Source: Vicinamibacterales bacterium
GTDB taxonomy: Bacteria > Acidobacteriota > Vicinamibacteria > Vicinamibacterales > UBA2999
Length of the DNA: 64,000 nt
Direction of reading: 5' to 3'
Assembly (NCBI GenBank): GCA_036742665.1
Contig: DAINQP010000002.1
Coordinates: forward strand, 2,531 to 66,530
The stretch's first letter is position 1, and every line of letters begins with the position of its first letter. This document shows positions 1-64,000 of this stretch, piece by piece. The position numbers were made by a program, and so were the translations under genes. Under the pieces are notes generated by a model. It searched no databases and was not told where the DNA came from. It worked only from the letters and a program-made list of their open reading frames with translations.

Positions 1-1
1 G

Positions 2-673
2 GTCTATTTCGTGGACCTCGACGGCGTAAACGAGGGCCGTCCACGGCGCCGGCTGACACGATTGATCGCGTTCACCCGCGAACGCGTGGTCGGCTCGACA
101 CGCATCGAGGTGCCGGTGTCGGAGCACCCGATTGACTCGGTCAACCTGAAGGACCCGCGTCTCGGCGTCTACAGTCAACTCGCCGAGTTCGTGCAGGACG
201 CGGGCGTCGAAAAAGGGCGCCTGCGCGTGACGCTCGATCCGACCGAGCGCCACTCCGCGCTGACGGTGAACGAGTACGAGACGCTGCTCATGCGTTACGA
301 CCTCGCTGAGGTCCTGCGCAATCCGCTGCGCTTCGTCGCCGAAAAATCACGGCATGCGCTGGCGAATCCGCGTGCGGTGCCGAACAAGGCGTTGGGCTAC
401 GCCAAGTACGACATGGTACGCGTGCTGAACAAGGGCCTTGACGCGCTCGGCTTGCGCGGGTCGTTCGTCGAGAAGGCGATGGCTCGCACACTCGCCCTCC
501 CTGCCGCGCGCTTCTTCCGCATGCACCGGTCGGTGAGTCTGCTCGTGTCCGCCGGTGAGGATGGTCAGCCGAATATCGTCGAGGGCACGTACCAGAGTCC
601 GATCCTGGTGCAGTGGCAGAACGCGCCGCGTCAATCGCGCGTCCTCGACGTCGCGATTACCGAAATTCGTTAG
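2..673 (+). CDS. hypothetical protein, C-terminal portion (gene probably runs off the left edge)
   Basis: The frame is open from nt 2, so the listed GTG at 11 need not be the start. It gives 220 aa of balanced composition ending at TAG 671-673. No catalytic motif recognised. Confidence 0.55.
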   Translation, partial: VYFVDLDGVNEGRPRRRLTRLIAFTRERVVGSTRIEVPVSEHPIDSVNLKDPRLGVYSQLAEFVQDAGVEKGRLRVTLDPTERHSALTVNEYETLLMRYDLAEVLRNPLRFVAEKSRHALANPRAVPNKALGYAKYDMVRVLNKGLDALGLRGSFVEKAMARTLALPAARFFRMHRSVSLLVSAGEDGQPNIVEGTYQSPILVQWQNAPRQSRVLDVAITEIR

Positions 674-756
674 TCGTTCGGGCGTTCGGCTCGTTCGATC
701 GTTCGTGTCGTTTCGAACGATCCGAACATCACCAATGGCTCGAACGATCCGAACGT
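674..756. repeat. REP-like imperfect palindrome built of GTTCG / CGAAC units (family copy 1)
   Basis: The sequence runs tcGTTCGggcGTTCGgctcGTTCGatcGTTCGtgtcgttTCGAACgatcCGAACatc...ctCGAACgatcCGAACg. It fills the spacer between convergent genes. The 14/15-mer CGAACGATCCGAAC(G) is at 714-727 and 741-755, and occurs again twice at 15066-15097. Confidence 0.8.
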
Positions 757-2141
757 TATCGAGGGAGCCTTTCAGGCATCTCGGCGACGGCATACGCGAT
801 CGCCGCGATCGCGGCAGCCGCCTTCGACACTTCTTCAGGTCCAATCCGCTCGACAGTGTCTGCCGCGCTGTGGTGAATCACGAAGTAGCGCGCCGGGTCG
901 CCGAGATATGCCATCGTCGGCACGTTGCCAGCTTGTGCGATCGGGCCGATGTCAGCACCGCCGCCACCCGCAGTGATCTCTGGAAAGTCGAGCGGCGTGA
1001 GCAGGCTGCCGATCTGCAGCATCATCGAGCGCGCCGCCGCATTTCCTGAGAAGCCAAGTGCCGCGGGCGCAAACACCCCCGAGTCGGACTCGAGCGCGAA
1101 CACGTGGTCGGACGCCGTTGCCGCATGCTTCTCTGCGTACGACGCCGCACCGCGAAGGCCGTTCTCTTCATTCGCGAATAGCACGACGCGCACCGTACGT
1201 CGTGGCCTGATGCCCAGCTTCTTCATCAGCCGTACCGCTTCCCACGTGATCACGCAGCCGACGCCATCGTCCGAGGCACCGGCGCCGACGTCCCATGAGT
1301 CGAGATGTCCGGCAAGCAGGACGATCTCGTGCGGCTTTTCGCGTCCGCGGATCTCTCCCACGACGTTGGCTGACTCGACGTCGGGCTCATTTCGCGATTC
1401 GAGCGTGAGACGCATGCGCACCGTGCGGCCGCGAGCGCTCAGGCGCGCGATGCGATTGGCATCTTCGATTGACACTGCGGCCGCCGGAATCTGCGGCTGT
1501 CCCGGCGCGTAGCTCACGCTGCCGGTGTGCGTCGTCCGCAGGCCGAGCGGACCGACGGATCGAACCAACACCGCAACCGCCCCATATTGCGCCCCGCTGC
1601 GGGCGCCGCCGTTCCGGTAGGTGACGGTCTCCGAGTAGCCGTTGTACGGCACGTTGAAGAGGACGATGCGGTTCTTTGCCTCGGCACCCTTGACACGCAG
1701 GTCGTCAAAACTGGTGACCACGAGGACTTCGGCCTCGAGCCCGCCGTACGGTGTGGGCGCGGTGCCGCCGAGACCGAGAATGGGGATCGGATGGCGAGCC
1801 GGATCGATAATCTCCGCCGCTTCCCTGCCGCGCACCCAGTGCGGCACCATCACCCGCTCGGTGCGCACGTTCTCGAGGCCGTCGGCCTTCATCGTCCGCA
1901 CCGCCCAGTCCACAGCGCGCGTCAGGTTCTCCGACCCGCTCAATCGATGGCCGTAGGAATCGGTCAGCTCCGCCAGGCGCTGCCAGGCGAAGTCGTCGGC
2001 GGTTGCGGCCTTGATCAGGCGTGAGGCGTCTTCACGCAGCGGCGTCAGCCACGAGTGCGACGGGGTCGGGCTTTGAGCGGAGACAGTGGTCAGGATCGCG
2101 CCCGCGACGAGTGCGAGCAGGCCAGTCAGAGAAGGACGCAT
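756..2141 (-). CDS. M28 family metallopeptidase (aminopeptidase / carboxypeptidase Q-like), exported
   Basis: N-terminal signal peptide (LLALVAGAILTTVSAQS). M28 metal-ligand motifs HLDSWDVGAGASDDGVGC and FANEENGLRGA. 461 aa. Confidence 0.85.
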   Translation of the reverse strand: MRPSLTGLLALVAGAILTTVSAQSPTPSHSWLTPLREDASRLIKAATADDFAWQRLAELTDSYGHRLSGSENLTRAVDWAVRTMKADGLENVRTERVMVPHWVRGREAAEIIDPARHPIPILGLGGTAPTPYGGLEAEVLVVTSFDDLRVKGAEAKNRIVLFNVPYNGYSETVTYRNGGARSGAQYGAVAVLVRSVGPLGLRTTHTGSVSYAPGQPQIPAAAVSIEDANRIARLSARGRTVRMRLTLESRNEPDVESANVVGEIRGREKPHEIVLLAGHLDSWDVGAGASDDGVGCVITWEAVRLMKKLGIRPRRTVRVVLFANEENGLRGAASYAEKHAATASDHVFALESDSGVFAPAALGFSGNAAARSMMLQIGSLLTPLDFPEITAGGGGADIGPIAQAGNVPTMAYLGDPARYFVIHHSAADTVERIGPEEVSKAAAAIAAIAYAVAEMPERLPR

Positions 2142-2162
2142 GCAGAATACAGGTTAACCGAT

Positions 2163-2266
2163 GTCATAACGCCCAACTTCCAACGACCAACCTCCAACCC
2201 AACACCGCTCAATTGGGATTTGGGAGTTGGGAGTGTTGGAACTTGGGAGTCGGGCGGTGGGAGTTA
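2163..2266. repeat. imperfect palindromic element made of CCCAAC-type units and their complement GTTGGG (copy 1)
   Basis: The sequence is gtcataacgCCCAACttCCAACgaCCAACctCCAACCCAACaccgctcaaTTGGGatTTGGGaGTTGGGagtGTTGGaacTTGGGagtcggg. It lies between the stop of 2264..3538 and the start of 756..2141. A related half-copy starts at 42718 with nearly the same leader (gtgataacgcccaag). Confidence 0.75.
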
Positions 2267-3538
2267 GTTAAGAATGGACTGAAAGTAGGCCGGCAGTCCC
2301 GATTTCGTGTCGCGCAGGATCTCCACGATCGCGCGGCGATCGGCCAGCGAGAGCACGCGGTACCGCGGCTGCTTCTCGCGCCCGGCCAACACCTCCCACA
2401 TCCGGCTGTACACCGCATCGCGGGCGAGGGCGGGCATGGCGTCGAAGGCCGGCGTGTAGATCATGTAGCTGCACGGATACTGAAACAGGCGGCGCCGCAG
2501 ATCGAAGTCACGGAACGACCGTCCCTGTTTGTCGCGCGGCCCCGATTTCGGAAAACGTTCAGTGAATCCCGAGCCGCCTTTCACCGGCGCGACGAGCGGG
2601 GCCTCGTCGATGAACAACAAGTAATCCACCAGGTCTCGCGCGGCCTCGGCCACCCGCGCAGACGCATCGGTGCTCGGCTTCTCGGCGAGCAGCCGTGCCT
2701 CCCACCCAGTGCGCGTGATCAGGTTGGTCATCTGCGTCTGATGCGCAAGCACCAACTGTGCGACGACATCGCTATACGGAGTGGGATAGCCCGTGAGATC
2801 GAACAGCCCTTCGACCGAGTTGAGTACCGCCTTGGGGTTGGCGATCTTGAGCTTGCCCTTGTCTCCAGGCATGACCGCGACATTGCCCATGTGCTTCGCG
2901 CCGCCGTGATCGCCGGTGACCAACCAGCCGCCCCAGCGCTGCTCGAGCGGACTGCCGTGAATCGTCGTGAAGCCGTTCGCGTACGAGATCTCGTCGGGGA
3001 TCGGGTACATGCTCTGGACTGTCAGGCCAGGAACACCCAGCGTCTCCCATGACAGGTGACAGGCTAGACACTCGTTGTTCCGGACGAAGCGAGGCGACGA
3101 TGATGCCTTCTGCTCGAGTTCGTAAAAGATGACGCCCTGGGCTGGATCCTGCGCAGCCACTTCGAGAATCCTTCCACCGCGCACCCACCCGACCGCCATC
3201 GTATCGCCGAAGTAGACAGCGCGTGGATTCAGGACGTTGATGAGGGGTGCCTGAAAACTACTCTGCGAGAACACCAGCGCTTGAGACTCCACCGGCAAAT
3301 TGAACGCATCCAGCACCGATTTCAGATAGCCGTTCGACGGGTTGAACGTCAGCGAGACAGATCCGGCCTGCAGCTTTTCGTTGAAGGCGGCTACGGGATC
3401 AGTCGGCGGCGTACTCGAATAGCGAATCGCCGGTTCATCGCGAGAGACGACAAAGACATCGCGACGCTGCGCGCTGGCGACGATGCCGGCAGCGAGGATG
3501 ACGGTGCCAGCGACAAATAAACGGCAAAAAAGGCTCAC
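2264..3538 (-). CDS. exported protein with a single CxxCH haem-binding motif (putative c-type cytochrome-like protein)
   Basis: I moved the start to GTG 3538 (VSLFCRLFVAGTVILAAGIVASAQ is a signal peptide). The longer 536-aa ORF would overlap the opposite-strand gene at 3570. It carries the motif NNECLACHLSW. No closer family recognised. Confidence 0.6.
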   Translation of the reverse strand: MSLFCRLFVAGTVILAAGIVASAQRRDVFVVSRDEPAIRYSSTPPTDPVAAFNEKLQAGSVSLTFNPSNGYLKSVLDAFNLPVESQALVFSQSSFQAPLINVLNPRAVYFGDTMAVGWVRGGRILEVAAQDPAQGVIFYELEQKASSSPRFVRNNECLACHLSWETLGVPGLTVQSMYPIPDEISYANGFTTIHGSPLEQRWGGWLVTGDHGGAKHMGNVAVMPGDKGKLKIANPKAVLNSVEGLFDLTGYPTPYSDVVAQLVLAHQTQMTNLITRTGWEARLLAEKPSTDASARVAEAARDLVDYLLFIDEAPLVAPVKGGSGFTERFPKSGPRDKQGRSFRDFDLRRRLFQYPCSYMIYTPAFDAMPALARDAVYSRMWEVLAGREKQPRYRVLSLADRRAIVEILRDTKSGLPAYFQSILN

Positions 3539-3569
3539 CCCTTCAAGGGTAGCACTATGATGAAGAGCA

Positions 3570-5711
3570 ATGAATCCGGTCAGTGTTTCTGACGCAAACG
3601 GCGTTGCGCTCATCCGCATCGACAACCCGCCAGTGAATGCACTCAGCGACATCGTTCTCGACGCGTTGAGCGCGGCCATAGACGGGGTTGCACGGGATGC
3701 GGCGGTGCGGGCTGTCGTCCTTATTGGTGCCGGGCGTACGTTTCCGGCCGGAGCCGACATCAAGGGCCTCGAGAACATCGCCTGGGGCGGGGATTCCGGC
3801 GCACCTGATCTGCATGCGCTCCTGCAACGAATCGAGGATCTCCACAAGCCTGTCGTGATGGCCATGCACGGCACCGCACTTGGCGGCGGCCTCGAGATCG
3901 CGATGGCTGGACATTATCGCGTCGCTCTCCCCGAGAGTCAGATGGGCCTGCCCGAGGCGAACCTGGGGATCGTTCCTGGCGCTGAAGGTACACAGAGACT
4001 GCCCCGTCTCGTGGGTCTCGAGAAGGCCATCGAGATGTGCGTGTCTGGCAAGCCGATCAAGGCCAAAGACGCGCTGGCGGCGGGTCTCATCGATCGAATC
4101 ATCGAGGGCGATCTCGCGGCGGGCGCAACCGCGTTCGCACGCGAGATGACGTCGCGCACCACACATCCCAAGACTCGGGAACGCACTGACAAGCTGCCCG
4201 CCGCTGCCGCCGTGCCAGGGATGATCGCTGCTGGCAAAGAGACGGCGCGCAAGACGCGGCGCCACATGGAAGCGCCGATCAAAGTCATCGACGCGCTCGA
4301 AGCGGCCGTGACGCTGCCGTTCGCGGAAGGCTGCACACGCGAGCGTCAGATCGCGCTCGAGTGCATGCGGTCCGAGCAGGCCAAGGCGCTGATTCATGTC
4401 TTTTTCGCCGAGCGCGGCGTGTCGCGCGTGCCGGGCGTCACCAAAGACACGCCTGCGGCGACGGTCTCGACCGTCGGCATCGTCGGCGCCGGCACGATGG
4501 GTAGCGGCATTGCGATGGCGTGTGCGAACGCCGGCCTTCACGTGCGGATTGTCGATGCCACGCAGCAGGGGGTCGACAACGGGATCGCGACCATTCGCAA
4601 GAACTACGACGTCTCGGTAAAACGTGGACGATTCACAGTCGACCAGGTCGAACAGCGCATGTCGTCGATCCGTCCGCAGATGGGTTACGAGGGCTTTAGC
4701 GACGTCGACCTGATCATTGAGGCGGTGTTTGAAAATCTCGCGCTCAAGAAAGACATCGTTGCGACGCTGGATCGCGTCGTCAGGCCGGGCTCCATCATCG
4801 CCACGAACACATCGACGCTCGACATCGACGCGATCGCCGCAGCCACGTCGCGGGCTGACAACGTCGTCGGCCTTCACTTCTTCAGCCCGGCGAACGTGAT
4901 GCGGCTCGTCGAGATCGTGCGGGGCAAGAAGACGTCACCCGAGACGCTTGCCACGGCGATGGCGCTGGCGAAACGCCTCGGCAAGGTCGGCGTCGTGGTC
5001 GGCAACTGCGAAGGGTTCGTCGGCAATCGGATGATGTTCCCGTACATGTACGAGTGCCAGTTTCTGGTCGAGGACGGAGCAACGCCCGAGCAGGTCGATC
5101 GCGCGCTCACCGACTTCGGCATGGCGATGGGCATGTTCGCGGTGGACGACATGGCCGGGCTCGACGTCGCCTGGCGCGTGCGTCAGGAACTGCACCAGTT
5201 CAGCAAGCCGGGCGACCGCAAGCCGCTCGTGGCTGACACGCTGTGCGAGATGGGGCGCTTCGGGCAGAAGTCCGGCAAGGGCTGGTACGTCTACGGCGAC
5301 GACCGCAAGCCGACGCCGGATCCCGAAGTGCTGGCGCTGATCGAGCGCGCCGCCAATGCCGCCGCCATTCCACGTCGTCCGATTGCCAACGAAGAAATCA
5401 TCGAGCGGACCATATACGCACTGATCAACGAAGGTGCGCGCGTGCTCGACGAAGGCTACGCCAGCCGCGCGGCTGACATCGATGTGGTCTACACCAGCGG
5501 CTACGGCTTCCCCGCGTGGCGTGGCGGCCCGATGTTTTACGCCGATCGCGTCGGATTGAAAAAAGTGTACGAGCGCGTGTCGGCGTTCCATCGCGAGCTC
5601 GGGCAGCGATGGGCGCCCGCGCCGCTGCTCGAGCGCCTGGCGCGTGAGGGCTCGACGTTCAAGGCATTCGACAAGAGCCGCGCCTCTGACCTGGCCGGTA
5701 CGACAGCGTAG
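3570..5711 (+). CDS. bifunctional enoyl-CoA hydratase / 3-hydroxyacyl-CoA dehydrogenase (FadB/FadJ-type)
   Basis: N-terminal crotonase fold (IRIDNPPVNALS, GAGRTFPAGADIKG). Central Rossmann motif GIVGAGTMGSGIA. 3HCDH C-terminal repeats. 713 aa. Confidence 0.9.
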   Translation: MNPVSVSDANGVALIRIDNPPVNALSDIVLDALSAAIDGVARDAAVRAVVLIGAGRTFPAGADIKGLENIAWGGDSGAPDLHALLQRIEDLHKPVVMAMHGTALGGGLEIAMAGHYRVALPESQMGLPEANLGIVPGAEGTQRLPRLVGLEKAIEMCVSGKPIKAKDALAAGLIDRIIEGDLAAGATAFAREMTSRTTHPKTRERTDKLPAAAAVPGMIAAGKETARKTRRHMEAPIKVIDALEAAVTLPFAEGCTRERQIALECMRSEQAKALIHVFFAERGVSRVPGVTKDTPAATVSTVGIVGAGTMGSGIAMACANAGLHVRIVDATQQGVDNGIATIRKNYDVSVKRGRFTVDQVEQRMSSIRPQMGYEGFSDVDLIIEAVFENLALKKDIVATLDRVVRPGSIIATNTSTLDIDAIAAATSRADNVVGLHFFSPANVMRLVEIVRGKKTSPETLATAMALAKRLGKVGVVVGNCEGFVGNRMMFPYMYECQFLVEDGATPEQVDRALTDFGMAMGMFAVDDMAGLDVAWRVRQELHQFSKPGDRKPLVADTLCEMGRFGQKSGKGWYVYGDDRKPTPDPEVLALIERAANAAAIPRRPIANEEIIERTIYALINEGARVLDEGYASRAADIDVVYTSGYGFPAWRGGPMFYADRVGLKKVYERVSAFHRELGQRWAPAPLLERLAREGSTFKAFDKSRASDLAGTTA

Positions 5712-7697
5712 ATGTCGGCCACGCGCAAAGTGCGAGCCGTTCGGGTTGCGCCATCCGACGCCGTCGTCCGTCGCGGTACCAACGGTGCGGTCTACATGCA
5801 GTCGGGCGTACCGCTCGGCCCATATCAGACACGGATTACCGATTCGCTCGACCATTGGGCGGCGCACGCACCCGACCGCACGTTCCTCGCACAGCGAGAC
5901 GACTCTGTAGCGGCGGGGCTTCCGCCTTCGCGTGAAGCTTCGGCGGACCGCCGTAGCCTCGGCGAAGGCGGTCAGGCCCGCGTGGACACGACGCGCGGAT
6001 GGCGGCGGTTGAACTACGGCGACGCGCTCACGCGCGTGCGTCGCATCGCGCAAGCACTCCTCGATCGCAAGCTGTCGCTCGACCGGCCGATCGTCATCCT
6101 CTCGGGCAACGGCATCGACCACGGACTGCTGGCATTGGCCGCCATGTACGTCGGCGTCCCCTATGCGCCGATCGCACCAGCCTATTCGCTCCAGGCCACC
6201 GAGTACACGGCCCTGCAGCGGATCTTCGAGCGCGTCGAGCCGGCGCTGGTCTTCACCGAGAATGGCGGGGCCTATGAACGCGCGCTGCGGTCGGTGCTCA
6301 CCAATCGGATCGAGCTGGTGGTGTCTGGATCGCCAGGCAGGCTGCGCTCGACGCCATTCTCCGAATTGGAGGGCGCGCGAGACACGGCTGCCGTAGACGA
6401 GGCGAAGCAACACGTGACCGGCGAGACGATCGCCAAAGTACTTTTCACATCGGGATCGACCGGACGGCCGAAGGGCGTGATCAACACACAGCGGATGCTG
6501 TGCTCGAACCAGGAGATGATCCGCTCCGTCCTCACATTCCTCGCCGACGAGCCACCGGTGATCTGCGATTGGTCGCCGTGGAATCACACGGCAGGGGGCA
6601 ATCACAACTTCGGACTCGTGTTGCGAAACGGCGGCACGCTGTACATCGACGAAGGCAAGCCGACGCCGGCGCTCTTCGCGGCCACACTGGGCAACCTGCG
6701 CGAGATACCCTGCACGGCGCATTTCGCGGTGCCGCGCCTCTACGAGATGTTGATGCCGCACCTGCGCAGCGACGCCGTGCTGCGCCGGACATTCTTCAGC
6801 CGTGTGCAGCTGCTCTTCTATGCGGCGGCCGGCCTCGGTCAGCGGTTCTGGGACGAGCTCCGCGACGTGGCACTCGAGGCTTGCGGCGAAGAAATCATGA
6901 TCATGACCGGCTTCGGCGCCACCGAGACCGCGCCGTTCGCCTTCACGACCGCCACGCTCAATGCGTTTGCAGGACTCGTCGGTCTTCCCGCGCCCGGCAT
7001 CGAAGTGAAGCTGACGCCGGTCGAGTCGAAGATGGAAGCACGCGTTCGTGGTCCCAACATCACACCGGGCTACTGGCGCGATGCCGCCCTCACCGCCGCA
7101 GCCTTTGACGAAGAAGGCTTCTATCGTCTCGGCGATGCGATGGAGTTTGCCGATCCGATCGATCCGCGAAACGGCCTCGTGTTCAATGGACGCCTGGCCG
7201 AGGACTTCAAGCTGTCCACCGCCACTTGGGTCAGCGTCGGTCCACTCCGCGCAAAAATTCTGGCCCAGGCCGCCGGCCTCGCACAGGATGTCGTCATCGC
7301 TGGCCACGACCGCGAATACGTAACCGCGCTGGTTTTTCCGAACCTGCAAATGTGTCGCGACGTGCTCGGCGCCGGCGCTGACACGCCGGCGCGAGCCGTG
7401 CTCTCGCACCCGGTCATCGTGAGGCGGTTCAGTGAGGTGTTCACGACTCTCGCCGCCGTGAGCACCGGCAGCTCGACCTTCGTCGCGCGCGCGATCGTGC
7501 TCGAGGATCCGCCGTCGATGGACGCGCGCGAGGTCACCGACAAAGGCTCCATTAACCAGAAGGCCGTGCTGGTACACCGCGCGGCAGTCGTTGACGAACT
7601 CTATTCGGCGTCTCCGTCCCCGCATGTGCTGATTGCCCATCAGCCAGCCGAAACGGCAGCGCCCTCCGCTGATGCCCACACACTCCATCAATGTTGA
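5712..7697 (+). CDS. AMP-dependent acyl-CoA synthetase, feruloyl-CoA-synthase-like
   Basis: AMP-binding motif LFTSGSTGRPKGV, plus GYWRD and YRLGD. The N-terminus (LGPYQTRITDSLDHWAAHAPDRTFLAQRD) resembles hydroxycinnamate-CoA ligases of the Fcs type as I remember them. The start abuts the stop of the FadB-like gene. Confidence 0.85.
   Translation: MSATRKVRAVRVAPSDAVVRRGTNGAVYMQSGVPLGPYQTRITDSLDHWAAHAPDRTFLAQRDDSVAAGLPPSREASADRRSLGEGGQARVDTTRGWRRLNYGDALTRVRRIAQALLDRKLSLDRPIVILSGNGIDHGLLALAAMYVGVPYAPIAPAYSLQATEYTALQRIFERVEPALVFTENGGAYERALRSVLTNRIELVVSGSPGRLRSTPFSELEGARDTAAVDEAKQHVTGETIAKVLFTSGSTGRPKGVINTQRMLCSNQEMIRSVLTFLADEPPVICDWSPWNHTAGGNHNFGLVLRNGGTLYIDEGKPTPALFAATLGNLREIPCTAHFAVPRLYEMLMPHLRSDAVLRRTFFSRVQLLFYAAAGLGQRFWDELRDVALEACGEEIMIMTGFGATETAPFAFTTATLNAFAGLVGLPAPGIEVKLTPVESKMEARVRGPNITPGYWRDAALTAAAFDEEGFYRLGDAMEFADPIDPRNGLVFNGRLAEDFKLSTATWVSVGPLRAKILAQAAGLAQDVVIAGHDREYVTALVFPNLQMCRDVLGAGADTPARAVLSHPVIVRRFSEVFTTLAAVSTGSSTFVARAIVLEDPPSMDAREVTDKGSINQKAVLVHRAAVVDELYSASPSPHVLIAHQPAETAAPSADAHTLHQC
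5906..5981. repeat. nested palindromic (REP/MITE-like) element lying in frame inside the acyl-CoA synthetase gene
   Basis: Outer arms are ccgccttcgc (5922-5931) and gcgaaggcgg (5962-5971). Inner arms are gcttcggcgg (5937-5946) and ccgccgtagc (5949-5958), with 1 mismatch. It is translated as AAGLPPSREASADRRSLGEGGQAR. Confidence 0.7.
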
Positions 7698-8529
7698 CGG
7701 GCTGGTCGCCCTCGACGTACACGTCCACCTCGAACACACGGGCGAGGAGACCGAAGCCGACAAGAAGGCCGCCGCATATTTCAAAGGCGGCGGCGCGCGC
7801 GATGCCGCATCGCTGGCCGAGTACTACCGTTCACGCAAGATGGCCTGTGTCATCTTCACCGTGGACGAGACGCTCAGCGGCGTGCCGCGCCTGTCTAACG
7901 ACGCCGTCCTGGAGTTCGCAGCGCAGAACCCCGATATCGCGCTACCGTTCGTCAGCATCAACCCGACCCGGGGGACTGAGGCCGTCCGCGAAGCGAAACG
8001 GCTCGTCGCTACCGGTCAGGTCCGCGGCCTCAAGCTGCATCCACCCATTCAGGAGTTCTGGCCCAACGATCGACTCGCCTACCCACTCTACGAGGTCTTT
8101 GCCGAAGCGCGGCTGCCGGTGCTCTTCCACACTGGCCACAGCGGCATTGGTACCGGCATGCGCGGCGGCGGCGGCATCCGGCTGAAATACGGCAACCCGA
8201 TGCCCATCGATGATGTCGCGGTGGACTTTCCCGATATGCCGATCGTGCTGGCGCATCCGTCGTTCCCCTGGCAGGACGAGGCGATCTCAATGTGTCTGCA
8301 CAAGCCGCAGGTCTACATCGACCTGTCGGGATGGTCGCCCAAGTACTTCTCGCCGACGCTGGTGCAGTACGCGAACTCGCTGCTGAAGCACAAGGTGCTC
8401 TTCGGGTCGGACTATCCGCTGCTCACGCCCGATCGGTGGCTCGCTGACTTCGAGAAAGTTGCGTTCAAGGACGAAGTGCGACCGCTGATACTCAAAGAGA
8501 ACGCGGTGAAGTTGTTGGCGCTACGGTAG
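7633..8529 (+). CDS. amidohydrolase-2 / TIM-barrel metal-dependent hydrolase
   Basis: HxH motif (LDVHVHLEH) and VLFHTGH. 298 aa. The start is ambiguous: ATG 7633 overlaps the upstream gene by 65 nt, and ATG 7672 is an alternative. Confidence 0.75.
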   Translation: MPISQPKRQRPPLMPTHSINVDGLVALDVHVHLEHTGEETEADKKAAAYFKGGGARDAASLAEYYRSRKMACVIFTVDETLSGVPRLSNDAVLEFAAQNPDIALPFVSINPTRGTEAVREAKRLVATGQVRGLKLHPPIQEFWPNDRLAYPLYEVFAEARLPVLFHTGHSGIGTGMRGGGGIRLKYGNPMPIDDVAVDFPDMPIVLAHPSFPWQDEAISMCLHKPQVYIDLSGWSPKYFSPTLVQYANSLLKHKVLFGSDYPLLTPDRWLADFEKVAFKDEVRPLILKENAVKLLALR

Positions 8530-8625
8530 CGACTGCACGAGACTTCACGCGTAGTCATTGTTTGAGTCTTGCGTGTCGAGTTTTGAGTTACAGGCGTCGC
8601 TCGCCCTCGCCGATAACCCCGAGGA

Positions 8626-9312
8626 GTGAGCGCAGAGTTTTCACCCTCGGAGTCTGTCCACGAGATGCCGCACGCCGGCAATGACGGCATGGATTCTTTC
8701 CACGCCGAGCTGAAGCTCAAAAAGAAGGACTTCAAGCGGCTGTTCGACCCGACGCGCGAGCTCGATGGCTGGGAACGCTACCGCGCACTCATCGATGCCT
8801 CGGACGAAGCCTACGACCTCATCGACATCAGCAATCGCGAGGCACGATTTGCCTTGATCGTCATGGGCGCGCTCAACGCGATGCCCCTGCTGCTGTTGAC
8901 CAAGACCGACGTCATCTCCTCGATGACGCGCGGCGAGCGCATCTGGATGGTGTCGTTCCTGATCGGCTACGCGCTGCTGTTGCTCTACTTCATTCTGCAG
9001 GCGATCGAGGCGCTGCATCCCGGTCGCTTTCGTCCGTCGATGAAAGACTGGCCGACTGCCAGCCCGGACTATCCTGCCGGCGTCCGCTACTACGAGGACG
9101 TGATCAAGCGGACCCCCGCTGAGACGTGGGCGACGTGGCAGCACGTGCGGCTCTCTCAGCTCAACGCCGAGCTCGCCGTGCAGCTGCATGGCCTGGCGCT
9201 GAAGAACGACGCGAAGCACCGTGCCGTGCGGCGGTTGTTCATCGGCCTCCGCGCCATGGCGTTCATGCTTGGTGCGGTGCTGGCGATGTATCTCGTGTTC
9301 TCCTGGACGTAA
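8626..9312 (+). CDS. membrane protein of unknown function (3 predicted TM helices; weak resemblance to DUF5706 / Pycsar-effector-type TM domains)
   Basis: A soluble N-terminal helix region (WERYRALIDASDEAYDLIDISNREARFALIV) is followed by hydrophobic helices FALIVMGALNAMPLLLL, IWMVSFLIGYALLLLYFIL and a C-terminal LRAMAFMLGAVLAMYLVF. The family assignment is from memory only. Confidence 0.5.
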   Translation: MSAEFSPSESVHEMPHAGNDGMDSFHAELKLKKKDFKRLFDPTRELDGWERYRALIDASDEAYDLIDISNREARFALIVMGALNAMPLLLLTKTDVISSMTRGERIWMVSFLIGYALLLLYFILQAIEALHPGRFRPSMKDWPTASPDYPAGVRYYEDVIKRTPAETWATWQHVRLSQLNAELAVQLHGLALKNDAKHRAVRRLFIGLRAMAFMLGAVLAMYLVFSWT

Positions 9313-9314
9313 GA

Positions 9315-9375
9315 AAGGGGTCGGGAGTCATTTCCTCCACCGAGGGTCTTCAGGAAAATGACTCCCGACCCTTTT
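9315..9375. terminator. bidirectional intrinsic terminator (long near-perfect hairpin)
   Basis: The arms are aaggggtcgggagtcatttcc and ggaaaatgactcccgaccctttt, with a 16-bp perfect core (gggtcgggagtcattt) and a 16-17 nt loop. T-runs follow on both strands (cTTTTc on +, cccTTTCTT on -). It fills the 62-nt gap between convergent genes. Confidence 0.75.
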
Positions 9376-10277
9376 CAATGACAGACGTCCGCGCCCGAGT
9401 CCGTCCGTCCGCCGCCCACTTGTAGGAAGTCCCAGCTATATCCCTGCGCCGTCAGCGTGAGCTTCAGAAGGCCGTGCGCGATGATTTGCACCTCGCTCTG
9501 CGGATGCACGCGCATCACGGTGTAGAGCCCCGCACCGCCGGTGCCGACGATGAACTGACGGATCCCGTGCGCGTCGTTGCGCTGACCATCAGGTGACATC
9601 GGCGCGTACCGCTCGTATAGATGCTCGTGCGCGCTGATGATCACATCTACACCCTGCTCGTAGAGCATCTGCCATAACGCCGCGAGTCGAGCGTTGTCGC
9701 CGTTCGGCCCGGAGCTATAAAGTGGATGGTGAAAGTACGCGAGCGCGCATCGCGATGTATTGGCCGTGAGTTCGGCTCGAACCCACTGACCTTGCGCCGT
9801 CGAGCCGCCCACCGGCAGGTTGCTGTTCAATGAAAGGACCAGCCAGTCGCCGGCTCGGAAACTGTAGTAGCCCTGCCCCGATGGTCCAGCTTGTCCTCCG
9901 AAATAGTCGTAATAGGGCTGAGCGCCTGACGACTCGTACTCATGGTTGCCTGGGCTCGCGCGGGTCCTCGACTTGTGCCTGCCCCACACCGGGTCATAGC
10001 AGGTCGCAAACTCTTCTGCCGTCCCGTGACGATACGCAAGATCGCCAACGGCGAGGATTGTCCCATCCAGCGAATCGAGCATCAGGCCTGTCTCAATCGC
10101 CGGCGTCGATCCGCACACACCGACGTCACCCGCGGCCAGCAGCATCGTCGAGGACGGCGGCGGTGACGGCCCACTCACCCACTGGTCGCCTCCACCGGCG
10201 CACGACAGCGTCGTGAGCAGAACGAGGAGCCAGAGTGTGCAATATCGTGTGCGGTGTACGTTCATGAGTCGGCGCAT
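9375..10277 (-). CDS. calcineurin-like metallophosphoesterase, probable lipoprotein
   Basis: Lipobox LLTTLSC. Metallophosphoesterase motifs GDVG, GDLAY, GNHEY, SAHEHLYER. Confidence 0.85.
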   Translation of the reverse strand: MRRLMNVHRTRYCTLWLLVLLTTLSCAGGGDQWVSGPSPPPSSTMLLAAGDVGVCGSTPAIETGLMLDSLDGTILAVGDLAYRHGTAEEFATCYDPVWGRHKSRTRASPGNHEYESSGAQPYYDYFGGQAGPSGQGYYSFRAGDWLVLSLNSNLPVGGSTAQGQWVRAELTANTSRCALAYFHHPLYSSGPNGDNARLAALWQMLYEQGVDVIISAHEHLYERYAPMSPDGQRNDAHGIRQFIVGTGGAGLYTVMRVHPQSEVQIIAHGLLKLTLTAQGYSWDFLQVGGGRTDSGADVCH

Positions 10278-10307
10278 GCGAGCCGATATGACTAAGGCTT
10301 CTCACAA

Positions 10308-11591
10308 ATGATTCGCCCGACTTCTTCTGATATCGGCAGCTGGCGATGTGCTCCGCACGTTGCCCTTCGCTCGCTCTGTGCTGCGGCAGCGATCGTGCTC
10401 GCGCTATCGGCCCCGGCGTCGGCGCAGCAGGCTGCTGGCACACAGAAGGCCGAATCCGGCGTGCAGTGGGACGAGGGCTCGATACGTTTCGGCGACTCGT
10501 TCCGCATCGAGCCGAAGGTCCGCGTGCAGGCCGACATGCTCTTGTGGAATGACGAGGGACCGATCGAGGACCGCTTCTCGTGGGGCAGCCGGCGTCTCGG
10601 TGTGAATGGCGAGCTGTTCAACCGCGTCCAGTTTCAGGTGGAGCGCGCCTTTCAGGACGACGATGACGACGATACGCCGTGGCGTGATGTGTATGTAGAC
10701 GTGCGCGTCAATCGCGCGTTTCAGGTGCGCGGCGGCCGGTTCAAGTTGCCATTCAGCCTCGAGCGAAACACCAGCCGCGACGATCTTGATTTCATTCAGC
10801 GCGCGACCGCCGTTCGCGCGCTGTCGCCAGCGCGCGACACGGGCGTGATGGTCCACGGCCGCGTCGCCAATCGCATGGTCGAGTATGAAGCCGGGGTCTT
10901 CCAGCACGCCGATGGTTTGGATCTGACCGACGACCCAAATTCCTGGAGCGCACTTGGTGCGGCGCTGGCTGCCCGCGCGATCGTCTCGCCCGTCCGTGAC
11001 AAGGCCGACGGGGCCACGCGCGATCTGCACTTCGGTGTCGCGCTGGTCCGCAACACGACCGCCGAAGGCCTCAACAGCGTAGTCGGCCGCTCATTCGACA
11101 ACGATCGATTCTCCGAGCGGATGAACGTGAACGGCCAGCGCACGCGTCTCGGCGCCGAGGGGCTCTGGCGTGGGCGTCGCGCGACGATCAAGGGCGAGTT
11201 GCTGCAGCTCACCGACCAGCGCCTCGGACAGGCCATCACCGGGGGTGACCTGTCCGATCTCGTTCAGCGTGGTGGATATCTCACCGGAATCGTCCGCGTT
11301 CTCGGCAAACCAGGGAGGCGCGGCCAGGCTCTGGACGTCGCCGCCCGCCTCGATCGATTTTCGCTCGGCAGCGCGAATGATACCGACGACCCGTTCACGA
11401 ACCCCCGCGCCGATCACATCGCGCCGCTGGCCAAGAACACCTGGACGTTCGGCGGCAACTGGCAGGTGCATCGCTGGGTTCGCGTCCAGGGCAACCTCAT
11501 TCGGGAAACGCTGGTGGACTCGCTCGGCGTACGCGACATCATCACCGAGCCGCGTTGGACGGCGATCATGCGCTTCCAGTTCGCGCTGTAA
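10308..11591 (+). CDS. phosphate-selective porin O/P family outer-membrane protein
   Basis: Signal peptide ending ALSAPASAQQ. It has an alternating beta-strand pattern throughout and a C-terminal aromatic ending (MRFQFAL). Overall it resembles the OprO/OprP family. Its neighbours are a phosphoesterase and CotH. Confidence 0.65.
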   Translation: MIRPTSSDIGSWRCAPHVALRSLCAAAAIVLALSAPASAQQAAGTQKAESGVQWDEGSIRFGDSFRIEPKVRVQADMLLWNDEGPIEDRFSWGSRRLGVNGELFNRVQFQVERAFQDDDDDDTPWRDVYVDVRVNRAFQVRGGRFKLPFSLERNTSRDDLDFIQRATAVRALSPARDTGVMVHGRVANRMVEYEAGVFQHADGLDLTDDPNSWSALGAALAARAIVSPVRDKADGATRDLHFGVALVRNTTAEGLNSVVGRSFDNDRFSERMNVNGQRTRLGAEGLWRGRRATIKGELLQLTDQRLGQAITGGDLSDLVQRGGYLTGIVRVLGKPGRRGQALDVAARLDRFSLGSANDTDDPFTNPRADHIAPLAKNTWTFGGNWQVHRWVRVQGNLIRETLVDSLGVRDIITEPRWTAIMRFQFAL

Positions 11592-11604
11592 ACGGAAATC
11601 CGGA

Positions 11605-12801
11605 ATGTTCAGACCTGTGCTTCGTCGCCTCGTCATCGGCCTCGTCCTGCAATCAGCGGCAGCCACGTCCGTGCAGGCGCAGACGACAGACGATCTGTTC
11701 AACGAAGGCGTCGTGCAGACGCTGGAGATCACGATCCACTCGCGCGACTGGGATACGCTGCGCGCGAACTTCACCAGCAACGACTTTTATCCGGCCGACG
11801 TCGCCTGGAACGGCCTCCGCGTACGCAACGTCGGCATCCGGTCGCGCGGGCTCGGCAGCCGCAGCGGCGTGAAGCCAGGCCTCGAGCTGAACTTCGCCCA
11901 CTACAGCTCACGCGGAGAGTTCCTCGGCCTGCGGTCGCTGGTCCTCGACAATTTGACCACCGACCCCTCGATGATTCGTGAGCGCGTGGCGATGGCGTTT
12001 TACCGGAGGCTCGGTATACCGGCGCCGAGAGAAGCGCACGCCAACCTGTATGTGAACGGTCACTACGCCGGCCTTTACGTCATCGTCGAACCGGTGGACA
12101 GCGTGTTCCTGCAGCGGTGGTTGAGCGAAAACAGCGGCGCATTGTACGAGTATCACTGGTTGACGCCGTATTTCGCGACGTTCCTCGGAGAGAACCTCGA
12201 CCTCTACCCGCCGTACTTCGAACCGCGAACGCAGCAAACCCGCTCGACGTTCGATCTGTTCGATCCGATTCGCGAGCTGTTCCGCACCATCAACAACGCA
12301 CCGGCCAACTCGTTTCGCGATTCCGTCGGCGCACGCCTGGATCTGGAATCGACGATGCAATTGATCGCGTCTGAAGCCTTCATGGCCGAGTGGGACGGTA
12401 TCCTCGGGTACGCGGGTCTCAATAACTTCTATCTGTATCGTCCGGCCACAACCGCGCCAGCCCGCATCCTGCCCTGGGATGCCGACCACACGTTCCAGGC
12501 TCCTGACTACCCGCTGCTCGCCGGTGCCGCCGAGAACGTGTTGATGCGGCGGATGCTCGAGGATCCGGTGCTGCGGGCACGCTACTTCCAGCTGGTGCTC
12601 GAAGCCGTGAACGCCGCCTCGTCTGGCGACTGGCTGATCAACGAGGTCACGAAAGACTACCAGCAGATTCGCGAGTCGGTGCTGGCCGATCCGTTCAAGC
12701 CGTACACGAACGAGGAATTCGATGCGGCATTCGCGGACCTGCTCGCGTTCGCGCGGACGCGTCCGGGGTTCGTCACGTCACAGGTGCAGCAAAACAGATA
12801 G
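11605..12801 (+). CDS. CotH family protein (atypical kinase fold), exported
   Basis: I moved the start to ATG 11605 (MFRPVLRRLVIGLVLQSAAATSVQAQ is a signal peptide). The listed 11170 start overlaps the porin gene. CotH-like blocks are present: LEITIHSRDWDTL, VAWNGLRVRNVGIRSRG, LVLDNLTTDPSMIRERVAMAFYRRLG, NLYVNGHYAGLY. Confidence 0.75.
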   Translation: MFRPVLRRLVIGLVLQSAAATSVQAQTTDDLFNEGVVQTLEITIHSRDWDTLRANFTSNDFYPADVAWNGLRVRNVGIRSRGLGSRSGVKPGLELNFAHYSSRGEFLGLRSLVLDNLTTDPSMIRERVAMAFYRRLGIPAPREAHANLYVNGHYAGLYVIVEPVDSVFLQRWLSENSGALYEYHWLTPYFATFLGENLDLYPPYFEPRTQQTRSTFDLFDPIRELFRTINNAPANSFRDSVGARLDLESTMQLIASEAFMAEWDGILGYAGLNNFYLYRPATTAPARILPWDADHTFQAPDYPLLAGAAENVLMRRMLEDPVLRARYFQLVLEAVNAASSGDWLINEVTKDYQQIRESVLADPFKPYTNEEFDAAFADLLAFARTRPGFVTSQVQQNR

Positions 12802-12944
12802 GTGCAATCGGACTGGCGCACGTCGGTGCTAATCGACTATCGCTCGTCGGTGCAATCAGACTGACGCTCGTCGGTGCGATTGGGCTGACGCGTGTCGGTG
12901 CAAGACATCTCACGCGCGTCGGTGCGGGACTGCGGGTCCGGGCA
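12801..12944. repeat. tandem array of six 24-nt units (consensus GGTGCAATCNGACTGNCGCNCGTC)
   Basis: Units are at 12801-12824, 12825-12848, 12849-12872, 12873-12896, 12897-12920 and 12921-12944 (the last is degenerate). They abut head to tail with no spacers and begin at the last base of the CotH stop codon. Confidence 0.9.
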
Positions 12945-12981
12945 AACCACGTCGTTGCGGGCCAATCCTGATCGCACAGCC

Positions 12982-12987
12982 TATAAT
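12982..12987 (+). promoter_or_regulatory. candidate -10 box (TATAAT) for the gene starting at 13009
   Basis: A perfect TATAAT lies 22 nt upstream of ATG 13009, followed by GGAGG at 13000-13004. I found no convincing -35 at 17-nt spacing. Confidence 0.35.
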
Positions 12988-13008
12988 GCTTCTCGAATGG
13001 GAGGCTCC

Positions 13009-13791
13009 ATGCTCCGACGCGTTCTTGCCGTCTGCATCGCGCTGCTCGCGTGTCTGCAGCTGACGTCAGCGCAGTACTTGAAGCATCCGGATCCGCGGAT
13101 CCCGCGCACGCCTGACGGCAAACCCGATCTGTCGGCGACGGCGCCGCGGCTGCCCGACGGCAAGCCCGATCTCACCGGGATCTGGAACGCCGCTGATGGG
13201 CGCTTTCTGACCAACATCGCGCGACGCGCCGGCTTCGACGCGCCGTTTACGCCCGAAGGAGCGGCGATCTTCAAGCAGCGGCAGGAGACGGAAGGACGAG
13301 ACCGCCCTGCGGGCCGCTGTCTCCCGCATACCGTGCCGACGGCGATGATGGTGCCGAACTATCCGTGGAAGATCGTGCAGACGCCGAACCTCATGGTGGT
13401 GCTCTTCGAGAACTTCACCCAGTGGCGTCAGATCTTCACCGACGGACGAGACTTTCCCGCCGAGCGCGCCCCGACCTGGTTCGGCTACTCGGTCGGCAAG
13501 TGGGACGGCGACACCTTTGTCGTCAACGTGACCGGCTTCAACGACAAAGGGTGGCTCGATGACGGTGGCCACCCGCGCAGCGAGGCGATGCACGTCACCG
13601 AACGCTGGCGCCGCCGCGATTTCGGCCACCTCGACATCGACTTCACGTTCGAAGATTCGAAGATGTATACGAAGCCGTGGACGGTGACCATCCCGTTCGT
13701 CCTGCTACCGGACACTGACATCATCGAGAACGTCTGCGAGAATGAGAAAGATGTCGAGCACATCTTTTTCAACGGGACGAAACCGAAATAA
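13009..13791 (+). CDS. exported protein of unknown function, 'family X' paralogue 1
   Basis: ATG 13009 is preceded by GGAGG; ATG 12997 is an alternative. Signal peptide MLRRVLAVCIALLACLQLTSAQ. It shares blocks with 25100..26311 (C-terminal half) and 49871..51034: PDLTGIW, TPEG, C.P........P..I.Q, G.W.GD..VV..T, HV.ER(F/W). Confidence 0.7.
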   Translation: MLRRVLAVCIALLACLQLTSAQYLKHPDPRIPRTPDGKPDLSATAPRLPDGKPDLTGIWNAADGRFLTNIARRAGFDAPFTPEGAAIFKQRQETEGRDRPAGRCLPHTVPTAMMVPNYPWKIVQTPNLMVVLFENFTQWRQIFTDGRDFPAERAPTWFGYSVGKWDGDTFVVNVTGFNDKGWLDDGGHPRSEAMHVTERWRRRDFGHLDIDFTFEDSKMYTKPWTVTIPFVLLPDTDIIENVCENEKDVEHIFFNGTKPK

Positions 13792-14503
13792 GGTCCTCGT
13801 CCTCGCGGTCCTGCTGCTATGCGCGCCGCTGCGCGCACAGGACACCTCCCGGGACCCCGACCGCCTGTACGCCGATCGCGAGCACCTGCAAAGCGCGATG
13901 GACGCGGCCACAGTGTGGGAGTCCCGCCTCAAGACCAACCCCAAGGATTTCGAATCAGCGTGGAAGCTGGCCCGCGCCTGCTACTGGCTGGGCGGCCATG
14001 TCGCCGAAGACGCTCGACGGGCGCAGTACGAACGCGGCATCGAAGCGGCACGACAGGCGTCGCTCCTGCAGACCGGTCAACCCGAAGGCTACTTCTGGAT
14101 GGCGGCCAACATGGGCGCGATGGCCGAGTCATTCGGCTTGCGTGCGGGCATCAAATATCGCAGCCCAGTGAAGAAGGCGCTGGAAACGGTGTTGATGCTC
14201 GACCCTGGCTTTCAGCAGGGCTCGGCCGACCGTGCGCTCGGGCGGTGGTATCTGAAGGTGCCGAGGCTGTTCGGGGGCAGCAAGGACCAGTCAGTCGAAC
14301 ACTTGAAAAAATCACTCACCTATGATCAGGCGAGCACCGCGTCGCACTACTTCCTCGCTGAGACGTATCTCGAGATGGACCGGCGGGACGAGGCGCGTCA
14401 GGAAGCGCAGAAAGTCCTGGATCTGCCCGCGAACCCAAACTGGGCGCCTGAAGATCGCGAGTTCAAGCAGAAAGCAAAGACCCTCCTCGAACGCCTGCGC
14501 TAG
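13742..14503 (+). CDS. TPR-like exported protein (TatT-family-like)
   Basis: Signal peptide VLVLAVLLLCAPLRAQD. The remainder is helical-repeat sequence (WKLARACYWLG, YFWMAANMG, HYFLAETYLEMDRRDEARQEAQKVL). The start is ATG 13742 or 13751; either overlaps the upstream gene by 41-50 nt. Confidence 0.6.
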   Translation: MRKMSSTSFSTGRNRNKVLVLAVLLLCAPLRAQDTSRDPDRLYADREHLQSAMDAATVWESRLKTNPKDFESAWKLARACYWLGGHVAEDARRAQYERGIEAARQASLLQTGQPEGYFWMAANMGAMAESFGLRAGIKYRSPVKKALETVLMLDPGFQQGSADRALGRWYLKVPRLFGGSKDQSVEHLKKSLTYDQASTASHYFLAETYLEMDRRDEARQEAQKVLDLPANPNWAPEDREFKQKAKTLLERLR

Positions 14504-14534
14504 CGGTATAGTTCCCGCTCAACGAGGTGACGAC

Positions 14535-14996
14535 ATGACTCGACTGACGCGCGCGCTGGCGCTTGCCGGGATCGGCATGATTCTGCTGCCGGTCACGATG
14601 GGCTCTCAGGGCCAGCTCAATCCGAAGGCCGTTGAATTCATCAAGGCCGTCGACATCAAGTGGGTCCGCAACGCCGCGGGCACGCAGGAGACGGCCACAC
14701 TCTTCGGCGACCCGACGAAGCCGGGCATGTACGTCCAGCGCTTGCGGTGGCTCCCCGGGAACATGAGTCGCCCGCATTTCCACCCCAACGACCGCTTCTT
14801 CGTCGTCATCGAGGGCACGTGGTGGCTCGGGTCGGGCGAGAAGTACGATCCGAATAGCACAGTGGGTGTGCCAGCCGGAACGTTCGTCGTACACCACGCC
14901 GGCGAAATTCACTACGATGGCGCCAAGGACGCGCCGGTGGTGATTCAGGTGATGGGCATGGGACCGAACACCTCGACGCCGGCGGAGAAGAAGTAG
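14535..14996 (+). CDS. cupin domain protein, exported
   Basis: I moved the start to ATG 14535, preceded by GAGGTGA. Signal peptide MTRLTRALALAGIGMILLPV. Cupin motif RPHFHPNDRFFVVIEGTWW...HHAGEIHYDG. Confidence 0.75.
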   Translation: MTRLTRALALAGIGMILLPVTMGSQGQLNPKAVEFIKAVDIKWVRNAAGTQETATLFGDPTKPGMYVQRLRWLPGNMSRPHFHPNDRFFVVIEGTWWLGSGEKYDPNSTVGVPAGTFVVHHAGEIHYDGAKDAPVVIQVMGMGPNTSTPAEKK

Positions 14997-15099
14997 ATCG
15001 TTCGGGGCGTTCGGGTCGTTCGAAGGGTTCGAATCGTTCCGGAACGTTCGAACCGTTCTGAACGAGAACGATCCGAACGTCACGAACGATCCGAACGAC
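14997..15099. repeat. REP-like GTTCG / CGAAC palindromic array (family copy 2)
   Basis: The sequence is atcGTTCGgggcGTTCGggtcGTTCGaaggGTTCGaatcgttccggaacGTTCGAACcgttctgaacgaGAACGATCCGAACGtcaCGAACGATCCGAACGac. It has the same architecture and context (a convergent gene pair) as 674-756. Confidence 0.8.
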
Positions 15100-18000
15100 T
15101 CAAAAATCGATCTGCGCGCTGATCTTCGCGAAGCGCGGGGTCAGCACACCGGTCGGCCGCGGAAATGGCAGCGCCGTGCTGTAGGCTGCGTTGTACGTAA
15201 GCGCCGGGTTGGCGTTGAACACGTTGTAGATATCCACGCCGACGTTGGTACGCGTCCGGCCGAACCGCAGCAGCTTGGCGATCCGGAAATCCACCTCATT
15301 CAGGCGATCGCCGTACATCGTTCCCGGCTCGATCAGATTCACCACAACACTGCCCCCCGGCGCGGAGAGATTGCGACCGAGCTGCGCCGAGACCATCGCG
15401 TTAGTCACAGTGAAGTTGGCCGCCAATGGTGCGCCCTGTTCACTCCGGAACGTGCCGCTCACCAGCACGTCGATCTTCGGCACGGTATATGTGGCCAGGC
15501 CGGTCACGCGAGTGGTGTAGCCGGTTGACGTGTGGCAGTACGGGAACACCGGGCTTGCGTACACGTTGCCTGGACCGCTCGCGTTCGCCGGCGTCACGTA
15601 GTTCAGCTCAGGGTTGGCGTCCCTGATTCCGCACAGGTCACGCACGGTTTGTCCGGTGAGCAGGCCGCCCTGCATCGTGAGACCGTTCCGCGGGCGCGCC
15701 GTCACGTTGAGCAGGATGCCGTTGTAATGCTGGTACCACTCGCCAAAGTTCTCGGCCTTGGTGAAGTAGTCGTTCACCTGCCCGAACTTCGCGGGTACGA
15801 CGTCGTAGAGGCCGTTGATCGGGTAGCCACCACCGTCGGGCAGACGGGGATCGGATGGCGCAGTGATGCTGAACGGCGTGAAGTCGGCGGGCACCGTGGC
15901 GAGGTTGTCGTCCACGAAGAAGTTGTCGAGCCAGCGCCGGAAGTAGCCGACCTCCACTGAGACGCGCGGTAGCACTTCCTGCTGCACCGACACGCCGAAC
16001 TCCCAGTCAGCAGGACGCACGCCCCAGCCCTCGAGCGCCGCCGGATCGAAGTTTCGGCTCAAGGTTGCAGTGCCGAAGTTGCGATCGCTGATGGCGCCGC
16101 ACGAATCCCCGCCCGCCGCCAGGGTGTTCTGCGCGTCGGGATTGGACAGGTTGCAGTCGGGAATGAAGTTGCCGTTGCCGTCGGTCCATGACCGAGTGAC
16201 CGGCGGACGTCCCAGCTCGGTGCTGCCAGCCATGCGCGACGTCGGATTCGTGATCGAGTAGTTGCCGTTGTTGTTGCTCGCGGCATCGAGGTAGCGTCCG
16301 AGGTTCACTTTCACCGCCGTCTTGCCGTTGCCGAACAGGTCGTAGGCCAGACCGAGGCGCGGTGAAATGTCGTTGTAGCCGACAACGCCGGCGGTTTCCG
16401 GAAAGACGATTGGCGTCGGTAGGAACCGGGTGGGACCAACCACCTGCTCGGGCGAGTAACTCCAGGCGTGGTCGAACCGGAGCGCACCCTGCAGTGTCAT
16501 GCGGCCGAGGGTCCACTGCTCCTGTGCATAGACGGCGTGATAACGCGTGCGCAGTTTGCGCAGGTTGGAGTGCAGCGTCAGCGTGATCAGGTTCGGCACG
16601 CCGTTATTGAGGCGGTAGGCGACCTTCTCATCGTTCGTGAAGTACTGCTCATCATCGGCGTAGAAGGTTCCCTGGTAGCCAACCTTCATGTTGTGCGCAC
16701 CAGTGACGTAGGTCATCGAGGCGTTCCAGTTGTGTTGCCCCATCCAGTGCGACGCCCAGTTGGCGGAGCGGTAAGTCAGGTTGGGGATGTTGCCGTTGAG
16801 CGGGCAGTTTGGCGCGCACTGCTCGGTGACGCGCACGAGACTGCGGGTCAGGTTGCCCGGCATCTCGTCGCCGCCCCAGCGGGTGAGGTAGTCGCCGAAG
16901 CCGGCGGTCAGCAACACGCGATTGGTCATCGGCGAGTTCCACGTCAGCTGCTGCACTCGCTGAAAGCGATTCTCGTACGTCGCAGTTTCCGGCGCCGCGG
17001 TCGCCGATCCGCCGTAGACGAATCCGCCTTCCTCCGGCTGCGTCCGGCACCCGTCGTCGTTCGCAGAATACGTCGCACCGGTGCACGGCTTCTGTTCATC
17101 CCAGTAGATGTTGAACTTGTTGCGTGGCGTCGCCTGCACGGTCAGGCGCAGACTCGCGACCGACCAGCTGCCCGCGGCGCGCGACTGCCGCGTCGTGTCG
17201 GCTTCGTAGGTCCACTTCGTCGGATCGCCGGCATTCGTGTTCGCATACATCCCGGAGACGGAGGAATGCGATCCCTGATTGCGCAGGTTCAGGAAATACC
17301 AGAGCCGATCCTTCTTGATCGGCCCGCCGATGCCGGCGGTGTAATCCCACAGCTTGAGCAGCCGCCCGGGCGTGCCGAGCCCCGCTGCCTGCAGTTCCGG
17401 CGTGTAGTTGCTCCCGACCATGCCCTCGCTGACGCCGGCCAGGAACAACGAACCGCGAAGGGTGTTGCCACCGGTCTTGGGCACAACGCTCAATGACGGT
17501 CCAGAGACTTCGGCTTCACCGAGTCCTGCCGACACCGTGAACGAGATCTCCTGCGCGTTGGCAATGTCGGCGTTGTAGCCGGAGACGCCGCCGCCATTGC
17601 GAGCGGCGCCAACGCCGAGGCCGTCCACCTGCAGACGTCCTTCGTTGCCGTTGCGCCCGCCAGGGGTACCGAACACGACCATGCCCGGTGTGGCCTGCAC
17701 GTTGGCAGGCGATGTGCCCTGCGTCTGAATCGCCGGCACGAGCAGCATCACGCCGGTGTAACCACGCGCTGTCGGGATCGCGCTGAGCACTTCCCCGGTG
17801 ATCGTCGCCTGCCGCCGCACGCTCTGAACGTCCACCATCGGCGACTCGCCAGTCACCGTGATCGTTTCCTGAACCGCACCGACGCGCAGGTCCACACTGA
17901 CCGTCGCGGTCATCAGACCAGTGAGTTCGATGCCCTCGCGTTTGACCGTCGAAAAACCTGTCAGCGTGAATGTGACGGCATAGGTGCCCGCACGTAAATC

Positions 18001-18213
18001 GACGATCTGATAGCGACCCGTACTATCGGTGACCGCCGTCCGCACTTTCTCGATGAGCACATCGCTCGCGGCCTCAACGGTGACGCCGGGGAGCACCGCC
18101 CCCGAACTGTCTCGCACGAGACCTGCGATGGTGGCCTGCGCCCAGACGGTCGCTGGCGTCAATGCGAGGGTGATAAATGAGAAGACGACCCATGTGTTCA
18201 GACGATTCCGCAT
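15100..18213 (-). CDS. TonB-dependent receptor with N-terminal carboxypeptidase-regulatory-like domain
   Basis: I moved the start to ATG 18213, with GGGAGA 8 nt upstream. Signal peptide VVFSFITLALTPATVWAQA. CarboxypepD_reg block AGLVRDSSGAVLPGVTVEA...TDSTGRYQIVDLRAGTYAVTFTLTGF. A long beta-barrel ends in the terminal aromatic ...AQIDF. Confidence 0.85.
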   Translation of the reverse strand: MRNRLNTWVVFSFITLALTPATVWAQATIAGLVRDSSGAVLPGVTVEAASDVLIEKVRTAVTDSTGRYQIVDLRAGTYAVTFTLTGFSTVKREGIELTGLMTATVSVDLRVGAVQETITVTGESPMVDVQSVRRQATITGEVLSAIPTARGYTGVMLLVPAIQTQGTSPANVQATPGMVVFGTPGGRNGNEGRLQVDGLGVGAARNGGGVSGYNADIANAQEISFTVSAGLGEAEVSGPSLSVVPKTGGNTLRGSLFLAGVSEGMVGSNYTPELQAAGLGTPGRLLKLWDYTAGIGGPIKKDRLWYFLNLRNQGSHSSVSGMYANTNAGDPTKWTYEADTTRQSRAAGSWSVASLRLTVQATPRNKFNIYWDEQKPCTGATYSANDDGCRTQPEEGGFVYGGSATAAPETATYENRFQRVQQLTWNSPMTNRVLLTAGFGDYLTRWGGDEMPGNLTRSLVRVTEQCAPNCPLNGNIPNLTYRSANWASHWMGQHNWNASMTYVTGAHNMKVGYQGTFYADDEQYFTNDEKVAYRLNNGVPNLITLTLHSNLRKLRTRYHAVYAQEQWTLGRMTLQGALRFDHAWSYSPEQVVGPTRFLPTPIVFPETAGVVGYNDISPRLGLAYDLFGNGKTAVKVNLGRYLDAASNNNGNYSITNPTSRMAGSTELGRPPVTRSWTDGNGNFIPDCNLSNPDAQNTLAAGGDSCGAISDRNFGTATLSRNFDPAALEGWGVRPADWEFGVSVQQEVLPRVSVEVGYFRRWLDNFFVDDNLATVPADFTPFSITAPSDPRLPDGGGYPINGLYDVVPAKFGQVNDYFTKAENFGEWYQHYNGILLNVTARPRNGLTMQGGLLTGQTVRDLCGIRDANPELNYVTPANASGPGNVYASPVFPYCHTSTGYTTRVTGLATYTVPKIDVLVSGTFRSEQGAPLAANFTVTNAMVSAQLGRNLSAPGGSVVVNLIEPGTMYGDRLNEVDFRIAKLLRFGRTRTNVGVDIYNVFNANPALTYNAAYSTALPFPRPTGVLTPRFAKISAQIDF

Positions 18214-18421
18214 AATGTGTCTCCCTGGAATTGGGAGCGGAGACGTCCGCCCTACCCCGTGCGGGTTATACGCCCCGATCATCGTGTGGTCAATCGCGAT
18301 CTGGCCCATGGGCGCCGAAGCGCGCAGCGGGAAGGCGGCGCCTTGACGTGGCGTACGAGTGGGCGATACCTTCAGTGGGAAGTCACGAGTTTTGGGCCTA
18401 ATACGAAAGGACTAGCCCCCG

Positions 18422-19006
18422 ATGTACGCCGCCCATACCGGCACGCTGCCGGTCACGGACCAGACATTTATCGGGCGTCTCAACACGCAGTGGCATGAAC
18501 GGGCGCTGCAAGGCTTCATGGTGATCGTACTGGCCCACTGGGCGGAGCACCTGCTGCAGGCGTTTCAGATCTACGCGCTTGGATGGCCGGTGCCGCAGGC
18601 GCTCGGCGCGCTGGGCTACTTCTTTCCCTATCTCGTCACGTCCGAAATGCTGCACTACGGTTACGCGCTCGTGATGCTGACGGGACTGTGGATGCTGCGT
18701 TCGGGATTTACCGGTGAGCGCGATCAGAGGTGGTGGACCATCGCACTGTCGATCCAGTTCTTCCATCACGTCGAGCACTTCCTGCTGCAGGGTCAGTACC
18801 TACTTGGTCAGAATCTGTTCGGACGGCCCGTGCCAACGAGCATCCTGCAGCTGTGGGTGCCGCGCGTGGAGCTGCATCTCTTCTACAACACGGTCGTCTT
18901 CATTCCGATGATGATCGCGATGTATTACCACATGTTCCCGTCGCCGGCCGCGACCAGGCAGCAGTGCACGTGTGCGTGGCACCGCGGGCTCAGCGCCGCG
19001 TCCTGA
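18422..19006 (+). CDS. polytopic membrane protein with histidine boxes (unknown function)
   Basis: About 5 hydrophobic helices. His-rich motifs lie at the helix ends: LAHWAEH, EMLHYGY, FFHHVEH, ELHLFYN. It is the first gene of the coupled block. Confidence 0.65.
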   Translation: MYAAHTGTLPVTDQTFIGRLNTQWHERALQGFMVIVLAHWAEHLLQAFQIYALGWPVPQALGALGYFFPYLVTSEMLHYGYALVMLTGLWMLRSGFTGERDQRWWTIALSIQFFHHVEHFLLQGQYLLGQNLFGRPVPTSILQLWVPRVELHLFYNTVVFIPMMIAMYYHMFPSPAATRQQCTCAWHRGLSAAS

Positions 19007-19410
19007 CGGCTGTCGTCATCCTCGCCTGCAGCCTCGCCACAGCGTGCGCGGCCCCCGGTTGCGATGTCCATTCGGATCGCGAGCGTGAATCCAACGGCGC
19101 AACCAGCATTTCGTGGACGCTCGATCCGTCACCACCGTTTGCCGGCACGCCACTCGTCGTTCGCCTGACGCTCCGCGATCGCGAGCAAAAGCCGGTGACC
19201 GGTGCGCGGTTGCAACTGGAAGGACTGATGTCGCATCCCGGCATGGCGCCGGTAACCGTCGCCGTGACCGAGCGCGGCAACGGTGAGTACGAAGCGCCGC
19301 TGCAGTTCACGATGGCCGGCGACTGGATTCTGGTCGTCACCGGTGAGTTGCCGGGCGGCGGCCAGATCAACAAGCAAATCGAGATCGACGGCGTCCGTCC
19401 GGCTTCTTAG
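18976..19410 (+). CDS. FixH / YtkA-like domain lipoprotein
   Basis: I placed the start at GTG 18976 (in-frame GTGs also at 18964 and 18970), giving a signal/lipobox RRVLTAVVILACSLATAC. The Ig-like domain pattern is PLVVRLTLRDREQKPVTGARLQLEGLMSHPGMAP...GNGEYEAPLQFTMAGDWILVV. Confidence 0.6.
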   Translation: MAPRAQRRVLTAVVILACSLATACAAPGCDVHSDRERESNGATSISWTLDPSPPFAGTPLVVRLTLRDREQKPVTGARLQLEGLMSHPGMAPVTVAVTERGNGEYEAPLQFTMAGDWILVVTGELPGGGQINKQIEIDGVRPAS

Positions 19411-19413
19411 CGC

Positions 19414-20829
19414 ATGAATATCCTGCGCCTTCCATTCCTCGGTGCATTCCTGCGGTGGCGTCATGCGCGAGTCGTGCTGCAGGTGGTGCTGCTGATCGCT
19501 GCAATCGCGGTCGTGCTGCACGGGCTCGTCGGCCCACAACTCGCGCCGCGCAACCTCGCGACGGTCGTCACGTCCATTCATTGGCGCGGATTCCTCATTC
19601 TGGCTATCGTGGGCGTCGGCAATTTGTTCTGCACCGCCTGCCCGATGGTCCTCGCACGCGATGCGAGCCGGCGCGTTTTTCATCCGGCGCTGCGCTGGCC
19701 GCGATGGTTGCGTGGCAAATGGCTCGGGCTGGCACTGCTCATCGCCGTGCTGTTCTCATACGAGTTGTTCGATCTGTGGTCGCAACCGCGGGCGACGGCG
19801 TGGCTCGTGCTCGGCTACTTCGGACTGGCCATCGTCATCGACACGGTCTTCAAGGGCGCATCGTTCTGCAAGCACGTCTGCCCCATCGGCCAATTCAATT
19901 TCACGGCGTCGACGATGTCGCCGACGGAACTGCGCATCGTCGATCGTGAGACCTGTCTTACGTGCCGGACATCGGATTGCATCAAAGGTACTCCGGTTGA
20001 AGCCGGACACCACGTGCAACGCGGCTGCGAGCTGGGACTCTTCCTGCCGATGAAGGTCGGCAATCTCGATTGCACGATGTGCCTCGATTGCGTGCACGCC
20101 TGCCCGCACGACAACATCGCACTCGCGACACGCACGCCGGGAGCCGAGCTGCTCGAGCGCGGACGACGGTCCGGCATCGGCCGACTTCAGCAGCGCGCCG
20201 ATCTTGCCGCACTTGCGGTGGTCTTCACATTTGCGGCGCTGGTGAGCGCCTTCGCGATGACGAGTCCGGCTTACGCTGTTGAGCAGCGGCTCGCCGCGAC
20301 GATCGGCGCTCGCGCCGAGTGGCCGGTCCTGGCGATCATCTTCGGTGTTGGCCTGCTGCTCGCACCTGCGCTGCTGGTATCGACTGCCGGCGCCATCACC
20401 CGCCTGTTCTCGGACGATCGCGGATCGCTGCGCGCCACGGTGCGTGCCTACGCATATGCGCTCATCCCGATCGGGTTGGGGGTCTGGGTGGCCCACTACG
20501 GCTTCCACTTGCTGACTGGAGTACTGACGATCGTTCCAGTCGTGCAGAGCGCGACCATCGACGCGTTCGGTCACGCGCTGCTCGGCGGTCCGTTCTGGGG
20601 TTGGGTCGGGCTGCAGCCCGGGGCGGTGTTTCCGATTCAGCTCGGATGCGTCGTGCTTGGCGCTGCCGGATCGATGGCCATGGTCCAGGCCATCTCGCAA
20701 CGGGATCAGCCGTCCCGGCCAATGCTCGCATCGGCGCCGTGGCTCGCCCTCGTCCTGTTACTAACAACCGCCGCGCTGTGGATTCTTTCCCAGCCCATGG
20801 AAATGCGGGCGGTGAGCTTTTTCGGATGA
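19414..20829 (+). CDS. FixG/CcoG/NapH-like membrane polyferredoxin (4Fe-4S)
   Basis: Cys motifs NLFCTACPMV, SFCKHVCPIGQF, CLTCRTSDCIKG and CTMCLDCVHACPHDNI, flanked by multiple TM helices. There are extra C-terminal TM helices instead of the Ig-like tail of canonical CcoG. Confidence 0.75.
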   Translation: MNILRLPFLGAFLRWRHARVVLQVVLLIAAIAVVLHGLVGPQLAPRNLATVVTSIHWRGFLILAIVGVGNLFCTACPMVLARDASRRVFHPALRWPRWLRGKWLGLALLIAVLFSYELFDLWSQPRATAWLVLGYFGLAIVIDTVFKGASFCKHVCPIGQFNFTASTMSPTELRIVDRETCLTCRTSDCIKGTPVEAGHHVQRGCELGLFLPMKVGNLDCTMCLDCVHACPHDNIALATRTPGAELLERGRRSGIGRLQQRADLAALAVVFTFAALVSAFAMTSPAYAVEQRLAATIGARAEWPVLAIIFGVGLLLAPALLVSTAGAITRLFSDDRGSLRATVRAYAYALIPIGLGVWVAHYGFHLLTGVLTIVPVVQSATIDAFGHALLGGPFWGWVGLQPGAVFPIQLGCVVLGAAGSMAMVQAISQRDQPSRPMLASAPWLALVLLLTTAALWILSQPMEMRAVSFFG

Positions 20830-21431
20830 CCCTCCTTCGCCGCTTCGGTGCTTCGGCGGGGCAAGCCCGCGGCGCACGAGCGGTGATCGCGGCGCTCGCG
20901 GTGCTCGCCGTGCAGGACTCGTTGCGGGCGCATTCAGGTCCGCCGTTTCCGATCGTGACCGATGCCGTTCGCGGCCCCTACACGATCTCCATCTGGACAG
21001 ATCCAGATGCGACGGACAACGGCACACCTGCCGGTCAGTTCTGGATCGTGATCGCCTCATCGACCAAAGGCACCCGACTTCCCGCCGAGACGCGGGCGAC
21101 CTTGTCCGTGCAGCCGTCGGCGCCGCCGTCTCCCTCACAGGCCATCGTTCAATCCGCACGCACCGAGCCCGTACGCGGCGATGTTGCGAATCAGTTCGGT
21201 GCCGTGCTGATGGACCACGAGGGATCGTATGCGGTCCATATCGAGGTCACCGGCCCGATGGGTGTAGCGTCGATCGATGCGATGGTTGAAGCGACGTACG
21301 ACCTCCGGCCACCGCCATACATGCTGGTGTGGTATCTCTTCCCCTTTGTGATCGCGGGATTCCTGTGGACGCGATTGCTGCTGCGTCGCCGAGCGGGCCT
21401 GCGCCCGTCTGATAGAGTCCCCCTGCCGTGA
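20826..21431 (+). CDS. exported, C-terminally membrane-anchored protein of unknown function; predicted mature N-terminus is His
   Basis: The start shares an ATGA overlap with the upstream stop. The signal peptide ends ...AVQDSLRA|HSGPPFPIVTD. C-terminal TM helix MLVWYLFPFVIAGFLWTRLLL. Confidence 0.6.
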   Translation: MTLLRRFGASAGQARGARAVIAALAVLAVQDSLRAHSGPPFPIVTDAVRGPYTISIWTDPDATDNGTPAGQFWIVIASSTKGTRLPAETRATLSVQPSAPPSPSQAIVQSARTEPVRGDVANQFGAVLMDHEGSYAVHIEVTGPMGVASIDAMVEATYDLRPPPYMLVWYLFPFVIAGFLWTRLLLRRRAGLRPSDRVPLP

Positions 21432-22789
21432 CTGCTTCTCGAGCCCCCGGGCGAGCGCCGACGACAGCGCTGCTGCTTGGCCTGATCATCACACTGGCCA
21501 CCGTCGTCGCGTACTCCTGGTACATCTCGGGACAGATCGCAGGTCTACGGCGCCTGCAGACCGAGCTCACCGATCGCAACCGGCGCGACTCACTGCAGTT
21601 GCTGCGCATTCAGAACGATTTGAACCAGCTCGGGCTGGCGATGCGCGACATGCTCGACGGTGGCGAGCCCTATCCGCTCACGGCGTGGTCGTCGCAGTTC
21701 GAGCGCATTCGTACTGATCTCGACCAGGCACTGGAACGCCAGGGCGAGGTCGCGTTCGCCCGGCAGACGCCAGAGCAGCGCGAGTATCTCACCAGCCAGC
21801 TCACGCAGTTCTGGGATGCCGCTAATCGGATCTTCGAGCTGGCGAGAACCGGACAGGAAGACGAGGCTCGCGCGCAGATCAGACTCTCGTTGCAGGAACG
21901 GCAGGCGGCACTGAGCACGGCGGTGGCGCGGTTGCTCGTCCAGAACAATGCCAGCGAGGAGCAGACGGCGCAGCAGGTGCAGGACATCTACGGCCGCGTA
22001 CAGCGTCAGGTCTACTGGTTCCTCGCCGCGACGTTGGCCGCGATCGTCGCCACCAGTCTGTATCTCATTCACTCGAATCGCCGACTGTTCGCACAGCTCG
22101 CCGCGCTGTCGGACGAACGGCGTGAGCTGGCGCAGCGACTCATCGCCACGCGCGAGTCCACGCTTCGTGAGATCTCGCGTGAGCTGCACGACGAGTTCGG
22201 CCAAATCCTGACGGCGATCGGATCAATGCTGGGCCGCGCCGGCAAGCACGCGCCGGAGGGATCGGAGCTGCGGGCCGACTTGCGTGAGATTCGGGAGATC
22301 GCGCAAACCGCACTCGATAACGTGCGTGGACTCTCCCAGACACTGCATCCATCGATCCTCGAAGAACTCGGACTCGAGAGCACCGTGGACTGGTATCTCT
22401 CGACGGTCCAGAAGCAACTGGGGATCGACGTGACGTACGAGCGGGCGGGAGCCGCAGTTCCGATTGATGCGACGATCGGCATCCATGTGTACCGTGTGCT
22501 GCAGGAATCGCTGAGCAACGTGGCCCGCCACTCTGGTGCGGACCGCGCCATCGTGCGGTTGCAGGTCGAGGCCCGTGCGCTGACGCTTGAAGTCGAGGAC
22601 CACGGACGCGGTTTGCCGACCGACATCGCTCGCGGACGCGGTCTCGGCCTGGTTGCGATGCGCGAGCGTGCCGAGCTCGTCAACGGAACGATCGAGATCC
22701 TCACGCCATCGGGCGGGGGAACCGTGGTGCGATTGAAGGTACCATTGCCTGCAGGGGCTGAAGCCGCTCTACATACATCGATTGCATGA
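21428..22789 (+). CDS. sensor histidine kinase, NarX/DegS-type (HisKA_3 + HATPase)
   Basis: GTGA overlap with the upstream gene. Two TM helices flank a helical periplasmic sensor of about 160 aa. H-box ELHDEFGQILTAI, N-box LQESLSNVARHS, G-boxes DHGRGL and GLGLVAMRERA. Confidence 0.9.
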   Translation: MTASRAPGRAPTTALLLGLIITLATVVAYSWYISGQIAGLRRLQTELTDRNRRDSLQLLRIQNDLNQLGLAMRDMLDGGEPYPLTAWSSQFERIRTDLDQALERQGEVAFARQTPEQREYLTSQLTQFWDAANRIFELARTGQEDEARAQIRLSLQERQAALSTAVARLLVQNNASEEQTAQQVQDIYGRVQRQVYWFLAATLAAIVATSLYLIHSNRRLFAQLAALSDERRELAQRLIATRESTLREISRELHDEFGQILTAIGSMLGRAGKHAPEGSELRADLREIREIAQTALDNVRGLSQTLHPSILEELGLESTVDWYLSTVQKQLGIDVTYERAGAAVPIDATIGIHVYRVLQESLSNVARHSGADRAIVRLQVEARALTLEVEDHGRGLPTDIARGRGLGLVAMRERAELVNGTIEILTPSGGGTVVRLKVPLPAGAEAALHTSIA

Positions 22790-23411
22790 CCGACAAAATC
22801 ACCGTGCTCCTCGTGGACGATCACGCGCTGGTGAGGCGCGGCTTCCGGCGTTTGCTCGAAGACGACACCGCCATTCAGGTCGTCGGCGAAGGCAGCAACG
22901 GTGAGGACGCCATCCGCCTGACGACAGAGCTGAAGCCGCACGTCATCGTGATGGATGCGGCGATGCCAGGAACCGGTGGCCTCGAAGCTACACGGACCAT
23001 TCTCGCCAGACATCCGAAGGCCGCGATCATCATGCTGAGCATGCACTCGGAGGAAACGCTGGTTCGCCAGGCGCTGAAGGCCGGCGCACGCGGCTATGTC
23101 CTGAAGAATGCCCTCGAGCTCGATCTCGCCGCCGCGGTCAAACGCGTCGCCGCCGGCGAACAGGTGATCGATCCCGCGCTGATCAAGCCCGACCCGCTGC
23201 CCGGTGAACGCACTCGACGCCTGACGCCGCGCGAGCTCGAGGTCCTGCAACTGATCTGCGATGGCCTCTCGAACAAGGAGATTGCCACGAAGCTGGATCT
23301 CAGCGCCAACACCGTCGCCGTTCATCGCGCGAACATCATGAACACACTCGGTGTACATAAGACGGCGGAGCTCGTCGTCTACGCGCTGCAGAACGGGCTC
23401 GTCAATCCACT

Positions 23412-23415
<4 letters not shown>
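22786..23415 (+). CDS. response regulator, NarL/LuxR family
   Basis: ATGA overlap with the kinase gene. REC domain (VLLVDDHALVRRG, VIVMDAAMPG). LuxR HTH (LTPRELEVLQLICDGLSNKEIATKLDLSANTV). Confidence 0.9.
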
Positions 23416-25099
<1,684 letters not shown>

Positions 25100-25103
<4 letters not shown>

Positions 25104-26311
25104 TTATTCGACCCTTCGCATTCATCGGTGCTCTCCTCGGATCGGCGGCCGTGGCGTCCGCGCACCACGGATTCGGCACCTTCGACCTCACGAAGAGCGT
25201 GACCTACACGGGCAAGTTGACGCGCCTCGAGTTCATCAACCCGCATTCGTGGCTCTATTTCGAGGTGGCCGACGCCAACGGCAAGCTGACGAAGTATCGC
25301 TGTGAGATGCGGTCGGCGCACACGCTGCGCCGTTCAGGATGGAAGGAAGAGCTGTTCCCGATTGGACAAACGGTGACGGTGGAAGCGGCACCCGATCGCG
25401 CCGACCCGCAGTCCTGCTACCTGAACACGATCCGCTTCGCGAATGGCACGCACATGGATCGATACGGCCAGTATGTGGCGACCGGCACGAACAAGGTCGA
25501 GGAAGTGCGTGGTCCTCTGGCCCGCCGCGGCGGCGCGCACACGGGAGGCGGCGCACCGGCGGCTCAACCTCGCGCGGCACGTCGTGCGACCGGCGAGCCG
25601 AACATCAGCGGCGACTGGGCACCGGAGCAGGTGGTGATGGCCGATCCGCGCGGGCGTGGCGGCGCGCTCGTGCCTCTGAGCGCAGTCGCGACAGCGAAGC
25701 CGGCTGAACCGCGCGCCGGCGGCGCGGGTGGCGGTGGCGGGCGAGGCCGCGGTCCGGGCGGACCACGTACCTACGCCGGAACCGAAGTCACGCCCGCAGG
25801 TGAGGAAGCGGCCGCGAAGTTCATGCCGCAGGACAATCCGCGCTTCAAGTGCCAGACGACCAACATCCTCTTCGACTGGACGTTCGACGGCCCGGTCAAC
25901 CGCATTCAGCAGAATCGCGACAACATCGTCATCTTCTACGGCCAGCTGAATCTGCGGCGCACGATCCATACGAACACCAAAACCCACCCGGCGAACGTGA
26001 CGCCGAGCCGGGCCGGCCATTCGTACGGTTATTGGGAAGGCGACGTGCTCGTCGTCGATACGACGAACTTCTTGCCCGGCTTCCTCAACTTCCCGATCCC
26101 GCACAGCGACAAGCTGCACGTGGTCGAGCGCTTCTCACTCGATGCGCAGACGATGAAGCTGACGCGCAGCTACATCGTCGAGGATCCCGTGTACCTGAAA
26201 GGTCAGGGCAAGGGACAAGATGTCGTTGAGCCCGCCGACCAGCCGTACACGCGAGACGCCTGCAAGGAGCAGCAGTTCGTGGACTACTCGAAGGAGGCCT
26301 CGTCCCGGTAA
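25100..26311 (+). CDS. fusion protein: DUF6152-like N-terminal domain + Gly/Arg-rich linker + 'family X' C-terminal domain
   Basis: ATGA overlap with the upstream gene. The signal peptide ends AVASA|HHGFGTFD. The N-domain aligns with 37613..38029 and 53730..54095 (HH...G.v....INPH.W.Y.EV.D..G). The C-terminal half aligns with 13009..13791 and 49871..51034 ([34 protein letters not shown]). Confidence 0.75.
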
Positions 26312-26324
26312 CGGGCCGTCGATC

Positions 26325-26891
26325 ATGTTGCGCGCGTTGATTTGTTGTCTCTGTGTACTTCTGGTTCCGATGTCGTCTGCGGGTCAAACCACTGACGCCG
26401 GATTCAATGAAGCGTTGTCGCCATCGATGGCGTCGGTCGTGAAGAACATGCACACGACCATTCGCCAGAATCTCGCCGACGCCGCAGAGAGCATGCCGGC
26501 CGAGGAGTACTCCTTCAAAGCGACACCGCAGGTCCGCAGCTTCGCCGAGCTGATCGGCCACGTCGTCAACGCCAACTTCTTCTTCTGCTCGCAGGCCAAG
26601 GGTGAGCCGCCGCCGAGCAAGGAGAACTTCGAGCAGGTCGCCGACAAGGCGGTGCTCGTCAAGGGTATGAACGAGGCGCTGAAGTACTGCGATGACGTCT
26701 ACAACGGCACCACGGACGCCAATTTTGGCGTGCTGATCACAATGGCCGGACCGGCAAAGAAACAGGCGAGCCGCGGATCGGTGCTGGTATTCAACACCAC
26801 GCACAACAACGAGCACTACGGCAACATCGTCGTCTATATGCGGCTGAAGGGCCACGTGCCGCCGTCCACGGCGCGCGCACAGAAAAAGTAG
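26325..26891 (+). CDS. DinB-family (four-helix-bundle metalloprotein), exported
   Basis: I moved the start to ATG 26325 ([21 protein letters not shown]). DinB-type His positions are present: [13 protein letters not shown] and [17 protein letters not shown]. Confidence 0.75.
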
Positions 26892-26929
26892 AGCGCGGGC
26901 TTCAGCCCGCGCCGACTCTCGGAGGCACC

Positions 26930-28441
26930 ATGCGCGTTCGGATTTCATTCCTCCTCGTTTCCGCGCTCACGCTCGCGATCGCGTTAGTCCGCGCCCAGGT
27001 CGCCGATCCGCTCCCCGCGCCGGTCGAGAAGCGCGGACTGATGGTCGAGATCCGCGACGTCGTACGTCTACCCGACACGCGCGGCCTGCGTCCGCTCGAT
27101 CAGGACGTCAATCCGGCTGGTTGGGCACGCGTGCAGTTCGTCCGCGATCTGCCTGACGGCCGCCGCTTCGCCAATGACTCTCGCGGACTGCTCTATCTGC
27201 TCGACAAGAATAACCAGCCGAGCGTGTATCTCAATTTTGCGAGCCTGTTTCCGTACGCCATCTACAACCGTCTGGAGAGCGGCCTGATTGGCTTCGACTT
27301 CCATCCGGAGTTCGCCAAGAACGGTCTCTTCTACACGGTCCACGGCGAGCGCGCGGAAGGCAACCCGTCCACGCCGAACTTCATTCCTCCCGGCTACACC
27401 GCAAAGGACGTCACATATCACAACGTGATCACCGAGTGGCGGGCCAAGAATCCTGCCGCAAACGCGTTCGAAGGGACCCGGCGTGAGCTCTATCGCGGGG
27501 CGCACGTGGTCATGAACCTGACGCACCCGATGGGCTTTGTTGGCTTCAATCCGACCGCGAAGCCGGGCAGCGCTGACTATGGTCTGCTCTACACGAGCGG
27601 CAGCGATCACGGATTCAGCAACGGCGGCGGCCCAAACGCGAATAACCCGAGCCAGACACAGCGTCTCGACTCGGTGATCACCGCCATCCTGCGCTTCGAT
27701 CCGCGGAGTCCGTCCGAGACAAAGGGCATGAAGGGGCTCGGCGACTACACAATCCCGATGGCCAACAAGTTCGCCGCCGACAACGATCCGAAGACCCTCG
27801 GCGAGATCTACGCCTACGGCTTCCGCAACGCGCATCGCCTGTCATGGGACCTGACCGACGGCACGATGTACGCGTGCGACATCGGCATGAACAACATCGA
27901 GGAAGTCAACATCGTCCGTAACGGCGAGAACTACGGATGGATGAAACGAGAGGGCTACTGGGAGAACGGCATGATCCGTCCGGGCGGCAACCTTGGCCAA
28001 TTGTTCGCGCTGCCAGCGGAGATCCTCGACGGACGCAAGAAGGACGAATTCACGTATCCGGTCGCCATCTACGATCACAACGACGGCCAGGCCATCTCGG
28101 GCGGGTTCGCCTATCACGGCAAGATCGAGGCACTCCGTGGCAAGTTCGTGTTCGGCGACATCCAGCGCGGACGCCTGTTCGCCTCTGATCTCGCGGCGAT
28201 GAAGAAGGCCGATGACGGTGTCCCGCAGACGACGGCGCCCATCGAGGAGATTCAGCTGTTCACGCGCAATTCGCGAGGCGAACGCGTCTATGTGACGCTG
28301 CGCGACCTCATCGAACGGACGATGGGCGCCAGCGTGACACGGTCGGATCTGCACATCAGCGCCAGCCGCGACGGCGAGTTGTTCATCACATCACGCCAGG
28401 ACGGCACTATTCGGATGCTGGTGCCGGAGTCGGGAAAATAG
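26930..28441 (+). CDS. PQQ-dependent (soluble glucose/sorbosone dehydrogenase-like) beta-propeller oxidoreductase, exported
   Basis: Signal peptide FLLVSALTLAIALVRAQ. GSDH-like blocks: GLIGFDFHPEF, YAYGFRNAHRLSWD, NNIEEVNIVRNGENYGWMKREG, ISGGFAYHG. Confidence 0.7.
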   Translation: MRVRISFLLVSALTLAIALVRAQVADPLPAPVEKRGLMVEIRDVVRLPDTRGLRPLDQDVNPAGWARVQFVRDLPDGRRFANDSRGLLYLLDKNNQPSVYLNFASLFPYAIYNRLESGLIGFDFHPEFAKNGLFYTVHGERAEGNPSTPNFIPPGYTAKDVTYHNVITEWRAKNPAANAFEGTRRELYRGAHVVMNLTHPMGFVGFNPTAKPGSADYGLLYTSGSDHGFSNGGGPNANNPSQTQRLDSVITAILRFDPRSPSETKGMKGLGDYTIPMANKFAADNDPKTLGEIYAYGFRNAHRLSWDLTDGTMYACDIGMNNIEEVNIVRNGENYGWMKREGYWENGMIRPGGNLGQLFALPAEILDGRKKDEFTYPVAIYDHNDGQAISGGFAYHGKIEALRGKFVFGDIQRGRLFASDLAAMKKADDGVPQTTAPIEEIQLFTRNSRGERVYVTLRDLIERTMGASVTRSDLHISASRDGELFITSRQDGTIRMLVPESGK

Positions 28442-28451
28442 TCGCAGCGCG

Positions 28452-28632
28452 CCGACCGGATCGATCCGTGCGCCGCGCGGCGAGCCTCGTCCTCCGACAA
28501 TCCACGGCGCAGGTAATCATCGACGAGCAGCGCTCGATGCGCCTCCATCTCCTGATCGAGCTCGCCGTCGTCTCGACGTTGATGGACAATCGCGCTCAGC
28601 CGCGACATCGCACGCAGGAAGGCAGCCCACAT
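28452..28632 (-). pseudogene. remnant of an ADOP/MacB-type ABC permease (only the ~60-aa 'permease prefix' survives)
   Basis: MWAAFLRAMSRLSAIVHQRRDDGELDQEMEAHRALLVDDYLRRGLSEDEARRAA matches the conserved N-terminal prefix of ~800-aa acidobacterial permeases. Beyond about 28450 the ORF simply runs antisense into the 3' end of the dehydrogenase gene, and no TM or FtsX domain follows. Confidence 0.7.
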
Positions 28633-28634
28633 CG

Positions 28635-28934
28635 TTACGCGCTCGGCGACAGGCGCAGCAGTCGGCCGATAACACCTGACAGCCGCTCCCAGTTGCTGAC
28701 CTCAGCCTGCAGCTGCTTTCGTCCGGCCCTGGTGATGGCGTAAAACTTCGCCTTGCGGTTGTTCTCCGAGGTCCCCCACGTCGCGGCGATCCACCGCTTT
28801 TGCACCAAGCGGATCAGACACAGATAGATGGTGCCCTGGTTCACCAGCAGCGCGTCCTCACTGATCTGCTCGATGCGGCGCGCCAGGCCGTAGCCGTGCA
28901 TCGGTCCCATTGCGTCGAGCGTCTTGAGCACCAT
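28635..28934 (-). CDS. PadR-family transcriptional regulator (N-terminally shortened by an in-frame amber codon; possibly a pseudogene)
   Basis: Winged-helix PadR sequence LKTLDAMGPMHGYGLARRIEQISEDALLVNQGTIYLCLIRLVQKRWI...KFYAITRAGRKQL. Upstream in the same frame it reads ATG(28976) MDTRSTIL-TAG(28952-28950)-GTLDLMVLKTL, which is the canonical N-terminus interrupted by a stop. Confidence 0.7.
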   Translation of the reverse strand: MVLKTLDAMGPMHGYGLARRIEQISEDALLVNQGTIYLCLIRLVQKRWIAATWGTSENNRKAKFYAITRAGRKQLQAEVSNWERLSGVIGRLLRLSPSA

Positions 28935-29037
28935 CAGGTCGAGAGTGCCCTACAGGATGGTCGAGCGGGTGTCCATGGCGCTCCTGTGTGATGCCGACAG
29001 GAGCTATGCCTGTTACGTGTGGGATGTAAAGAGGACG

Positions 29038-30081
29038 CTAGCGGGGCGCTGCCGCGGCGCACTCGGCGGCCAGGCGGTCACGCACCGTCGGTGGCATGCC
29101 GCTGGCCACCATCCTGCCCACTCGCATCTCGACGTAGGCTGGCTCCGTGCAACGAGGGTACGGCAGTGGTGCGAGCCTGAGCGACTGAGACGAGCCAAGG
29201 ACGAGCACGGCGTCGAAATGATCTTCGATGCGGGGATTCGCCTTGAAAAAATCGACGGGTGGCGGCGGACCGAAGAACGTCTCGTACGAAGCCGCGCCCA
29301 GCAGCGTTCCCTTCAGTGAGGCTAGCCAGGGCATCGACCAGCCCGCGACGTCCTTCTGGAATGCCGAGAGATCCGCGAACGTGCTCGTCACAGTGAAGAC
29401 CTTCGTCCCGCTGGTCTGAAGGATGCCGACGAGCGATCGACCCGGACGCTCGCTTCTCGCCTGGAAGTGGCCGTCGCCATAGACGACGAGGGCCCTGCGT
29501 CCCTTCGCGAGCACCTCCCGCTGGATCACCTCGGCCGGATGCGAATCGCGTTTCATCAGCACAGTGCGATAGGCCCCCGGCGTCGTCACCTCTTCCCAGT
29601 CGATTGGCGGGTCGCCGAGCAAGATGCGCAGCCGGCGATCGGGCGGCAGCGACCGGTTCACGTCCCGGACCGCACGAAACGTCTCGTCGTACATCGGCCG
29701 ATCCCACGCCGGAGTTGGCGTGACGGTGTTCTCTCTGATCTCGCGCAGCGCCACCTCGGGCACGGCCTCACCCCGGACGTACCGGTCGATGACGTCCTGA
29801 TACCGCGCGCTGCCGCTCTCGATGACGATGTCGTTGACGATGGCTGCGAAGCGCGGATTGCGGATAAGTGCCAGACGAAAGGCGTGACCCTGTTCGTTGC
29901 CATGAGCGCCCTCACCGAGCGCCACGACCGAATACGAGGCGAAGGCATCGAGGATAGAAGACACCGGATCGAGCCGGACGGCTGGCCTGCGCGATGTGTC
30001 CTGCGCCCCTGGATTGGCGTGACCAGCGAACAGAATGGTTGCCGCAACCAGACACGCGCCGGCCAGTCGACGAGTTGCCAT
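29038..30081 (-). CDS. exported protein of unknown function (weak erythromycin-esterase / ChaN-Tiki-like N-terminal motif)
   Basis: Signal peptide LAGACLVAATILFAGHANPGAQ. The ALGEGAHGNEQGH motif resembles the GE.(T/A)HG motif of that superfamily. 347 aa. Confidence 0.45.
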   Translation of the reverse strand: MATRRLAGACLVAATILFAGHANPGAQDTSRRPAVRLDPVSSILDAFASYSVVALGEGAHGNEQGHAFRLALIRNPRFAAIVNDIVIESGSARYQDVIDRYVRGEAVPEVALREIRENTVTPTPAWDRPMYDETFRAVRDVNRSLPPDRRLRILLGDPPIDWEEVTTPGAYRTVLMKRDSHPAEVIQREVLAKGRRALVVYGDGHFQARSERPGRSLVGILQTSGTKVFTVTSTFADLSAFQKDVAGWSMPWLASLKGTLLGAASYETFFGPPPPVDFFKANPRIEDHFDAVLVLGSSQSLRLAPLPYPRCTEPAYVEMRVGRMVASGMPPTVRDRLAAECAAAAPR

Positions 30082-30196
30082 GCCGGAAAAGGTTATAAAA
30101 ATAACACTCGATAGTCAATCCGGCGTGGGCCGGTCGTAGGCGCCCTAATATCTCCCGGTTATTGCGAGGACGTGACCCGGCCGCTACAGTCCCACT

Positions 30197-30757
30197 GTGG
30201 CCCATATTGCTGTTCCCGAAGGTGTTCCCGGTATCGGTTCACTCTTTGCGTTTCGTCCCGAGGCGGCGGCGCCGATGAGAGCGCTCGCCAACGTCCTGCT
30301 CCATGCCGACAGCTCCCTGAGCCGCGGCGAACGCGAGCTCATCGCCGCTTACGTTTCGGCGCTGAACGAATGCGACTTCTGTCATGACAGCCATGCCGCC
30401 GTCGCGTCCTGTCATCTCGGCGACGAGGGCTCCATCGTCACTGCCGTCGTCCGCGACGCATACAGCGCACCGGTCTCGCCGAAGATGAAAGCGCTGCTGG
30501 CGATCGCTGCTCGCGTCCAGCGGAGCGGGCATGATGTGCGAGAGTCCGATATCGTCCGGGCGCGAACGGACGGCGCGACGGACATCGAGATCCACGACGC
30601 GGTGCTCATCGCCGCCGCCTTCTGCATGTTCAATCGCTATGTAGACGGCCTGGGCGCGGTGACGCCCACCGACCCGTCTGGCTATCGCGAGCGAGCGAAG
30701 CATCTCGCCGAGCACGGCTACTCCGCGATACTGCCGCAGCTGCCCATGCGATCGTGA
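30197..30757 (+). CDS. carboxymuconolactone decarboxylase / AhpD-like family protein
   Basis: GTG start. AhpD-core motif ECDFCHDSHAA (CxxC followed by His). 186 aa. Confidence 0.75.
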   Translation: MAHIAVPEGVPGIGSLFAFRPEAAAPMRALANVLLHADSSLSRGERELIAAYVSALNECDFCHDSHAAVASCHLGDEGSIVTAVVRDAYSAPVSPKMKALLAIAARVQRSGHDVRESDIVRARTDGATDIEIHDAVLIAAAFCMFNRYVDGLGAVTPTDPSGYRERAKHLAEHGYSAILPQLPMRS

Positions 30758-31719
30758 CGCACGTTGGGAGTTGGCAATTGACATCTCCGCCTCCGTTCGC
30801 CTGGGACGACTGGTACGCAACGGTCGGCGGCCGATCGATCGACATTCCCGAAGTCACCGATCTCCTGCAGGAGATCTTCAATCATCAGTACCCGCGCTTC
30901 GATGGCGAGGTCGCCGCCACCCGGCGCGCGTTGGGCTCTCCGGCCGCAGCCGCACAGCATCTCAAGGACACGGCGCTCGAGCTCGGCGCCGACATCGTCG
31001 GCATTTGCGGGATCGAGCCGAGCGACGTCTATCGCGGCCGCGTCGTCACCGAGAAGTACGCCATCGCGGTTGGGCAGCGCATGCGGTGGCGGGAGTTTCA
31101 GGTGGTGCCCTCGAAGGCGTCGGCTATCGAATGCCTGCGAGTGTATTTCACCCTCGGCGAAACGGTGATTCGGCTCGCCGCGTACATCCGATCGATCGGC
31201 TATGCGTGCAAGGTGGAGCACCCGATCGGAGACAGTGACCTCCTGCATATCCCGATCGGCCTCAAGGCGGGATTCGGCGAGCTCGGCCGGCACGGCTCGA
31301 TCATTCATCCGACGCTCGGCCCCTTGTTCCGCATGGGCAGCGTCATCACCTCGCTCGAGATGGCAATCGATCACCCGGTCGATGCCGGCATCGCCAGGTT
31401 CTGCGATACCTGCCGCGCCTGCCGGAAGTACTGTCCGCCTGGTGCGATCCCTGACGAGCGCAGTCCGGAAGCGGGCAAGGATCATCTCGGCTACGACCGC
31501 TACGTCGTGGATACCGGTCGCTGCTTTCCCTACTTCGCGAAGCATTCCTACTGCTCGATCTGCCTGCCGGTCTGTGTCTACAACCACAAGGAGTGGGCGC
31601 GGGATTTCGAGGGCGGGCAGACGCAGTCGTTCCCCACTGTGATCATGCTGTCGCCGCCAGCACCCGCGGATCTGCCTGACGAGGAGCGGCGGCACGTCTA
31701 TCCGATGATTCGCCGTTGA
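30754..31719 (+). CDS. 4Fe-4S protein related to reductive dehalogenase / epoxyqueuosine reductase (QueG)-type enzymes
   Basis: GTGA overlap with the upstream gene. Motifs CDTCRACRKYCPPGAI (CxxCxxCxxxCP) and CSICLPVCVYN. The substrate is unknown. Confidence 0.6.
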   Translation: MTHVGSWQLTSPPPFAWDDWYATVGGRSIDIPEVTDLLQEIFNHQYPRFDGEVAATRRALGSPAAAAQHLKDTALELGADIVGICGIEPSDVYRGRVVTEKYAIAVGQRMRWREFQVVPSKASAIECLRVYFTLGETVIRLAAYIRSIGYACKVEHPIGDSDLLHIPIGLKAGFGELGRHGSIIHPTLGPLFRMGSVITSLEMAIDHPVDAGIARFCDTCRACRKYCPPGAIPDERSPEAGKDHLGYDRYVVDTGRCFPYFAKHSYCSICLPVCVYNHKEWARDFEGGQTQSFPTVIMLSPPAPADLPDEERRHVYPMIRR

Positions 31720-31782
31720 CGTTTTCTAGGCGGGTCGAGAGAGCAAGATCCGCCCTACAGCTGCTCGTTGGGAAGGACAGAT

Positions 31783-31814
31783 GTAGGCCGGGTCTGCTTT
31801 GTGGACCCGACTAC
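31783..31814. terminator. REP-like hairpin between convergent genes
   Basis: gtaggccgggtc-tgctttgtg-gacccgactac (a 4+6 bp stem with one bulge). The right arm overlaps the TAG stop of the minus-strand gene. There is no T-run. Confidence 0.35.
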
Positions 31815-32500
31815 GGGCGCGTGAACACGAATAGATGCTGCCAGGGCAGGTCGTCGAAGACTCGCGACTGCTTGAAGCCCTCGTGCTCGACCTCGAGCTT
31901 CACCTGCGCCTTGGTCATCTTGTGCTCGCGCAGGATTGGCACGTCGGGATCCTCGGCGCGATATTCGAGCAACACGAGGCGGCCGCCCGGCTTGATCGCT
32001 TCGCGCAGGCGCTGCAGCATCTTCTGCGGCTCGGAGAACTCGTGGTAAACGTCCACCATGATCGCGAGATCGATCGACTCCGCCGGCAGTTTTGGATCGT
32101 CAATCGCGCCCAGCACCGACACGACATTCGTGAGCTTGGCCTTGCCGACGTTCTTCTGGAGGATCTCCAACATCCCGGGCTGGATGTCGTTAGCGTAGAC
32201 CTTCCCCATCGGGCCGACCTGCTTCGCGAGACGAATGCTGATATTGCCTGAGCCCGCTCCGATGTCGGCGACCGACGCGCCCTTCTGAATTCGCAGCAGA
32301 CGAATCGCGAGATCAGGATCCTCTTCCCGGTCTCGCTCGGGGCGGTCCAGCCACGACGCGCCCTGCACGCCCATCGTCTGGGCGTAGACACGTCCGCTGA
32401 CCGGATGCTTGCCCACCTGCTGGGCAAGCGGTGCAGCCCACAGAAACGCGACGGCGATGACGGCCGGTCCGAGAGGACCGGCCGTATGAAGCTGCCTCAT
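31811..32500 (-). CDS. class I SAM-dependent methyltransferase with N-terminal signal/anchor
   Basis: Motif I VADIGAGSGNISIRLA, post-I YANDIQ. N-terminal hydrophobic AVIAVAFLWAAPLAQQ. Confidence 0.8.
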   Translation of the reverse strand: MRQLHTAGPLGPAVIAVAFLWAAPLAQQVGKHPVSGRVYAQTMGVQGASWLDRPERDREEDPDLAIRLLRIQKGASVADIGAGSGNISIRLAKQVGPMGKVYANDIQPGMLEILQKNVGKAKLTNVVSVLGAIDDPKLPAESIDLAIMVDVYHEFSEPQKMLQRLREAIKPGGRLVLLEYRAEDPDVPILREHKMTKAQVKLEVEHEGFKQSRVFDDLPWQHLFVFTRP

Positions 32501-32856
32501 GCCTTTTTGACCGTGAACTCGAATGGCATGCCCATGAAGTCACCGGTCATCTTGATTTCGCTGGCCGAGACGACACCGGTATACGAGAGGTCCACTGTCA
32601 TGCCACCGAAGTCGAACGTCACCGTGAACGAGATCTTGTCGCCGTCCACCTTGCCGTTCTTGATGGGGACCGATCCGCCGTCGAAACCAAGCGTCGTGCC
32701 GGTCAGCGACGTCCCGTCAGCCTTGAATTCATACTGGACGGGAAGATCACCCATGGGCGTGCTGACCGTCCCAGCCCATTTCCCGTCAACGTCTGCCGCA
32801 AAGGCTGGCGCGGCGAGCAGCAGCAGTCCCACCAGAACCACGAACACCTTCTTCAT
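32497..32856 (-). CDS. small exported protein of unknown function
   Basis: Signal peptide MKKVFVVLVGLLLLAAPAFA. RBS GGGGGA. ATGA overlap with the downstream methyltransferase gene. 119 aa, beta-rich composition. Confidence 0.7.
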   Translation of the reverse strand: MKKVFVVLVGLLLLAAPAFAADVDGKWAGTVSTPMGDLPVQYEFKADGTSLTGTTLGFDGGSVPIKNGKVDGDKISFTVTFDFGGMTVDLSYTGVVSASEIKMTGDFMGMPFEFTVKKA

Positions 32857-33220
32857 CGAACATCCCCCATTGTGAGTTTGAATTAGAGCCGGCGGGCCAC
32901 CTGCCTACGACGAACGTCAACCCCTGAATGTTCTCACAGGCGGGAGTAGGAACGTTCGACCCTACGCCGCGGAGGCGAAAGCTACACACAGAAGTCTCTC
33001 GCCGCCACCACGGAAGTCACAGGCCTGGCTGCCTTGCGACACGCCGTTGACGGCCGATTTTAAAAAGACAGGAGAAATCGTGTAGTTCCGTGACGGCACT
33101 ACGTTTGCTACGAACCAAGGTGGCGGTTTTGCCCGGCATACGGTGCGAGCCGCTCTCCACTGACCGCCCCGACCAGGCCGTATGTGCCTCGGCCAGGCGG
33201 TCAGCGTGGGTTAATGGCTT

Positions 33221-33240
33221 TGTCCGGCTGAAGCCGGACA
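33221..33240 (-). terminator. GC-rich hairpin directly after the stop of 33241..33891
   Basis: tgtccggc-tgaa-gccggaca: an 8-bp stem with a tetraloop, starting 1 nt after the stop codon. There is no T-run, so function as a terminator is uncertain. Confidence 0.45.
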
Positions 33241-33891
33241 CTACATAAATCTCCCCAACAACGCGCCGCGAATTTCCTTCGGCAGGACGCCGTGCAGGTA
33301 TTCGAGCGCCGTTCCGCGGGCACGCGGATCGTCCCCGCGCAGCCCTCGATACGCCGCCCGCAGCGGTTGAACTGGCAACACAAACGACAGCAGCGTGAAG
33401 ACGTGCCGCAGGTCGGGCTCGCTCCGCGCCAGCTCGGTTCGCATCAGATCGAGCAGGCGTTCCGCATCAATCCGGACATCAGCATAACGGCGGCGGATTC
33501 GAAACAGGGAGCGTGCCGACTGTGCTCTGACGTCCGGCAACGAATCCTCGACGGCCATCAGCAGTCCATCGGCGACAACCTGCGATCGGCACACCGATAG
33601 CACTCTGGCCAGGCGCCGCCGCACGACCGGCGTTCGCGTCGGATCGAGCAGCGCGTCGAGGAGCGTACCGCAATGCGCCTCGGCAACGAGTTGCAACGCC
33701 TGCATCGCGGTCCCGGCAACGGCGCGCTCGCCGAGCAGCGGGATCACATGAGGAACGATCGACGCACGAATTGGATTACGCGGATCGAGCACCCGCCGAA
33801 TGCGGTTCACGTCGTGCGACTGCAGCGCGACGATCTGCAGGACGTCGGCGTCAGCGCCGCGCAGATTCGCCCGGGCGGGCTTCCTGGCCAC
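33241..33891 (-). CDS. HEAT/ARM-like helical repeat protein (unknown function)
   Basis: Leu/Arg-rich helical repeats (IPLLGERAVAGTAMQALQLV, VRRRLARVLSV, DVRAQSARSLFRI, RARGTALEYLHGVL). It lies 4 nt after the upstream gene's stop. Confidence 0.45.
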   Translation of the reverse strand: MARKPARANLRGADADVLQIVALQSHDVNRIRRVLDPRNPIRASIVPHVIPLLGERAVAGTAMQALQLVAEAHCGTLLDALLDPTRTPVVRRRLARVLSVCRSQVVADGLLMAVEDSLPDVRAQSARSLFRIRRRYADVRIDAERLLDLMRTELARSEPDLRHVFTLLSFVLPVQPLRAAYRGLRGDDPRARGTALEYLHGVLPKEIRGALLGRFM

Positions 33892-33895
33892 TCGA

Positions 33896-34735
33896 TTACC
33901 GCGCGCCGCGCTCGAGTTGCCGGCGTGTCGTATCGAGCGTGAAGGTCAGCGACTCGCGAGGAATGCTGGTGACGAACGGACCGACGATCCAGCCAAACCC
34001 GGTCGGGATTCCTCGTGACAGCGACACTGACTCGCAGTGAATATAGAGTCCGCCGTCCCGCGCGAGCAGGCGCCAGTACGTGTTCAGCCGCCACAGATAT
34101 CCGCCGTCGTTGCCGACAGGCTTCTCGCGCTCAGTCGGTGTGCCCGGGTTCTCGACCTCGGCGATGCGCGTGCTGTGGATCCAGCCTTCGGCACGATCAG
34201 CGGCTGGCTTGCGGAACACTGCCTCGTGGTCGGTATTGACCACGACGGTGATCACCTTCTTCATGACGAAGCGAAGGAAGAACGTGAAGCGATCGCCGTC
34301 ACGCGACTGCAACTTCGAAGCGGCAACCGTCGGCGCATAGATGCGATGGTGCTCGTTGTAATTCTGCAGTACCGACAAGGCCTGGGCGATGGTTGCGCCC
34401 GGAACGAACGCGGTCCCGACCCAGTGATGGATCATGCCGCCCGGCGCATCGATCTCGCGGCCGTTGTCCTTCGTCTCGAGCCGCTCGATCGAGAGTTCGT
34501 TTCGCCGCACAGCGTCGAGTGCTTCACGCCGCCTGGCCTCGGGCAGACCATCGATCCACAGGAAAGGGACATTGCCGTTGAGGCGGGCTTCGGTGAGACG
34601 GACATAGCGGTCGAAGGCCTGGGTGGTCCGGTTCTGAAGTTCGGCCGCGGCCGCGGCAGGCGCTGCCTGGACGCCATGCGTCATCGCGCATGCGACTAAA
34701 ATCTCCGCGACCAGAAACCAGGATCTGCCGAGCAT
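33896..34735 (-). CDS. exported protein of unknown function
   Basis: I moved the start to ATG 34735 (MLGRSWFLVAEILVACAMTHGVQA is a signal peptide). 279 aa of balanced composition. No family recognised. Confidence 0.55.
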   Translation of the reverse strand: MLGRSWFLVAEILVACAMTHGVQAAPAAAAAELQNRTTQAFDRYVRLTEARLNGNVPFLWIDGLPEARRREALDAVRRNELSIERLETKDNGREIDAPGGMIHHWVGTAFVPGATIAQALSVLQNYNEHHRIYAPTVAASKLQSRDGDRFTFFLRFVMKKVITVVVNTDHEAVFRKPAADRAEGWIHSTRIAEVENPGTPTEREKPVGNDGGYLWRLNTYWRLLARDGGLYIHCESVSLSRGIPTGFGWIVGPFVTSIPRESLTFTLDTTRRQLERGAR

Positions 34736-34793
34736 TGCCCCAATCGTAATGAAAGGTGCAAGACAGCGGAAATGCGGCTCACGGCCGGGCGCC

Positions 34794-35630
34794 CTATCTT
34801 CGCCGCACTTCAACTTCGATCAGCTCGATGCGGCTGTCACCGGTGTTGGTGATCTGATGGCGATCGCCGGGATCGAAATACGCCCACTGCCCAGGCTCGT
34901 TGAACTCGAACGTCATCCCGCCGATGCCGAGCCCCTTGCCAGTCGTATCCTGAAAAATGACCACCGGCGCCTTGTGCTGATGCGACGGTGACTTCTCGCC
35001 CGGAGCCAGGGCGATGCGATACGCGCGGAACCACTTGTTGCTCGAGATCGGCTTGTCAGTGAATCCAGCCTGCTCCTCGGTCACGGTCTCATCGCCTCCG
35101 GCCGTTTCGTTGACGACGACCATCGCGCGAAACAGCCCGGGCCCGTCATTGCGGATGCGGTGCGTGTTCGGCTTCTCCGCGTAACTGAGATCGCTCATGA
35201 GATGGGGGCGGCCGCGTACCGGTCCACGCGCGCCAGGCGCGATTCCGGCCGGAGCCGCAGCAGCTGGTGCCGGTGCACCACTGGCGGCCGGCGCAGGTCC
35301 ACGGCCGCGGCGTCCCGCGCCCCACTCTTCGCCGAGATTCTGACTCTCGGTTGGCGAGTCCGACGTCGTCAGGTAGTAGACCGGCCACTCGTGAGTGTGA
35401 AACCAGGAGACGTCGCCAGGAGGAAGCTGCAAATCGAGGATGCGGAGCGGTCCACGCTGAAACACCTGCCGATGATGCGGCTCCTGCTGAACGGGCATGA
35501 TCGGGGTCTGCCCGCTACCGGTCGCATCTGCCGGGCGCCATTCCGGGCCCTGACCTGAGACGCCAACCGCGCAGGCGAGGAGACCGCAGACGACAAGGGC
35601 GAGCGTGGATGTGCGCGTCATGGCGCGCAT
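34794..35630 (-). CDS. bicupin-like exported protein with Ala/Pro/Gly/Arg-rich linker
   Basis: Signal/lipobox LALVVCGLLACAVG. Cupin-like motifs HHRQVF...WFHTHEWPVYY and PSHQHKAPVVIF...GDRHQITN are separated by GAGRRGRGPAPAASGAPAPAAAAPAG. Confidence 0.6.
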   Translation of the reverse strand: MRAMTRTSTLALVVCGLLACAVGVSGQGPEWRPADATGSGQTPIMPVQQEPHHRQVFQRGPLRILDLQLPPGDVSWFHTHEWPVYYLTTSDSPTESQNLGEEWGAGRRGRGPAPAASGAPAPAAAAPAGIAPGARGPVRGRPHLMSDLSYAEKPNTHRIRNDGPGLFRAMVVVNETAGGDETVTEEQAGFTDKPISSNKWFRAYRIALAPGEKSPSHQHKAPVVIFQDTTGKGLGIGGMTFEFNEPGQWAYFDPGDRHQITNTGDSRIELIEVEVRRR

Positions 35631-35666
35631 GCTAGCGCGTCTCCGCGCACGATGCCACGCGTCAAG

Positions 35667-35930
35667 TCACATTTGACTGTGGTTTGCGCGCGGCGCGTTT
35701 GACCATGCGTCGGACCGCAGCAGGGTGCGGCAGGCCGAACAGATCCCGTGCGAGAGCCCGCGATCGTCGATCGGTACGTCGACCAGGACTGCCTCTGGTT
35801 GATCGTAGTTCGCACACCACCCACACACCGTCCGGATCGGACGCACCGCAGAACCGTCGATGATCCTCGCGCGGTCGGTGACGACTTCGCCATGGAGATG
35901 TGCACTGAGCATGAAGGTGTTCGATGTCAC
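35667..35930 (-). CDS. small putative zinc-ribbon protein
   Basis: 87 aa with CGWC...(22 aa)...HGICSAC (4 Cys). I prefer it over the overlapping Arg-rich 129-aa ORF in another frame. Confidence 0.4.
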   Translation of the reverse strand: MTSNTFMLSAHLHGEVVTDRARIIDGSAVRPIRTVCGWCANYDQPEAVLVDVPIDDRGLSHGICSACRTLLRSDAWSNAPRANHSQM

Positions 35931-36177
35931 TCATCGCAAGTCGCATGCCCTGTTGAACACCAACACGGCCGTAGTGGTCGAGTTGTCGATTGTCTAAACG
36001 ATCGACGAGTTCATCACGGGCGCACGAATCACGCGCGACATTCGCGCGCAAGTCACGGCGTACTCTTTCTCCATGATCAGGAAGAAGTTGCTACACAGGA
36101 GTGAAGCGCGTTCACAACTTTGCACAACGCATTCGATGCGATTCTGGGGAGCGATGATGCACGGGCATGTCTCGCGA

Positions 36178-37659
36178 TCATCGCGCGATGACGGATGCGC
36201 ATTTCTCCCCAATCATGACGCACGCCGCGTGCGTGGGAGCGTTGACGATCACCGGCATGATCGACGCGTCGGCGACACGCACACCGTCGATGCCGTGCAG
36301 TCGGAGTTCGGCATCGACCACTGCTCCGCGATCCGATGCGGGTCCCATGCGGCACGTGCCGGCGGCGTGATAGATCGAGTCGGCTTTCTGCCGCGCGAAC
36401 TGTGCCACGTCCTGGATTGACACGCCCGGCTCGACCCCCTCGGCGCGCAGATGATCGTACGCGCGCGACTCGCCGAGACGCCGCGCGAGCGCGACACCTT
36501 CGAGCAGCACCTCGACATCATGTGGATCGCTCAGATAGTTCATGCGAATGCGCGGTACGGCGTCGGGATCAGCCGCCGCCAACGTCACCGCGCCGTGCGA
36601 TCGAGGCTTGAGATGCGAGACAGTGATCGTGACGAAGTCATCAGCCTGATCGAGGCCGCGACCGACGATCACCTGCAGGTCGCCCTCTTCACGCGATGAC
36701 GAGGTAAACAGGCCCGCGACCACATTCGAACCAGGCAGGGTGGTCTTGCTCTTCCACCGAACCGAGAGCTTCAAGTGGTCCTGCAGATTGGCTCCAACGC
36801 CGGGCAGATCCACGACGACGGGAACGCCGTGCGCCTGCAGATCCGCGGCAGGGCCAATGCCGGAACGCATCAACAGCGTCGGCGTGCCGATCGCGCCCGC
36901 ACACACCACGACTTCCCGCTGCGCACGAACCTCCTCGCGGCGGCCGTCGCGAAGATACTCGATGCCGACGGCGCGGTGCCCATCGAGCAGGAGGCGCGTG
37001 ACGTGCACCGGTGACCGGACGTCAACGTTCGGCCGCTGAAGCGCCGGCGCGAGGAATGCGGCAGCGGTGCTGTGCCGTCGCCCATCAAGGATGTTTTTCG
37101 GGAAGAATCCGGCAACGCCCTGCGGGTCTGGACCGTTGAAGTTGTGCCGCGGATTGACGCCGAATCCCAGTTCGCCAGCAGCGCGCAGGAATGCCTGGTG
37201 GCTCTCGTGTGGATCGTCGCCCTGAACAATCGCGAGCTGCCGATCGCGCGCGAAGAACGGCGTCAGCTCGTCGTAGCCCCAGCCAGGATTGCCGCACGCA
37301 CGCCAGCCGTCGAAACACGAGCGGCTGCCGCGAATGTGCACCATCGCGTTGATCGCGCTGGAGCCGCCGTAGGCCTTGCCGCGAGGCACCGCAATGCGTC
37401 GTCCAGCGAGATATGCCTCGGGCTCGGTGACGAAACCCCAGTCGTACGACGAACCCATGAGGGACACCCAGCAGCCCGCTGCGAGGACGCGCGGGTCGTG
37501 CTCACCCGACACACCGGCTTCGAGCACGAGAATCCGAATTGAAGAATCGACCGATAGACGATGAACGAGTGCGCAGCCAGAGGATCCAGCGCCAACGATG
37601 ATGTAGTCGGGATCAGTCAAACATCTTCTCGGCCGCGCCCGCGAGCGTGATGAAGCCAA
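36178..37659 (-). CDS. GMC family FAD-dependent oxidoreductase (choline/glucose dehydrogenase-like)
   Basis: DYIIVGAGSSGCALVHRLS (FAD-binding motif). GMC signatures GGSSAINAM and a C-terminal active-site region IYHAAGTCRMG. An alternative TTG start at 37620 would reduce the overlap with the upstream gene to 8 nt. Confidence 0.9.
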   Translation of the reverse strand: MASSRSRARPRRCLTDPDYIIVGAGSSGCALVHRLSVDSSIRILVLEAGVSGEHDPRVLAAGCWVSLMGSSYDWGFVTEPEAYLAGRRIAVPRGKAYGGSSAINAMVHIRGSRSCFDGWRACGNPGWGYDELTPFFARDRQLAIVQGDDPHESHQAFLRAAGELGFGVNPRHNFNGPDPQGVAGFFPKNILDGRRHSTAAAFLAPALQRPNVDVRSPVHVTRLLLDGHRAVGIEYLRDGRREEVRAQREVVVCAGAIGTPTLLMRSGIGPAADLQAHGVPVVVDLPGVGANLQDHLKLSVRWKSKTTLPGSNVVAGLFTSSSREEGDLQVIVGRGLDQADDFVTITVSHLKPRSHGAVTLAAADPDAVPRIRMNYLSDPHDVEVLLEGVALARRLGESRAYDHLRAEGVEPGVSIQDVAQFARQKADSIYHAAGTCRMGPASDRGAVVDAELRLHGIDGVRVADASIMPVIVNAPTHAACVMIGEKCASVIAR

Positions 37660-38029
37660 GCAGGCATCCGCTGCTGCCGTCGCGCAGCTGATGACAGCGC
37701 ACGCCGATCGTCGAGCCGACCTTGATCATGTCTTTCGTCCACCCGCGTCGCTCGATCTGGATGACGCTGGCACCTTCGAGCGCCCACATCATCGGCTCGC
37801 CTTTGTCGTCCTTTACCTCGAGGTAAATCCAGGTGTGCGGATTGATCCAGTGCACTTCCTTCACGACTCCTGTGAGGGTCGTGTACTCGGTCATGTTGTA
37901 GTTGCCGTGCGAGTGGTGGCCATCGATGCGCACCGTGAGAAGGCCGAAGAGCAGGAGTAGGGCGGGTCCTCTGCTTCGGACCCGGCGCGTGCACACTGCA
38001 AGACGCGCCCTCCATGTGACGGCGCTCAT
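37613..38029 (-). CDS. DUF6152-like small exported protein
   Basis: Hydrophobic N-terminus ALLLLFGLLTVRIDG|HHSHGNY. Shared blocks GVVKEVHWINPHTWIYLEVKDDKG and RRGWTKDMIKVGSTIGV. ATGA overlap with the upstream gene. Confidence 0.7.
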   Translation of the reverse strand: MSAVTWRARLAVCTRRVRSRGPALLLLFGLLTVRIDGHHSHGNYNMTEYTTLTGVVKEVHWINPHTWIYLEVKDDKGEPMMWALEGASVIQIERRGWTKDMIKVGSTIGVRCHQLRDGSSGCLLGFITLAGAAEKMFD

Positions 38030-38688
38030 CGCGGCTGCTCCGGTCCGAACGCGTTTTTAATCGGCGTCAGCCGGTTGTAGTAGATCGTCGGATATCGCAC
38101 TTTCTTTCCTGCAGCGTCGAGGAAGCTGAGCGACTGCTGAAACAAGCCTGGCTGCGGTGCCTTTGCCGGGACCGTGGCCTCCAGGATGTACAGGCGGCTC
38201 TCGTGCAGATAGATGCCGACGAAGGTGCGGGATTGATCCGGGTTCGTCATCTGCAGCTGATGACCCGAGACCAGGTCGATGTAGTGGAACGCGTCGTAGG
38301 TGACCTTCACGCCGGGCCTCTGCCGGAACTTCGTCGCGGCGTAGGCGATCGACGCCTGCACATCCACCTGCCAGTAGATCGGCAGGTTATCGGCTTCGGT
38401 GTGATTGGTCCGCGCCGCGTGGATGCGCTCGGCGTCGGTGTAGTCGATGACCGCCACCGAGTAGCGGCTGCCGTTCTGCTCGAGCGAGTACACCCGGCCC
38501 GGAAAGACCGCCCCATATTCGGACGGCCATTTGATTTCGTCCACCTTTGGCTGGCCCGGGAAATTCACTTCGAACCGGTCGAGCCGGTTTGTATAGGTCG
38601 TCCATTCCTGGGCGGTCGCAAGAGGTGCCACCGCCACGATCAGGGTTACCGCAATGATTCCAGGAAGCCGCATGCTGGATCCTTTCAC
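38026..38688 (-). CDS. exported protein of unknown function
   Basis: Signal peptide GIIAVTLIVAVAPLATAQ. 220 aa. First gene of the 38688->36178 minus-strand operon. Confidence 0.6.
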   Translation of the reverse strand: MKGSSMRLPGIIAVTLIVAVAPLATAQEWTTYTNRLDRFEVNFPGQPKVDEIKWPSEYGAVFPGRVYSLEQNGSRYSVAVIDYTDAERIHAARTNHTEADNLPIYWQVDVQASIAYAATKFRQRPGVKVTYDAFHYIDLVSGHQLQMTNPDQSRTFVGIYLHESRLYILEATVPAKAPQPGLFQQSLSFLDAAGKKVRYPTIYYNRLTPIKNAFGPEQPR

Positions 38689-38821
38689 AGCACGACATAC
38701 TGCCAGAAATCCGGCTGTCCGTCCGCGGCCGTTGTTTCTCTCACCATTTCAGCAACTTAACGCAGCTGCACGCGAAACGGATCGCGGCCGTAGTGGCGTA
38801 TTGACCCCCTAAGAAAGGACC

Positions 38822-38849
38822 TTGACTCTATTGGCGCAGCCGCGACAAT
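38822..38849 (+). promoter_or_regulatory. candidate sigma70-type promoter for the DUF1592 gene
   Basis: TTGACT (38822-38827), 16-nt spacer, GACAAT (38844-38849), then GGGGGAG as RBS and GTG at 38869. Confidence 0.4.
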
Positions 38850-38868
38850 CAATCTACGGGGGAGATCT

Positions 38869-41364
38869 GTGAATTCGAGACTAATGGTCGGCGGATGTCT
38901 GGCGGTCTGGTCTGTGGCGTTGATTGCGGCCCAATCGGGGCCAACGCCGTCACCGAAGCCTGCCGCACCGCCGGCCGCCCGAGCCCAGTCCGCCCCGCAG
39001 CCCCGAACGATTGCGGCGGTCACTTCCCCGTCGCCGGGTCTGGATCAGGCGGCGGTGCGCAAGCTGCTCGATCAGTACTGTCTCACCTGCCACAACGCGC
39101 GCATGAAAACCGGCGGGTTGGTGCTCGAACAGGCCCAGCTGGATCTCTCGACATTTGGCGACCACGCCGAGCTCGGCGAACGAATCGTCCGCAAGCTTCG
39201 CGCTGTACAGATGCCGCCGACCGGACTGCCTCGTCCCAACGACGCGACGATGGAGTCGATGATTCGATGGATGGAAGGCGAACTGGACGCGAAGGCGGTC
39301 ACACACCTGCCGGCGCCCGGTCTCCATCGTCTCAATCGAACTGAATATGCCAACGCGATCCGGGATCTGCTGGGGCTCGAGGTTGATGCCACCAAATTCT
39401 TGCCATCGGACGATTCGACGCGCGGCTTCGACAACATTGCCGCGGCGCTGACGACATCGCCGGCATTGATGGAGGCCTATCTCTCGGCTGCGGGCAAGAT
39501 CAGCCGGCTCGCGATCGGTGACATCAACGCGTCGCGCCAGGAGGTTTACGAGGTACCGGCGGACACGGCGCAGAACTATCACATCGAGGGCCTACCGTTC
39601 GGCACGCGTGGCGGGATTCTGATCAAGCACCAGTTCCCCGCTGACGGCGAGTACACGTTCCGCGTGAAGGGCGTGACGGGATACTTCACTGCCGTGCTCG
39701 GTCAGATCACCGGCGAGCAGCTCGAGATCACGATCGACGGCGAGCGCGTAAAGCTGTTCGACTGGGACAAGGAGATCAAGGGAACCACCGGCGTCGGCCG
39801 GGCAACGCCGAAGATTCCGGTGAAGGCTGGTCTGCACACCGTTGGCGTCACGTTCATTCAGACCAACGACCTTCCGGGCACTGAGTTGAATCGCCCGTTC
39901 CTGCGCACCATGAACACGCCGGGGGAAATTCCCGGCTTTCAGTTCTATCCGCACGTCGGGCAGGTGACGATCGAGGGTCCGTTCGACGCGAAGGGTGCGG
40001 CCGATACGGCGAGCCGACGCAAGATCTTCACGTGCCAGCCGCGCGCAGGCGCAACCGTGCGCGAAGAAGAGCGTTGCGCCCGTACGATTGTGTCAACACT
40101 CGCGAAGCGGGCGTTCCGGCGTCCAACGACGGCCGCGGACATGGACGCCTTGATGGAGTTCTATCGTGCCGGCCGCAGTGAAGAGGGCACGTTCGACGAC
40201 GGCGTCCAGGCGGCGCTGCAACGGATTCTCGCCGACGTCGAGTTCGTCTACCGCGGTGAGCCGGAGCCGACGACTGCGGTGGCCGGCAAGCCGTATCGCA
40301 TCAGCGATCTCGCGCTCGCGTCGCGACTCTCCTTCTTCTTGTGGAGCAGCATTCCCGACGACCAGCTGATTGATCTGGCGGCTTCGGGCAAGCTGCGCAC
40401 GCCGGCGGTACTCGAGCAGCAAGTGCAACGAATGCTCAAGGATCCGCGCGCCGTGGAGCTGATCTCGAACTTCACCGGTCAGTGGCTGGGCGTGCGTTCG
40501 CTGAAAACGAGCGAGCCGATCGTCAACATCTTCCCGGACTTCGATGACAATCTGCGCGCGGCCTTCGAGCGCGAGGTCGAGCTGTTCTTCTCGAGCATCG
40601 TCAGCGAGGATCGCAGCATCCTCGACCTACTGACGGCGGACTACACCTTCGTCAACGAGCGTCTCGCCAAGCACTACGGGATTCCCAACATCTACGGTCC
40701 GCAGTTCCGCCGCGTGACGCTTCCACCGGAGCTGCAGATGCGGCGTGGCCTGCTCGGCAAGGGCGCCATGCTGACCGCGACATCGTCGGCTGCGCGCACG
40801 TCGCCAGTGATGCGCGGCAAGTGGTTCCTGACCACGTTCCTCGGCATCGAGCCGCCGCAGCCGCCTCCCGGTGTCGACACGTCGTTGAAGATCGCGGCCA
40901 CTGACGCGGCCGGCAACGTGAAGACGCCAACGATGCGGCAGATTCTCGAGGTGCACCATACCGCGGCCGCGTGCGCGACCTGCCACAGAAGTTTCGAACC
41001 CATGGGTCTGGCGCTCGAAAACTTCGACGCGACCGGCGCGTGGCGCACGCTCGACGAGGGACACCCGGTCGATGCATCCGGCGTGCTCGTGGACGGCACA
41101 AAGTTGAACGGCGTGGACAGCCTGCGTGATGCGATGGTGAAGTATCAGGGCCAGTTCGCGCGCGTCGTCACTGAGAAACTCCTGACCTACGGGCTCGGAC
41201 GGGGCGTTGAATATGGCGATATGCCGCTCGTCCGATCGATCGTGAAAGACGTGGAAACCAGCAAGTTCCGGTTCTCCTCGGTTGTTTTTGGCATCGTGAA
41301 GAGCCCGGCGTTCCAGATGAATATGAAGACCACGGGACCCACCGAGCAGCGCGCGACGCGTTAA
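38869..41364 (+). CDS. DUF1592/DUF1588/DUF1595-type protein with N-terminal cytochrome-c-like CxxCH domain
   Basis: Signal peptide. YCLTCHNARMKTGGL (planctomycete-type cytochrome c motif) and a second ACATCH near the C-terminus. Length and block order are typical of the PSD1-like family that pairs with DUF1552. Confidence 0.8.
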   Translation: MNSRLMVGGCLAVWSVALIAAQSGPTPSPKPAAPPAARAQSAPQPRTIAAVTSPSPGLDQAAVRKLLDQYCLTCHNARMKTGGLVLEQAQLDLSTFGDHAELGERIVRKLRAVQMPPTGLPRPNDATMESMIRWMEGELDAKAVTHLPAPGLHRLNRTEYANAIRDLLGLEVDATKFLPSDDSTRGFDNIAAALTTSPALMEAYLSAAGKISRLAIGDINASRQEVYEVPADTAQNYHIEGLPFGTRGGILIKHQFPADGEYTFRVKGVTGYFTAVLGQITGEQLEITIDGERVKLFDWDKEIKGTTGVGRATPKIPVKAGLHTVGVTFIQTNDLPGTELNRPFLRTMNTPGEIPGFQFYPHVGQVTIEGPFDAKGAADTASRRKIFTCQPRAGATVREEERCARTIVSTLAKRAFRRPTTAADMDALMEFYRAGRSEEGTFDDGVQAALQRILADVEFVYRGEPEPTTAVAGKPYRISDLALASRLSFFLWSSIPDDQLIDLAASGKLRTPAVLEQQVQRMLKDPRAVELISNFTGQWLGVRSLKTSEPIVNIFPDFDDNLRAAFEREVELFFSSIVSEDRSILDLLTADYTFVNERLAKHYGIPNIYGPQFRRVTLPPELQMRRGLLGKGAMLTATSSAARTSPVMRGKWFLTTFLGIEPPQPPPGVDTSLKIAATDAAGNVKTPTMRQILEVHHTAAACATCHRSFEPMGLALENFDATGAWRTLDEGHPVDASGVLVDGTKLNGVDSLRDAMVKYQGQFARVVTEKLLTYGLGRGVEYGDMPLVRSIVKDVETSKFRFSSVVFGIVKSPAFQMNMKTTGPTEQRATR

Positions 41365-41374
41365 CAGAGGCCTC

Positions 41375-42721
41375 ATGTTCCTGACCAAGAAGCACATCTC
41401 ACGGCGAACGGTTCTTCGTGGCGCGGGTGCCACGCTGGCTCTCCCACTGCTCGACGCGATGGTTCCGGCGGCGACGCTGCTGGCGCAGACGGCCGCAGCA
41501 CCGAAACAACGGTTCGTCGGCTGCTTCGTGCCGCACGGCATGGCGCCGGGCTACTGGGTCCCCGAGAAAGAGGGCGCGCTTCCCGCCGAGTTGCCGTTCA
41601 ACTGGAAATACCTCGAGCCGTTCCGGAATCAGACGGTCATCCTGAGCGGCTTGCACTCGCGGTCGGCCGAGCCGCCTCCGGGTGTGACTGGCGCCGACCA
41701 CTGGGTCGCGGCGGCGTTCATGAGCGCGAACAAGCCGAAGAAGACTGCCGGCGCTGACGTCTACAACGGCACGACAATCGACCAACTCATCGCGCAGAAG
41801 ATCGGCACCGAGTCGCTGATCCCGTCGCTGCAGCTCGCCGTTGAAGATCCCGGCGCGAACTCCAGCAACTGCGGCGAGGGCTACAGCTGCACGTACACGA
41901 ATACGATCTCGTGGGCCTCGCCGACCTCGCCGCTGCCAATGGAGCTCAATCCGCAGGTGGTGTTCGAGCGCATGTTCGGCGACGGCAGTACGATTGAAGA
42001 GCGCGCGGCGCGCCGCAAGCGCGACGCCAGCATCCTCGACTCGCTGAGCGGCAGTCTGTCCCGCATGCGCACCAGGGTCAGCACGTCGGATCGCCAGCGG
42101 CTCGACGACTACACCACCAACGTCCGCGAGATCGAACGTCGTCTGCAGATCGCGATGAAAGCGTCAACGGTGGCGCCCGAGGACTTCACGCCGACCGGAG
42201 TGCCGCAGACCTTCGACGAGCACATCAAGATCCAGTTCGACCTGCTCGCGCTCGCCTTCCAGGCCGACATCACGCGCGTCGGCACGCTGCTCTTCGCGCG
42301 CGACCTCACCGGCCGCACCTATCCGGAAAGCGCGGCACCGACGGCTGGATTCCACGGCGTGTCGCATCATGGCGAGAACCCGCGGCAGATCGGCGAGCTC
42401 GCGAAGATCAACCAGTACCACGTGAAGATGCTGGCGCACCTTGTCGAGAATCTCTCGAAGAAGCAGGAAGGCGACGGCACGCTTCTCGATCACTCGCTGG
42501 TGCTCTACGGCAGCAATATGGGCAACTCCAACCAGCACGTTCACTACGACGTGCCGCACGTGGTCATCGGCGGGGCCAATGGAAGAGTGAAGGGCGGACG
42601 GCACCTGGTGTATCCGACCAAGACGGTGCCCACCGGCAATCTGCTCCTGAGCGTCCTGGACAAGTTCGACATTCACCAGGACACGATCGGCGACAGCACT
42701 GGCCGCCTGGAGGCGTTGTGA
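41375..42721 (+). CDS. DUF1552 domain protein (Tat-exported)
   Basis: Tat-type N-terminus SRRTVLRGAGATLALPLLDAM. Family-typical blocks: FVPHGM, SLQLAVED, SILDSL, HHGENP. Confidence 0.8.
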   Translation: MFLTKKHISRRTVLRGAGATLALPLLDAMVPAATLLAQTAAAPKQRFVGCFVPHGMAPGYWVPEKEGALPAELPFNWKYLEPFRNQTVILSGLHSRSAEPPPGVTGADHWVAAAFMSANKPKKTAGADVYNGTTIDQLIAQKIGTESLIPSLQLAVEDPGANSSNCGEGYSCTYTNTISWASPTSPLPMELNPQVVFERMFGDGSTIEERAARRKRDASILDSLSGSLSRMRTRVSTSDRQRLDDYTTNVREIERRLQIAMKASTVAPEDFTPTGVPQTFDEHIKIQFDLLALAFQADITRVGTLLFARDLTGRTYPESAAPTAGFHGVSHHGENPRQIGELAKINQYHVKMLAHLVENLSKKQEGDGTLLDHSLVLYGSNMGNSNQHVHYDVPHVVIGGANGRVKGGRHLVYPTKTVPTGNLLLSVLDKFDIHQDTIGDSTGRLEAL

Positions 42722-42777
42722 TAACGCCCAAGGCTCAACGCCCAACGCCCAACCACTCCCAACGCCCAACTCCCAAG
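42718..42777. repeat. half-copy of the CCCAAC-unit element (copy 2), embedded in the 5' end of the ankyrin ORF
   Basis: The sequence is gtgataacgCCCAAGgctcaacgCCCAACgCCCAACcactCCCAACgCCCAACtCCCAAG. It has the same leader as the copy at 2163. The complementary GTTGGG half is absent. Confidence 0.7.
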
Positions 42778-44586
42778 AAGGCGCATGCCCTGGCATGTGC
42801 AGGGTTGATCGCCGTGGTCGGGCTCGTGATGACGTCGAGCGCTGCCGGGAAGAGCGATGTCGCTGACGCAGCGATGCGCGGCGACAAGGCCGCCGTGCAG
42901 AAGCTGATTGCGTCGAAGGCCGACGTGAACGCACCGCAGAACGACGGCGCGACTGCGTTGCACTGGGCCGTCTATCGCGGCGACAAGGAAATGGTCGGGC
43001 TGCTCGTGCGTGCCGGCGCCAATCCCAAAGCCGCCAACCGCGAAGGCTCGACGCCGCTCTGGCTGGCCGGCATTGCCGGCGACCCCTCGATCGTCGCCGC
43101 GTTGCTCGAAGCGGGCGCCGACCCAAACGAGAAGCTGCCGCTCGGACGCACGCCGTTGATGATCGCGGCGCGCACCGGCAATGTCGAGGCGATCAAGACG
43201 TTGCTCGACAACGGCGCCGATATCAACGCCAAGGATACGCAGCGAGGAACCACGGCGCTGATGTGGGCGGCTGACGAAGGTCATGCCGCAGCCGTGAAGC
43301 TGCTCATCGATCGTGGCGCCGACATCACGGCGAAGTCGAATCCGGCGCCTCGTGGCCGCGGTCCGGCACTCGGTAAGGCGAACGATCCGCGCAAGGCTGT
43401 CGCGGCACAGGGCGCAGCCCTCGCCGCTGGCAATCCTGTCTCGCAGATCCTCCGGGACACGGATGTCGCCGGCAACAACGCCGGACGCGCTGGACGGAAT
43501 GGCGGGCGTGGAGCCAATGCCGCAGGCGGCGGGCGCGGCGGGGCGGGCACTCCGACCGGCGCAGCCGGCGACGACCAGCAGGACGACGCGGCCGCGGCTT
43601 TTGGATTCGTTCGAGGCAGACAGGCACCGAACGACGGCGGTGCTCTGACGCCGCTTATCTACGCGGCGCGCGCCAATGATATTGAGTCCGTCAAGGTGCT
43701 GCTCGCCGCTGGTGCCGACATCAACCAGACGTCGAACTACGGATGGAGCCCGCTCCTCGTCGCCACGCAGAACCGCTACTACAAGCTCGGCGCGTATCTG
43801 CTCGAGCACGGCGCGGATCCGAATCTCGCCAACAAGGGCGGATGGGTACCGCTCTATCTCGCCACCGACAATCGCAACATCGAAAGCGGCGACTACCCAG
43901 TTCGCCGCGGCGACATGGACCACCTCGAGTTCATCAAGCTGCTGCTCGACAAGGGTGCCAACGTCAATGCGCGCCTGAAGGACAGCACCGAGACGCGCAC
44001 GGTCTTCACCAACCAGTGGCTCGATGAGAACGGCGCCACCGCGTTCCTGCGTGCGGCGCAGTCAGGCGACGTCGAGCTGATGAAGCTGCTGCTCTCACGC
44101 GGCGCGGATCCGAAGATCAACACCATGCTCAACGTCAGCCCGCTGCACGTGGCGGCCGGCATCGGCTGGGTCGAGGGCATCACCTACGAGTGGTCGCCGA
44201 AGGCGACATTCGAAGCGGTGAAGATGCTGATCGATCTCGGCCTCGACGTGAATCTGCAGGCCGATACGGGCCGAACGGCCATGCACGGCGCCGCCCATAA
44301 AGGCCGGTCGGATGTGGTGCAGCTCCTGTTCGATCACGGCGCGCGTGTGGAGGTCAGGGATTACGGCAATACCGATAACCGCGGCGGCAAGCTGGCCGTG
44401 CACACGTGGCAGCCAGTGGACTATGCCGACGGTCTGGTGCGCGTCGGCGTGCAGTCGGCCATCGGGCACCCCGAGACCGGCGAGCTGTTGCGCAAGCTGA
44501 TGAAGCAGGCGGGATTCGAGGCGCCGCCGATGGGCCGCACGCTCGAGTCGATCTGTATTACCGAAGCGTGCGACACCGGCCAGTGA
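42718..44586 (+). CDS. ankyrin-repeat protein, exported, with Gly/Arg/Ala-rich insert
   Basis: GTGA overlap with the DUF1552 gene. More than 10 ANK repeats (GATALHWAVYRGDKEMVGLLVRAGANP etc.). The low-complexity insert is GRAGRNGGRGANAAGGGRGGAGTPTGAAGDDQQDD. The true start is uncertain because codons 1-20 are made of the CCCAAC repeat. Confidence 0.85.
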   Translation: MITPKAQRPTPNHSQRPTPKKAHALACAGLIAVVGLVMTSSAAGKSDVADAAMRGDKAAVQKLIASKADVNAPQNDGATALHWAVYRGDKEMVGLLVRAGANPKAANREGSTPLWLAGIAGDPSIVAALLEAGADPNEKLPLGRTPLMIAARTGNVEAIKTLLDNGADINAKDTQRGTTALMWAADEGHAAAVKLLIDRGADITAKSNPAPRGRGPALGKANDPRKAVAAQGAALAAGNPVSQILRDTDVAGNNAGRAGRNGGRGANAAGGGRGGAGTPTGAAGDDQQDDAAAAFGFVRGRQAPNDGGALTPLIYAARANDIESVKVLLAAGADINQTSNYGWSPLLVATQNRYYKLGAYLLEHGADPNLANKGGWVPLYLATDNRNIESGDYPVRRGDMDHLEFIKLLLDKGANVNARLKDSTETRTVFTNQWLDENGATAFLRAAQSGDVELMKLLLSRGADPKINTMLNVSPLHVAAGIGWVEGITYEWSPKATFEAVKMLIDLGLDVNLQADTGRTAMHGAAHKGRSDVVQLLFDHGARVEVRDYGNTDNRGGKLAVHTWQPVDYADGLVRVGVQSAIGHPETGELLRKLMKQAGFEAPPMGRTLESICITEACDTGQ

Positions 44587-44595
44587 CGGTCTCGG

Positions 44596-44613
44596 GGCGA
44601 GGCATACCTCGCC
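44596..44613. terminator. short hairpin between convergent genes
   Basis: ggcgagg-cata-cctcgcc: a 7-bp stem. It lies in the 28-nt gap between the ankyrin stop and the stop of 44615..45706. Confidence 0.4.
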
Positions 44614-44614
44614 G

Positions 44615-45706
44615 CTAGACGATCCTGAATAGCCGCCGCGCGTTGCCGGCGGCTATTTTTTTTCTATCTCCTTCACTGATCGCGGCGCGCTCGATCCACC
44701 GCGCGGCCGGCTCCATCACCTCATACGGATAATCACACGCGAACAGGATGCGGTCTGCCCCGATGGTCAGCATCGCGCCGATCAGTGCCTGGTCGCTGAA
44801 GATCCCGCTCGTCGAGACGTAGAAGTTGTCGCAGAGATAGTCCTGGAGCCGGCGCTGCACCCGCTTGTCCGAGGGGTTGTATTCGAAGCAGTGCTGAATG
44901 CGCCACGAAAAGTACGGCAGCGTCTCGCCAAGGTGACCGAGGATAACGGTCAGCGTCGGAAACCGGTCGAATAGGCCGCTGTAAATCAACCGCAGGGCGT
45001 GTGTCGCCGCTTCCGGGGCAAAGCCCCATGTCGCCCCGATCAGTTCGCTGTGCCCTTCGTAGATCCGCTGATCCAGGGCAGGACGCGGATGCAGATAGAT
45101 CGGCGCGCCAAGCGACGCAGCCGCCTGCCAGAACGGCAGGAACCTGGGATCGTCGAGATACTCGACCCGCTGCGGGTCCCGCGTGTTTGTGTAACCGTTG
45201 ATCATCGCGCCCTTCAGTCCGAGCCGAGTGACCGCGCGTTCCAGCTCGAACGGCGCGGTCTTCGGATCCTGCAGCGCGATACTGGCGAATCCGGCGTAGC
45301 GGGTCGGCTGATTACTGACCTCCGAGGCCAGACGATCATTGATCTCACGCGCCGCTGTCGCCGCGGCGACGGGATCAACGATGCCCTGAACGCCCGGGAC
45401 AGTGTGCGAGAGGATCGCCACGCTGATACCGCTCGCGTCCATGCCAGCTAGTCGATCCGGGCCGAAGTCCCGCAGCCGTTGGTTGACGCTCGTCATCCAG
45501 CCGGCGTTGTAGTCCATCGTCTTCACCAGCGATTGCAGATCATCGTCACTGCTGGACTGGGCGCCGACGGGCGACGCGCGAAGGCCGCCGAGCGCATCGA
45601 AGTGCTCTTCAACCGCAATCTTCTCGAGCGGTGCAGCGTCGGGTGGTTTGCCGATCGCGGGCAATTCGTAGGTCATGACAGGTGGCTCACTCGGATACAC
45701 CATCAA
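44615..45706 (-). CDS. amidohydrolase-2 family protein (ACMSD/LigW-type non-oxidative decarboxylase-like)
   Basis: KIAVEEHF N-terminal motif typical of this decarboxylase/hydrolase clade. Also LHPRP and ILFACDYPYE. The start may be a downstream Met. Confidence 0.75.
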   Translation of the reverse strand: MMVYPSEPPVMTYELPAIGKPPDAAPLEKIAVEEHFDALGGLRASPVGAQSSSDDDLQSLVKTMDYNAGWMTSVNQRLRDFGPDRLAGMDASGISVAILSHTVPGVQGIVDPVAAATAAREINDRLASEVSNQPTRYAGFASIALQDPKTAPFELERAVTRLGLKGAMINGYTNTRDPQRVEYLDDPRFLPFWQAAASLGAPIYLHPRPALDQRIYEGHSELIGATWGFAPEAATHALRLIYSGLFDRFPTLTVILGHLGETLPYFSWRIQHCFEYNPSDKRVQRRLQDYLCDNFYVSTSGIFSDQALIGAMLTIGADRILFACDYPYEVMEPAARWIERAAISEGDRKKIAAGNARRLFRIV

Positions 45707-45868
45707 GAGGCAGCTCGTGCGTACGGATGAGCTGCACGACAGAATCTACACGAAGGGTCCGACATGTTTTCGGACACTCGCCGGATATCATTCGAGCAAA
45801 ACTTCGGCTCACGAAGTGGTAGCATAGGCACGCAGTTGGCAGAGCGGCCCACAACCAGAAAGAACATT

Positions 45869-48067
45869 ATGGACGCCGCAGTAGCAGGGATACCTGTCTC
45901 TTCACCACAACCGACACAACTGACCTTCGAGGATGGCCTCGGTGAGCGGCGGTACGCCGTCGGCACCGTCAGCGAGCCGCTCGAAGTTCTGAAACTGAGT
46001 TCCGTACTCAGTTCGGTGTCGTCCTTCGATTTCGCTCTGCGCGAACGCACCGCTCGACTCGCCGGGTTCCGGCACGAATCGTACGGACGGGTCCGATCGA
46101 TCGAGCTCGATCGCCGGACATCGGCGTTGCTCGTGACCTCGGACTATGTCGCCGGCATTCGGCTGTCGACCATGCTCGCCGAGACGCAGAAGCGCGGAAT
46201 TCCGTTGGATCTCAATGCGGTTCGCAGTCTCGTGCGTCAGCTGGTCTCGGCTGCCGCGGTGCTGCACGGAACCGCACCCGACGTCGGCAACGGTGCCATC
46301 GCTCCCGAGCGGCTCGTTGTCACGCCGACGGGGCGTCTCACCGTCGTCGAATACGTGCTCGGGGCGGCACTCGAGCAATTGGGCCATACACGCGCGCGCT
46401 ATTGGCGCGAGCTGGCGGTTGCCCTGCCCGGCACCGTGGGGACGCCGGTTTTCGATGCGCGCACCGACGTCACGCAGATCGGCGCGGTTGCCCTGGCATT
46501 GATCCTTGGCCGTCCGCTGACGCCGGAGGATTACCCCGAGCGGCTCACTGATCTCATACACACCGCGACCATGCGGACCGTTTCAGGAGCCGTCGAGCCG
46601 CTTCCAGAGAGCGTCCGCGACTGGCTGATGCAGGCGTTGCAGCTCGATCAATGGGAGTCGTTCGCATCGCCAACCGACGCACGAATAGGGCTGGACGAAG
46701 CGTTCGGCGCCGAGAACTCTGTCGTCGAACTGGGCGCGCTGCACGTCTATCTCGCGCGCTATGCGGCGACCGACGCGTCAGTTGAGCCAGATCTCGGACC
46801 ACGGCTCGAGGCCATGAAGGCGTTCCTCGCCCGTTATCCGTCACGACGAACGAGCACCTCACCGACGCTCGAGAAGCCTGAACAAACAGTGGAGGCACCA
46901 CCGCCCCCGGCCGAACCGGTACGCACCGCCACGGTTGCTGAAACCGAACCGGCACCGGAGCCGGCGCCCGTACCGGAACCTGCTCACGCAGTGGATATCA
47001 CGCCTGACGTCCCTGTGAGCGAGCCAGAGGTCGATACGACTCCTCCCGATGTCATCGGCCCGATCCCCAGTTATGCCGAAGAGCGTCGCGGTGCGACGCC
47101 GGTCGTCATGAGGCGCCGTTATCAGCTTATCGCCGCGGCTGCTGGCGTCGTGCTGCTGGTCGGTGCGATTGCAGCATTCTTGTGGTTCCGCGGCGGCGGG
47201 ACACCCACGAGCGGCACCGTGTCGGTGGGCACGTCCCCGGCGGGAATCGCCGTATTCGTCGACGGCCAGCCGCACGGGGTCACGCCGCTCGGCATCGAAC
47301 TACCGCCAGGCGAACATGTGATCGAATTAAGGACCGATACCGAGCGCCGCCGTGTTCCGATCACGCTAGCTGCGGGCGGTCAGGTGTCGCAGTACTTTGA
47401 GTTCGCCCGCGCCGCCGCGGCCGCAGCGACCGGCGAATTGCTCGTGCGCACCGAACCGCTCGGCGCCGCAGTGACTGTCGATGGCAATTACGTCGGACGA
47501 TCGCCGGTCAGCGTTCCCGATCTGGCGCCCGGCACACATACCGTGCTCATGCAGAACGACGTGGGCACCCAGACCGAACGCGTGATCATCGAGGACGGAC
47601 GGACCGCGTCATTGGTCGTCTCTCTGGGCAGCGCCCCGAACAAAGCCAGCGCCGCAGGCTGGATCCGTCTCGACGCGCCCGCAGACGTGCAGGTCCTCGA
47701 GGATGGCCGCGTCATCGGCAGCACTGAGCTCGAACGCATCATGCTGCCAGTCGGACGTCATGATCTCGAGTTCGTCAATACGCCGCTGGGCTATCGCGAG
47801 CGGCGAACCGTACAGGTCACGGCCGGGCAGACGGTCACGCTGCGGCCTCAATGGCCACGCGGCTCGATGGCCATCAACGCGATTCCCTGGGCTGAAGTAT
47901 TCGTCGACAACAACCGTGTCGGCGAGACCCCGATTGGCAATTTCAACGTGCCGATCGGTTCGCACGAAGTCGTCTTCCGTCACCCCGATCTCGGTGAACG
48001 CCGGATGTCGGTGACGGTCAGCGTTGGTGAGCCATTGAAGGTTGGCGTCGATCTGAGGTCGAAATAA
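45869..48067 (+). CDS. membrane protein: degenerate protein-kinase-like (pseudokinase) domain + TM helix + four PEGA domains
   Basis: I chose ATG 45869 as the start, because the 105 nt upstream are visibly less GC-rich. The kinase-like fold has the catalytic loop replaced (GNGAIAPERLVV instead of HRDLKPxN) and no DFG. TM helix LIAAAAGVVLLVGAIAAFLWF. The PEGA repeats are VGTSPAGIAVFVDGQPHGVTP, VRTEPLGAAVTVDGNYVGRSP, APADVQVLEDGRVIGST and AIPWAEVFVDNNRVGETP. Confidence 0.75.
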   Translation: MDAAVAGIPVSSPQPTQLTFEDGLGERRYAVGTVSEPLEVLKLSSVLSSVSSFDFALRERTARLAGFRHESYGRVRSIELDRRTSALLVTSDYVAGIRLSTMLAETQKRGIPLDLNAVRSLVRQLVSAAAVLHGTAPDVGNGAIAPERLVVTPTGRLTVVEYVLGAALEQLGHTRARYWRELAVALPGTVGTPVFDARTDVTQIGAVALALILGRPLTPEDYPERLTDLIHTATMRTVSGAVEPLPESVRDWLMQALQLDQWESFASPTDARIGLDEAFGAENSVVELGALHVYLARYAATDASVEPDLGPRLEAMKAFLARYPSRRTSTSPTLEKPEQTVEAPPPPAEPVRTATVAETEPAPEPAPVPEPAHAVDITPDVPVSEPEVDTTPPDVIGPIPSYAEERRGATPVVMRRRYQLIAAAAGVVLLVGAIAAFLWFRGGGTPTSGTVSVGTSPAGIAVFVDGQPHGVTPLGIELPPGEHVIELRTDTERRRVPITLAAGGQVSQYFEFARAAAAAATGELLVRTEPLGAAVTVDGNYVGRSPVSVPDLAPGTHTVLMQNDVGTQTERVIIEDGRTASLVVSLGSAPNKASAAGWIRLDAPADVQVLEDGRVIGSTELERIMLPVGRHDLEFVNTPLGYRERRTVQVTAGQTVTLRPQWPRGSMAINAIPWAEVFVDNNRVGETPIGNFNVPIGSHEVVFRHPDLGERRMSVTVSVGEPLKVGVDLRSK

Positions 48068-48987
48068 TGCGACACACGCATCCGGTCATAGCCATGTTGA
48101 CGCTGGCGATGACCCTGGCAGCGTTGACCCCGAGTGCCGCCCAGGAGTCGTTGGCCAACGCTCGTCAGCTCTACGCGTCCGCCGACTACCGCAGCGCGTT
48201 GACGATGCTGAATACGCTGCTGTCGGCCAGTCCCTCGCCGCAGGATCGCCAGTCCATCGACCTGTACCGGACACTGTGTCTCGTGGCGATCGGCAACAAC
48301 GATGAGGCCAACAAGGCGATCGAAACGATGGTGTCGCGCGACCCGCTCTACCACCCGAATATGGATGAAGTGCCGCCGCGACTCCGTACCATCTTCAGCG
48401 ACGCGCGCAAACGACTGCTCCCCGCCCTCATCCAGGAACGATACGTCATCGCCAAGGCCGCCTTCGATAAAGGCGACATGAAGATTGCCTCCGACGGCTT
48501 CACGCAGGTTCTGCTGGCGCTCTCCGATCCCGATATCACGGTCGCGGCCAAGCAGCCGCCGCTCGCCGATCTCCGTGTGCTCGCATCAGGCTTCAACGAT
48601 CTCACGGTTCGCGCTCTGACGCCGCCACCCGTGCCGGTGGTGCCAATGGCGGTGCAACAGGCACCGCCACCGCCGGTCGCGGCGCCGCGCGAGCCGATCA
48701 TCTACTCGCAGGACAACGGCAACGTCCTGCCTCCGGAGACGGTGCGGCAGGACCTTCCACAATATCCCGGACGCGTGACGTTCGATCGCTCGGGTGTGCT
48801 CGAGGTCGTGATCGATACGACGGGCGCCGTCGAATCAGCGATGATGCTGGAAGGGGTCGAGGCGCTCTACAACCGCCTGCTGTTGACCGCCGCCAAGAAT
48901 TGGCGCTACCGTCCGGCACGCATCGATGGCGTGCCGGTCAAGTATCGCAAGCGCATCCAGATCACGCTCAACCGCATACAGGAGTAG
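48067..48987 (+). CDS. TPR-like + Pro-rich linker + TonB C-terminal domain protein
   Basis: TAATG overlap with the upstream gene. Signal peptide. Pro-rich spacer PPPVPVVPMAVQQAPPPPVAAP. TonB_C-like end PQYPGRVTFDRSGVLEVVIDTTGAVES...NWRYRPARIDGVPV. Confidence 0.7.
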   Translation: MRHTHPVIAMLTLAMTLAALTPSAAQESLANARQLYASADYRSALTMLNTLLSASPSPQDRQSIDLYRTLCLVAIGNNDEANKAIETMVSRDPLYHPNMDEVPPRLRTIFSDARKRLLPALIQERYVIAKAAFDKGDMKIASDGFTQVLLALSDPDITVAAKQPPLADLRVLASGFNDLTVRALTPPPVPVVPMAVQQAPPPPVAAPREPIIYSQDNGNVLPPETVRQDLPQYPGRVTFDRSGVLEVVIDTTGAVESAMMLEGVEALYNRLLLTAAKNWRYRPARIDGVPVKYRKRIQITLNRIQE

Positions 48988-48999
48988 CGGGTGCCCGCG

Positions 49000-49026
49000 T
49001 GCGTCGCCTCGCCGAAGGGCGACGCA
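49000..49026. terminator. hairpin after the TonB_C gene
   Basis: tgcgtcgcc-tcgccgaag-ggcgacgca: a 9-bp stem, 13 nt after the stop. Confidence 0.5.
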
Positions 49027-49029
49027 TCT

Positions 49030-49285
49030 GTCGCCCCTGTCGTGTACGGCGCATCAGCCACTTGAGTCACGTCTGAACCGCTGTACTTTCCTTTCAGTAA
49101 GATCGGATCCTTCGGTGTACTCCGCGCATCATCTTCGGATCCAACGTGAAGCGCTCGACGACGCGTAGCTGGTCGTCTCGCAGCGGCTTTGCGGCCGCCA
49201 CCAGCGGCCTGCGGACTTCTTCGATACCGCCTTTGCCCTTCGCGGACCCGAGGCACGCAACAACAAGCACAGCCGTTCGACTCAT
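49030..49285 (-). pseudogene. frameshifted mini-copy/remnant of the 'family X' C-terminal domain
   Basis: Frame A (49094..49285) reads MSRTAVLVVACLGS...DDQLRVVERFTLDPKMM and then stops. The adjacent frame continues PKDPILLKGKYSGSDVTQVADAPYTTGA. Together these align with 25100..26311: [52 protein letters not shown]. Confidence 0.55.
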
Positions 49286-49336
49286 TGGCTTAGTATACGG
49301 ATCCTGAGCCGGATCGGCCTCGATGAAGGTGGAGTC

Positions 49337-49852
49337 ATGGGATTGATACGACGCACGTTCGGATTCATGGCGATCGCGGTGCTGCTGCTGCTCGCATTCG
49401 CCGGCGGCTGGATTGTCGGCTTCGTCCGCGTCGGCGCCGCCTACGATACCGCGTTGCTGACCGACATCGAGCGGCAGTTCACCGAGCGGATGCGCGACGT
49501 GAGTCTCGTTGGTACGTTCACCGTCTTCGGGCGTGAGACGCGGAACGCAGAGGGCCGCGGCGGGCCGCGCATCGATCGCTACGACATCAGCAGCATCGAG
49601 AAGGTCGGAGAGAATCTGTGGCGCTTCAACGCCGGCATGGAGTGTTGCGGCGTGAAAGGTCGAATCCCGATCGTCATCCCGATGCGATTCGTTGGCGACA
49701 CGCCGATGATCATGATGACCGACACGGAGATCCCCGGCGTCGGCGCGTTCACGGTGCGGCTGTTCTTCTACGGCGACACGTACTCAGGCACGTGGCAACA
49801 CGGCAAAGTCATCGGCCAGATGTCAGGCCGGATCGAGAAGAAGGCTTCGTAG
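49337..49852 (+). CDS. membrane-anchored protein of unknown function
   Basis: N-terminal TM helix FGFMAIAVLLLLAFAGGWIVGF. 171 aa of normal composition. Confidence 0.55.
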   Translation: MGLIRRTFGFMAIAVLLLLAFAGGWIVGFVRVGAAYDTALLTDIERQFTERMRDVSLVGTFTVFGRETRNAEGRGGPRIDRYDISSIEKVGENLWRFNAGMECCGVKGRIPIVIPMRFVGDTPMIMMTDTEIPGVGAFTVRLFFYGDTYSGTWQHGKVIGQMSGRIEKKAS

Positions 49853-49870
49853 CCTGTTAGAATTGTCGCC

Positions 49871-51034
49871 ATGTCATCCATAATTCATGCCGCAAAATCC
49901 TTGTTGATTTTGACCGGCGCAGCCGCGGTGTTCGTCGTCACCGTGCGTGCACAATCGCCCGGTGTGGCACCGAGCGAGGCCAATCATTTCATCGAGACGC
50001 CAAAGGGTTGGGTCCATCCGAGGACGGCGTGGGGTGACCCCGATCTCACCGGCATCTGGCCCATTGCGCACGGCCTGAACCTCGTCCGGTCATGTCCGCG
50101 TGCCGGTGGCCCCGGCAGAGGTGGTGCTCCTGCGCCGGCGCCTGCAGCAACCGCGGCACCGCCGTGCGATCCCAACAACATTCCGCTGTTCAAGAGCGAG
50201 GCGGTCTACACCGCCGAAGTCGAGCGCGCCCTCGGAATTCGCAAAACGGGTGACAACGCCACGCAGGCGCTGGCGAAAGGCGATTTCGGCGCGGCATTGC
50301 AGGGCGGCGTGACGGACCCGACCTTTCCAGAGCGGCAGACATCGATGATTGTCGATCCGCCGAACGGCAAGCTTCCGGAGCTCACGCCCGAGGGCAAGCG
50401 TCGATCGGCACTCATGAAGAGCAGTTGGGCGGCCGCCGGAGAGACCGGGCAGATTTGGGACAAGCCGGAGGACTTCGACAGTTGGGACCGCTGCATCACG
50501 CGCGGCATGCCTTCATCGATGATGCCGTATCGCTACAACAACGGCATCGAGATTTTCCAGGCGCCGGGCATGGTCGTGCTGAGCCTCGAAATGATCCACG
50601 AGGATCGCATCGTCTATACGGACGGTCGGCAACCACTCAAGCCAGTCTTCAAGGCCTACATGGGCGAACCGCGAGGCCGATGGGAGGGCAACACGCTCGT
50701 CGTCACGACGACGAATTACAAGGAGGGTCCGTCGGGTACGAATATCGGCGTCTTCGGATCGCCTGCCGGTAATCGCTTCCCCGTCAGCGATCAGATGACG
50801 ACGACGGAGCGGTTCACGCGGGTGAACGACACCACGATTCTCTACGAGATGAAGATCGAGGATCCGGTGGTCATGGTGCAGCCCTACACCATCCGTTATC
50901 CGCTCCGTCTCAATAACAGCTACGAGTGGTGGGAGTACAACTGCCACGAAGGCAATCGCACGATTCGCGATTACATCACCTCGTCCCGCAAGGAACGAGC
51001 CAACGCACAGTCAGAGAGCGGCCAGAGCAAGTAG
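49871..51034 (+). CDS. exported protein of unknown function, 'family X' paralogue 3
   Basis: Signal peptide LLILTGAAAVFVVTVRAQ. Shared blocks: PDLTGIW, LTPEGKRR, RCITRGMPSSMMP, GIEIFQAPGMVV, GRWEGNTLVVTTTNY, TTTERF. Contains the insert AGGPGRGGAPAPAPAATAAPP. Confidence 0.7.
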   Translation: MSSIIHAAKSLLILTGAAAVFVVTVRAQSPGVAPSEANHFIETPKGWVHPRTAWGDPDLTGIWPIAHGLNLVRSCPRAGGPGRGGAPAPAPAATAAPPCDPNNIPLFKSEAVYTAEVERALGIRKTGDNATQALAKGDFGAALQGGVTDPTFPERQTSMIVDPPNGKLPELTPEGKRRSALMKSSWAAAGETGQIWDKPEDFDSWDRCITRGMPSSMMPYRYNNGIEIFQAPGMVVLSLEMIHEDRIVYTDGRQPLKPVFKAYMGEPRGRWEGNTLVVTTTNYKEGPSGTNIGVFGSPAGNRFPVSDQMTTTERFTRVNDTTILYEMKIEDPVVMVQPYTIRYPLRLNNSYEWWEYNCHEGNRTIRDYITSSRKERANAQSESGQSK

Positions 51035-51040
51035 GCACAC

Positions 51041-52585
51041 ATGAAAAAGACGAGCCTTACACTCGCCATCACCGCCACGATCGTTGCCGCTTACTCCGTT
51101 ACCGCGCCTGCCGCGATCTCTGACCCGGTCGCAACCGCCTCCGGCAAGCTGTCTGGTGTCACGCTGAAGTCGGGCGTGCGCGCCTTCAAGGGGATTCCGT
51201 TCGGCGCGCCACCGGTCGGCGATCTGCGCTGGAAAGAGCCGCAGCCAGTCGCTAAGTGGGATGACGTTCGCAAGGCCGATCAGTTCGGCAACGTCTGCGT
51301 GCAGCCATCGCAGCCGAACCGCATGCCGAACAACGTGACGACCGACCTGCCTGACTCCCCAAAGATCAGCGAAGACTGTCTGTACCTGAATGTGTGGACG
51401 TCGGCGAACAACCCGCGCGACAGACAGCCGGTCATGGTGTGGATCTTTGGCGGCGCCTACAGCGAGGGCGGCGGATCGAGCCCGCATAACGACGGCGAGG
51501 CCCTCGCCAAGAAGGGCGTCGTCCTGGTCACGTTCAACTATCGTCTCGGCGCGTTCGGGTTCTTCACGCATCCCGAGCTGACGAAGGAATCCGGACGAAA
51601 TGCCTCGGGCAACCAGGCGCTCGCCGACAGCATCGCGGCGCTGCAGTGGGTGAAGGCCAACATCGCGACGTTCGGCGGTGATCCGACCAACGTCACCATC
51701 TTCGGTGAATCTGCTGGAGCTGCGATGGTTGGCGGTCTCGTCGGGTCGCCAGTGGCGAAGGGTCTGTTCCAGCGCGCGATCAGCGAGAGCGGCGCGTGGA
51801 TGGGACTCGGCATGGGCCCGATGACAGATCGTGCGCAGGCCGAACGCGCACAGTTGCCCATCGCAGGACGTGGTGGCCGCGGTCGTGGCGACGCGCCCTC
51901 GGCGCAGCCGGCAACTCCCCCACCGCCCCCACCGTCGCTGCCACCGCTCGCCGAACTGCGGGCACGGTCCACCGAGGAAGTGGTCAAGACACTGCGCGGC
52001 TCCGGCATGATCATTGACGGCTGGATCGTTCCCGAGGATTTGTCGATCACCTTCGCGAACGGCAAACAGAACGCCGTGGACGTGATGGCCGGCTCGAACA
52101 AGGACGAGCACACTGCGCTCGGGGGCAATGTCGCCTTCCGCGACACGATGATGTGGGCGATGCGTCTGTTCAACGAGCGGCAGACCGCGATCGGCAAGCG
52201 CGCCTACTGGTACTTCTTCACACACGAGGGACCGATCGAACCGGGTGCCCGCGATCTCAAAGCCACCCACGCCGCAGAGATCGTTTACGCACTCAATAAC
52301 CTCTGGGCGCCGCGCGTGTACCCCGACTCGACGTCGCCGAAGCTGGCGATGGCTTCGGAGAAGGATCGCGCGATGGCGGATCAGATGTCGTCGTATTGGG
52401 TGAACTTCGCGCGCACCGGCGATCCGAACGGCAAGGGCTTGCCAACCTGGCCGCGCTTCAAGGATCGCAACGCACCGCCGCACATCCTCGGTCCGGCGGC
52501 CGAACCTCCCGGCCCGGACGTGCTGAACGCCTACGACGCTAAGTACGCCGAGGTCCTCAAGAATCTCCAGTCGGGATCGAAGTGA
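51041..52585 (+). CDS. carboxylesterase type B (para-nitrobenzyl-esterase-like), exported
   Basis: EDCLYLNVW, oxyanion WIFGGAY, nucleophile elbow GESAGA. Unusual insert PIAGRGGRGRGDAPSAQPATPPPPPPSLPP. Confidence 0.9.
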   Translation: MKKTSLTLAITATIVAAYSVTAPAAISDPVATASGKLSGVTLKSGVRAFKGIPFGAPPVGDLRWKEPQPVAKWDDVRKADQFGNVCVQPSQPNRMPNNVTTDLPDSPKISEDCLYLNVWTSANNPRDRQPVMVWIFGGAYSEGGGSSPHNDGEALAKKGVVLVTFNYRLGAFGFFTHPELTKESGRNASGNQALADSIAALQWVKANIATFGGDPTNVTIFGESAGAAMVGGLVGSPVAKGLFQRAISESGAWMGLGMGPMTDRAQAERAQLPIAGRGGRGRGDAPSAQPATPPPPPPSLPPLAELRARSTEEVVKTLRGSGMIIDGWIVPEDLSITFANGKQNAVDVMAGSNKDEHTALGGNVAFRDTMMWAMRLFNERQTAIGKRAYWYFFTHEGPIEPGARDLKATHAAEIVYALNNLWAPRVYPDSTSPKLAMASEKDRAMADQMSSYWVNFARTGDPNGKGLPTWPRFKDRNAPPHILGPAAEPPGPDVLNAYDAKYAEVLKNLQSGSK

Positions 52586-52660
52586 CCTCGCAGGGCCGGT
52601 CCTTTGGATCGGTCTTTCTCGTAACAATCCGGTAATATCGCTGCCGCATCCTCTGCCCAC

Positions 52661-53164
52661 GTGAATATCGATCCGTTCCTCATCTGGCTCGAATCGACCG
52701 CGCTCAGCCAGTGGATCGTGGGCTCGGAGTCGATGTTCGCCTTTCCAGGCATCCTCGCCCTTCATGCCATCGGGATGGGATTCGCCGTCGGCATCTGCCT
52801 GGCGCTCGATCTGCGAATTCTCGGCGTCGCACCAGCGGTGCGAATCGCCGAGATGCGCCGCTTCGTGCCGGTCGTGTGGGCCGGCTTCTGGCTGAACGCG
52901 GTCTCCGGAGTGCTGCTCCTGATCGGCTACCCGACCAAGGCACTGACCAACCCCGTGTTCTATCTGAAGCTGCTGCTGATCGGCGCGGGGCTCTGGTTGT
53001 TCAGGCGCATCGGCCGGCGCGTCTTCGATGACGCTGGCGACCAACGTGCGCAGTCGCCGCTCGTACAGCGGCTCGCGATCGTTTCGCTGGTGTGCTGGGT
53101 TGGCGCAATTACCGCCGGCCGCTTTCTCGCCTACACCTATCACCGACTGACGGCGTTGAGCTGA
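52661..53164 (+). CDS. polytopic membrane protein, paralogue A (possibly DUF6644-like)
   Basis: GTG start. 4-5 TM helices. Conserved blocks shared with the next gene: S..(F/H)..G......G.....DLR.LG, GF..N..SG, F.LK, GR.L.(A/F)Y. Confidence 0.65.
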   Translation: MNIDPFLIWLESTALSQWIVGSESMFAFPGILALHAIGMGFAVGICLALDLRILGVAPAVRIAEMRRFVPVVWAGFWLNAVSGVLLLIGYPTKALTNPVFYLKLLLIGAGLWLFRRIGRRVFDDAGDQRAQSPLVQRLAIVSLVCWVGAITAGRFLAYTYHRLTALS

Positions 53165-53733
53165 TGCTGCACGCTCTCCAGATCTGGCTCGTCACAAACA
53201 TCATCGCCCACTCGCCGGTGGCGAATCTGATGCGCACGGCATGGGCGTGGCCTATCGTCGAGAGCATTCACTTCCTCGGCTTGTGCTTGCTGATCGGCTG
53301 TATCGGTGCGTTCGATCTGCGTCTGCTCGGCGTGGCCAAGCGCGTGCCAATCGCGGCGATGCACCGGCTGATTCCGTTCGGCATCCTCGGCTTCGTGATC
53401 AATGCCTCGAGCGGCATGATGTTTCTGCTGACCGAGCCGGATCAGTACATCTACAACCCGTCGTTTCATCTCAAGTTCCTGTTCATCACCATAGGCGGCC
53501 TGAATGCCGCCACGTTCTACCTCTCTAGCTACCGCCAGGTTTTTGGTGCGAGCCCGTCGCTCAATCCGCCGCTGCGCGCCAAGGTCGTCGCCGCGATTTC
53601 GCTGACTGCCTGGGTCAGCGTCATCGTCTGCGGACGCATGCTGACGTTCTATCGTCCCGCACCCTGCATCGGGCAGCAGAGCGACATCCTGCTGCAGTGC
53701 GCGCCTGCCCCGGAAAGAGGAGCCAGACCATGA
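53164..53733 (+). CDS. polytopic membrane protein, paralogue B
   Basis: I moved the start to ATG 53164 (TGATG junction with the upstream stop). ESIHFLGLCLLIGCIGAFDLRLLG, GFVINASSGMMFLL, FHLKFLFI, CGRMLTFY. Confidence 0.65.
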   Translation: MLHALQIWLVTNIIAHSPVANLMRTAWAWPIVESIHFLGLCLLIGCIGAFDLRLLGVAKRVPIAAMHRLIPFGILGFVINASSGMMFLLTEPDQYIYNPSFHLKFLFITIGGLNAATFYLSSYRQVFGASPSLNPPLRAKVVAAISLTAWVSVIVCGRMLTFYRPAPCIGQQSDILLQCAPAPERGARP

Positions 53734-54095
53734 CACGCCTCGTCGCTCTCACCGTCACCGCGGCTCTGTTCACCGGCGTCTCTCTCTCGGCACATCATTC
53801 CTATTCGGCCTACGAGCGCGATCGCCTCGTCGAAGTGCAGGGTGTCCTCGACGAGTTGGAATGGGTTGCGCCTCACTCACTGCTCAAGGTCAAGGACGAT
53901 GAGGGACACCTTTACATCTTCGAGTGGCAGGCACCCTTTTCGCTTCAAAGGAGGGGTATCCAGCAGGACACTCTAAAGACGGGTGAACACATCATCGTCA
54001 CAGGGAATCCGCATCGGGAGTTCGAGACGAACCGCATTCTGAACTTCAAGTCTGTGAGGCGGCCGGCCGACGGCTGGAAATGGCCGAACTGGTGA
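53730..54095 (+). CDS. DUF6152-like small exported protein
   Basis: ATGA overlap with the upstream gene. Signal peptide ending TGVSLSA|HHSYSAYE. GVLDELEWVAPHSLLKVKDDEGH, RRGIQQDTLKTGEHIIV. Confidence 0.7.
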   Translation: MTRLVALTVTAALFTGVSLSAHHSYSAYERDRLVEVQGVLDELEWVAPHSLLKVKDDEGHLYIFEWQAPFSLQRRGIQQDTLKTGEHIIVTGNPHREFETNRILNFKSVRRPADGWKWPNW

Positions 54096-54103
54096 TCGTG
54101 TAG

Positions 54104-54163
54104 TCGTAGGGCCCGTCCTTTCGGACCGGCCGCTCAGGCACGTCCACAGGACGTGCCCTACGA
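54104..54163. repeat. REP-like composite hairpin between convergent genes
   Basis: Outer arms are tcgtagggc (54104-54112) and gccctacga (54155-54163). The inner perfect hairpin is ggcacgtcc-aca-ggacgtgcc (54137-54157). Confidence 0.6.
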
Positions 54164-54172
54164 CGTATCGCG

Positions 54173-55822
54173 CTAATTCGCGGCGGCTGGCACGGCTCCG
54201 CTGATCGATCGAAAGTAGTACGGCTCCCAGAAATCGCACTGTGATTCGCTGAGACGGTTCGCTTGCTGAACCGGCCGTTGCAGCGTGAGATACTTGTCGA
54301 CGCCGCGCCCTCCACCTTGTGGCCGGGTCACTGCCGGCCAGTGCACGATCGTCGGGTCGTCGGTGTTCGGACTCCCAGTCATCGCAAAGCGCGTCCAGTA
54401 ACCAGCGATGGTGTGCGCGAGTTCCAGGTCCGCCTGGCCGAGCGCGTAATTCGGGAAGAGCGGCGGAGCGTAATTGTTGCCGAACACGAAGTTCACCTCG
54501 AGTCCATGTACGACTCGATTGCCGGCCACGGGTGCAACCTCGTGACCAAACAGATAGACGAACACCGGAGTCCCGGTCATTTCGATCAGCCGAGCCACCC
54601 GTCTCGCTTCGCAGACATACTCGGCATCACCAACGGCGGCGGCAAGCGCGTCTTTAGGCGACGCGAACGCATCGGCCGGATAGGTGGCCATGACGGCGCT
54701 GGCGTCCGCGCCGAATTCCGAGTCGAGGGCCGCCGCATACTGATCGGCCGTCACGGCCGAGGGAAAGCTGCGGTTCACAAACGTCCATCCTTCATCGCGA
54801 TTGGCACCTAGGATCACTGGGACGTGACTGAAGGCGCCCGCTTCAAACAGGTGACGCGGCTGATCGGGAATCTCCACACCGTCGACGACGGGCGTCCATT
54901 GAGTACGGCCTGTCTCAGACAACTGTTCGAACAAGGGAGGCGGCGTGGCGAGTAGCACTTGTTCGCGACTCTTGCCTCGCAGACATACCAAAACTGCCGT
55001 CGAATCCGCACTCGTACAGCCCAGCGCGGCCGCAAACTCTGCGGCTTGTGCCTGCCCATCGGACATACTCCGCCAGCGAAACGACGCGGAGCCACTCTGC
55101 ATGATGGCGCGGTGGAACAGGCCCAGACTTGCTGGCGACACGAGGTGCAGACCGACACTGTGTGCGCCCGCGGACTGACCGCCTAGCGTCACGTTGTTCG
55201 GATCGCCACCAAACGCGGAGATGTGGTCACGGACCCAGACGAGCGCCGCGCGTTGATCGAGGAGCCCGTAATTGCCAGCCACCCCTCGTTCTTCGGTCGC
55301 GAGCGCTGCATGTGCAAGGAACCCGAACGGACCGAGACGATAGTTGGGAGCCACAATCACGGCGCCGGTGGACGCGGCAAGCACCTCGCCGTTTTGTGGA
55401 GCGAAACCAGCCGATGCATTGGCGAAGGCGCCGGGATGAAGCCACACGATCACCGGCGCGCCGGACGACGGTAAGGGGTTCGGCGTCCAGACGTTCAACT
55501 TGAGACAATCCTCATTGCCCATCGTCACTCCGGTGACGGCATTGAGCTGGGGGCACGAGAGCGGCGCCGTCGTCGCGGACAGCAGATTCGGAGTCCAGGG
55601 CGACACGGGTTGAGGCGCCTTCCACCGAAGGCCTGCGACAGGGGGCGCGGCAAATGGAACTCCCAGGAACGCACAGGATGCCCCGTGATCGAGCCCCTGC
55701 ACCGAGCCGTGCGAGGTGACCGTCAGGCACGTCTGGCCCTGAGCATCAGTGGAATGGGTACTCATCACCATCACCGCCGCGACCGCGGTCACACATGTGC
55801 TCAATACAAGAAATCGCCGCAT
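54173..55822 (-). CDS. carboxylesterase type B (second copy, divergent sequence), exported
   Basis: EDCLKLNVW, WLHPGAF, nucleophile elbow GQSAGA. Signal peptide VTAVAAVMVMSTHSTDAQ. Confidence 0.9.
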   Translation of the reverse strand: MRRFLVLSTCVTAVAAVMVMSTHSTDAQGQTCLTVTSHGSVQGLDHGASCAFLGVPFAAPPVAGLRWKAPQPVSPWTPNLLSATTAPLSCPQLNAVTGVTMGNEDCLKLNVWTPNPLPSSGAPVIVWLHPGAFANASAGFAPQNGEVLAASTGAVIVAPNYRLGPFGFLAHAALATEERGVAGNYGLLDQRAALVWVRDHISAFGGDPNNVTLGGQSAGAHSVGLHLVSPASLGLFHRAIMQSGSASFRWRSMSDGQAQAAEFAAALGCTSADSTAVLVCLRGKSREQVLLATPPPLFEQLSETGRTQWTPVVDGVEIPDQPRHLFEAGAFSHVPVILGANRDEGWTFVNRSFPSAVTADQYAAALDSEFGADASAVMATYPADAFASPKDALAAAVGDAEYVCEARRVARLIEMTGTPVFVYLFGHEVAPVAGNRVVHGLEVNFVFGNNYAPPLFPNYALGQADLELAHTIAGYWTRFAMTGSPNTDDPTIVHWPAVTRPQGGGRGVDKYLTLQRPVQQANRLSESQCDFWEPYYFRSISGAVPAAAN

Positions 55823-55929
55823 AACTCCTCCTTGAACGCGAGCCTGCGCGTAAGATACGAACGCGAGAACGCTGCAGTCTTGGGGAAACCCTGGGAGTTC
55901 GATGGGTTTTCCATGATCGGAACACTCAC

Positions 55930-58629
55930 ATGGCGCTCGAGGCAGGTACCCGCTTCGGTCCCTACGAGGTCCTGTCGCTGGTTGGTGTCGGCGGCATGGG
56001 CGAGGTGTACAAAGCCCGCGACAGTCGGCTCGATCGCATCGTCGCGATCAAGCTGCTGCGCGCCGACGTCGCCGGCCGCGCCGATCGCCGCGCACGCTTC
56101 GCCAAGGAAGCGCGGGCGATCTCCTCCCTGAGTCATCCTCATATCTGCGCGCTCTATGACGTCGGCGACGACAACAGTCAGCCGTTCATCGTCATGGAAT
56201 TTCTCGAGGGCGAGACTCTTGACGATCGGCTGACGCGCGGTGTGCTGCCGGCCGCCGACGTGCTTCGATTCGGAATGCAGATCGTGGGCGCGCTTGCCCA
56301 CGCCCATCGTGCGCACGTCGTGCACCGCGATCTCAAGCCCGGAAACGTCATGCTGACCTCGGCAGGTGTCAAGCTGCTCGATTTTGGTCTGGCCCGACGA
56401 AACGAGGTCGAGGCCACAGCTCTGGGCTCGACGACGGTTTCGTTCGATCGCGGCGCGCTCACCGAGGAAGGCACCATCGTCGGCACCTTTCAGTACATGG
56501 CCCCGGAGCAGCTCCAGGGCAAAGAGCCCGACGAACGAACGGACATTTTTGCCTTCGGTGCGCTGCTGTTCGAGATGGCAACCGGCCGCAAGGCGTTCGA
56601 CGGTCGAACGCAGACGGGCCTCATCGCGTCGATCCTCAGCGAGCAGCCACCGCCCGTGTCCGACGCGCGCGATGACGCAGGATTGCCTCCGGCGCTCGAC
56701 CACCTCGTCGAACGCTGCATCGCCAAGGACCCCGACGACCGCTGGCAGACTGCACGAGACCTCGAGCGCGAGCTCGAATGGGTTGCGAGCGCCGGCTCGT
56801 CATCGAGCAGCGCGTCGAGCCGCTCTTCCACACGTCGCCGTGTGCTGATGGTGGCAATGCTAATCATGGCGCTGGCTTCCGTCCTGATGGCCTTACGGTT
56901 CGTCCGGTGGCCGAAATCGAGCGGCGGGAGCACCGAGGTTACGCGGTTCATCATTGCCCCGCCGCCGGCATCACTCATTCCGTTCGGCGAGCAACGCACA
57001 CGGATCGCGCTCTCACCCGACGGACGAACGCTGGCTTTCGTCGCCTTCAACAAGGGCCATCTGCAGATTTGGGTGCAGCCGCTTGATTCGCTCGTGCCGC
57101 GTCCTCTCGACGGTACCGAAGACGCGGTGTCGCCCTTCTGGTCGCCAAACAGCAAGTACCTGGGATTTTTCACGCCGGCTTCCGGGGAGCTCAAGCGGAT
57201 CGATCTCTCGGGTGGTCCGCCACGTACGATCTGCGCTGCAGCGGCCGAAGGGCTCGCCGAATGGGGACAGGACAACACCATCCTGTTCACGATCTTCCGC
57301 AGCGGTATTTTCCGCGTCTCCGCAGATGGCGGCGTGCCGATGCGCGTGACGTCGCTCGACAAGTCGCGGCGCGAACTCAATCATTACTGGCCGAGCTTTC
57401 TGCCCGGAGGCACGCACTTGCTTTATCTCGCGACGGCCAACGCGACCGATACGTCGAAAGCACCACCGAGCGTCTACGTCGCGACTCTCGACGGACGTGA
57501 TCCACAACCGCTCGATGGGATCCACTCGCGCGCGGTGTTCGTGGCGCCGGGTTATCTGCTCTTCGAAGACGGAGGAAGTCTGCTGGCGCAGCGATTCGAT
57601 CTCACCAATCGTCGTCTGAGCGGCGAGGCGATACGGATTGCCGAGCAGATCGCCGTGAATCGAACATTGGGCACGGCACATTTCAGCGTCTCGACCACCG
57701 GCACGCTCGCCTATCTGGGCAGCGGAGATGCGTACGAGATGATCTGGTTCGACCGGCAGGGCACTCCCAGCCCCACGGGGTGGGCGACGCAGTGGTACGG
57801 TGAACCGCGCATTTCGCCAGATTCGAACCGGGCCGTCGTGCCGGTCTTCGATCCACGCAGCGGCGCGGCGGACCTCTGGATTTACGACTTGCTGAGAAAT
57901 GTGCCGACCCGCTTCACGACGGACTCTCCAACCGACAAGGATCCAGTGTGGTCTCCAGACGGCAGCGGAGTGCTCTATACGACTGAGCGGGGTGGCTCGC
58001 CGAATATTTTTCTCAAGAGGTTCGACAACGGCGGAGAGCTCACACCGATGGTGGTGAACCCCGTGCCTGTGTTTGCCGATGATTGGTCACGCGATGGGAA
58101 CTGGATCGCGTATACGGTGAACACGACGAAGGCAGGAACTGACCTGTGGCTGAAGCCACTCATCGGCGACCGAAAGGAACGCGTTTTCCTCAACACCCGC
58201 TTCAACGAAGAGGGCGCCAGATTCTCACCAGACTCACGATGGCTGGCATTTGCGTCGAACGAGACCGGCGATACGCCGGAAGTCTATGTGGCACGCGTCG
58301 ATGAACCGGAGCAACGCGTGCGGATTTCAAGTGGTGGCGGCACTGCACCGCGCTGGCGGCGCGACGGCAAGGAGTTGTTCTACGCCGCGGCCAACGGCCG
58401 AACGATGATGGTGGCACCGATCGAGTCGCTGTCACCATTCCGGGCGGGCGCACCCAAACAACTGTTCACGCTCGGCGTTGGCTCGGCAGCTACCCGCCAT
58501 CGGGTTCGCAACACTGACTTTGACGTCGCTCCCAACGGCCAGAGATTCCTCATCAGCATTCCAGTCGGGCAGCCGGCATCGTCACAGACCACAATCGTGC
58601 TCAACTGGCCGGCAGCGCTGGGCCGTTAA
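55930..58629 (+). CDS. Ser/Thr protein kinase fused to TM helix and TolB-like (WD40-like) beta-propeller
   Basis: GVGGMGEVYKA, VAIKLL, HRDLKPGNVML, DFGLA, APEQ. TM helix VLMVAMLIMALASVLMAL. Repeated PD40-like SPDG/WSPD blocks follow. Confidence 0.9.
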   Translation: MALEAGTRFGPYEVLSLVGVGGMGEVYKARDSRLDRIVAIKLLRADVAGRADRRARFAKEARAISSLSHPHICALYDVGDDNSQPFIVMEFLEGETLDDRLTRGVLPAADVLRFGMQIVGALAHAHRAHVVHRDLKPGNVMLTSAGVKLLDFGLARRNEVEATALGSTTVSFDRGALTEEGTIVGTFQYMAPEQLQGKEPDERTDIFAFGALLFEMATGRKAFDGRTQTGLIASILSEQPPPVSDARDDAGLPPALDHLVERCIAKDPDDRWQTARDLERELEWVASAGSSSSSASSRSSTRRRVLMVAMLIMALASVLMALRFVRWPKSSGGSTEVTRFIIAPPPASLIPFGEQRTRIALSPDGRTLAFVAFNKGHLQIWVQPLDSLVPRPLDGTEDAVSPFWSPNSKYLGFFTPASGELKRIDLSGGPPRTICAAAAEGLAEWGQDNTILFTIFRSGIFRVSADGGVPMRVTSLDKSRRELNHYWPSFLPGGTHLLYLATANATDTSKAPPSVYVATLDGRDPQPLDGIHSRAVFVAPGYLLFEDGGSLLAQRFDLTNRRLSGEAIRIAEQIAVNRTLGTAHFSVSTTGTLAYLGSGDAYEMIWFDRQGTPSPTGWATQWYGEPRISPDSNRAVVPVFDPRSGAADLWIYDLLRNVPTRFTTDSPTDKDPVWSPDGSGVLYTTERGGSPNIFLKRFDNGGELTPMVVNPVPVFADDWSRDGNWIAYTVNTTKAGTDLWLKPLIGDRKERVFLNTRFNEEGARFSPDSRWLAFASNETGDTPEVYVARVDEPEQRVRISSGGGTAPRWRRDGKELFYAAANGRTMMVAPIESLSPFRAGAPKQLFTLGVGSAATRHRVRNTDFDVAPNGQRFLISIPVGQPASSQTTIVLNWPAALGR

Positions 58630-58759
58630 GGGGTGCACCAGGTTCGGACGCCGTAATGCGAGCATGGCGGGGCCGCTCTACGTCATCACCAAGATCGATT
58701 CGGTGCGGGTCGGGCTCGACCTTCGCGCGCAGCGTGGTGACGCACCAGGCCTCATGCCG

Positions 58760-58913
58760 ATCGGCGGCCTGAATGCCGCCCTTTCGACCTCTCCAGCTAT
58801 CGCCAGGTCTTCGGTGCGAACACGTCGCTCAATCCGCCGCTGCGCGCCAAATCATCACCGTGATCTGGCTGACCGGCCTTCCCGGCTAACGGATGGAAGT
58901 GGCCGAGCTGGTA
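58760..58913 (+). pseudogene. decayed, internally deleted copy of the 53164..54095 two-gene segment (membrane paralogue B + DUF6152 tail)
   Basis: 58760-58880 aligns at the DNA level with 53489-53610, with most positions identical (atcggcggcctgaatgccgcc...cgccaggt.tt.ggtgcga.c.cgtcgctcaatccgccgctgcgcgccaa). 58881-58913 (cggctaacggatggaagtggccgagctggtag) aligns with 54063-54095 (ccggccgacggctggaaatggccgaactggtga). No intact ORF remains. Confidence 0.75.
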
Positions 58914-59004
58914 GCACGTTCACAAAGGACTGCCTAGCTGCGCGGTGGCGGGAGGTGTGCTTTTGTGGACACACGGGCGGAGCGTTCGCCATCACACTTG
59001 ATCC

Positions 59005-59715
59005 ATGCAGCGCAACATTCGTTCCGGTGCCGGAATCAAGACGACGAAGGTGAAGGCCAGCGCCCAGAACGCGTCAGTATTCAGCCTCCAGGCGTTTCTC
59101 GAGTCGGCCGGGATTGCCCAAAAGGGCTTACCGTACCGGCGTGGCGAACCCATCTTCACTCAAGGCGATGCCTGCGAGCATGTCTGGTACATCCAGTCCG
59201 GTGGGATCAAGCTGTCGGTGCTGTCGAAGACAGGGAAAGAAGCCGTGGTCGCCATGCTTGGGCCGGGTGACTTCTTCGGCGAGGGATGCCTGGCGGGTCA
59301 GGAGGTTCGCATGGGAAGCGCCACGGCGGTCACCCCGAGCGCGATCCTGCGCATCGACAAGGGATACATGGCGCACCTGCTGCACAAGCAGCACGCGATG
59401 TCCGACCGGTTCATCTCGCATATCCTGACCCGTAACATCCGGATCGAAGAGGACCTGATCGATCAACTCTTCAACTCCAGTGAGAAGCGGCTGGCGCGCA
59501 CGCTGCTGCTGCTGGCGCGATACGGGAAACAGGCGAAGCCGACCCGCGTGGTACCCCAGATCTCGCAGGAGACACTCGCCGAGATGGTTGGTACGACACG
59601 CTCACGGGTGAATTTCTTCCTGAACAAGTTCAGGAAGCTGGGCTTCATCGAGTACGAGGCTGAGCGCCCGATCAAGATCAACAACTCCCTGCTCAGCGTC
59701 GTGCTGCACGATTGA
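59005..59715 (+). CDS. Crp/Fnr family transcriptional regulator
   Basis: cNMP-binding fold (GDFFGEGCLAG, RMGSATAV). C-terminal HTH ISQETLAEMVGTTRSRVNFFLNKFRKLGFI. Confidence 0.9.
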   Translation: MQRNIRSGAGIKTTKVKASAQNASVFSLQAFLESAGIAQKGLPYRRGEPIFTQGDACEHVWYIQSGGIKLSVLSKTGKEAVVAMLGPGDFFGEGCLAGQEVRMGSATAVTPSAILRIDKGYMAHLLHKQHAMSDRFISHILTRNIRIEEDLIDQLFNSSEKRLARTLLLLARYGKQAKPTRVVPQISQETLAEMVGTTRSRVNFFLNKFRKLGFIEYEAERPIKINNSLLSVVLHD

Positions 59716-59743
59716 GGCGACTGACCGGGGCCCGCTTTCCGCG

Positions 59744-60835
59744 TCAACTCATCGCGGGGACGGGCTCGGCGAGCCGCGGCAAATCAATGGTGAACACGCA
59801 TCCACATTCGGGCAGGTTCCGCGCGTAGAGCCGGCCATGGCTCGCTTCGACGCCCCATCGACTGAACGCGAGACCGACGCCTAGTCCCGTGCGATCCCGG
59901 CTTCGCTGCTCGAACGGGCGGAACAGATCGTCGTGATTCGCACCGGGCAGGCCTCCGCATTCGTCTTCGACTTCGATGAGAACACGTTCGGCACTGCCGC
60001 GCACGCGCAGCGTGACAGTGGTCTTCGGTCGGGTGAACTTGAAGGCGTTCTGCAACAGGTTGCCGACGACCGCCGCGAGCACTTGGCGATCCCCTTGGAT
60101 GGCGATGTCCTGATCCACCGGCAGAACCGTCAACCGGAGACCGATCGTCTGTGCATGGAGCACCGCCGCGGCGACGACTTCGTCGACGAGCTCGGACAAC
60201 TGGATTCGGTCCGGGTTTTGGATTCCCTGTGTGAGACGCACCTCGGCGAGCGAGCGGCCAATGAGCGCGCGCAATGCGAGGAGACTGCGATGGAGTACGG
60301 TGCCCGTGCTGCCGCTGACGCCCACGTTCCCGGTTCTGAGAACCTCGAACGACAGAATCGCCGTGTTGAGCAAATTTCGCAACTCGTGTGCGAGGAACTC
60401 CAATCGCTCGGCGCCCCGCGCCGCTGCGACATCGACGGTAGATTGATCCCGATGACGTCCATATTCGGTGACCGCGCCGGCAATCGCTTCGTCGAGGCAT
60501 CGGTTGAGTACACAGAAATCCGCGCTGCTGATCGCGGCGCTCATTTCCGTGGCCAACTCGGTGACCGACTGGCACACGTCACCATAGTCGTGCACGACCT
60601 GGGACACGGTGAACCCCTTCCGGAGAAGCTCACGGCCGTGTTGGATCGCGCTTTCACCGATCTCTGGGCTCGATGGCGCGCCGAGCCGTAACGCCTCGAT
60701 CAGTTGATCGAGAAACAGCGGCACTCCATAGTCCTCGTCCGGTTGGTTGAGAACTGCGACCGACCTCACAGCCACCTTGGCCCGGCAGCGGGTGATGATC
60801 TCGTCGCGATGGGCGGCAATGAACCGATCGAGCAT
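59744..60835 (-). CDS. cytoplasmic sensor histidine kinase (RsbRD_N-like N-terminal domain + HisKA + HATPase)
   Basis: I moved the start to ATG 60835 (MLDRFIAAHRDEIITRCRAKV is the typical N-terminus of this architecture). H-box FLAHELRNLLNTA, N-box VVGNLLQNAFKF, G-boxes DECGGLP and GLGVGLAF. Confidence 0.85.
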   Translation of the reverse strand: MLDRFIAAHRDEIITRCRAKVAVRSVAVLNQPDEDYGVPLFLDQLIEALRLGAPSSPEIGESAIQHGRELLRKGFTVSQVVHDYGDVCQSVTELATEMSAAISSADFCVLNRCLDEAIAGAVTEYGRHRDQSTVDVAAARGAERLEFLAHELRNLLNTAILSFEVLRTGNVGVSGSTGTVLHRSLLALRALIGRSLAEVRLTQGIQNPDRIQLSELVDEVVAAAVLHAQTIGLRLTVLPVDQDIAIQGDRQVLAAVVGNLLQNAFKFTRPKTTVTLRVRGSAERVLIEVEDECGGLPGANHDDLFRPFEQRSRDRTGLGVGLAFSRWGVEASHGRLYARNLPECGCVFTIDLPRLAEPVPAMS

Positions 60836-61067
60836 GTACGTTTCTCCAACAGCCTCGGACTCGCACCTGTCGAGGGTCACACGAACGATTGAGTGGGGAG
60901 TTGGCTTAGCGCGGGAACCCGACGTCCGAGACAGCATGGTAGGCCGTGAGCCAGCCCAGCGCCTGTTCCAAACAGCACACTGTGACGATGTATACAAACG
61001 CACAGACACGCATTCGCAAGAATGGCACGATCATCAAGCGCTCGAACATCTGCATCGGGCGACACCT

Positions 61068-61214
61068 ATGTGGTCGATCATCGTCCTCTTCATCGCGGGA
61101 GCCGCGCTCCTGATCGGCTCCAGATTTCGAGTACCTGGCGGCGTGAATCCCGCACACCTCGGATGGATGAGCGCGCAGTGGCTCGCCGAGTACCGCGCGT
61201 CCCAGAGGATGTAG
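61068..61214 (+). CDS. possible 48-aa single-TM peptide (very tentative)
   Basis: MWSIIVLFIAGAALLIGSRF... is a clean hydrophobic helix. There is no recognisable RBS or homology, and it lies in the ORF-ambiguous 60.8-62.3 kb region. Confidence 0.2.
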   Translation: MWSIIVLFIAGAALLIGSRFRVPGGVNPAHLGWMSAQWLAEYRASQRM

Positions 61215-62338
61215 ATGACGGAAGGCTTGACAGAATGACCGCAGTCCACGTCGAAGAGCCGAACGCCATCGATCTCGCGCGACTCGACGACGACGGCGGC
61301 GGTTCGCGAGCCGGGAGCCCTCCGCGACTGCGTGACCTCGTCAACCCTGACTCACCCACCACCATGGACGCGGCCACCATTGCCGCGCGCCAGCGAGAGC
61401 GAGGCGGCGCACCGAATCAGTACCGCCCGGCGCGCGAAGGATCGCCGTGGAAGCGCCTGGCGCTGACGCTGCGTCGTTTCCTGATCGGCCGTTGACAAAA
61501 GTCGAAGCTCCAGCTCAGCCTCGGCGCAAATGTTCAAGAGTGAACAGCGCCCTTTGTCTGTTCGATCGAGTATCACGGTTTCCGTCGGAGCATCGAGGCC
61601 CGGTGACACTCGGATTGTCGCAGAACCGACGGCAGGGATAGAGCGATGACTATTGAAGACCCTGAGCTGGACAATCTGTTTCGAGATGACCACTCTGAGA
61701 TGCCCCACGAGAGTCGCCATGCAGGACGGACGCCGGGCGATGGGCACGAGCGCTCGTCCAACCGAACCCGACACGGTGGATTCACCGTCACGTTGCGCAT
61801 CAAGCCGGACCGGCGCTGCCTCGTCACGCCAATCGATCCGGCGAGTGAACGGCGGCACTGTCGAAAATGACAGTGAACACCGGGACCGCACAGGCGTCGG
61901 AGTTCAGCGCACGACTGAGCGTCACCGTTCACTTCGAATCACGCGGCGGAGTCGTGAAGGCCTGGTTTCGCGCGTGGACGCGCGCTCGAAGGTGACGGTC
62001 CTGGCCTGTAGATTCGGTATGGCCGTCCTGCCCGCCAGCGTCCAGGCATCCGCATGAGGCGTCCCGTCCACGTTGATCGCACCAGGCGTCCACCACGCGT
62101 GATAGGAGCGAGCCAGTTGCGGCAGCCCGAACCCGAGCAGATCTTCAGCGCGTCGGCGTGATCCCATGGCCAGGACTACCTCATCATGCGCGAGGACGAC
62201 GGGTCACCGTCAAAGAGACGATTCGTGAGGGACTCAATCTTGGCTCATTGGGCGGCCGGATCAACGTGCCGCAAGGAATTTGGATCGGGCCTGGTGCTGA
62301 TGGAATCGTCACACAAAGCCAAGAAATCCGGCTAAGGT

Positions 62339-63175
62339 TTAGTCGAGGTATTTGACAAACACCACTTCGTTCTGTCGCTCGTTATAGATCAGCTCGTCGG
62401 CGATGGCGCGAATCAGCACGAGCCCGAACCCTCCAGGGCGCAGTCCCTTCTCGTGCCGAACATCGTCGTGAGCGATGTCACCGGGTGCGCTGTGAATGGC
62501 TGCATGGGACAGGTCGTCGAAATTGAAGCCCAGGCCAGGGTCGGCGATCCGATATAGCAACATCCGGCGGGTTCGCAGACACGCAACGCGAACCTTCTTC
62601 GCTGGATTGAGCTGTCCTCCCCACTCGATGCCATTCAGCAGCAGCTCACGAAAGGCGAGACCGACTGAATCGCGTGTTTCAGCAGGAAGATCTGTCTCGA
62701 GCTGTTGGACGAAACTCTGTATCCGGTCGGCCGCGTCACGAGTGCACGGCACCAGCAACTCTACCCAGTCTGCTCGCGCAGATATCACCTCGATGGTTGT
62801 AACACCTGAGCCCGCTGAGAACGCGCGCGTGACGACCTCGATAAGCCGTGACGGTTCGATTGGCTTGGCAAGAAAATCGTAAGCGTGTCGGCGGAGAGCA
62901 TCGAGCATCACCTCCGTCGTGTCCGCGCCAGTCATGACTACGACCTTCGGAGGACGCCATTTGCCGCCACAGCGAGCCAGGATTTCCAACCCGCCGATCT
63001 TGGGCAATCGAACGTCCAACAGCACGACGCGGAAATCGTGACTGCTGATCTTCTCCATTGCCTCTGCACCATCGCGCGCGACTTCAACCGTAAAACCTTC
63101 ATTAGCGAGAAGCTGCCTCAACCCAGTTCTTGTTGCGTCATCGTCATCAACAACCAACAGGTCTGAATGATTCAT
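62339..63175 (-). CDS. response-regulator receiver fused to a SpoIIAB/RsbW-like ATP-binding (HATPase_c_2) domain
   Basis: REC domain: LLVVDDDDATRTG, VLLDVRLPKIGG, KVVVMTG, FLAKP. C-terminal domain: AFRELLLNGIEWG...RIADPGLGF...GGFGLVLIRAIADELIYNERQNEVVFVK. Confidence 0.8.
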   Translation of the reverse strand: MNHSDLLVVDDDDATRTGLRQLLANEGFTVEVARDGAEAMEKISSHDFRVVLLDVRLPKIGGLEILARCGGKWRPPKVVVMTGADTTEVMLDALRRHAYDFLAKPIEPSRLIEVVTRAFSAGSGVTTIEVISARADWVELLVPCTRDAADRIQSFVQQLETDLPAETRDSVGLAFRELLLNGIEWGGQLNPAKKVRVACLRTRRMLLYRIADPGLGFNFDDLSHAAIHSAPGDIAHDDVRHEKGLRPGGFGLVLIRAIADELIYNERQNEVVFVKYLD

Positions 63176-63222
63176 GAAGTCTCCGTGGACCGTCTCTATG
63201 CAAAAGCCGGTTGAGCCTGGAA

Positions 63223-63400
63223 TCAGAGCGACTTCAGATACTCAACGAGATCTCGCTGTTGCTCCGCGGTGAGATCCAGACCACGAACTCGGTTGTAATG
63301 CACCACAACGTCGGCGGGCGTCGCGGCACTGCGGTCGTGAAAGTACGGCGCGTGTTCCATAGCGCACGCAGAGGCGTCTCGATGTGCGGGCCCAGTGAGC
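63223..63400 (-). pseudogene. C-terminal remnant of a di-haem cytochrome c peroxidase (CCP/MauG family), frameshifted
   Basis: The frame ending at 63223 reads APYFHDRSAATPADVVVHYN...LTAEQQRDLVEYLKSL, which is the CCP C-terminal signature (PYFHDGS...L(V/A).FLKSL). The preceding conserved (F)ETP.LR...T block (IETPLRALWNT) sits in another frame, which implies a 1-nt deletion near 63349-63354. No haem-binding N-terminal part is present. Confidence 0.65.
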
Positions 63401-63564
63401 TCGCGTGACCTCGACACCATCCGGCGAAGTGAGTATATGCCAGAGCCGAGAACACCGCGGTGCTGAACCGCACACCGGGCCACCTCTCACCGACGAATGT
63501 CTCACTTGTCCGGTTCAGAACATCTCTCGTGCGCCATCGCCGGTACCCTGGGGCAGGTGATTTA

Positions 63565-63972
63565 ATGAATGACGATGCCACTGTCCCTGCGGTTGCGGAA
63601 GCACACCGCAATTCCGCCGAGGCTGCCAGGAATGATGCCGAACAGTTCAGGCGACTCGCCGAGGAGACTCGTGAAGTTCGCGATCATCATCGCGAAGCGC
63701 TCGAAGCAATCCGACAGGAGCGAGAGCATCTGAGGAACGCCGCTGAGACGGCGCGCATCGCCAGCGAGGAGGCGCGGATCGCCGCCGAGACGGCGCGCAC
63801 TGCTGGCGAGGAAGCGCGGGACGCCGCCCACGCGGCGCGGGAGGCCGTGGTGGAGACGGTGCGCGTCACTGCCGAAGCGCTCAGCGCGTCGCTCGAACAA
63901 ATGCAATTGGTGGAGGACATGCGGCGGACCCTCCGTGAGGTAAGGGACCACAACAAGCTTGAGTCGAACTAG
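63565..63972 (+). CDS. coiled-coil protein with heptad tandem repeat (unknown function)
   Basis: I moved the start to ATG 63565 (MNDDATVPAV...). Glu/Ala/Arg-rich helical sequence. The internal repeats are AAETARI ASEEARI AAETART AGEEARD AAHAARE. Confidence 0.55.
   Translation: MNDDATVPAVAEAHRNSAEAARNDAEQFRRLAEETREVRDHHREALEAIRQEREHLRNAAETARIASEEARIAAETARTAGEEARDAAHAAREAVVETVRVTAEALSASLEQMQLVEDMRRTLREVRDHNKLESN
63739..63843 (+). repeat. five tandem 21-nt units inside the coiled-coil gene
   Basis: Units are at 63739-63759, 63760-63780, 63781-63801, 63802-63822 and 63823-63843 (gcc-gc.-gag-(ac/ga)g-gcg-cg.-...), each encoding one heptad. Confidence 0.85.
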
Positions 63973-64000
63973 GTCGCGGCGTGGCCCGCCCGAACGCCGA

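Follow-up and report, generated by a model that had tools for sequence, protein, structure and literature searches.

Rickettsia palindromic elements (RPE) reportedly occur in frame in conserved genes, an observation that is said to go back to Ogata et al. in 2000. These elements are translated and are thought to be surface-located on the proteins, RPE-1 being approximately 100-150 bp long, and we know of no nested two-layer structure described for them. REPs are themselves entered by insertion sequences, IS1397 and ISKpn1 being found in REP loops and IS621 and ISPpu9/10 in REPs, and to our knowledge an experimental demonstration of REP movement is still absent. REPINs consist of two inverted REPs with conserved ends and a variable middle (Bertels and Rainey 2011, PMC3116915), and GTAG REPs begin at the 5' end with GT[AG]G, followed by a GC-rich stem of 6-13 bp and a short loop, and are multi-copy and dispersed, mostly just downstream of genes (Di Nocera, De Gregorio and Rocco 2013, PMC3733652). 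A minority of the latter is found in frame inside genes, often DnaE, with intragenic GTAG/CGTC cases in Opitutus, Thauera, Xanthomonas and others; in Xanthomonas recB the REPs lie at about the same site, and the Bradyrhizobium GTAG-14 variants have large self-complementary loops of up to 27 bp (PMC3733652).

A first-pass annotation of the 64-kb stretch of DNA analysed here, hereafter the window, which comes from a soil acidobacterium of the Vicinamibacterales, had noticed a palindromic element in frame inside a gene, likened it to those of Rickettsia and knew of no documented case in the lineage. Its interpretation is supported overall. The phenomenon is the one known from Rickettsia but is not limited to that genus, and we found no literature report on REPs in Vicinamibacteria. 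Since in-frame REPs are documented in several phyla (PMC3733652), the kind of element is already known, and what is new here is the lineage, a core residing in the REP loop and an insertion hotspot.

A nested palindrome in an acyl-CoA synthetase gene

The palindrome occupies positions 5907-5982 and, as the first-pass annotation had claimed, is read through without a stop in an intact reading frame, that of a 661-aa AMP-binding gene. The features of the locus are as follows.

5712..7697, + strand: acyl-CoA synthetase gene, 661 aa, ANL superfamily (ORF list, Pfam, NCBIfam)
5883..5897, + strand: conserved FLAQR strand, residues 58-62, directly upstream of the insertion site (alignments; model strand E57-62 with high pLDDT)
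5907..5910, + strand: GTAG head of the outer REP (sequence; same head in related copies)
5911..5921, + strand: 5' arm of the outer REP, consisting of stem CGGCGGGGC and the TT that once opened the TTCA loop (fold; homology at L001 and L003)
5922..5972, + strand: nested 51-nt palindromic core, codons 71-87, PPSREASADRRSLGEGG (arms, fold, comparison with P0122)
5973..5982, + strand: 3' arm of the outer REP, in which the CA that once closed the loop is followed by stem GGCCCGCG (fold; comparison with L001 and L003)
6000..6017, + strand: WRRLNY strand, directly downstream of the insertion site (alignment; model strand E97-101)

The host protein (HKH72200.1, from a Vicinamibacterales bacterium MAG) is an ANL-superfamily acyl-CoA synthetase, which matches Pfam AMP-binding PF00501 with an E-value of 3e-45 and retains TSGSTGRPKG and the other invariant ANL columns in orthologue alignments; it is annotated at source as "feruloyl-CoA synthase", and the feruloyl specificity is that source annotation only. 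Against NCBIfam PRK12582 it scores 714 bits, below the cut-off of 777, and inserts such as the present one depress family-model scores in this way and furthermore inflate the apparent protein diversity of metagenomes.

Judged from the alignments, the segment is an insertion: the spacer between FLAQR and the following W is 4-5 aa in 73 of approximately 115 orthologues as against 34 aa in the host protein, which bears out the earlier statement that homologues have only a few residues here, the insert itself measuring approximately 30 aa and not the 25 first estimated. In the nearest insert-free relative (L247) the site reads CAGCGGGACGGCGACCGCTGG, and the MAG of this relative (JBKPRH01) has REPs of the family defined below as A elsewhere in it (L026, L049, L073). 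The insert region of the host protein is translated as ...DDSVAAGLPPSREASADRRSLGEGGQARVDTTRG..., and the tryptic peptides expected from the insert are DDSVAAGLPPSR and SLGEGGQAR. In the predicted structure, which has a mean pLDDT of 81.8, residues 69-88 fall below 50 and are flanked by the confident strands 57-62 and 97-101, so that the surface loop for which the first-pass annotation had proposed to look is found as a low-confidence loop between two confident strands. The insert models as the disordered tip of a β-hairpin at the surface, just before motif A1 (the WRRLNY strand being what we take to be the carrier of the ANL A1-type motif), and no catalytic role is evident from the model.

Folded as single-stranded DNA, positions 5895-5990 reach -32.8 kcal/mol compared with -22.8 +/- 2.9 for 200 shuffles (z -3.5), none of which attains the native energy. 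The arms lie where they had been placed, the core arms CCGCCTTCGC (5922-5931) and GCGAAGGCGG (5962-5971) being complementary at 10 of 10 positions and the inner arms (5934-5946 and 5948-5960) at 85%, and the fold adds a third, outermost stem (5913-5917 with 5977-5981) that was absent from the first list. The head is read in frame as GTA/G.., whereby a TAG stop is avoided, and the element survives because its length is a multiple of three and it is stop-free in this frame.

The notion that the palindromy is incidental, in a locally evolved low-complexity or hypervariable loop or through an assembly or frameshift artefact, might appeal to the variable length of the loop and to the ease with which short inverted repeats arise in a GC-rich genome. 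It is nonetheless scarcely credible, since no shuffle folds as well, since the same sequences are found at hundreds of unrelated loci, and since the exact host protein is present in four independently assembled contigs, which excludes an assembly artefact. A CRISPR, a terminator, an intein or recoding signal and an assembly chimera were likewise considered and rejected.

The element consists of two layers, an outer REP hairpin GTAG-CGGCGGGGC-TT..CA-GGCCCGCG and a 51-nt core within its TTCA loop. The outer hairpin is homologous to GTAG-AGGCGGGTC-TTCA-GACCCGCCT, which L001 and L003 carry at this position of the gene, and a 94% identical orthologue (P0122), whose core-free allele is known at the protein level only, lacks exactly the 17 core residues. 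The core is in turn an inverted doublet of 24-25-nt units about the apex GCTTCGGCGG-A-CCGCCGTAGC. The single 76-nt element originally proposed is therefore a palindromic REP hairpin as claimed, but it is not one unit. Without the core the outer layer measures approximately 26-30 nt and lies within the range of short (20-40 bp), GC-rich, imperfect palindromes that defines GTAG-type REPs, and it is because of the loop-resident core that the full composite of approximately 76 nt exceeds a typical REP.

Outer hairpin and inner core

The outer layer is a GTAG-type REP, with the head next to a stem-loop, a short GC-rich palindrome and a mostly extragenic location near 3' ends. We define family A by matches to the 20-mer GGCGGGKCTTCAGRCCCGCC in an exact-pattern search, whose counts are lower bounds; it is found in at least 120 stretches, mostly from Vicinamibacterales or Acidobacteriota MAGs, and single MAGs hold several matches (no fewer than 13 for MFD02840.bin.2.88, no fewer than 7 for SMAG_U7885). 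The copies have unrelated flanks, as expected of the dispersed multi-copy element that had been suspected, and carry the GTAG head and one pairing base ahead of the stem. Nearly every Acidobacteriota-type copy among the 128 family-A matches listed has this head, as do 184 of the 239 short hairpins and 51 of the 64 long forms. By a GC3/ORF heuristic approximately 121 of the 128 family-A copies and approximately 101 of the 113 long forms among the matches listed are non-coding. In-frame survival is nonetheless general for these elements, all ten candidates tested elsewhere being in genes with real Pfam domains, among them cytochrome b, DnaE (twice), GH38, ThiS-ThiF and radical SAM. Matches to the 20-mer in Labrys were rejected as REPs, since they have no GTAG head, are followed by T runs and look like terminators.

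The window itself holds six other GTAG hairpins with stems that differ from those of the insert, and the similarity between the start of the insert and intergenic hairpins pointed out in the first-pass annotation extends to the same head at 26888, 31783, 33244 (-), 37957, 54106 and 54161 (-).

26888..26913, + strand: REP of this type between genes, GTAG-AGCGCGGGC-TTCA-GCCCGCGC
31783..31814, head on each strand: GTAG hairpin named in the first-pass annotation
33221..33244, - strand: intergenic REP with a 'family C' stem, GTAG-TGTCCGGC-TTCA-GCCGGACA
37957..37986, + strand: GTAG-GGCGGGTCC hairpin
54106..54161, both strands: two inverted GTAG hairpins (54106 +, 54161 -), likewise named earlier

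In two of these the TAG of the head doubles as a stop codon, of ORF 26220..26891 for the REP at 26888..26913 and of ORF 33241..33891 (-) for that at 33221..33244 (-). A motif scan for RAYT-like ORFs (HUH plus Y..NP, six frames) over approximately 2 Mb of fetched loci and the window, which is a weak test, gave none; RAYT genes are usually single-copy. Rfam searched at permissive thresholds yielded no credible family, the only matches being gyrA RNA with an E-value of 0.38 and a sub-threshold mir-1304 match in L149, which falls on another hairpin.

By comparison of sequences, the inner layer is a separate module. The apex 21-mer of the core is found in at least 120 metagenome stretches, and the same core is also present in the MAG loci L012, L044 and L097. 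In the long forms, conservation is 88% in core columns (outside the searched 21-mer) versus 64% in the outer stem, where 10-34 of the 64 sequences have compensating changes in both strands that preserve the pairing. The core is nearly invariant, and the outer stems that surround it differ and match several REP families; indeed 16 of the 26 distinct outer stems of long forms recur as short REPs (stem-TTYA-stem'). The modal insert in long forms is 50 nt, between TT and TCA/TTA, and the junctions read GGGGCTT/CCGCC...GGCGG(T)/CAGGCCC, with at most one ambiguous T duplicated. A second, independent nested case occurs at the same gene site in L248. In the 64-kb window no second long form was found with up to three mismatches to the whole element, either arm or the outer hairpin, an nhmmer profile of 64 long forms likewise giving a single copy. 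The earlier designation "REP/MITE-like" holds for its first half, the element being a GTAG REP, and a single MITE was rejected for lack of a terminal-repeat or target-site-duplication signature and of a parent IS. Furthermore, T·G opposition is seen in 56 of 64 copies and forms pairs on the GTAG strand only, which is a single-strand signature, and the near-invariance of the core across many contigs could reflect a function.

The host-gene site and the origin of its inserts

The host-gene site is a hotspot. Palindromic inserts are found at this turn in 38 of 94 orthologues, the remaining 56 having none; no fewer than four families are represented and both orientations occur, which amounts to about 21 gain or loss steps. 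We consider it probable that selfish DNA of the GTAG-REP type arrived in two steps in a permissive loop of the acyl-CoA synthetase and survived there in frame. Comparison shows a first step, in which a short REP (GTAG, an 8-9-bp GC stem, a TTCA loop and the complementary stem) entered the turn between FLAQR and WRxxxY (A1), and a second, in which the palindromic core of approximately 51 nt entered the hairpin apex between TT and CA, so that the protein gained 17 residues in the window's lineage; the result is some 30 extra residues, predicted to protrude as a disordered β-hairpin tip. Both layers may have moved as single-stranded hairpins by way of a RAYT/IS200-like HUH tyrosine transposase, the core may target REP loops, and the hotspot may be due to the tolerance of the loop for inserts, possibly aided by some target preference. 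A bolder version, in which the core is the mobile element itself, a REP parasite that recognizes the hairpin loop and enters the apical TTCA/TTTA loop of GTAG REPs with any stem, and in which REP entry into the gene turn is target-directed and not merely tolerated, is conceivable, but we hold it to be rather doubtful.

The core-free state, V[AE]AGLQTR[LV], is found in P0122, P0002, P0019 and P0023, and alleles with and without the core occur together in one metagenome (JGI 3300071325). The direction, insertion as opposed to deletion of the core, is taken from outgroups and for this gene alone, and core loss could in principle link long and short forms. In 22 kb around the P0023 orthologue there is no further family-A copy. 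Flank-to-flank BLAST of all fetched loci gave no clean filled/empty pair elsewhere, only the host gene and the pair L184/L077, which is untidy in that the counterpart holds a different 46-nt sequence and not a clean empty site.

The coexistence of the two alleles, the interleaving of carriers and non-carriers on the orthologue tree and the fact that families A and C have one position, orientation and frame in every carrier might also suggest a single ancient REP insertion, repeatedly replaced, either through overwriting by the family active in each genome or through recombination, and lost on many occasions, so that the hotspot is only apparent. This is however unlikely, given that each clade has a short, well-conserved loop (DGDG or DxxGx) where no insert is present, which argues that the insert-free state is ancestral, that the number of flanking residues is not constant (0-5 ahead of the REP, 2-5 behind it), and that family D is inverted and family B has a different architecture. 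It should also be mentioned that such a scenario bears on the history of the site and not on the nature of the element.

The uniform orientation and frame of the inserts of families A and C, in spite of four open frames out of six, each of which is in use elsewhere, can furthermore be read as the mark of a function in cis, with an RNA or single-stranded DNA structure tuning mRNA stability, translation speed or N-terminal co-translational folding, or binding a protein, and with recurrence caused by selection and not by tolerance. The repeated presence of a palindrome at the same turn, the restriction of T·G pairs to the sense strand, the almost invariant core and the mRNA-level effects credited to REPs in the literature (PMC3733652) are in agreement with this notion. 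It is made very unlikely by the majority of orthologues that do without an insert, by the opposite orientation of family D, by the presence of at least four unrelated families among the inserts, by the mostly intergenic location of the same elements, which also occur within unrelated genes in both orientations, and by the absence of a matching Rfam family.

In-frame REPs illustrate how selfish DNA can lengthen conserved enzymes by extra peptide stretches and still leave them intact. The single loop studied here presents an unusually clean natural series of states, from the empty site by way of a short REP to a REP with core and to REPs in tandem, with several families and either orientation represented; this series may be used to study both the tolerance of surface loops for insertions and the way in which REPs move. 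If the core indeed targets REP loops, this would add a new tier to the nesting of bacterial repeats and would point to a mechanism of hairpin-loop recognition, and should REP entry be directed as well, the locus would constitute a natural system for hairpin-loop-targeted single-strand DNA transposition and the repeated remodelling of one protein loop.

Comparison with known systems

The likeness to RPE is one of behaviour only, in that a palindromic repeat is in frame and translated in a conserved gene; going by their descriptions, RPE are presumably unrelated in sequence, RPE-1 is longer, and phylum and lifestyle are different. REPINs are similar in being long hairpins of inverted short repeats, presumed non-autonomous and RAYT-dependent, but assignment to them was rejected, since here the middle is conserved (88%) and the basal stem variable (64%), and a single GTAG head is present instead of two. 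With the REP-targeting insertion sequences the present element would share the specific entry of mobile DNA into REP hairpins, the insertion point of IS1397 being likewise the loop, whereas those elements are full-length with a transposase of their own and the core is a palindrome of only 51 nt that encodes nothing. The GTAG REPs (PMC3733652) agree with the elements of this lineage in head, stem, short loop, dispersal, the preference for positions downstream of genes and the minority found in frame, and two DnaE genes carry copies here too. The Vicinamibacterales are however outside the coverage of that paper, and the present elements differ furthermore from the REPs it describes in that one conserved loop module of approximately 51 nt is common to more than 20 outer stems and that at least four families occupy one gene site in approximately 40% of the orthologues.

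A palindrome within a synthetase frame

The palindrome at 5906-5981, which the first-pass annotation had described inside the coding frame of a feruloyl-CoA-synthase-like gene, matches its description, since complementarity is perfect for the outer arms (5922-5931 / 5962-5971) and 85% for the inner arms (5934-5946 / 5948-5960). Folding of 5895-5990 as single-stranded DNA (-32.8 kcal/mol, z -3.5; 0/200 dinucleotide shuffles as stable as the native sequence) furthermore adds a third, outermost stem absent from that description, pairing 5913-5917 with 5977-5981. This stem is preceded by a GTAG at 5907-5910, and the in-frame reading of the element is stop-free, with the GTAG split after GTA so that TAG is sidestepped. 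The whole structure lies within the frame of the host gene, listed here with a gene downstream of it:

5712..7697 (+): host ORF, 661 aa, AMP-binding (ANL) enzyme
8626-9312 (+): conserved 215-228-aa membrane protein, downstream of the synthetase-amidohydrolase pair

The host protein has a Pfam match with E 3e-45 and scores 714 bits against NCBIfam PRK12582 (cut-off 777). By exact look-up it is HKH72200.1, a protein named 'feruloyl-CoA synthase' in a MAG of a Vicinamibacterales bacterium (phylum Acidobacteriota). Its catalytic motifs are all intact in the orthologue alignment. An assembly artefact as the origin of the insert can be rejected, since four independently assembled contigs encode an identical protein.

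The C-terminus, ...PSADAHTLHQC (7640-7697), runs 8 residues beyond the ...PLR of 98%-identical relatives and extends into the start of the amidohydrolase gene that follows, probably through a minor alteration close to the stop codon. The membrane protein matches PycTM (PF18967) weakly and is followed by a convergent Metallophos gene, and the synteny of these two genes is kept across the orthologous loci L001, L003 and L247.

Recurrent insertion at one protein turn

Most orthologues (65-98% identity) are 623 aa long and link FLAQR to GWR by 4-5 residues (DGDG and similar), compared with 34 in the window's protein, which bears out the earlier claim of an insertion based on homologues with few linking residues. 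About 40% of orthologues likewise carry extra residues at exactly the same turn, in recurrent peptide types that are palindromes in DNA.

Insert families at the FLAQR-to-GWR turn: peptide and copies; DNA (L, fetched loci)
Family A: V[EA]AGLQTR[LV], 1-3 copies; GTAG-AGGCGGGTC-TTCA-GACCCGCCT (L001, L003)
Family B: PAEPKRGES; unit CCGCCGAAGC...CGCGAAGGCGG (L002, L005)
Family C: VVSGFSRT, 1-3 copies; GTGG-GGGCCGAC-TTCA-GTCGGCCC (L006); additional stem TGTCCGGC (first unit of L006, L248, window 33244)
Family D: GGPHVPPP, up to 3 copies; GTGG-GGGCCGCC-TTTA-GGCGGCCC, opposite orientation

A neighbour-joining tree built for 94 orthologues with the insert columns removed requires about 21 gain/loss steps by parsimony, an order of magnitude only as the tree is rough, and the site between FLAQR and GWR appears from these alignments to be a hotspot. 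In the nearest insert-free relative (protein P0005, locus L247) the empty site reads CAGCGGGACGGCGACCGCTGG, and the MAG of this relative holds family-A hairpins elsewhere (L026, L049, L073). All family A and C inserts at the host site share a single orientation and frame; four frames are open to such elements and all four are used elsewhere. This uniformity could stem from shared ancestry with recombination or from a target preference, and since family D is inverted the one-orientation rule is not absolute.

In an AlphaFold2 model (94 sequences, mean pLDDT 81.8) residues 69-88 have pLDDT below 50, flanked by strands modelled with confidence at 57-62 (TFLAQR) and 97-101 (WRRLN). Mapping the insert on a structural model, as proposed earlier, hence places it in a low-confidence loop, and it is predicted to extend the tip of a β-hairpin just before the A1-type motif. 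We take this hairpin to be peripheral in ANL enzymes; the closest solved structures are distant relatives only.

In three orthologues (P0075, P0098, P0119) the REP-derived GFSRT stands in place of the near-invariant W-R that opens the strand before the A1 motif, so that the repeat not only lengthened the loop but also wrote over conserved positions. Three more positions of synthetase alignment A1 show inserts of 11-15 aa confined to particular orthologues (P0117 cols 470-480; P0052 cols 597-611; P0023/P0040 C-terminal LAPPKPVAKAG), which may be additional repeat-derived segments.

A REP hairpin with a core in its loop

By alignment with L001 and L003, the outermost part of the window's insert, GTAG-CGGCGGGGC-TT ... 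CA-GGCCCGCG, is a family-A-type hairpin, and 51 nt at 5922-5972 sit inside its would-be TTCA loop. The orthologue P0122, 94% identical and in the same 90% cluster, reads DGGVVAGL-QTPLETTRG without exactly the 17 residues PPSREASADRRSLGEGG, and since the outgroups P0002, P0019 and P0023 are in this short state as well, the core in the host gene is a later addition to an older short REP. P0122 and the long allele P0001 derive from the same metagenome. L248, a 68%-identical orthologue, provides a further, independent example of nesting at this gene site, with an insert that reads GTAG-TGTCCGGC-TT[36 nt, family-B-like]CA-GCCGGAC.

The outer layer, GGCGGGKCTTCAGRCCCGCC, matched at least 120 stretches when one genome per species was scanned, those listed being mostly from MAGs of Vicinamibacterales or other Acidobacteriota, one of which has at least 13 matches. 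The copies have unrelated flanks and some form tandem arrays, while nearly all of the Acidobacteriota type have GTAG plus one base ahead, this base pairing with the one after the stem, which is how GTAG-type REPs are built. About 7/128 lie in coding frames by an ORF/GC3 heuristic. Six more GTAG-headed hairpins with varying stems are present in the window, in keeping with the likeness to other 'gtag' hairpins noted in the first-pass annotation. In two of them, both intergenic REPs that begin right where the upstream ORF ends, the TAG of the head is that ORF's stop codon:

26888-26913 (+): intergenic REP, upstream ORF 26220..26891
33221-33244 (-): intergenic REP, upstream ORF 33241..33891

Some Vicinamibacterales MAGs carry family-A REPs head-to-tail, in at least 3 units with a period of ~31 nt (L051 5180-5300; L078 490-580; L124 640-900). 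The same 20-nt hairpin recurs in Labrys spp. (Alphaproteobacteria) with GGGG ahead and no GTAG head (L007, L017, L034, L050, L055, L063, L069 and others), several times followed by T runs (e.g. L007, L017, L099), and they resemble intrinsic terminators, or some other repeat, more than the acidobacterial REP. Typical GTAG-headed acidobacterial REPs on contigs in MAGs assigned to unrelated phyla (L012, Acidimicrobiia; L013, L033, L042, L047, Dehalococcoidales or Bifidobacteriaceae) may reflect mis-binning or horizontal spread.

The core is likewise dispersed, its apex 21-mer GCTYCGGCGGACCGCCGWAGC matching at least 120 metagenome stretches, and its layout is stereotyped across copies: GTAG - variable stem - TT - CCGCCTTCGC - n(3-7) - GCTTCGGCGG-A-CCGCCGTAGC - CTTG - GCGGAGGC(T)GG - T(C/T)A - complementary stem, with a modal 50 nt between TT and TCA/TTA. 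Conservation is 88% in core columns (searched 21-mer left out) versus 64% in outer-stem columns, where pairing is kept by two-sided changes in 10-34 of 64 sequences per pair. Of the 26 distinct outer stems of long forms, 16 are present in the sample as short hairpins too (stem-TTYA-stem'), and the core is therefore a module in the loops of many different REPs. T and G stand opposite each other in the arms of 56/64 copies and pair only on the GTAG strand, which suggests that it is the single-stranded form of the structure that counts. Long forms in loci from named MAGs are L044 (twice), L097, L058 and L012. No Rfam family matches the element.

In the long forms of L166, L172, L148, L226 and L157 the left arm itself contains a further layer, either an additional CTTCCGCCTTCGC... 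segment or a different hairpin, suggestive of repeated nesting of one palindrome in another. A 94-nt hairpin in L149 (5133-5226, -), 44 bits against the mir-1304 model and below its gathering threshold, is presumably another long palindromic repeat on the same contig.

Proposed mobilisation, in-frame survival and precedents

Comparison shows two successive insertions at the host site, both layers belonging to dispersed families and the core being placed in the hairpin loop. The elements may be mobilised as single-stranded hairpins by a RAYT/IS200-like HUH transposase, as currently hypothesised for GTAG REPs (PMC3733652, PMC3116915, PMC3479197), the core would target REP loops, and selection would have filtered the insertions, leaving those in a tolerant loop. 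A motif scan for a transposase in the window and about 2 Mb of fetched loci, a weak test, found none.

About 12/113 long forms looked coding. Pfam was run on seven of them together with three in-frame copies of family A, and real domains are present in every one of the ten ORFs (cytochrome b, DNA polymerase III alpha (twice), GH38 mannosidase, ThiS-ThiF-rhodanese, B12/radical SAM, YdjM, xylose-isomerase-like TIM barrel, FdhE, OmpR-type regulator), three reading the core in the same frame as the synthetase (...EASADRRSLG...). In-frame survival of these elements is thus general in the lineage, and we consider the in-frame palindromic insertion, as first proposed, to be real and correctly read.

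In the literature we found no description of REPs in Vicinamibacteria, of a single conserved ~51-nt core common to many REP stems, or of one protein turn that at least four families have entered, in about 40% of the orthologues. The GTAG and CGTC REP superfamilies have been described previously (Di Nocera et al. 2013, PMC3733652), and in-frame REPs beyond Rickettsia are of a kind already known, since the same study reports REPs inside genes of Opitutus, Rickettsia, Thauera, Xanthomonas and others, where they encode 20-30 aa or more and where the host genes often serve DNA replication/repair. REP variants with large self-complementary loops are likewise known, and in recB two Xanthomonas species carry REPs that differ from each other at nearly the same position (PMC3733652).
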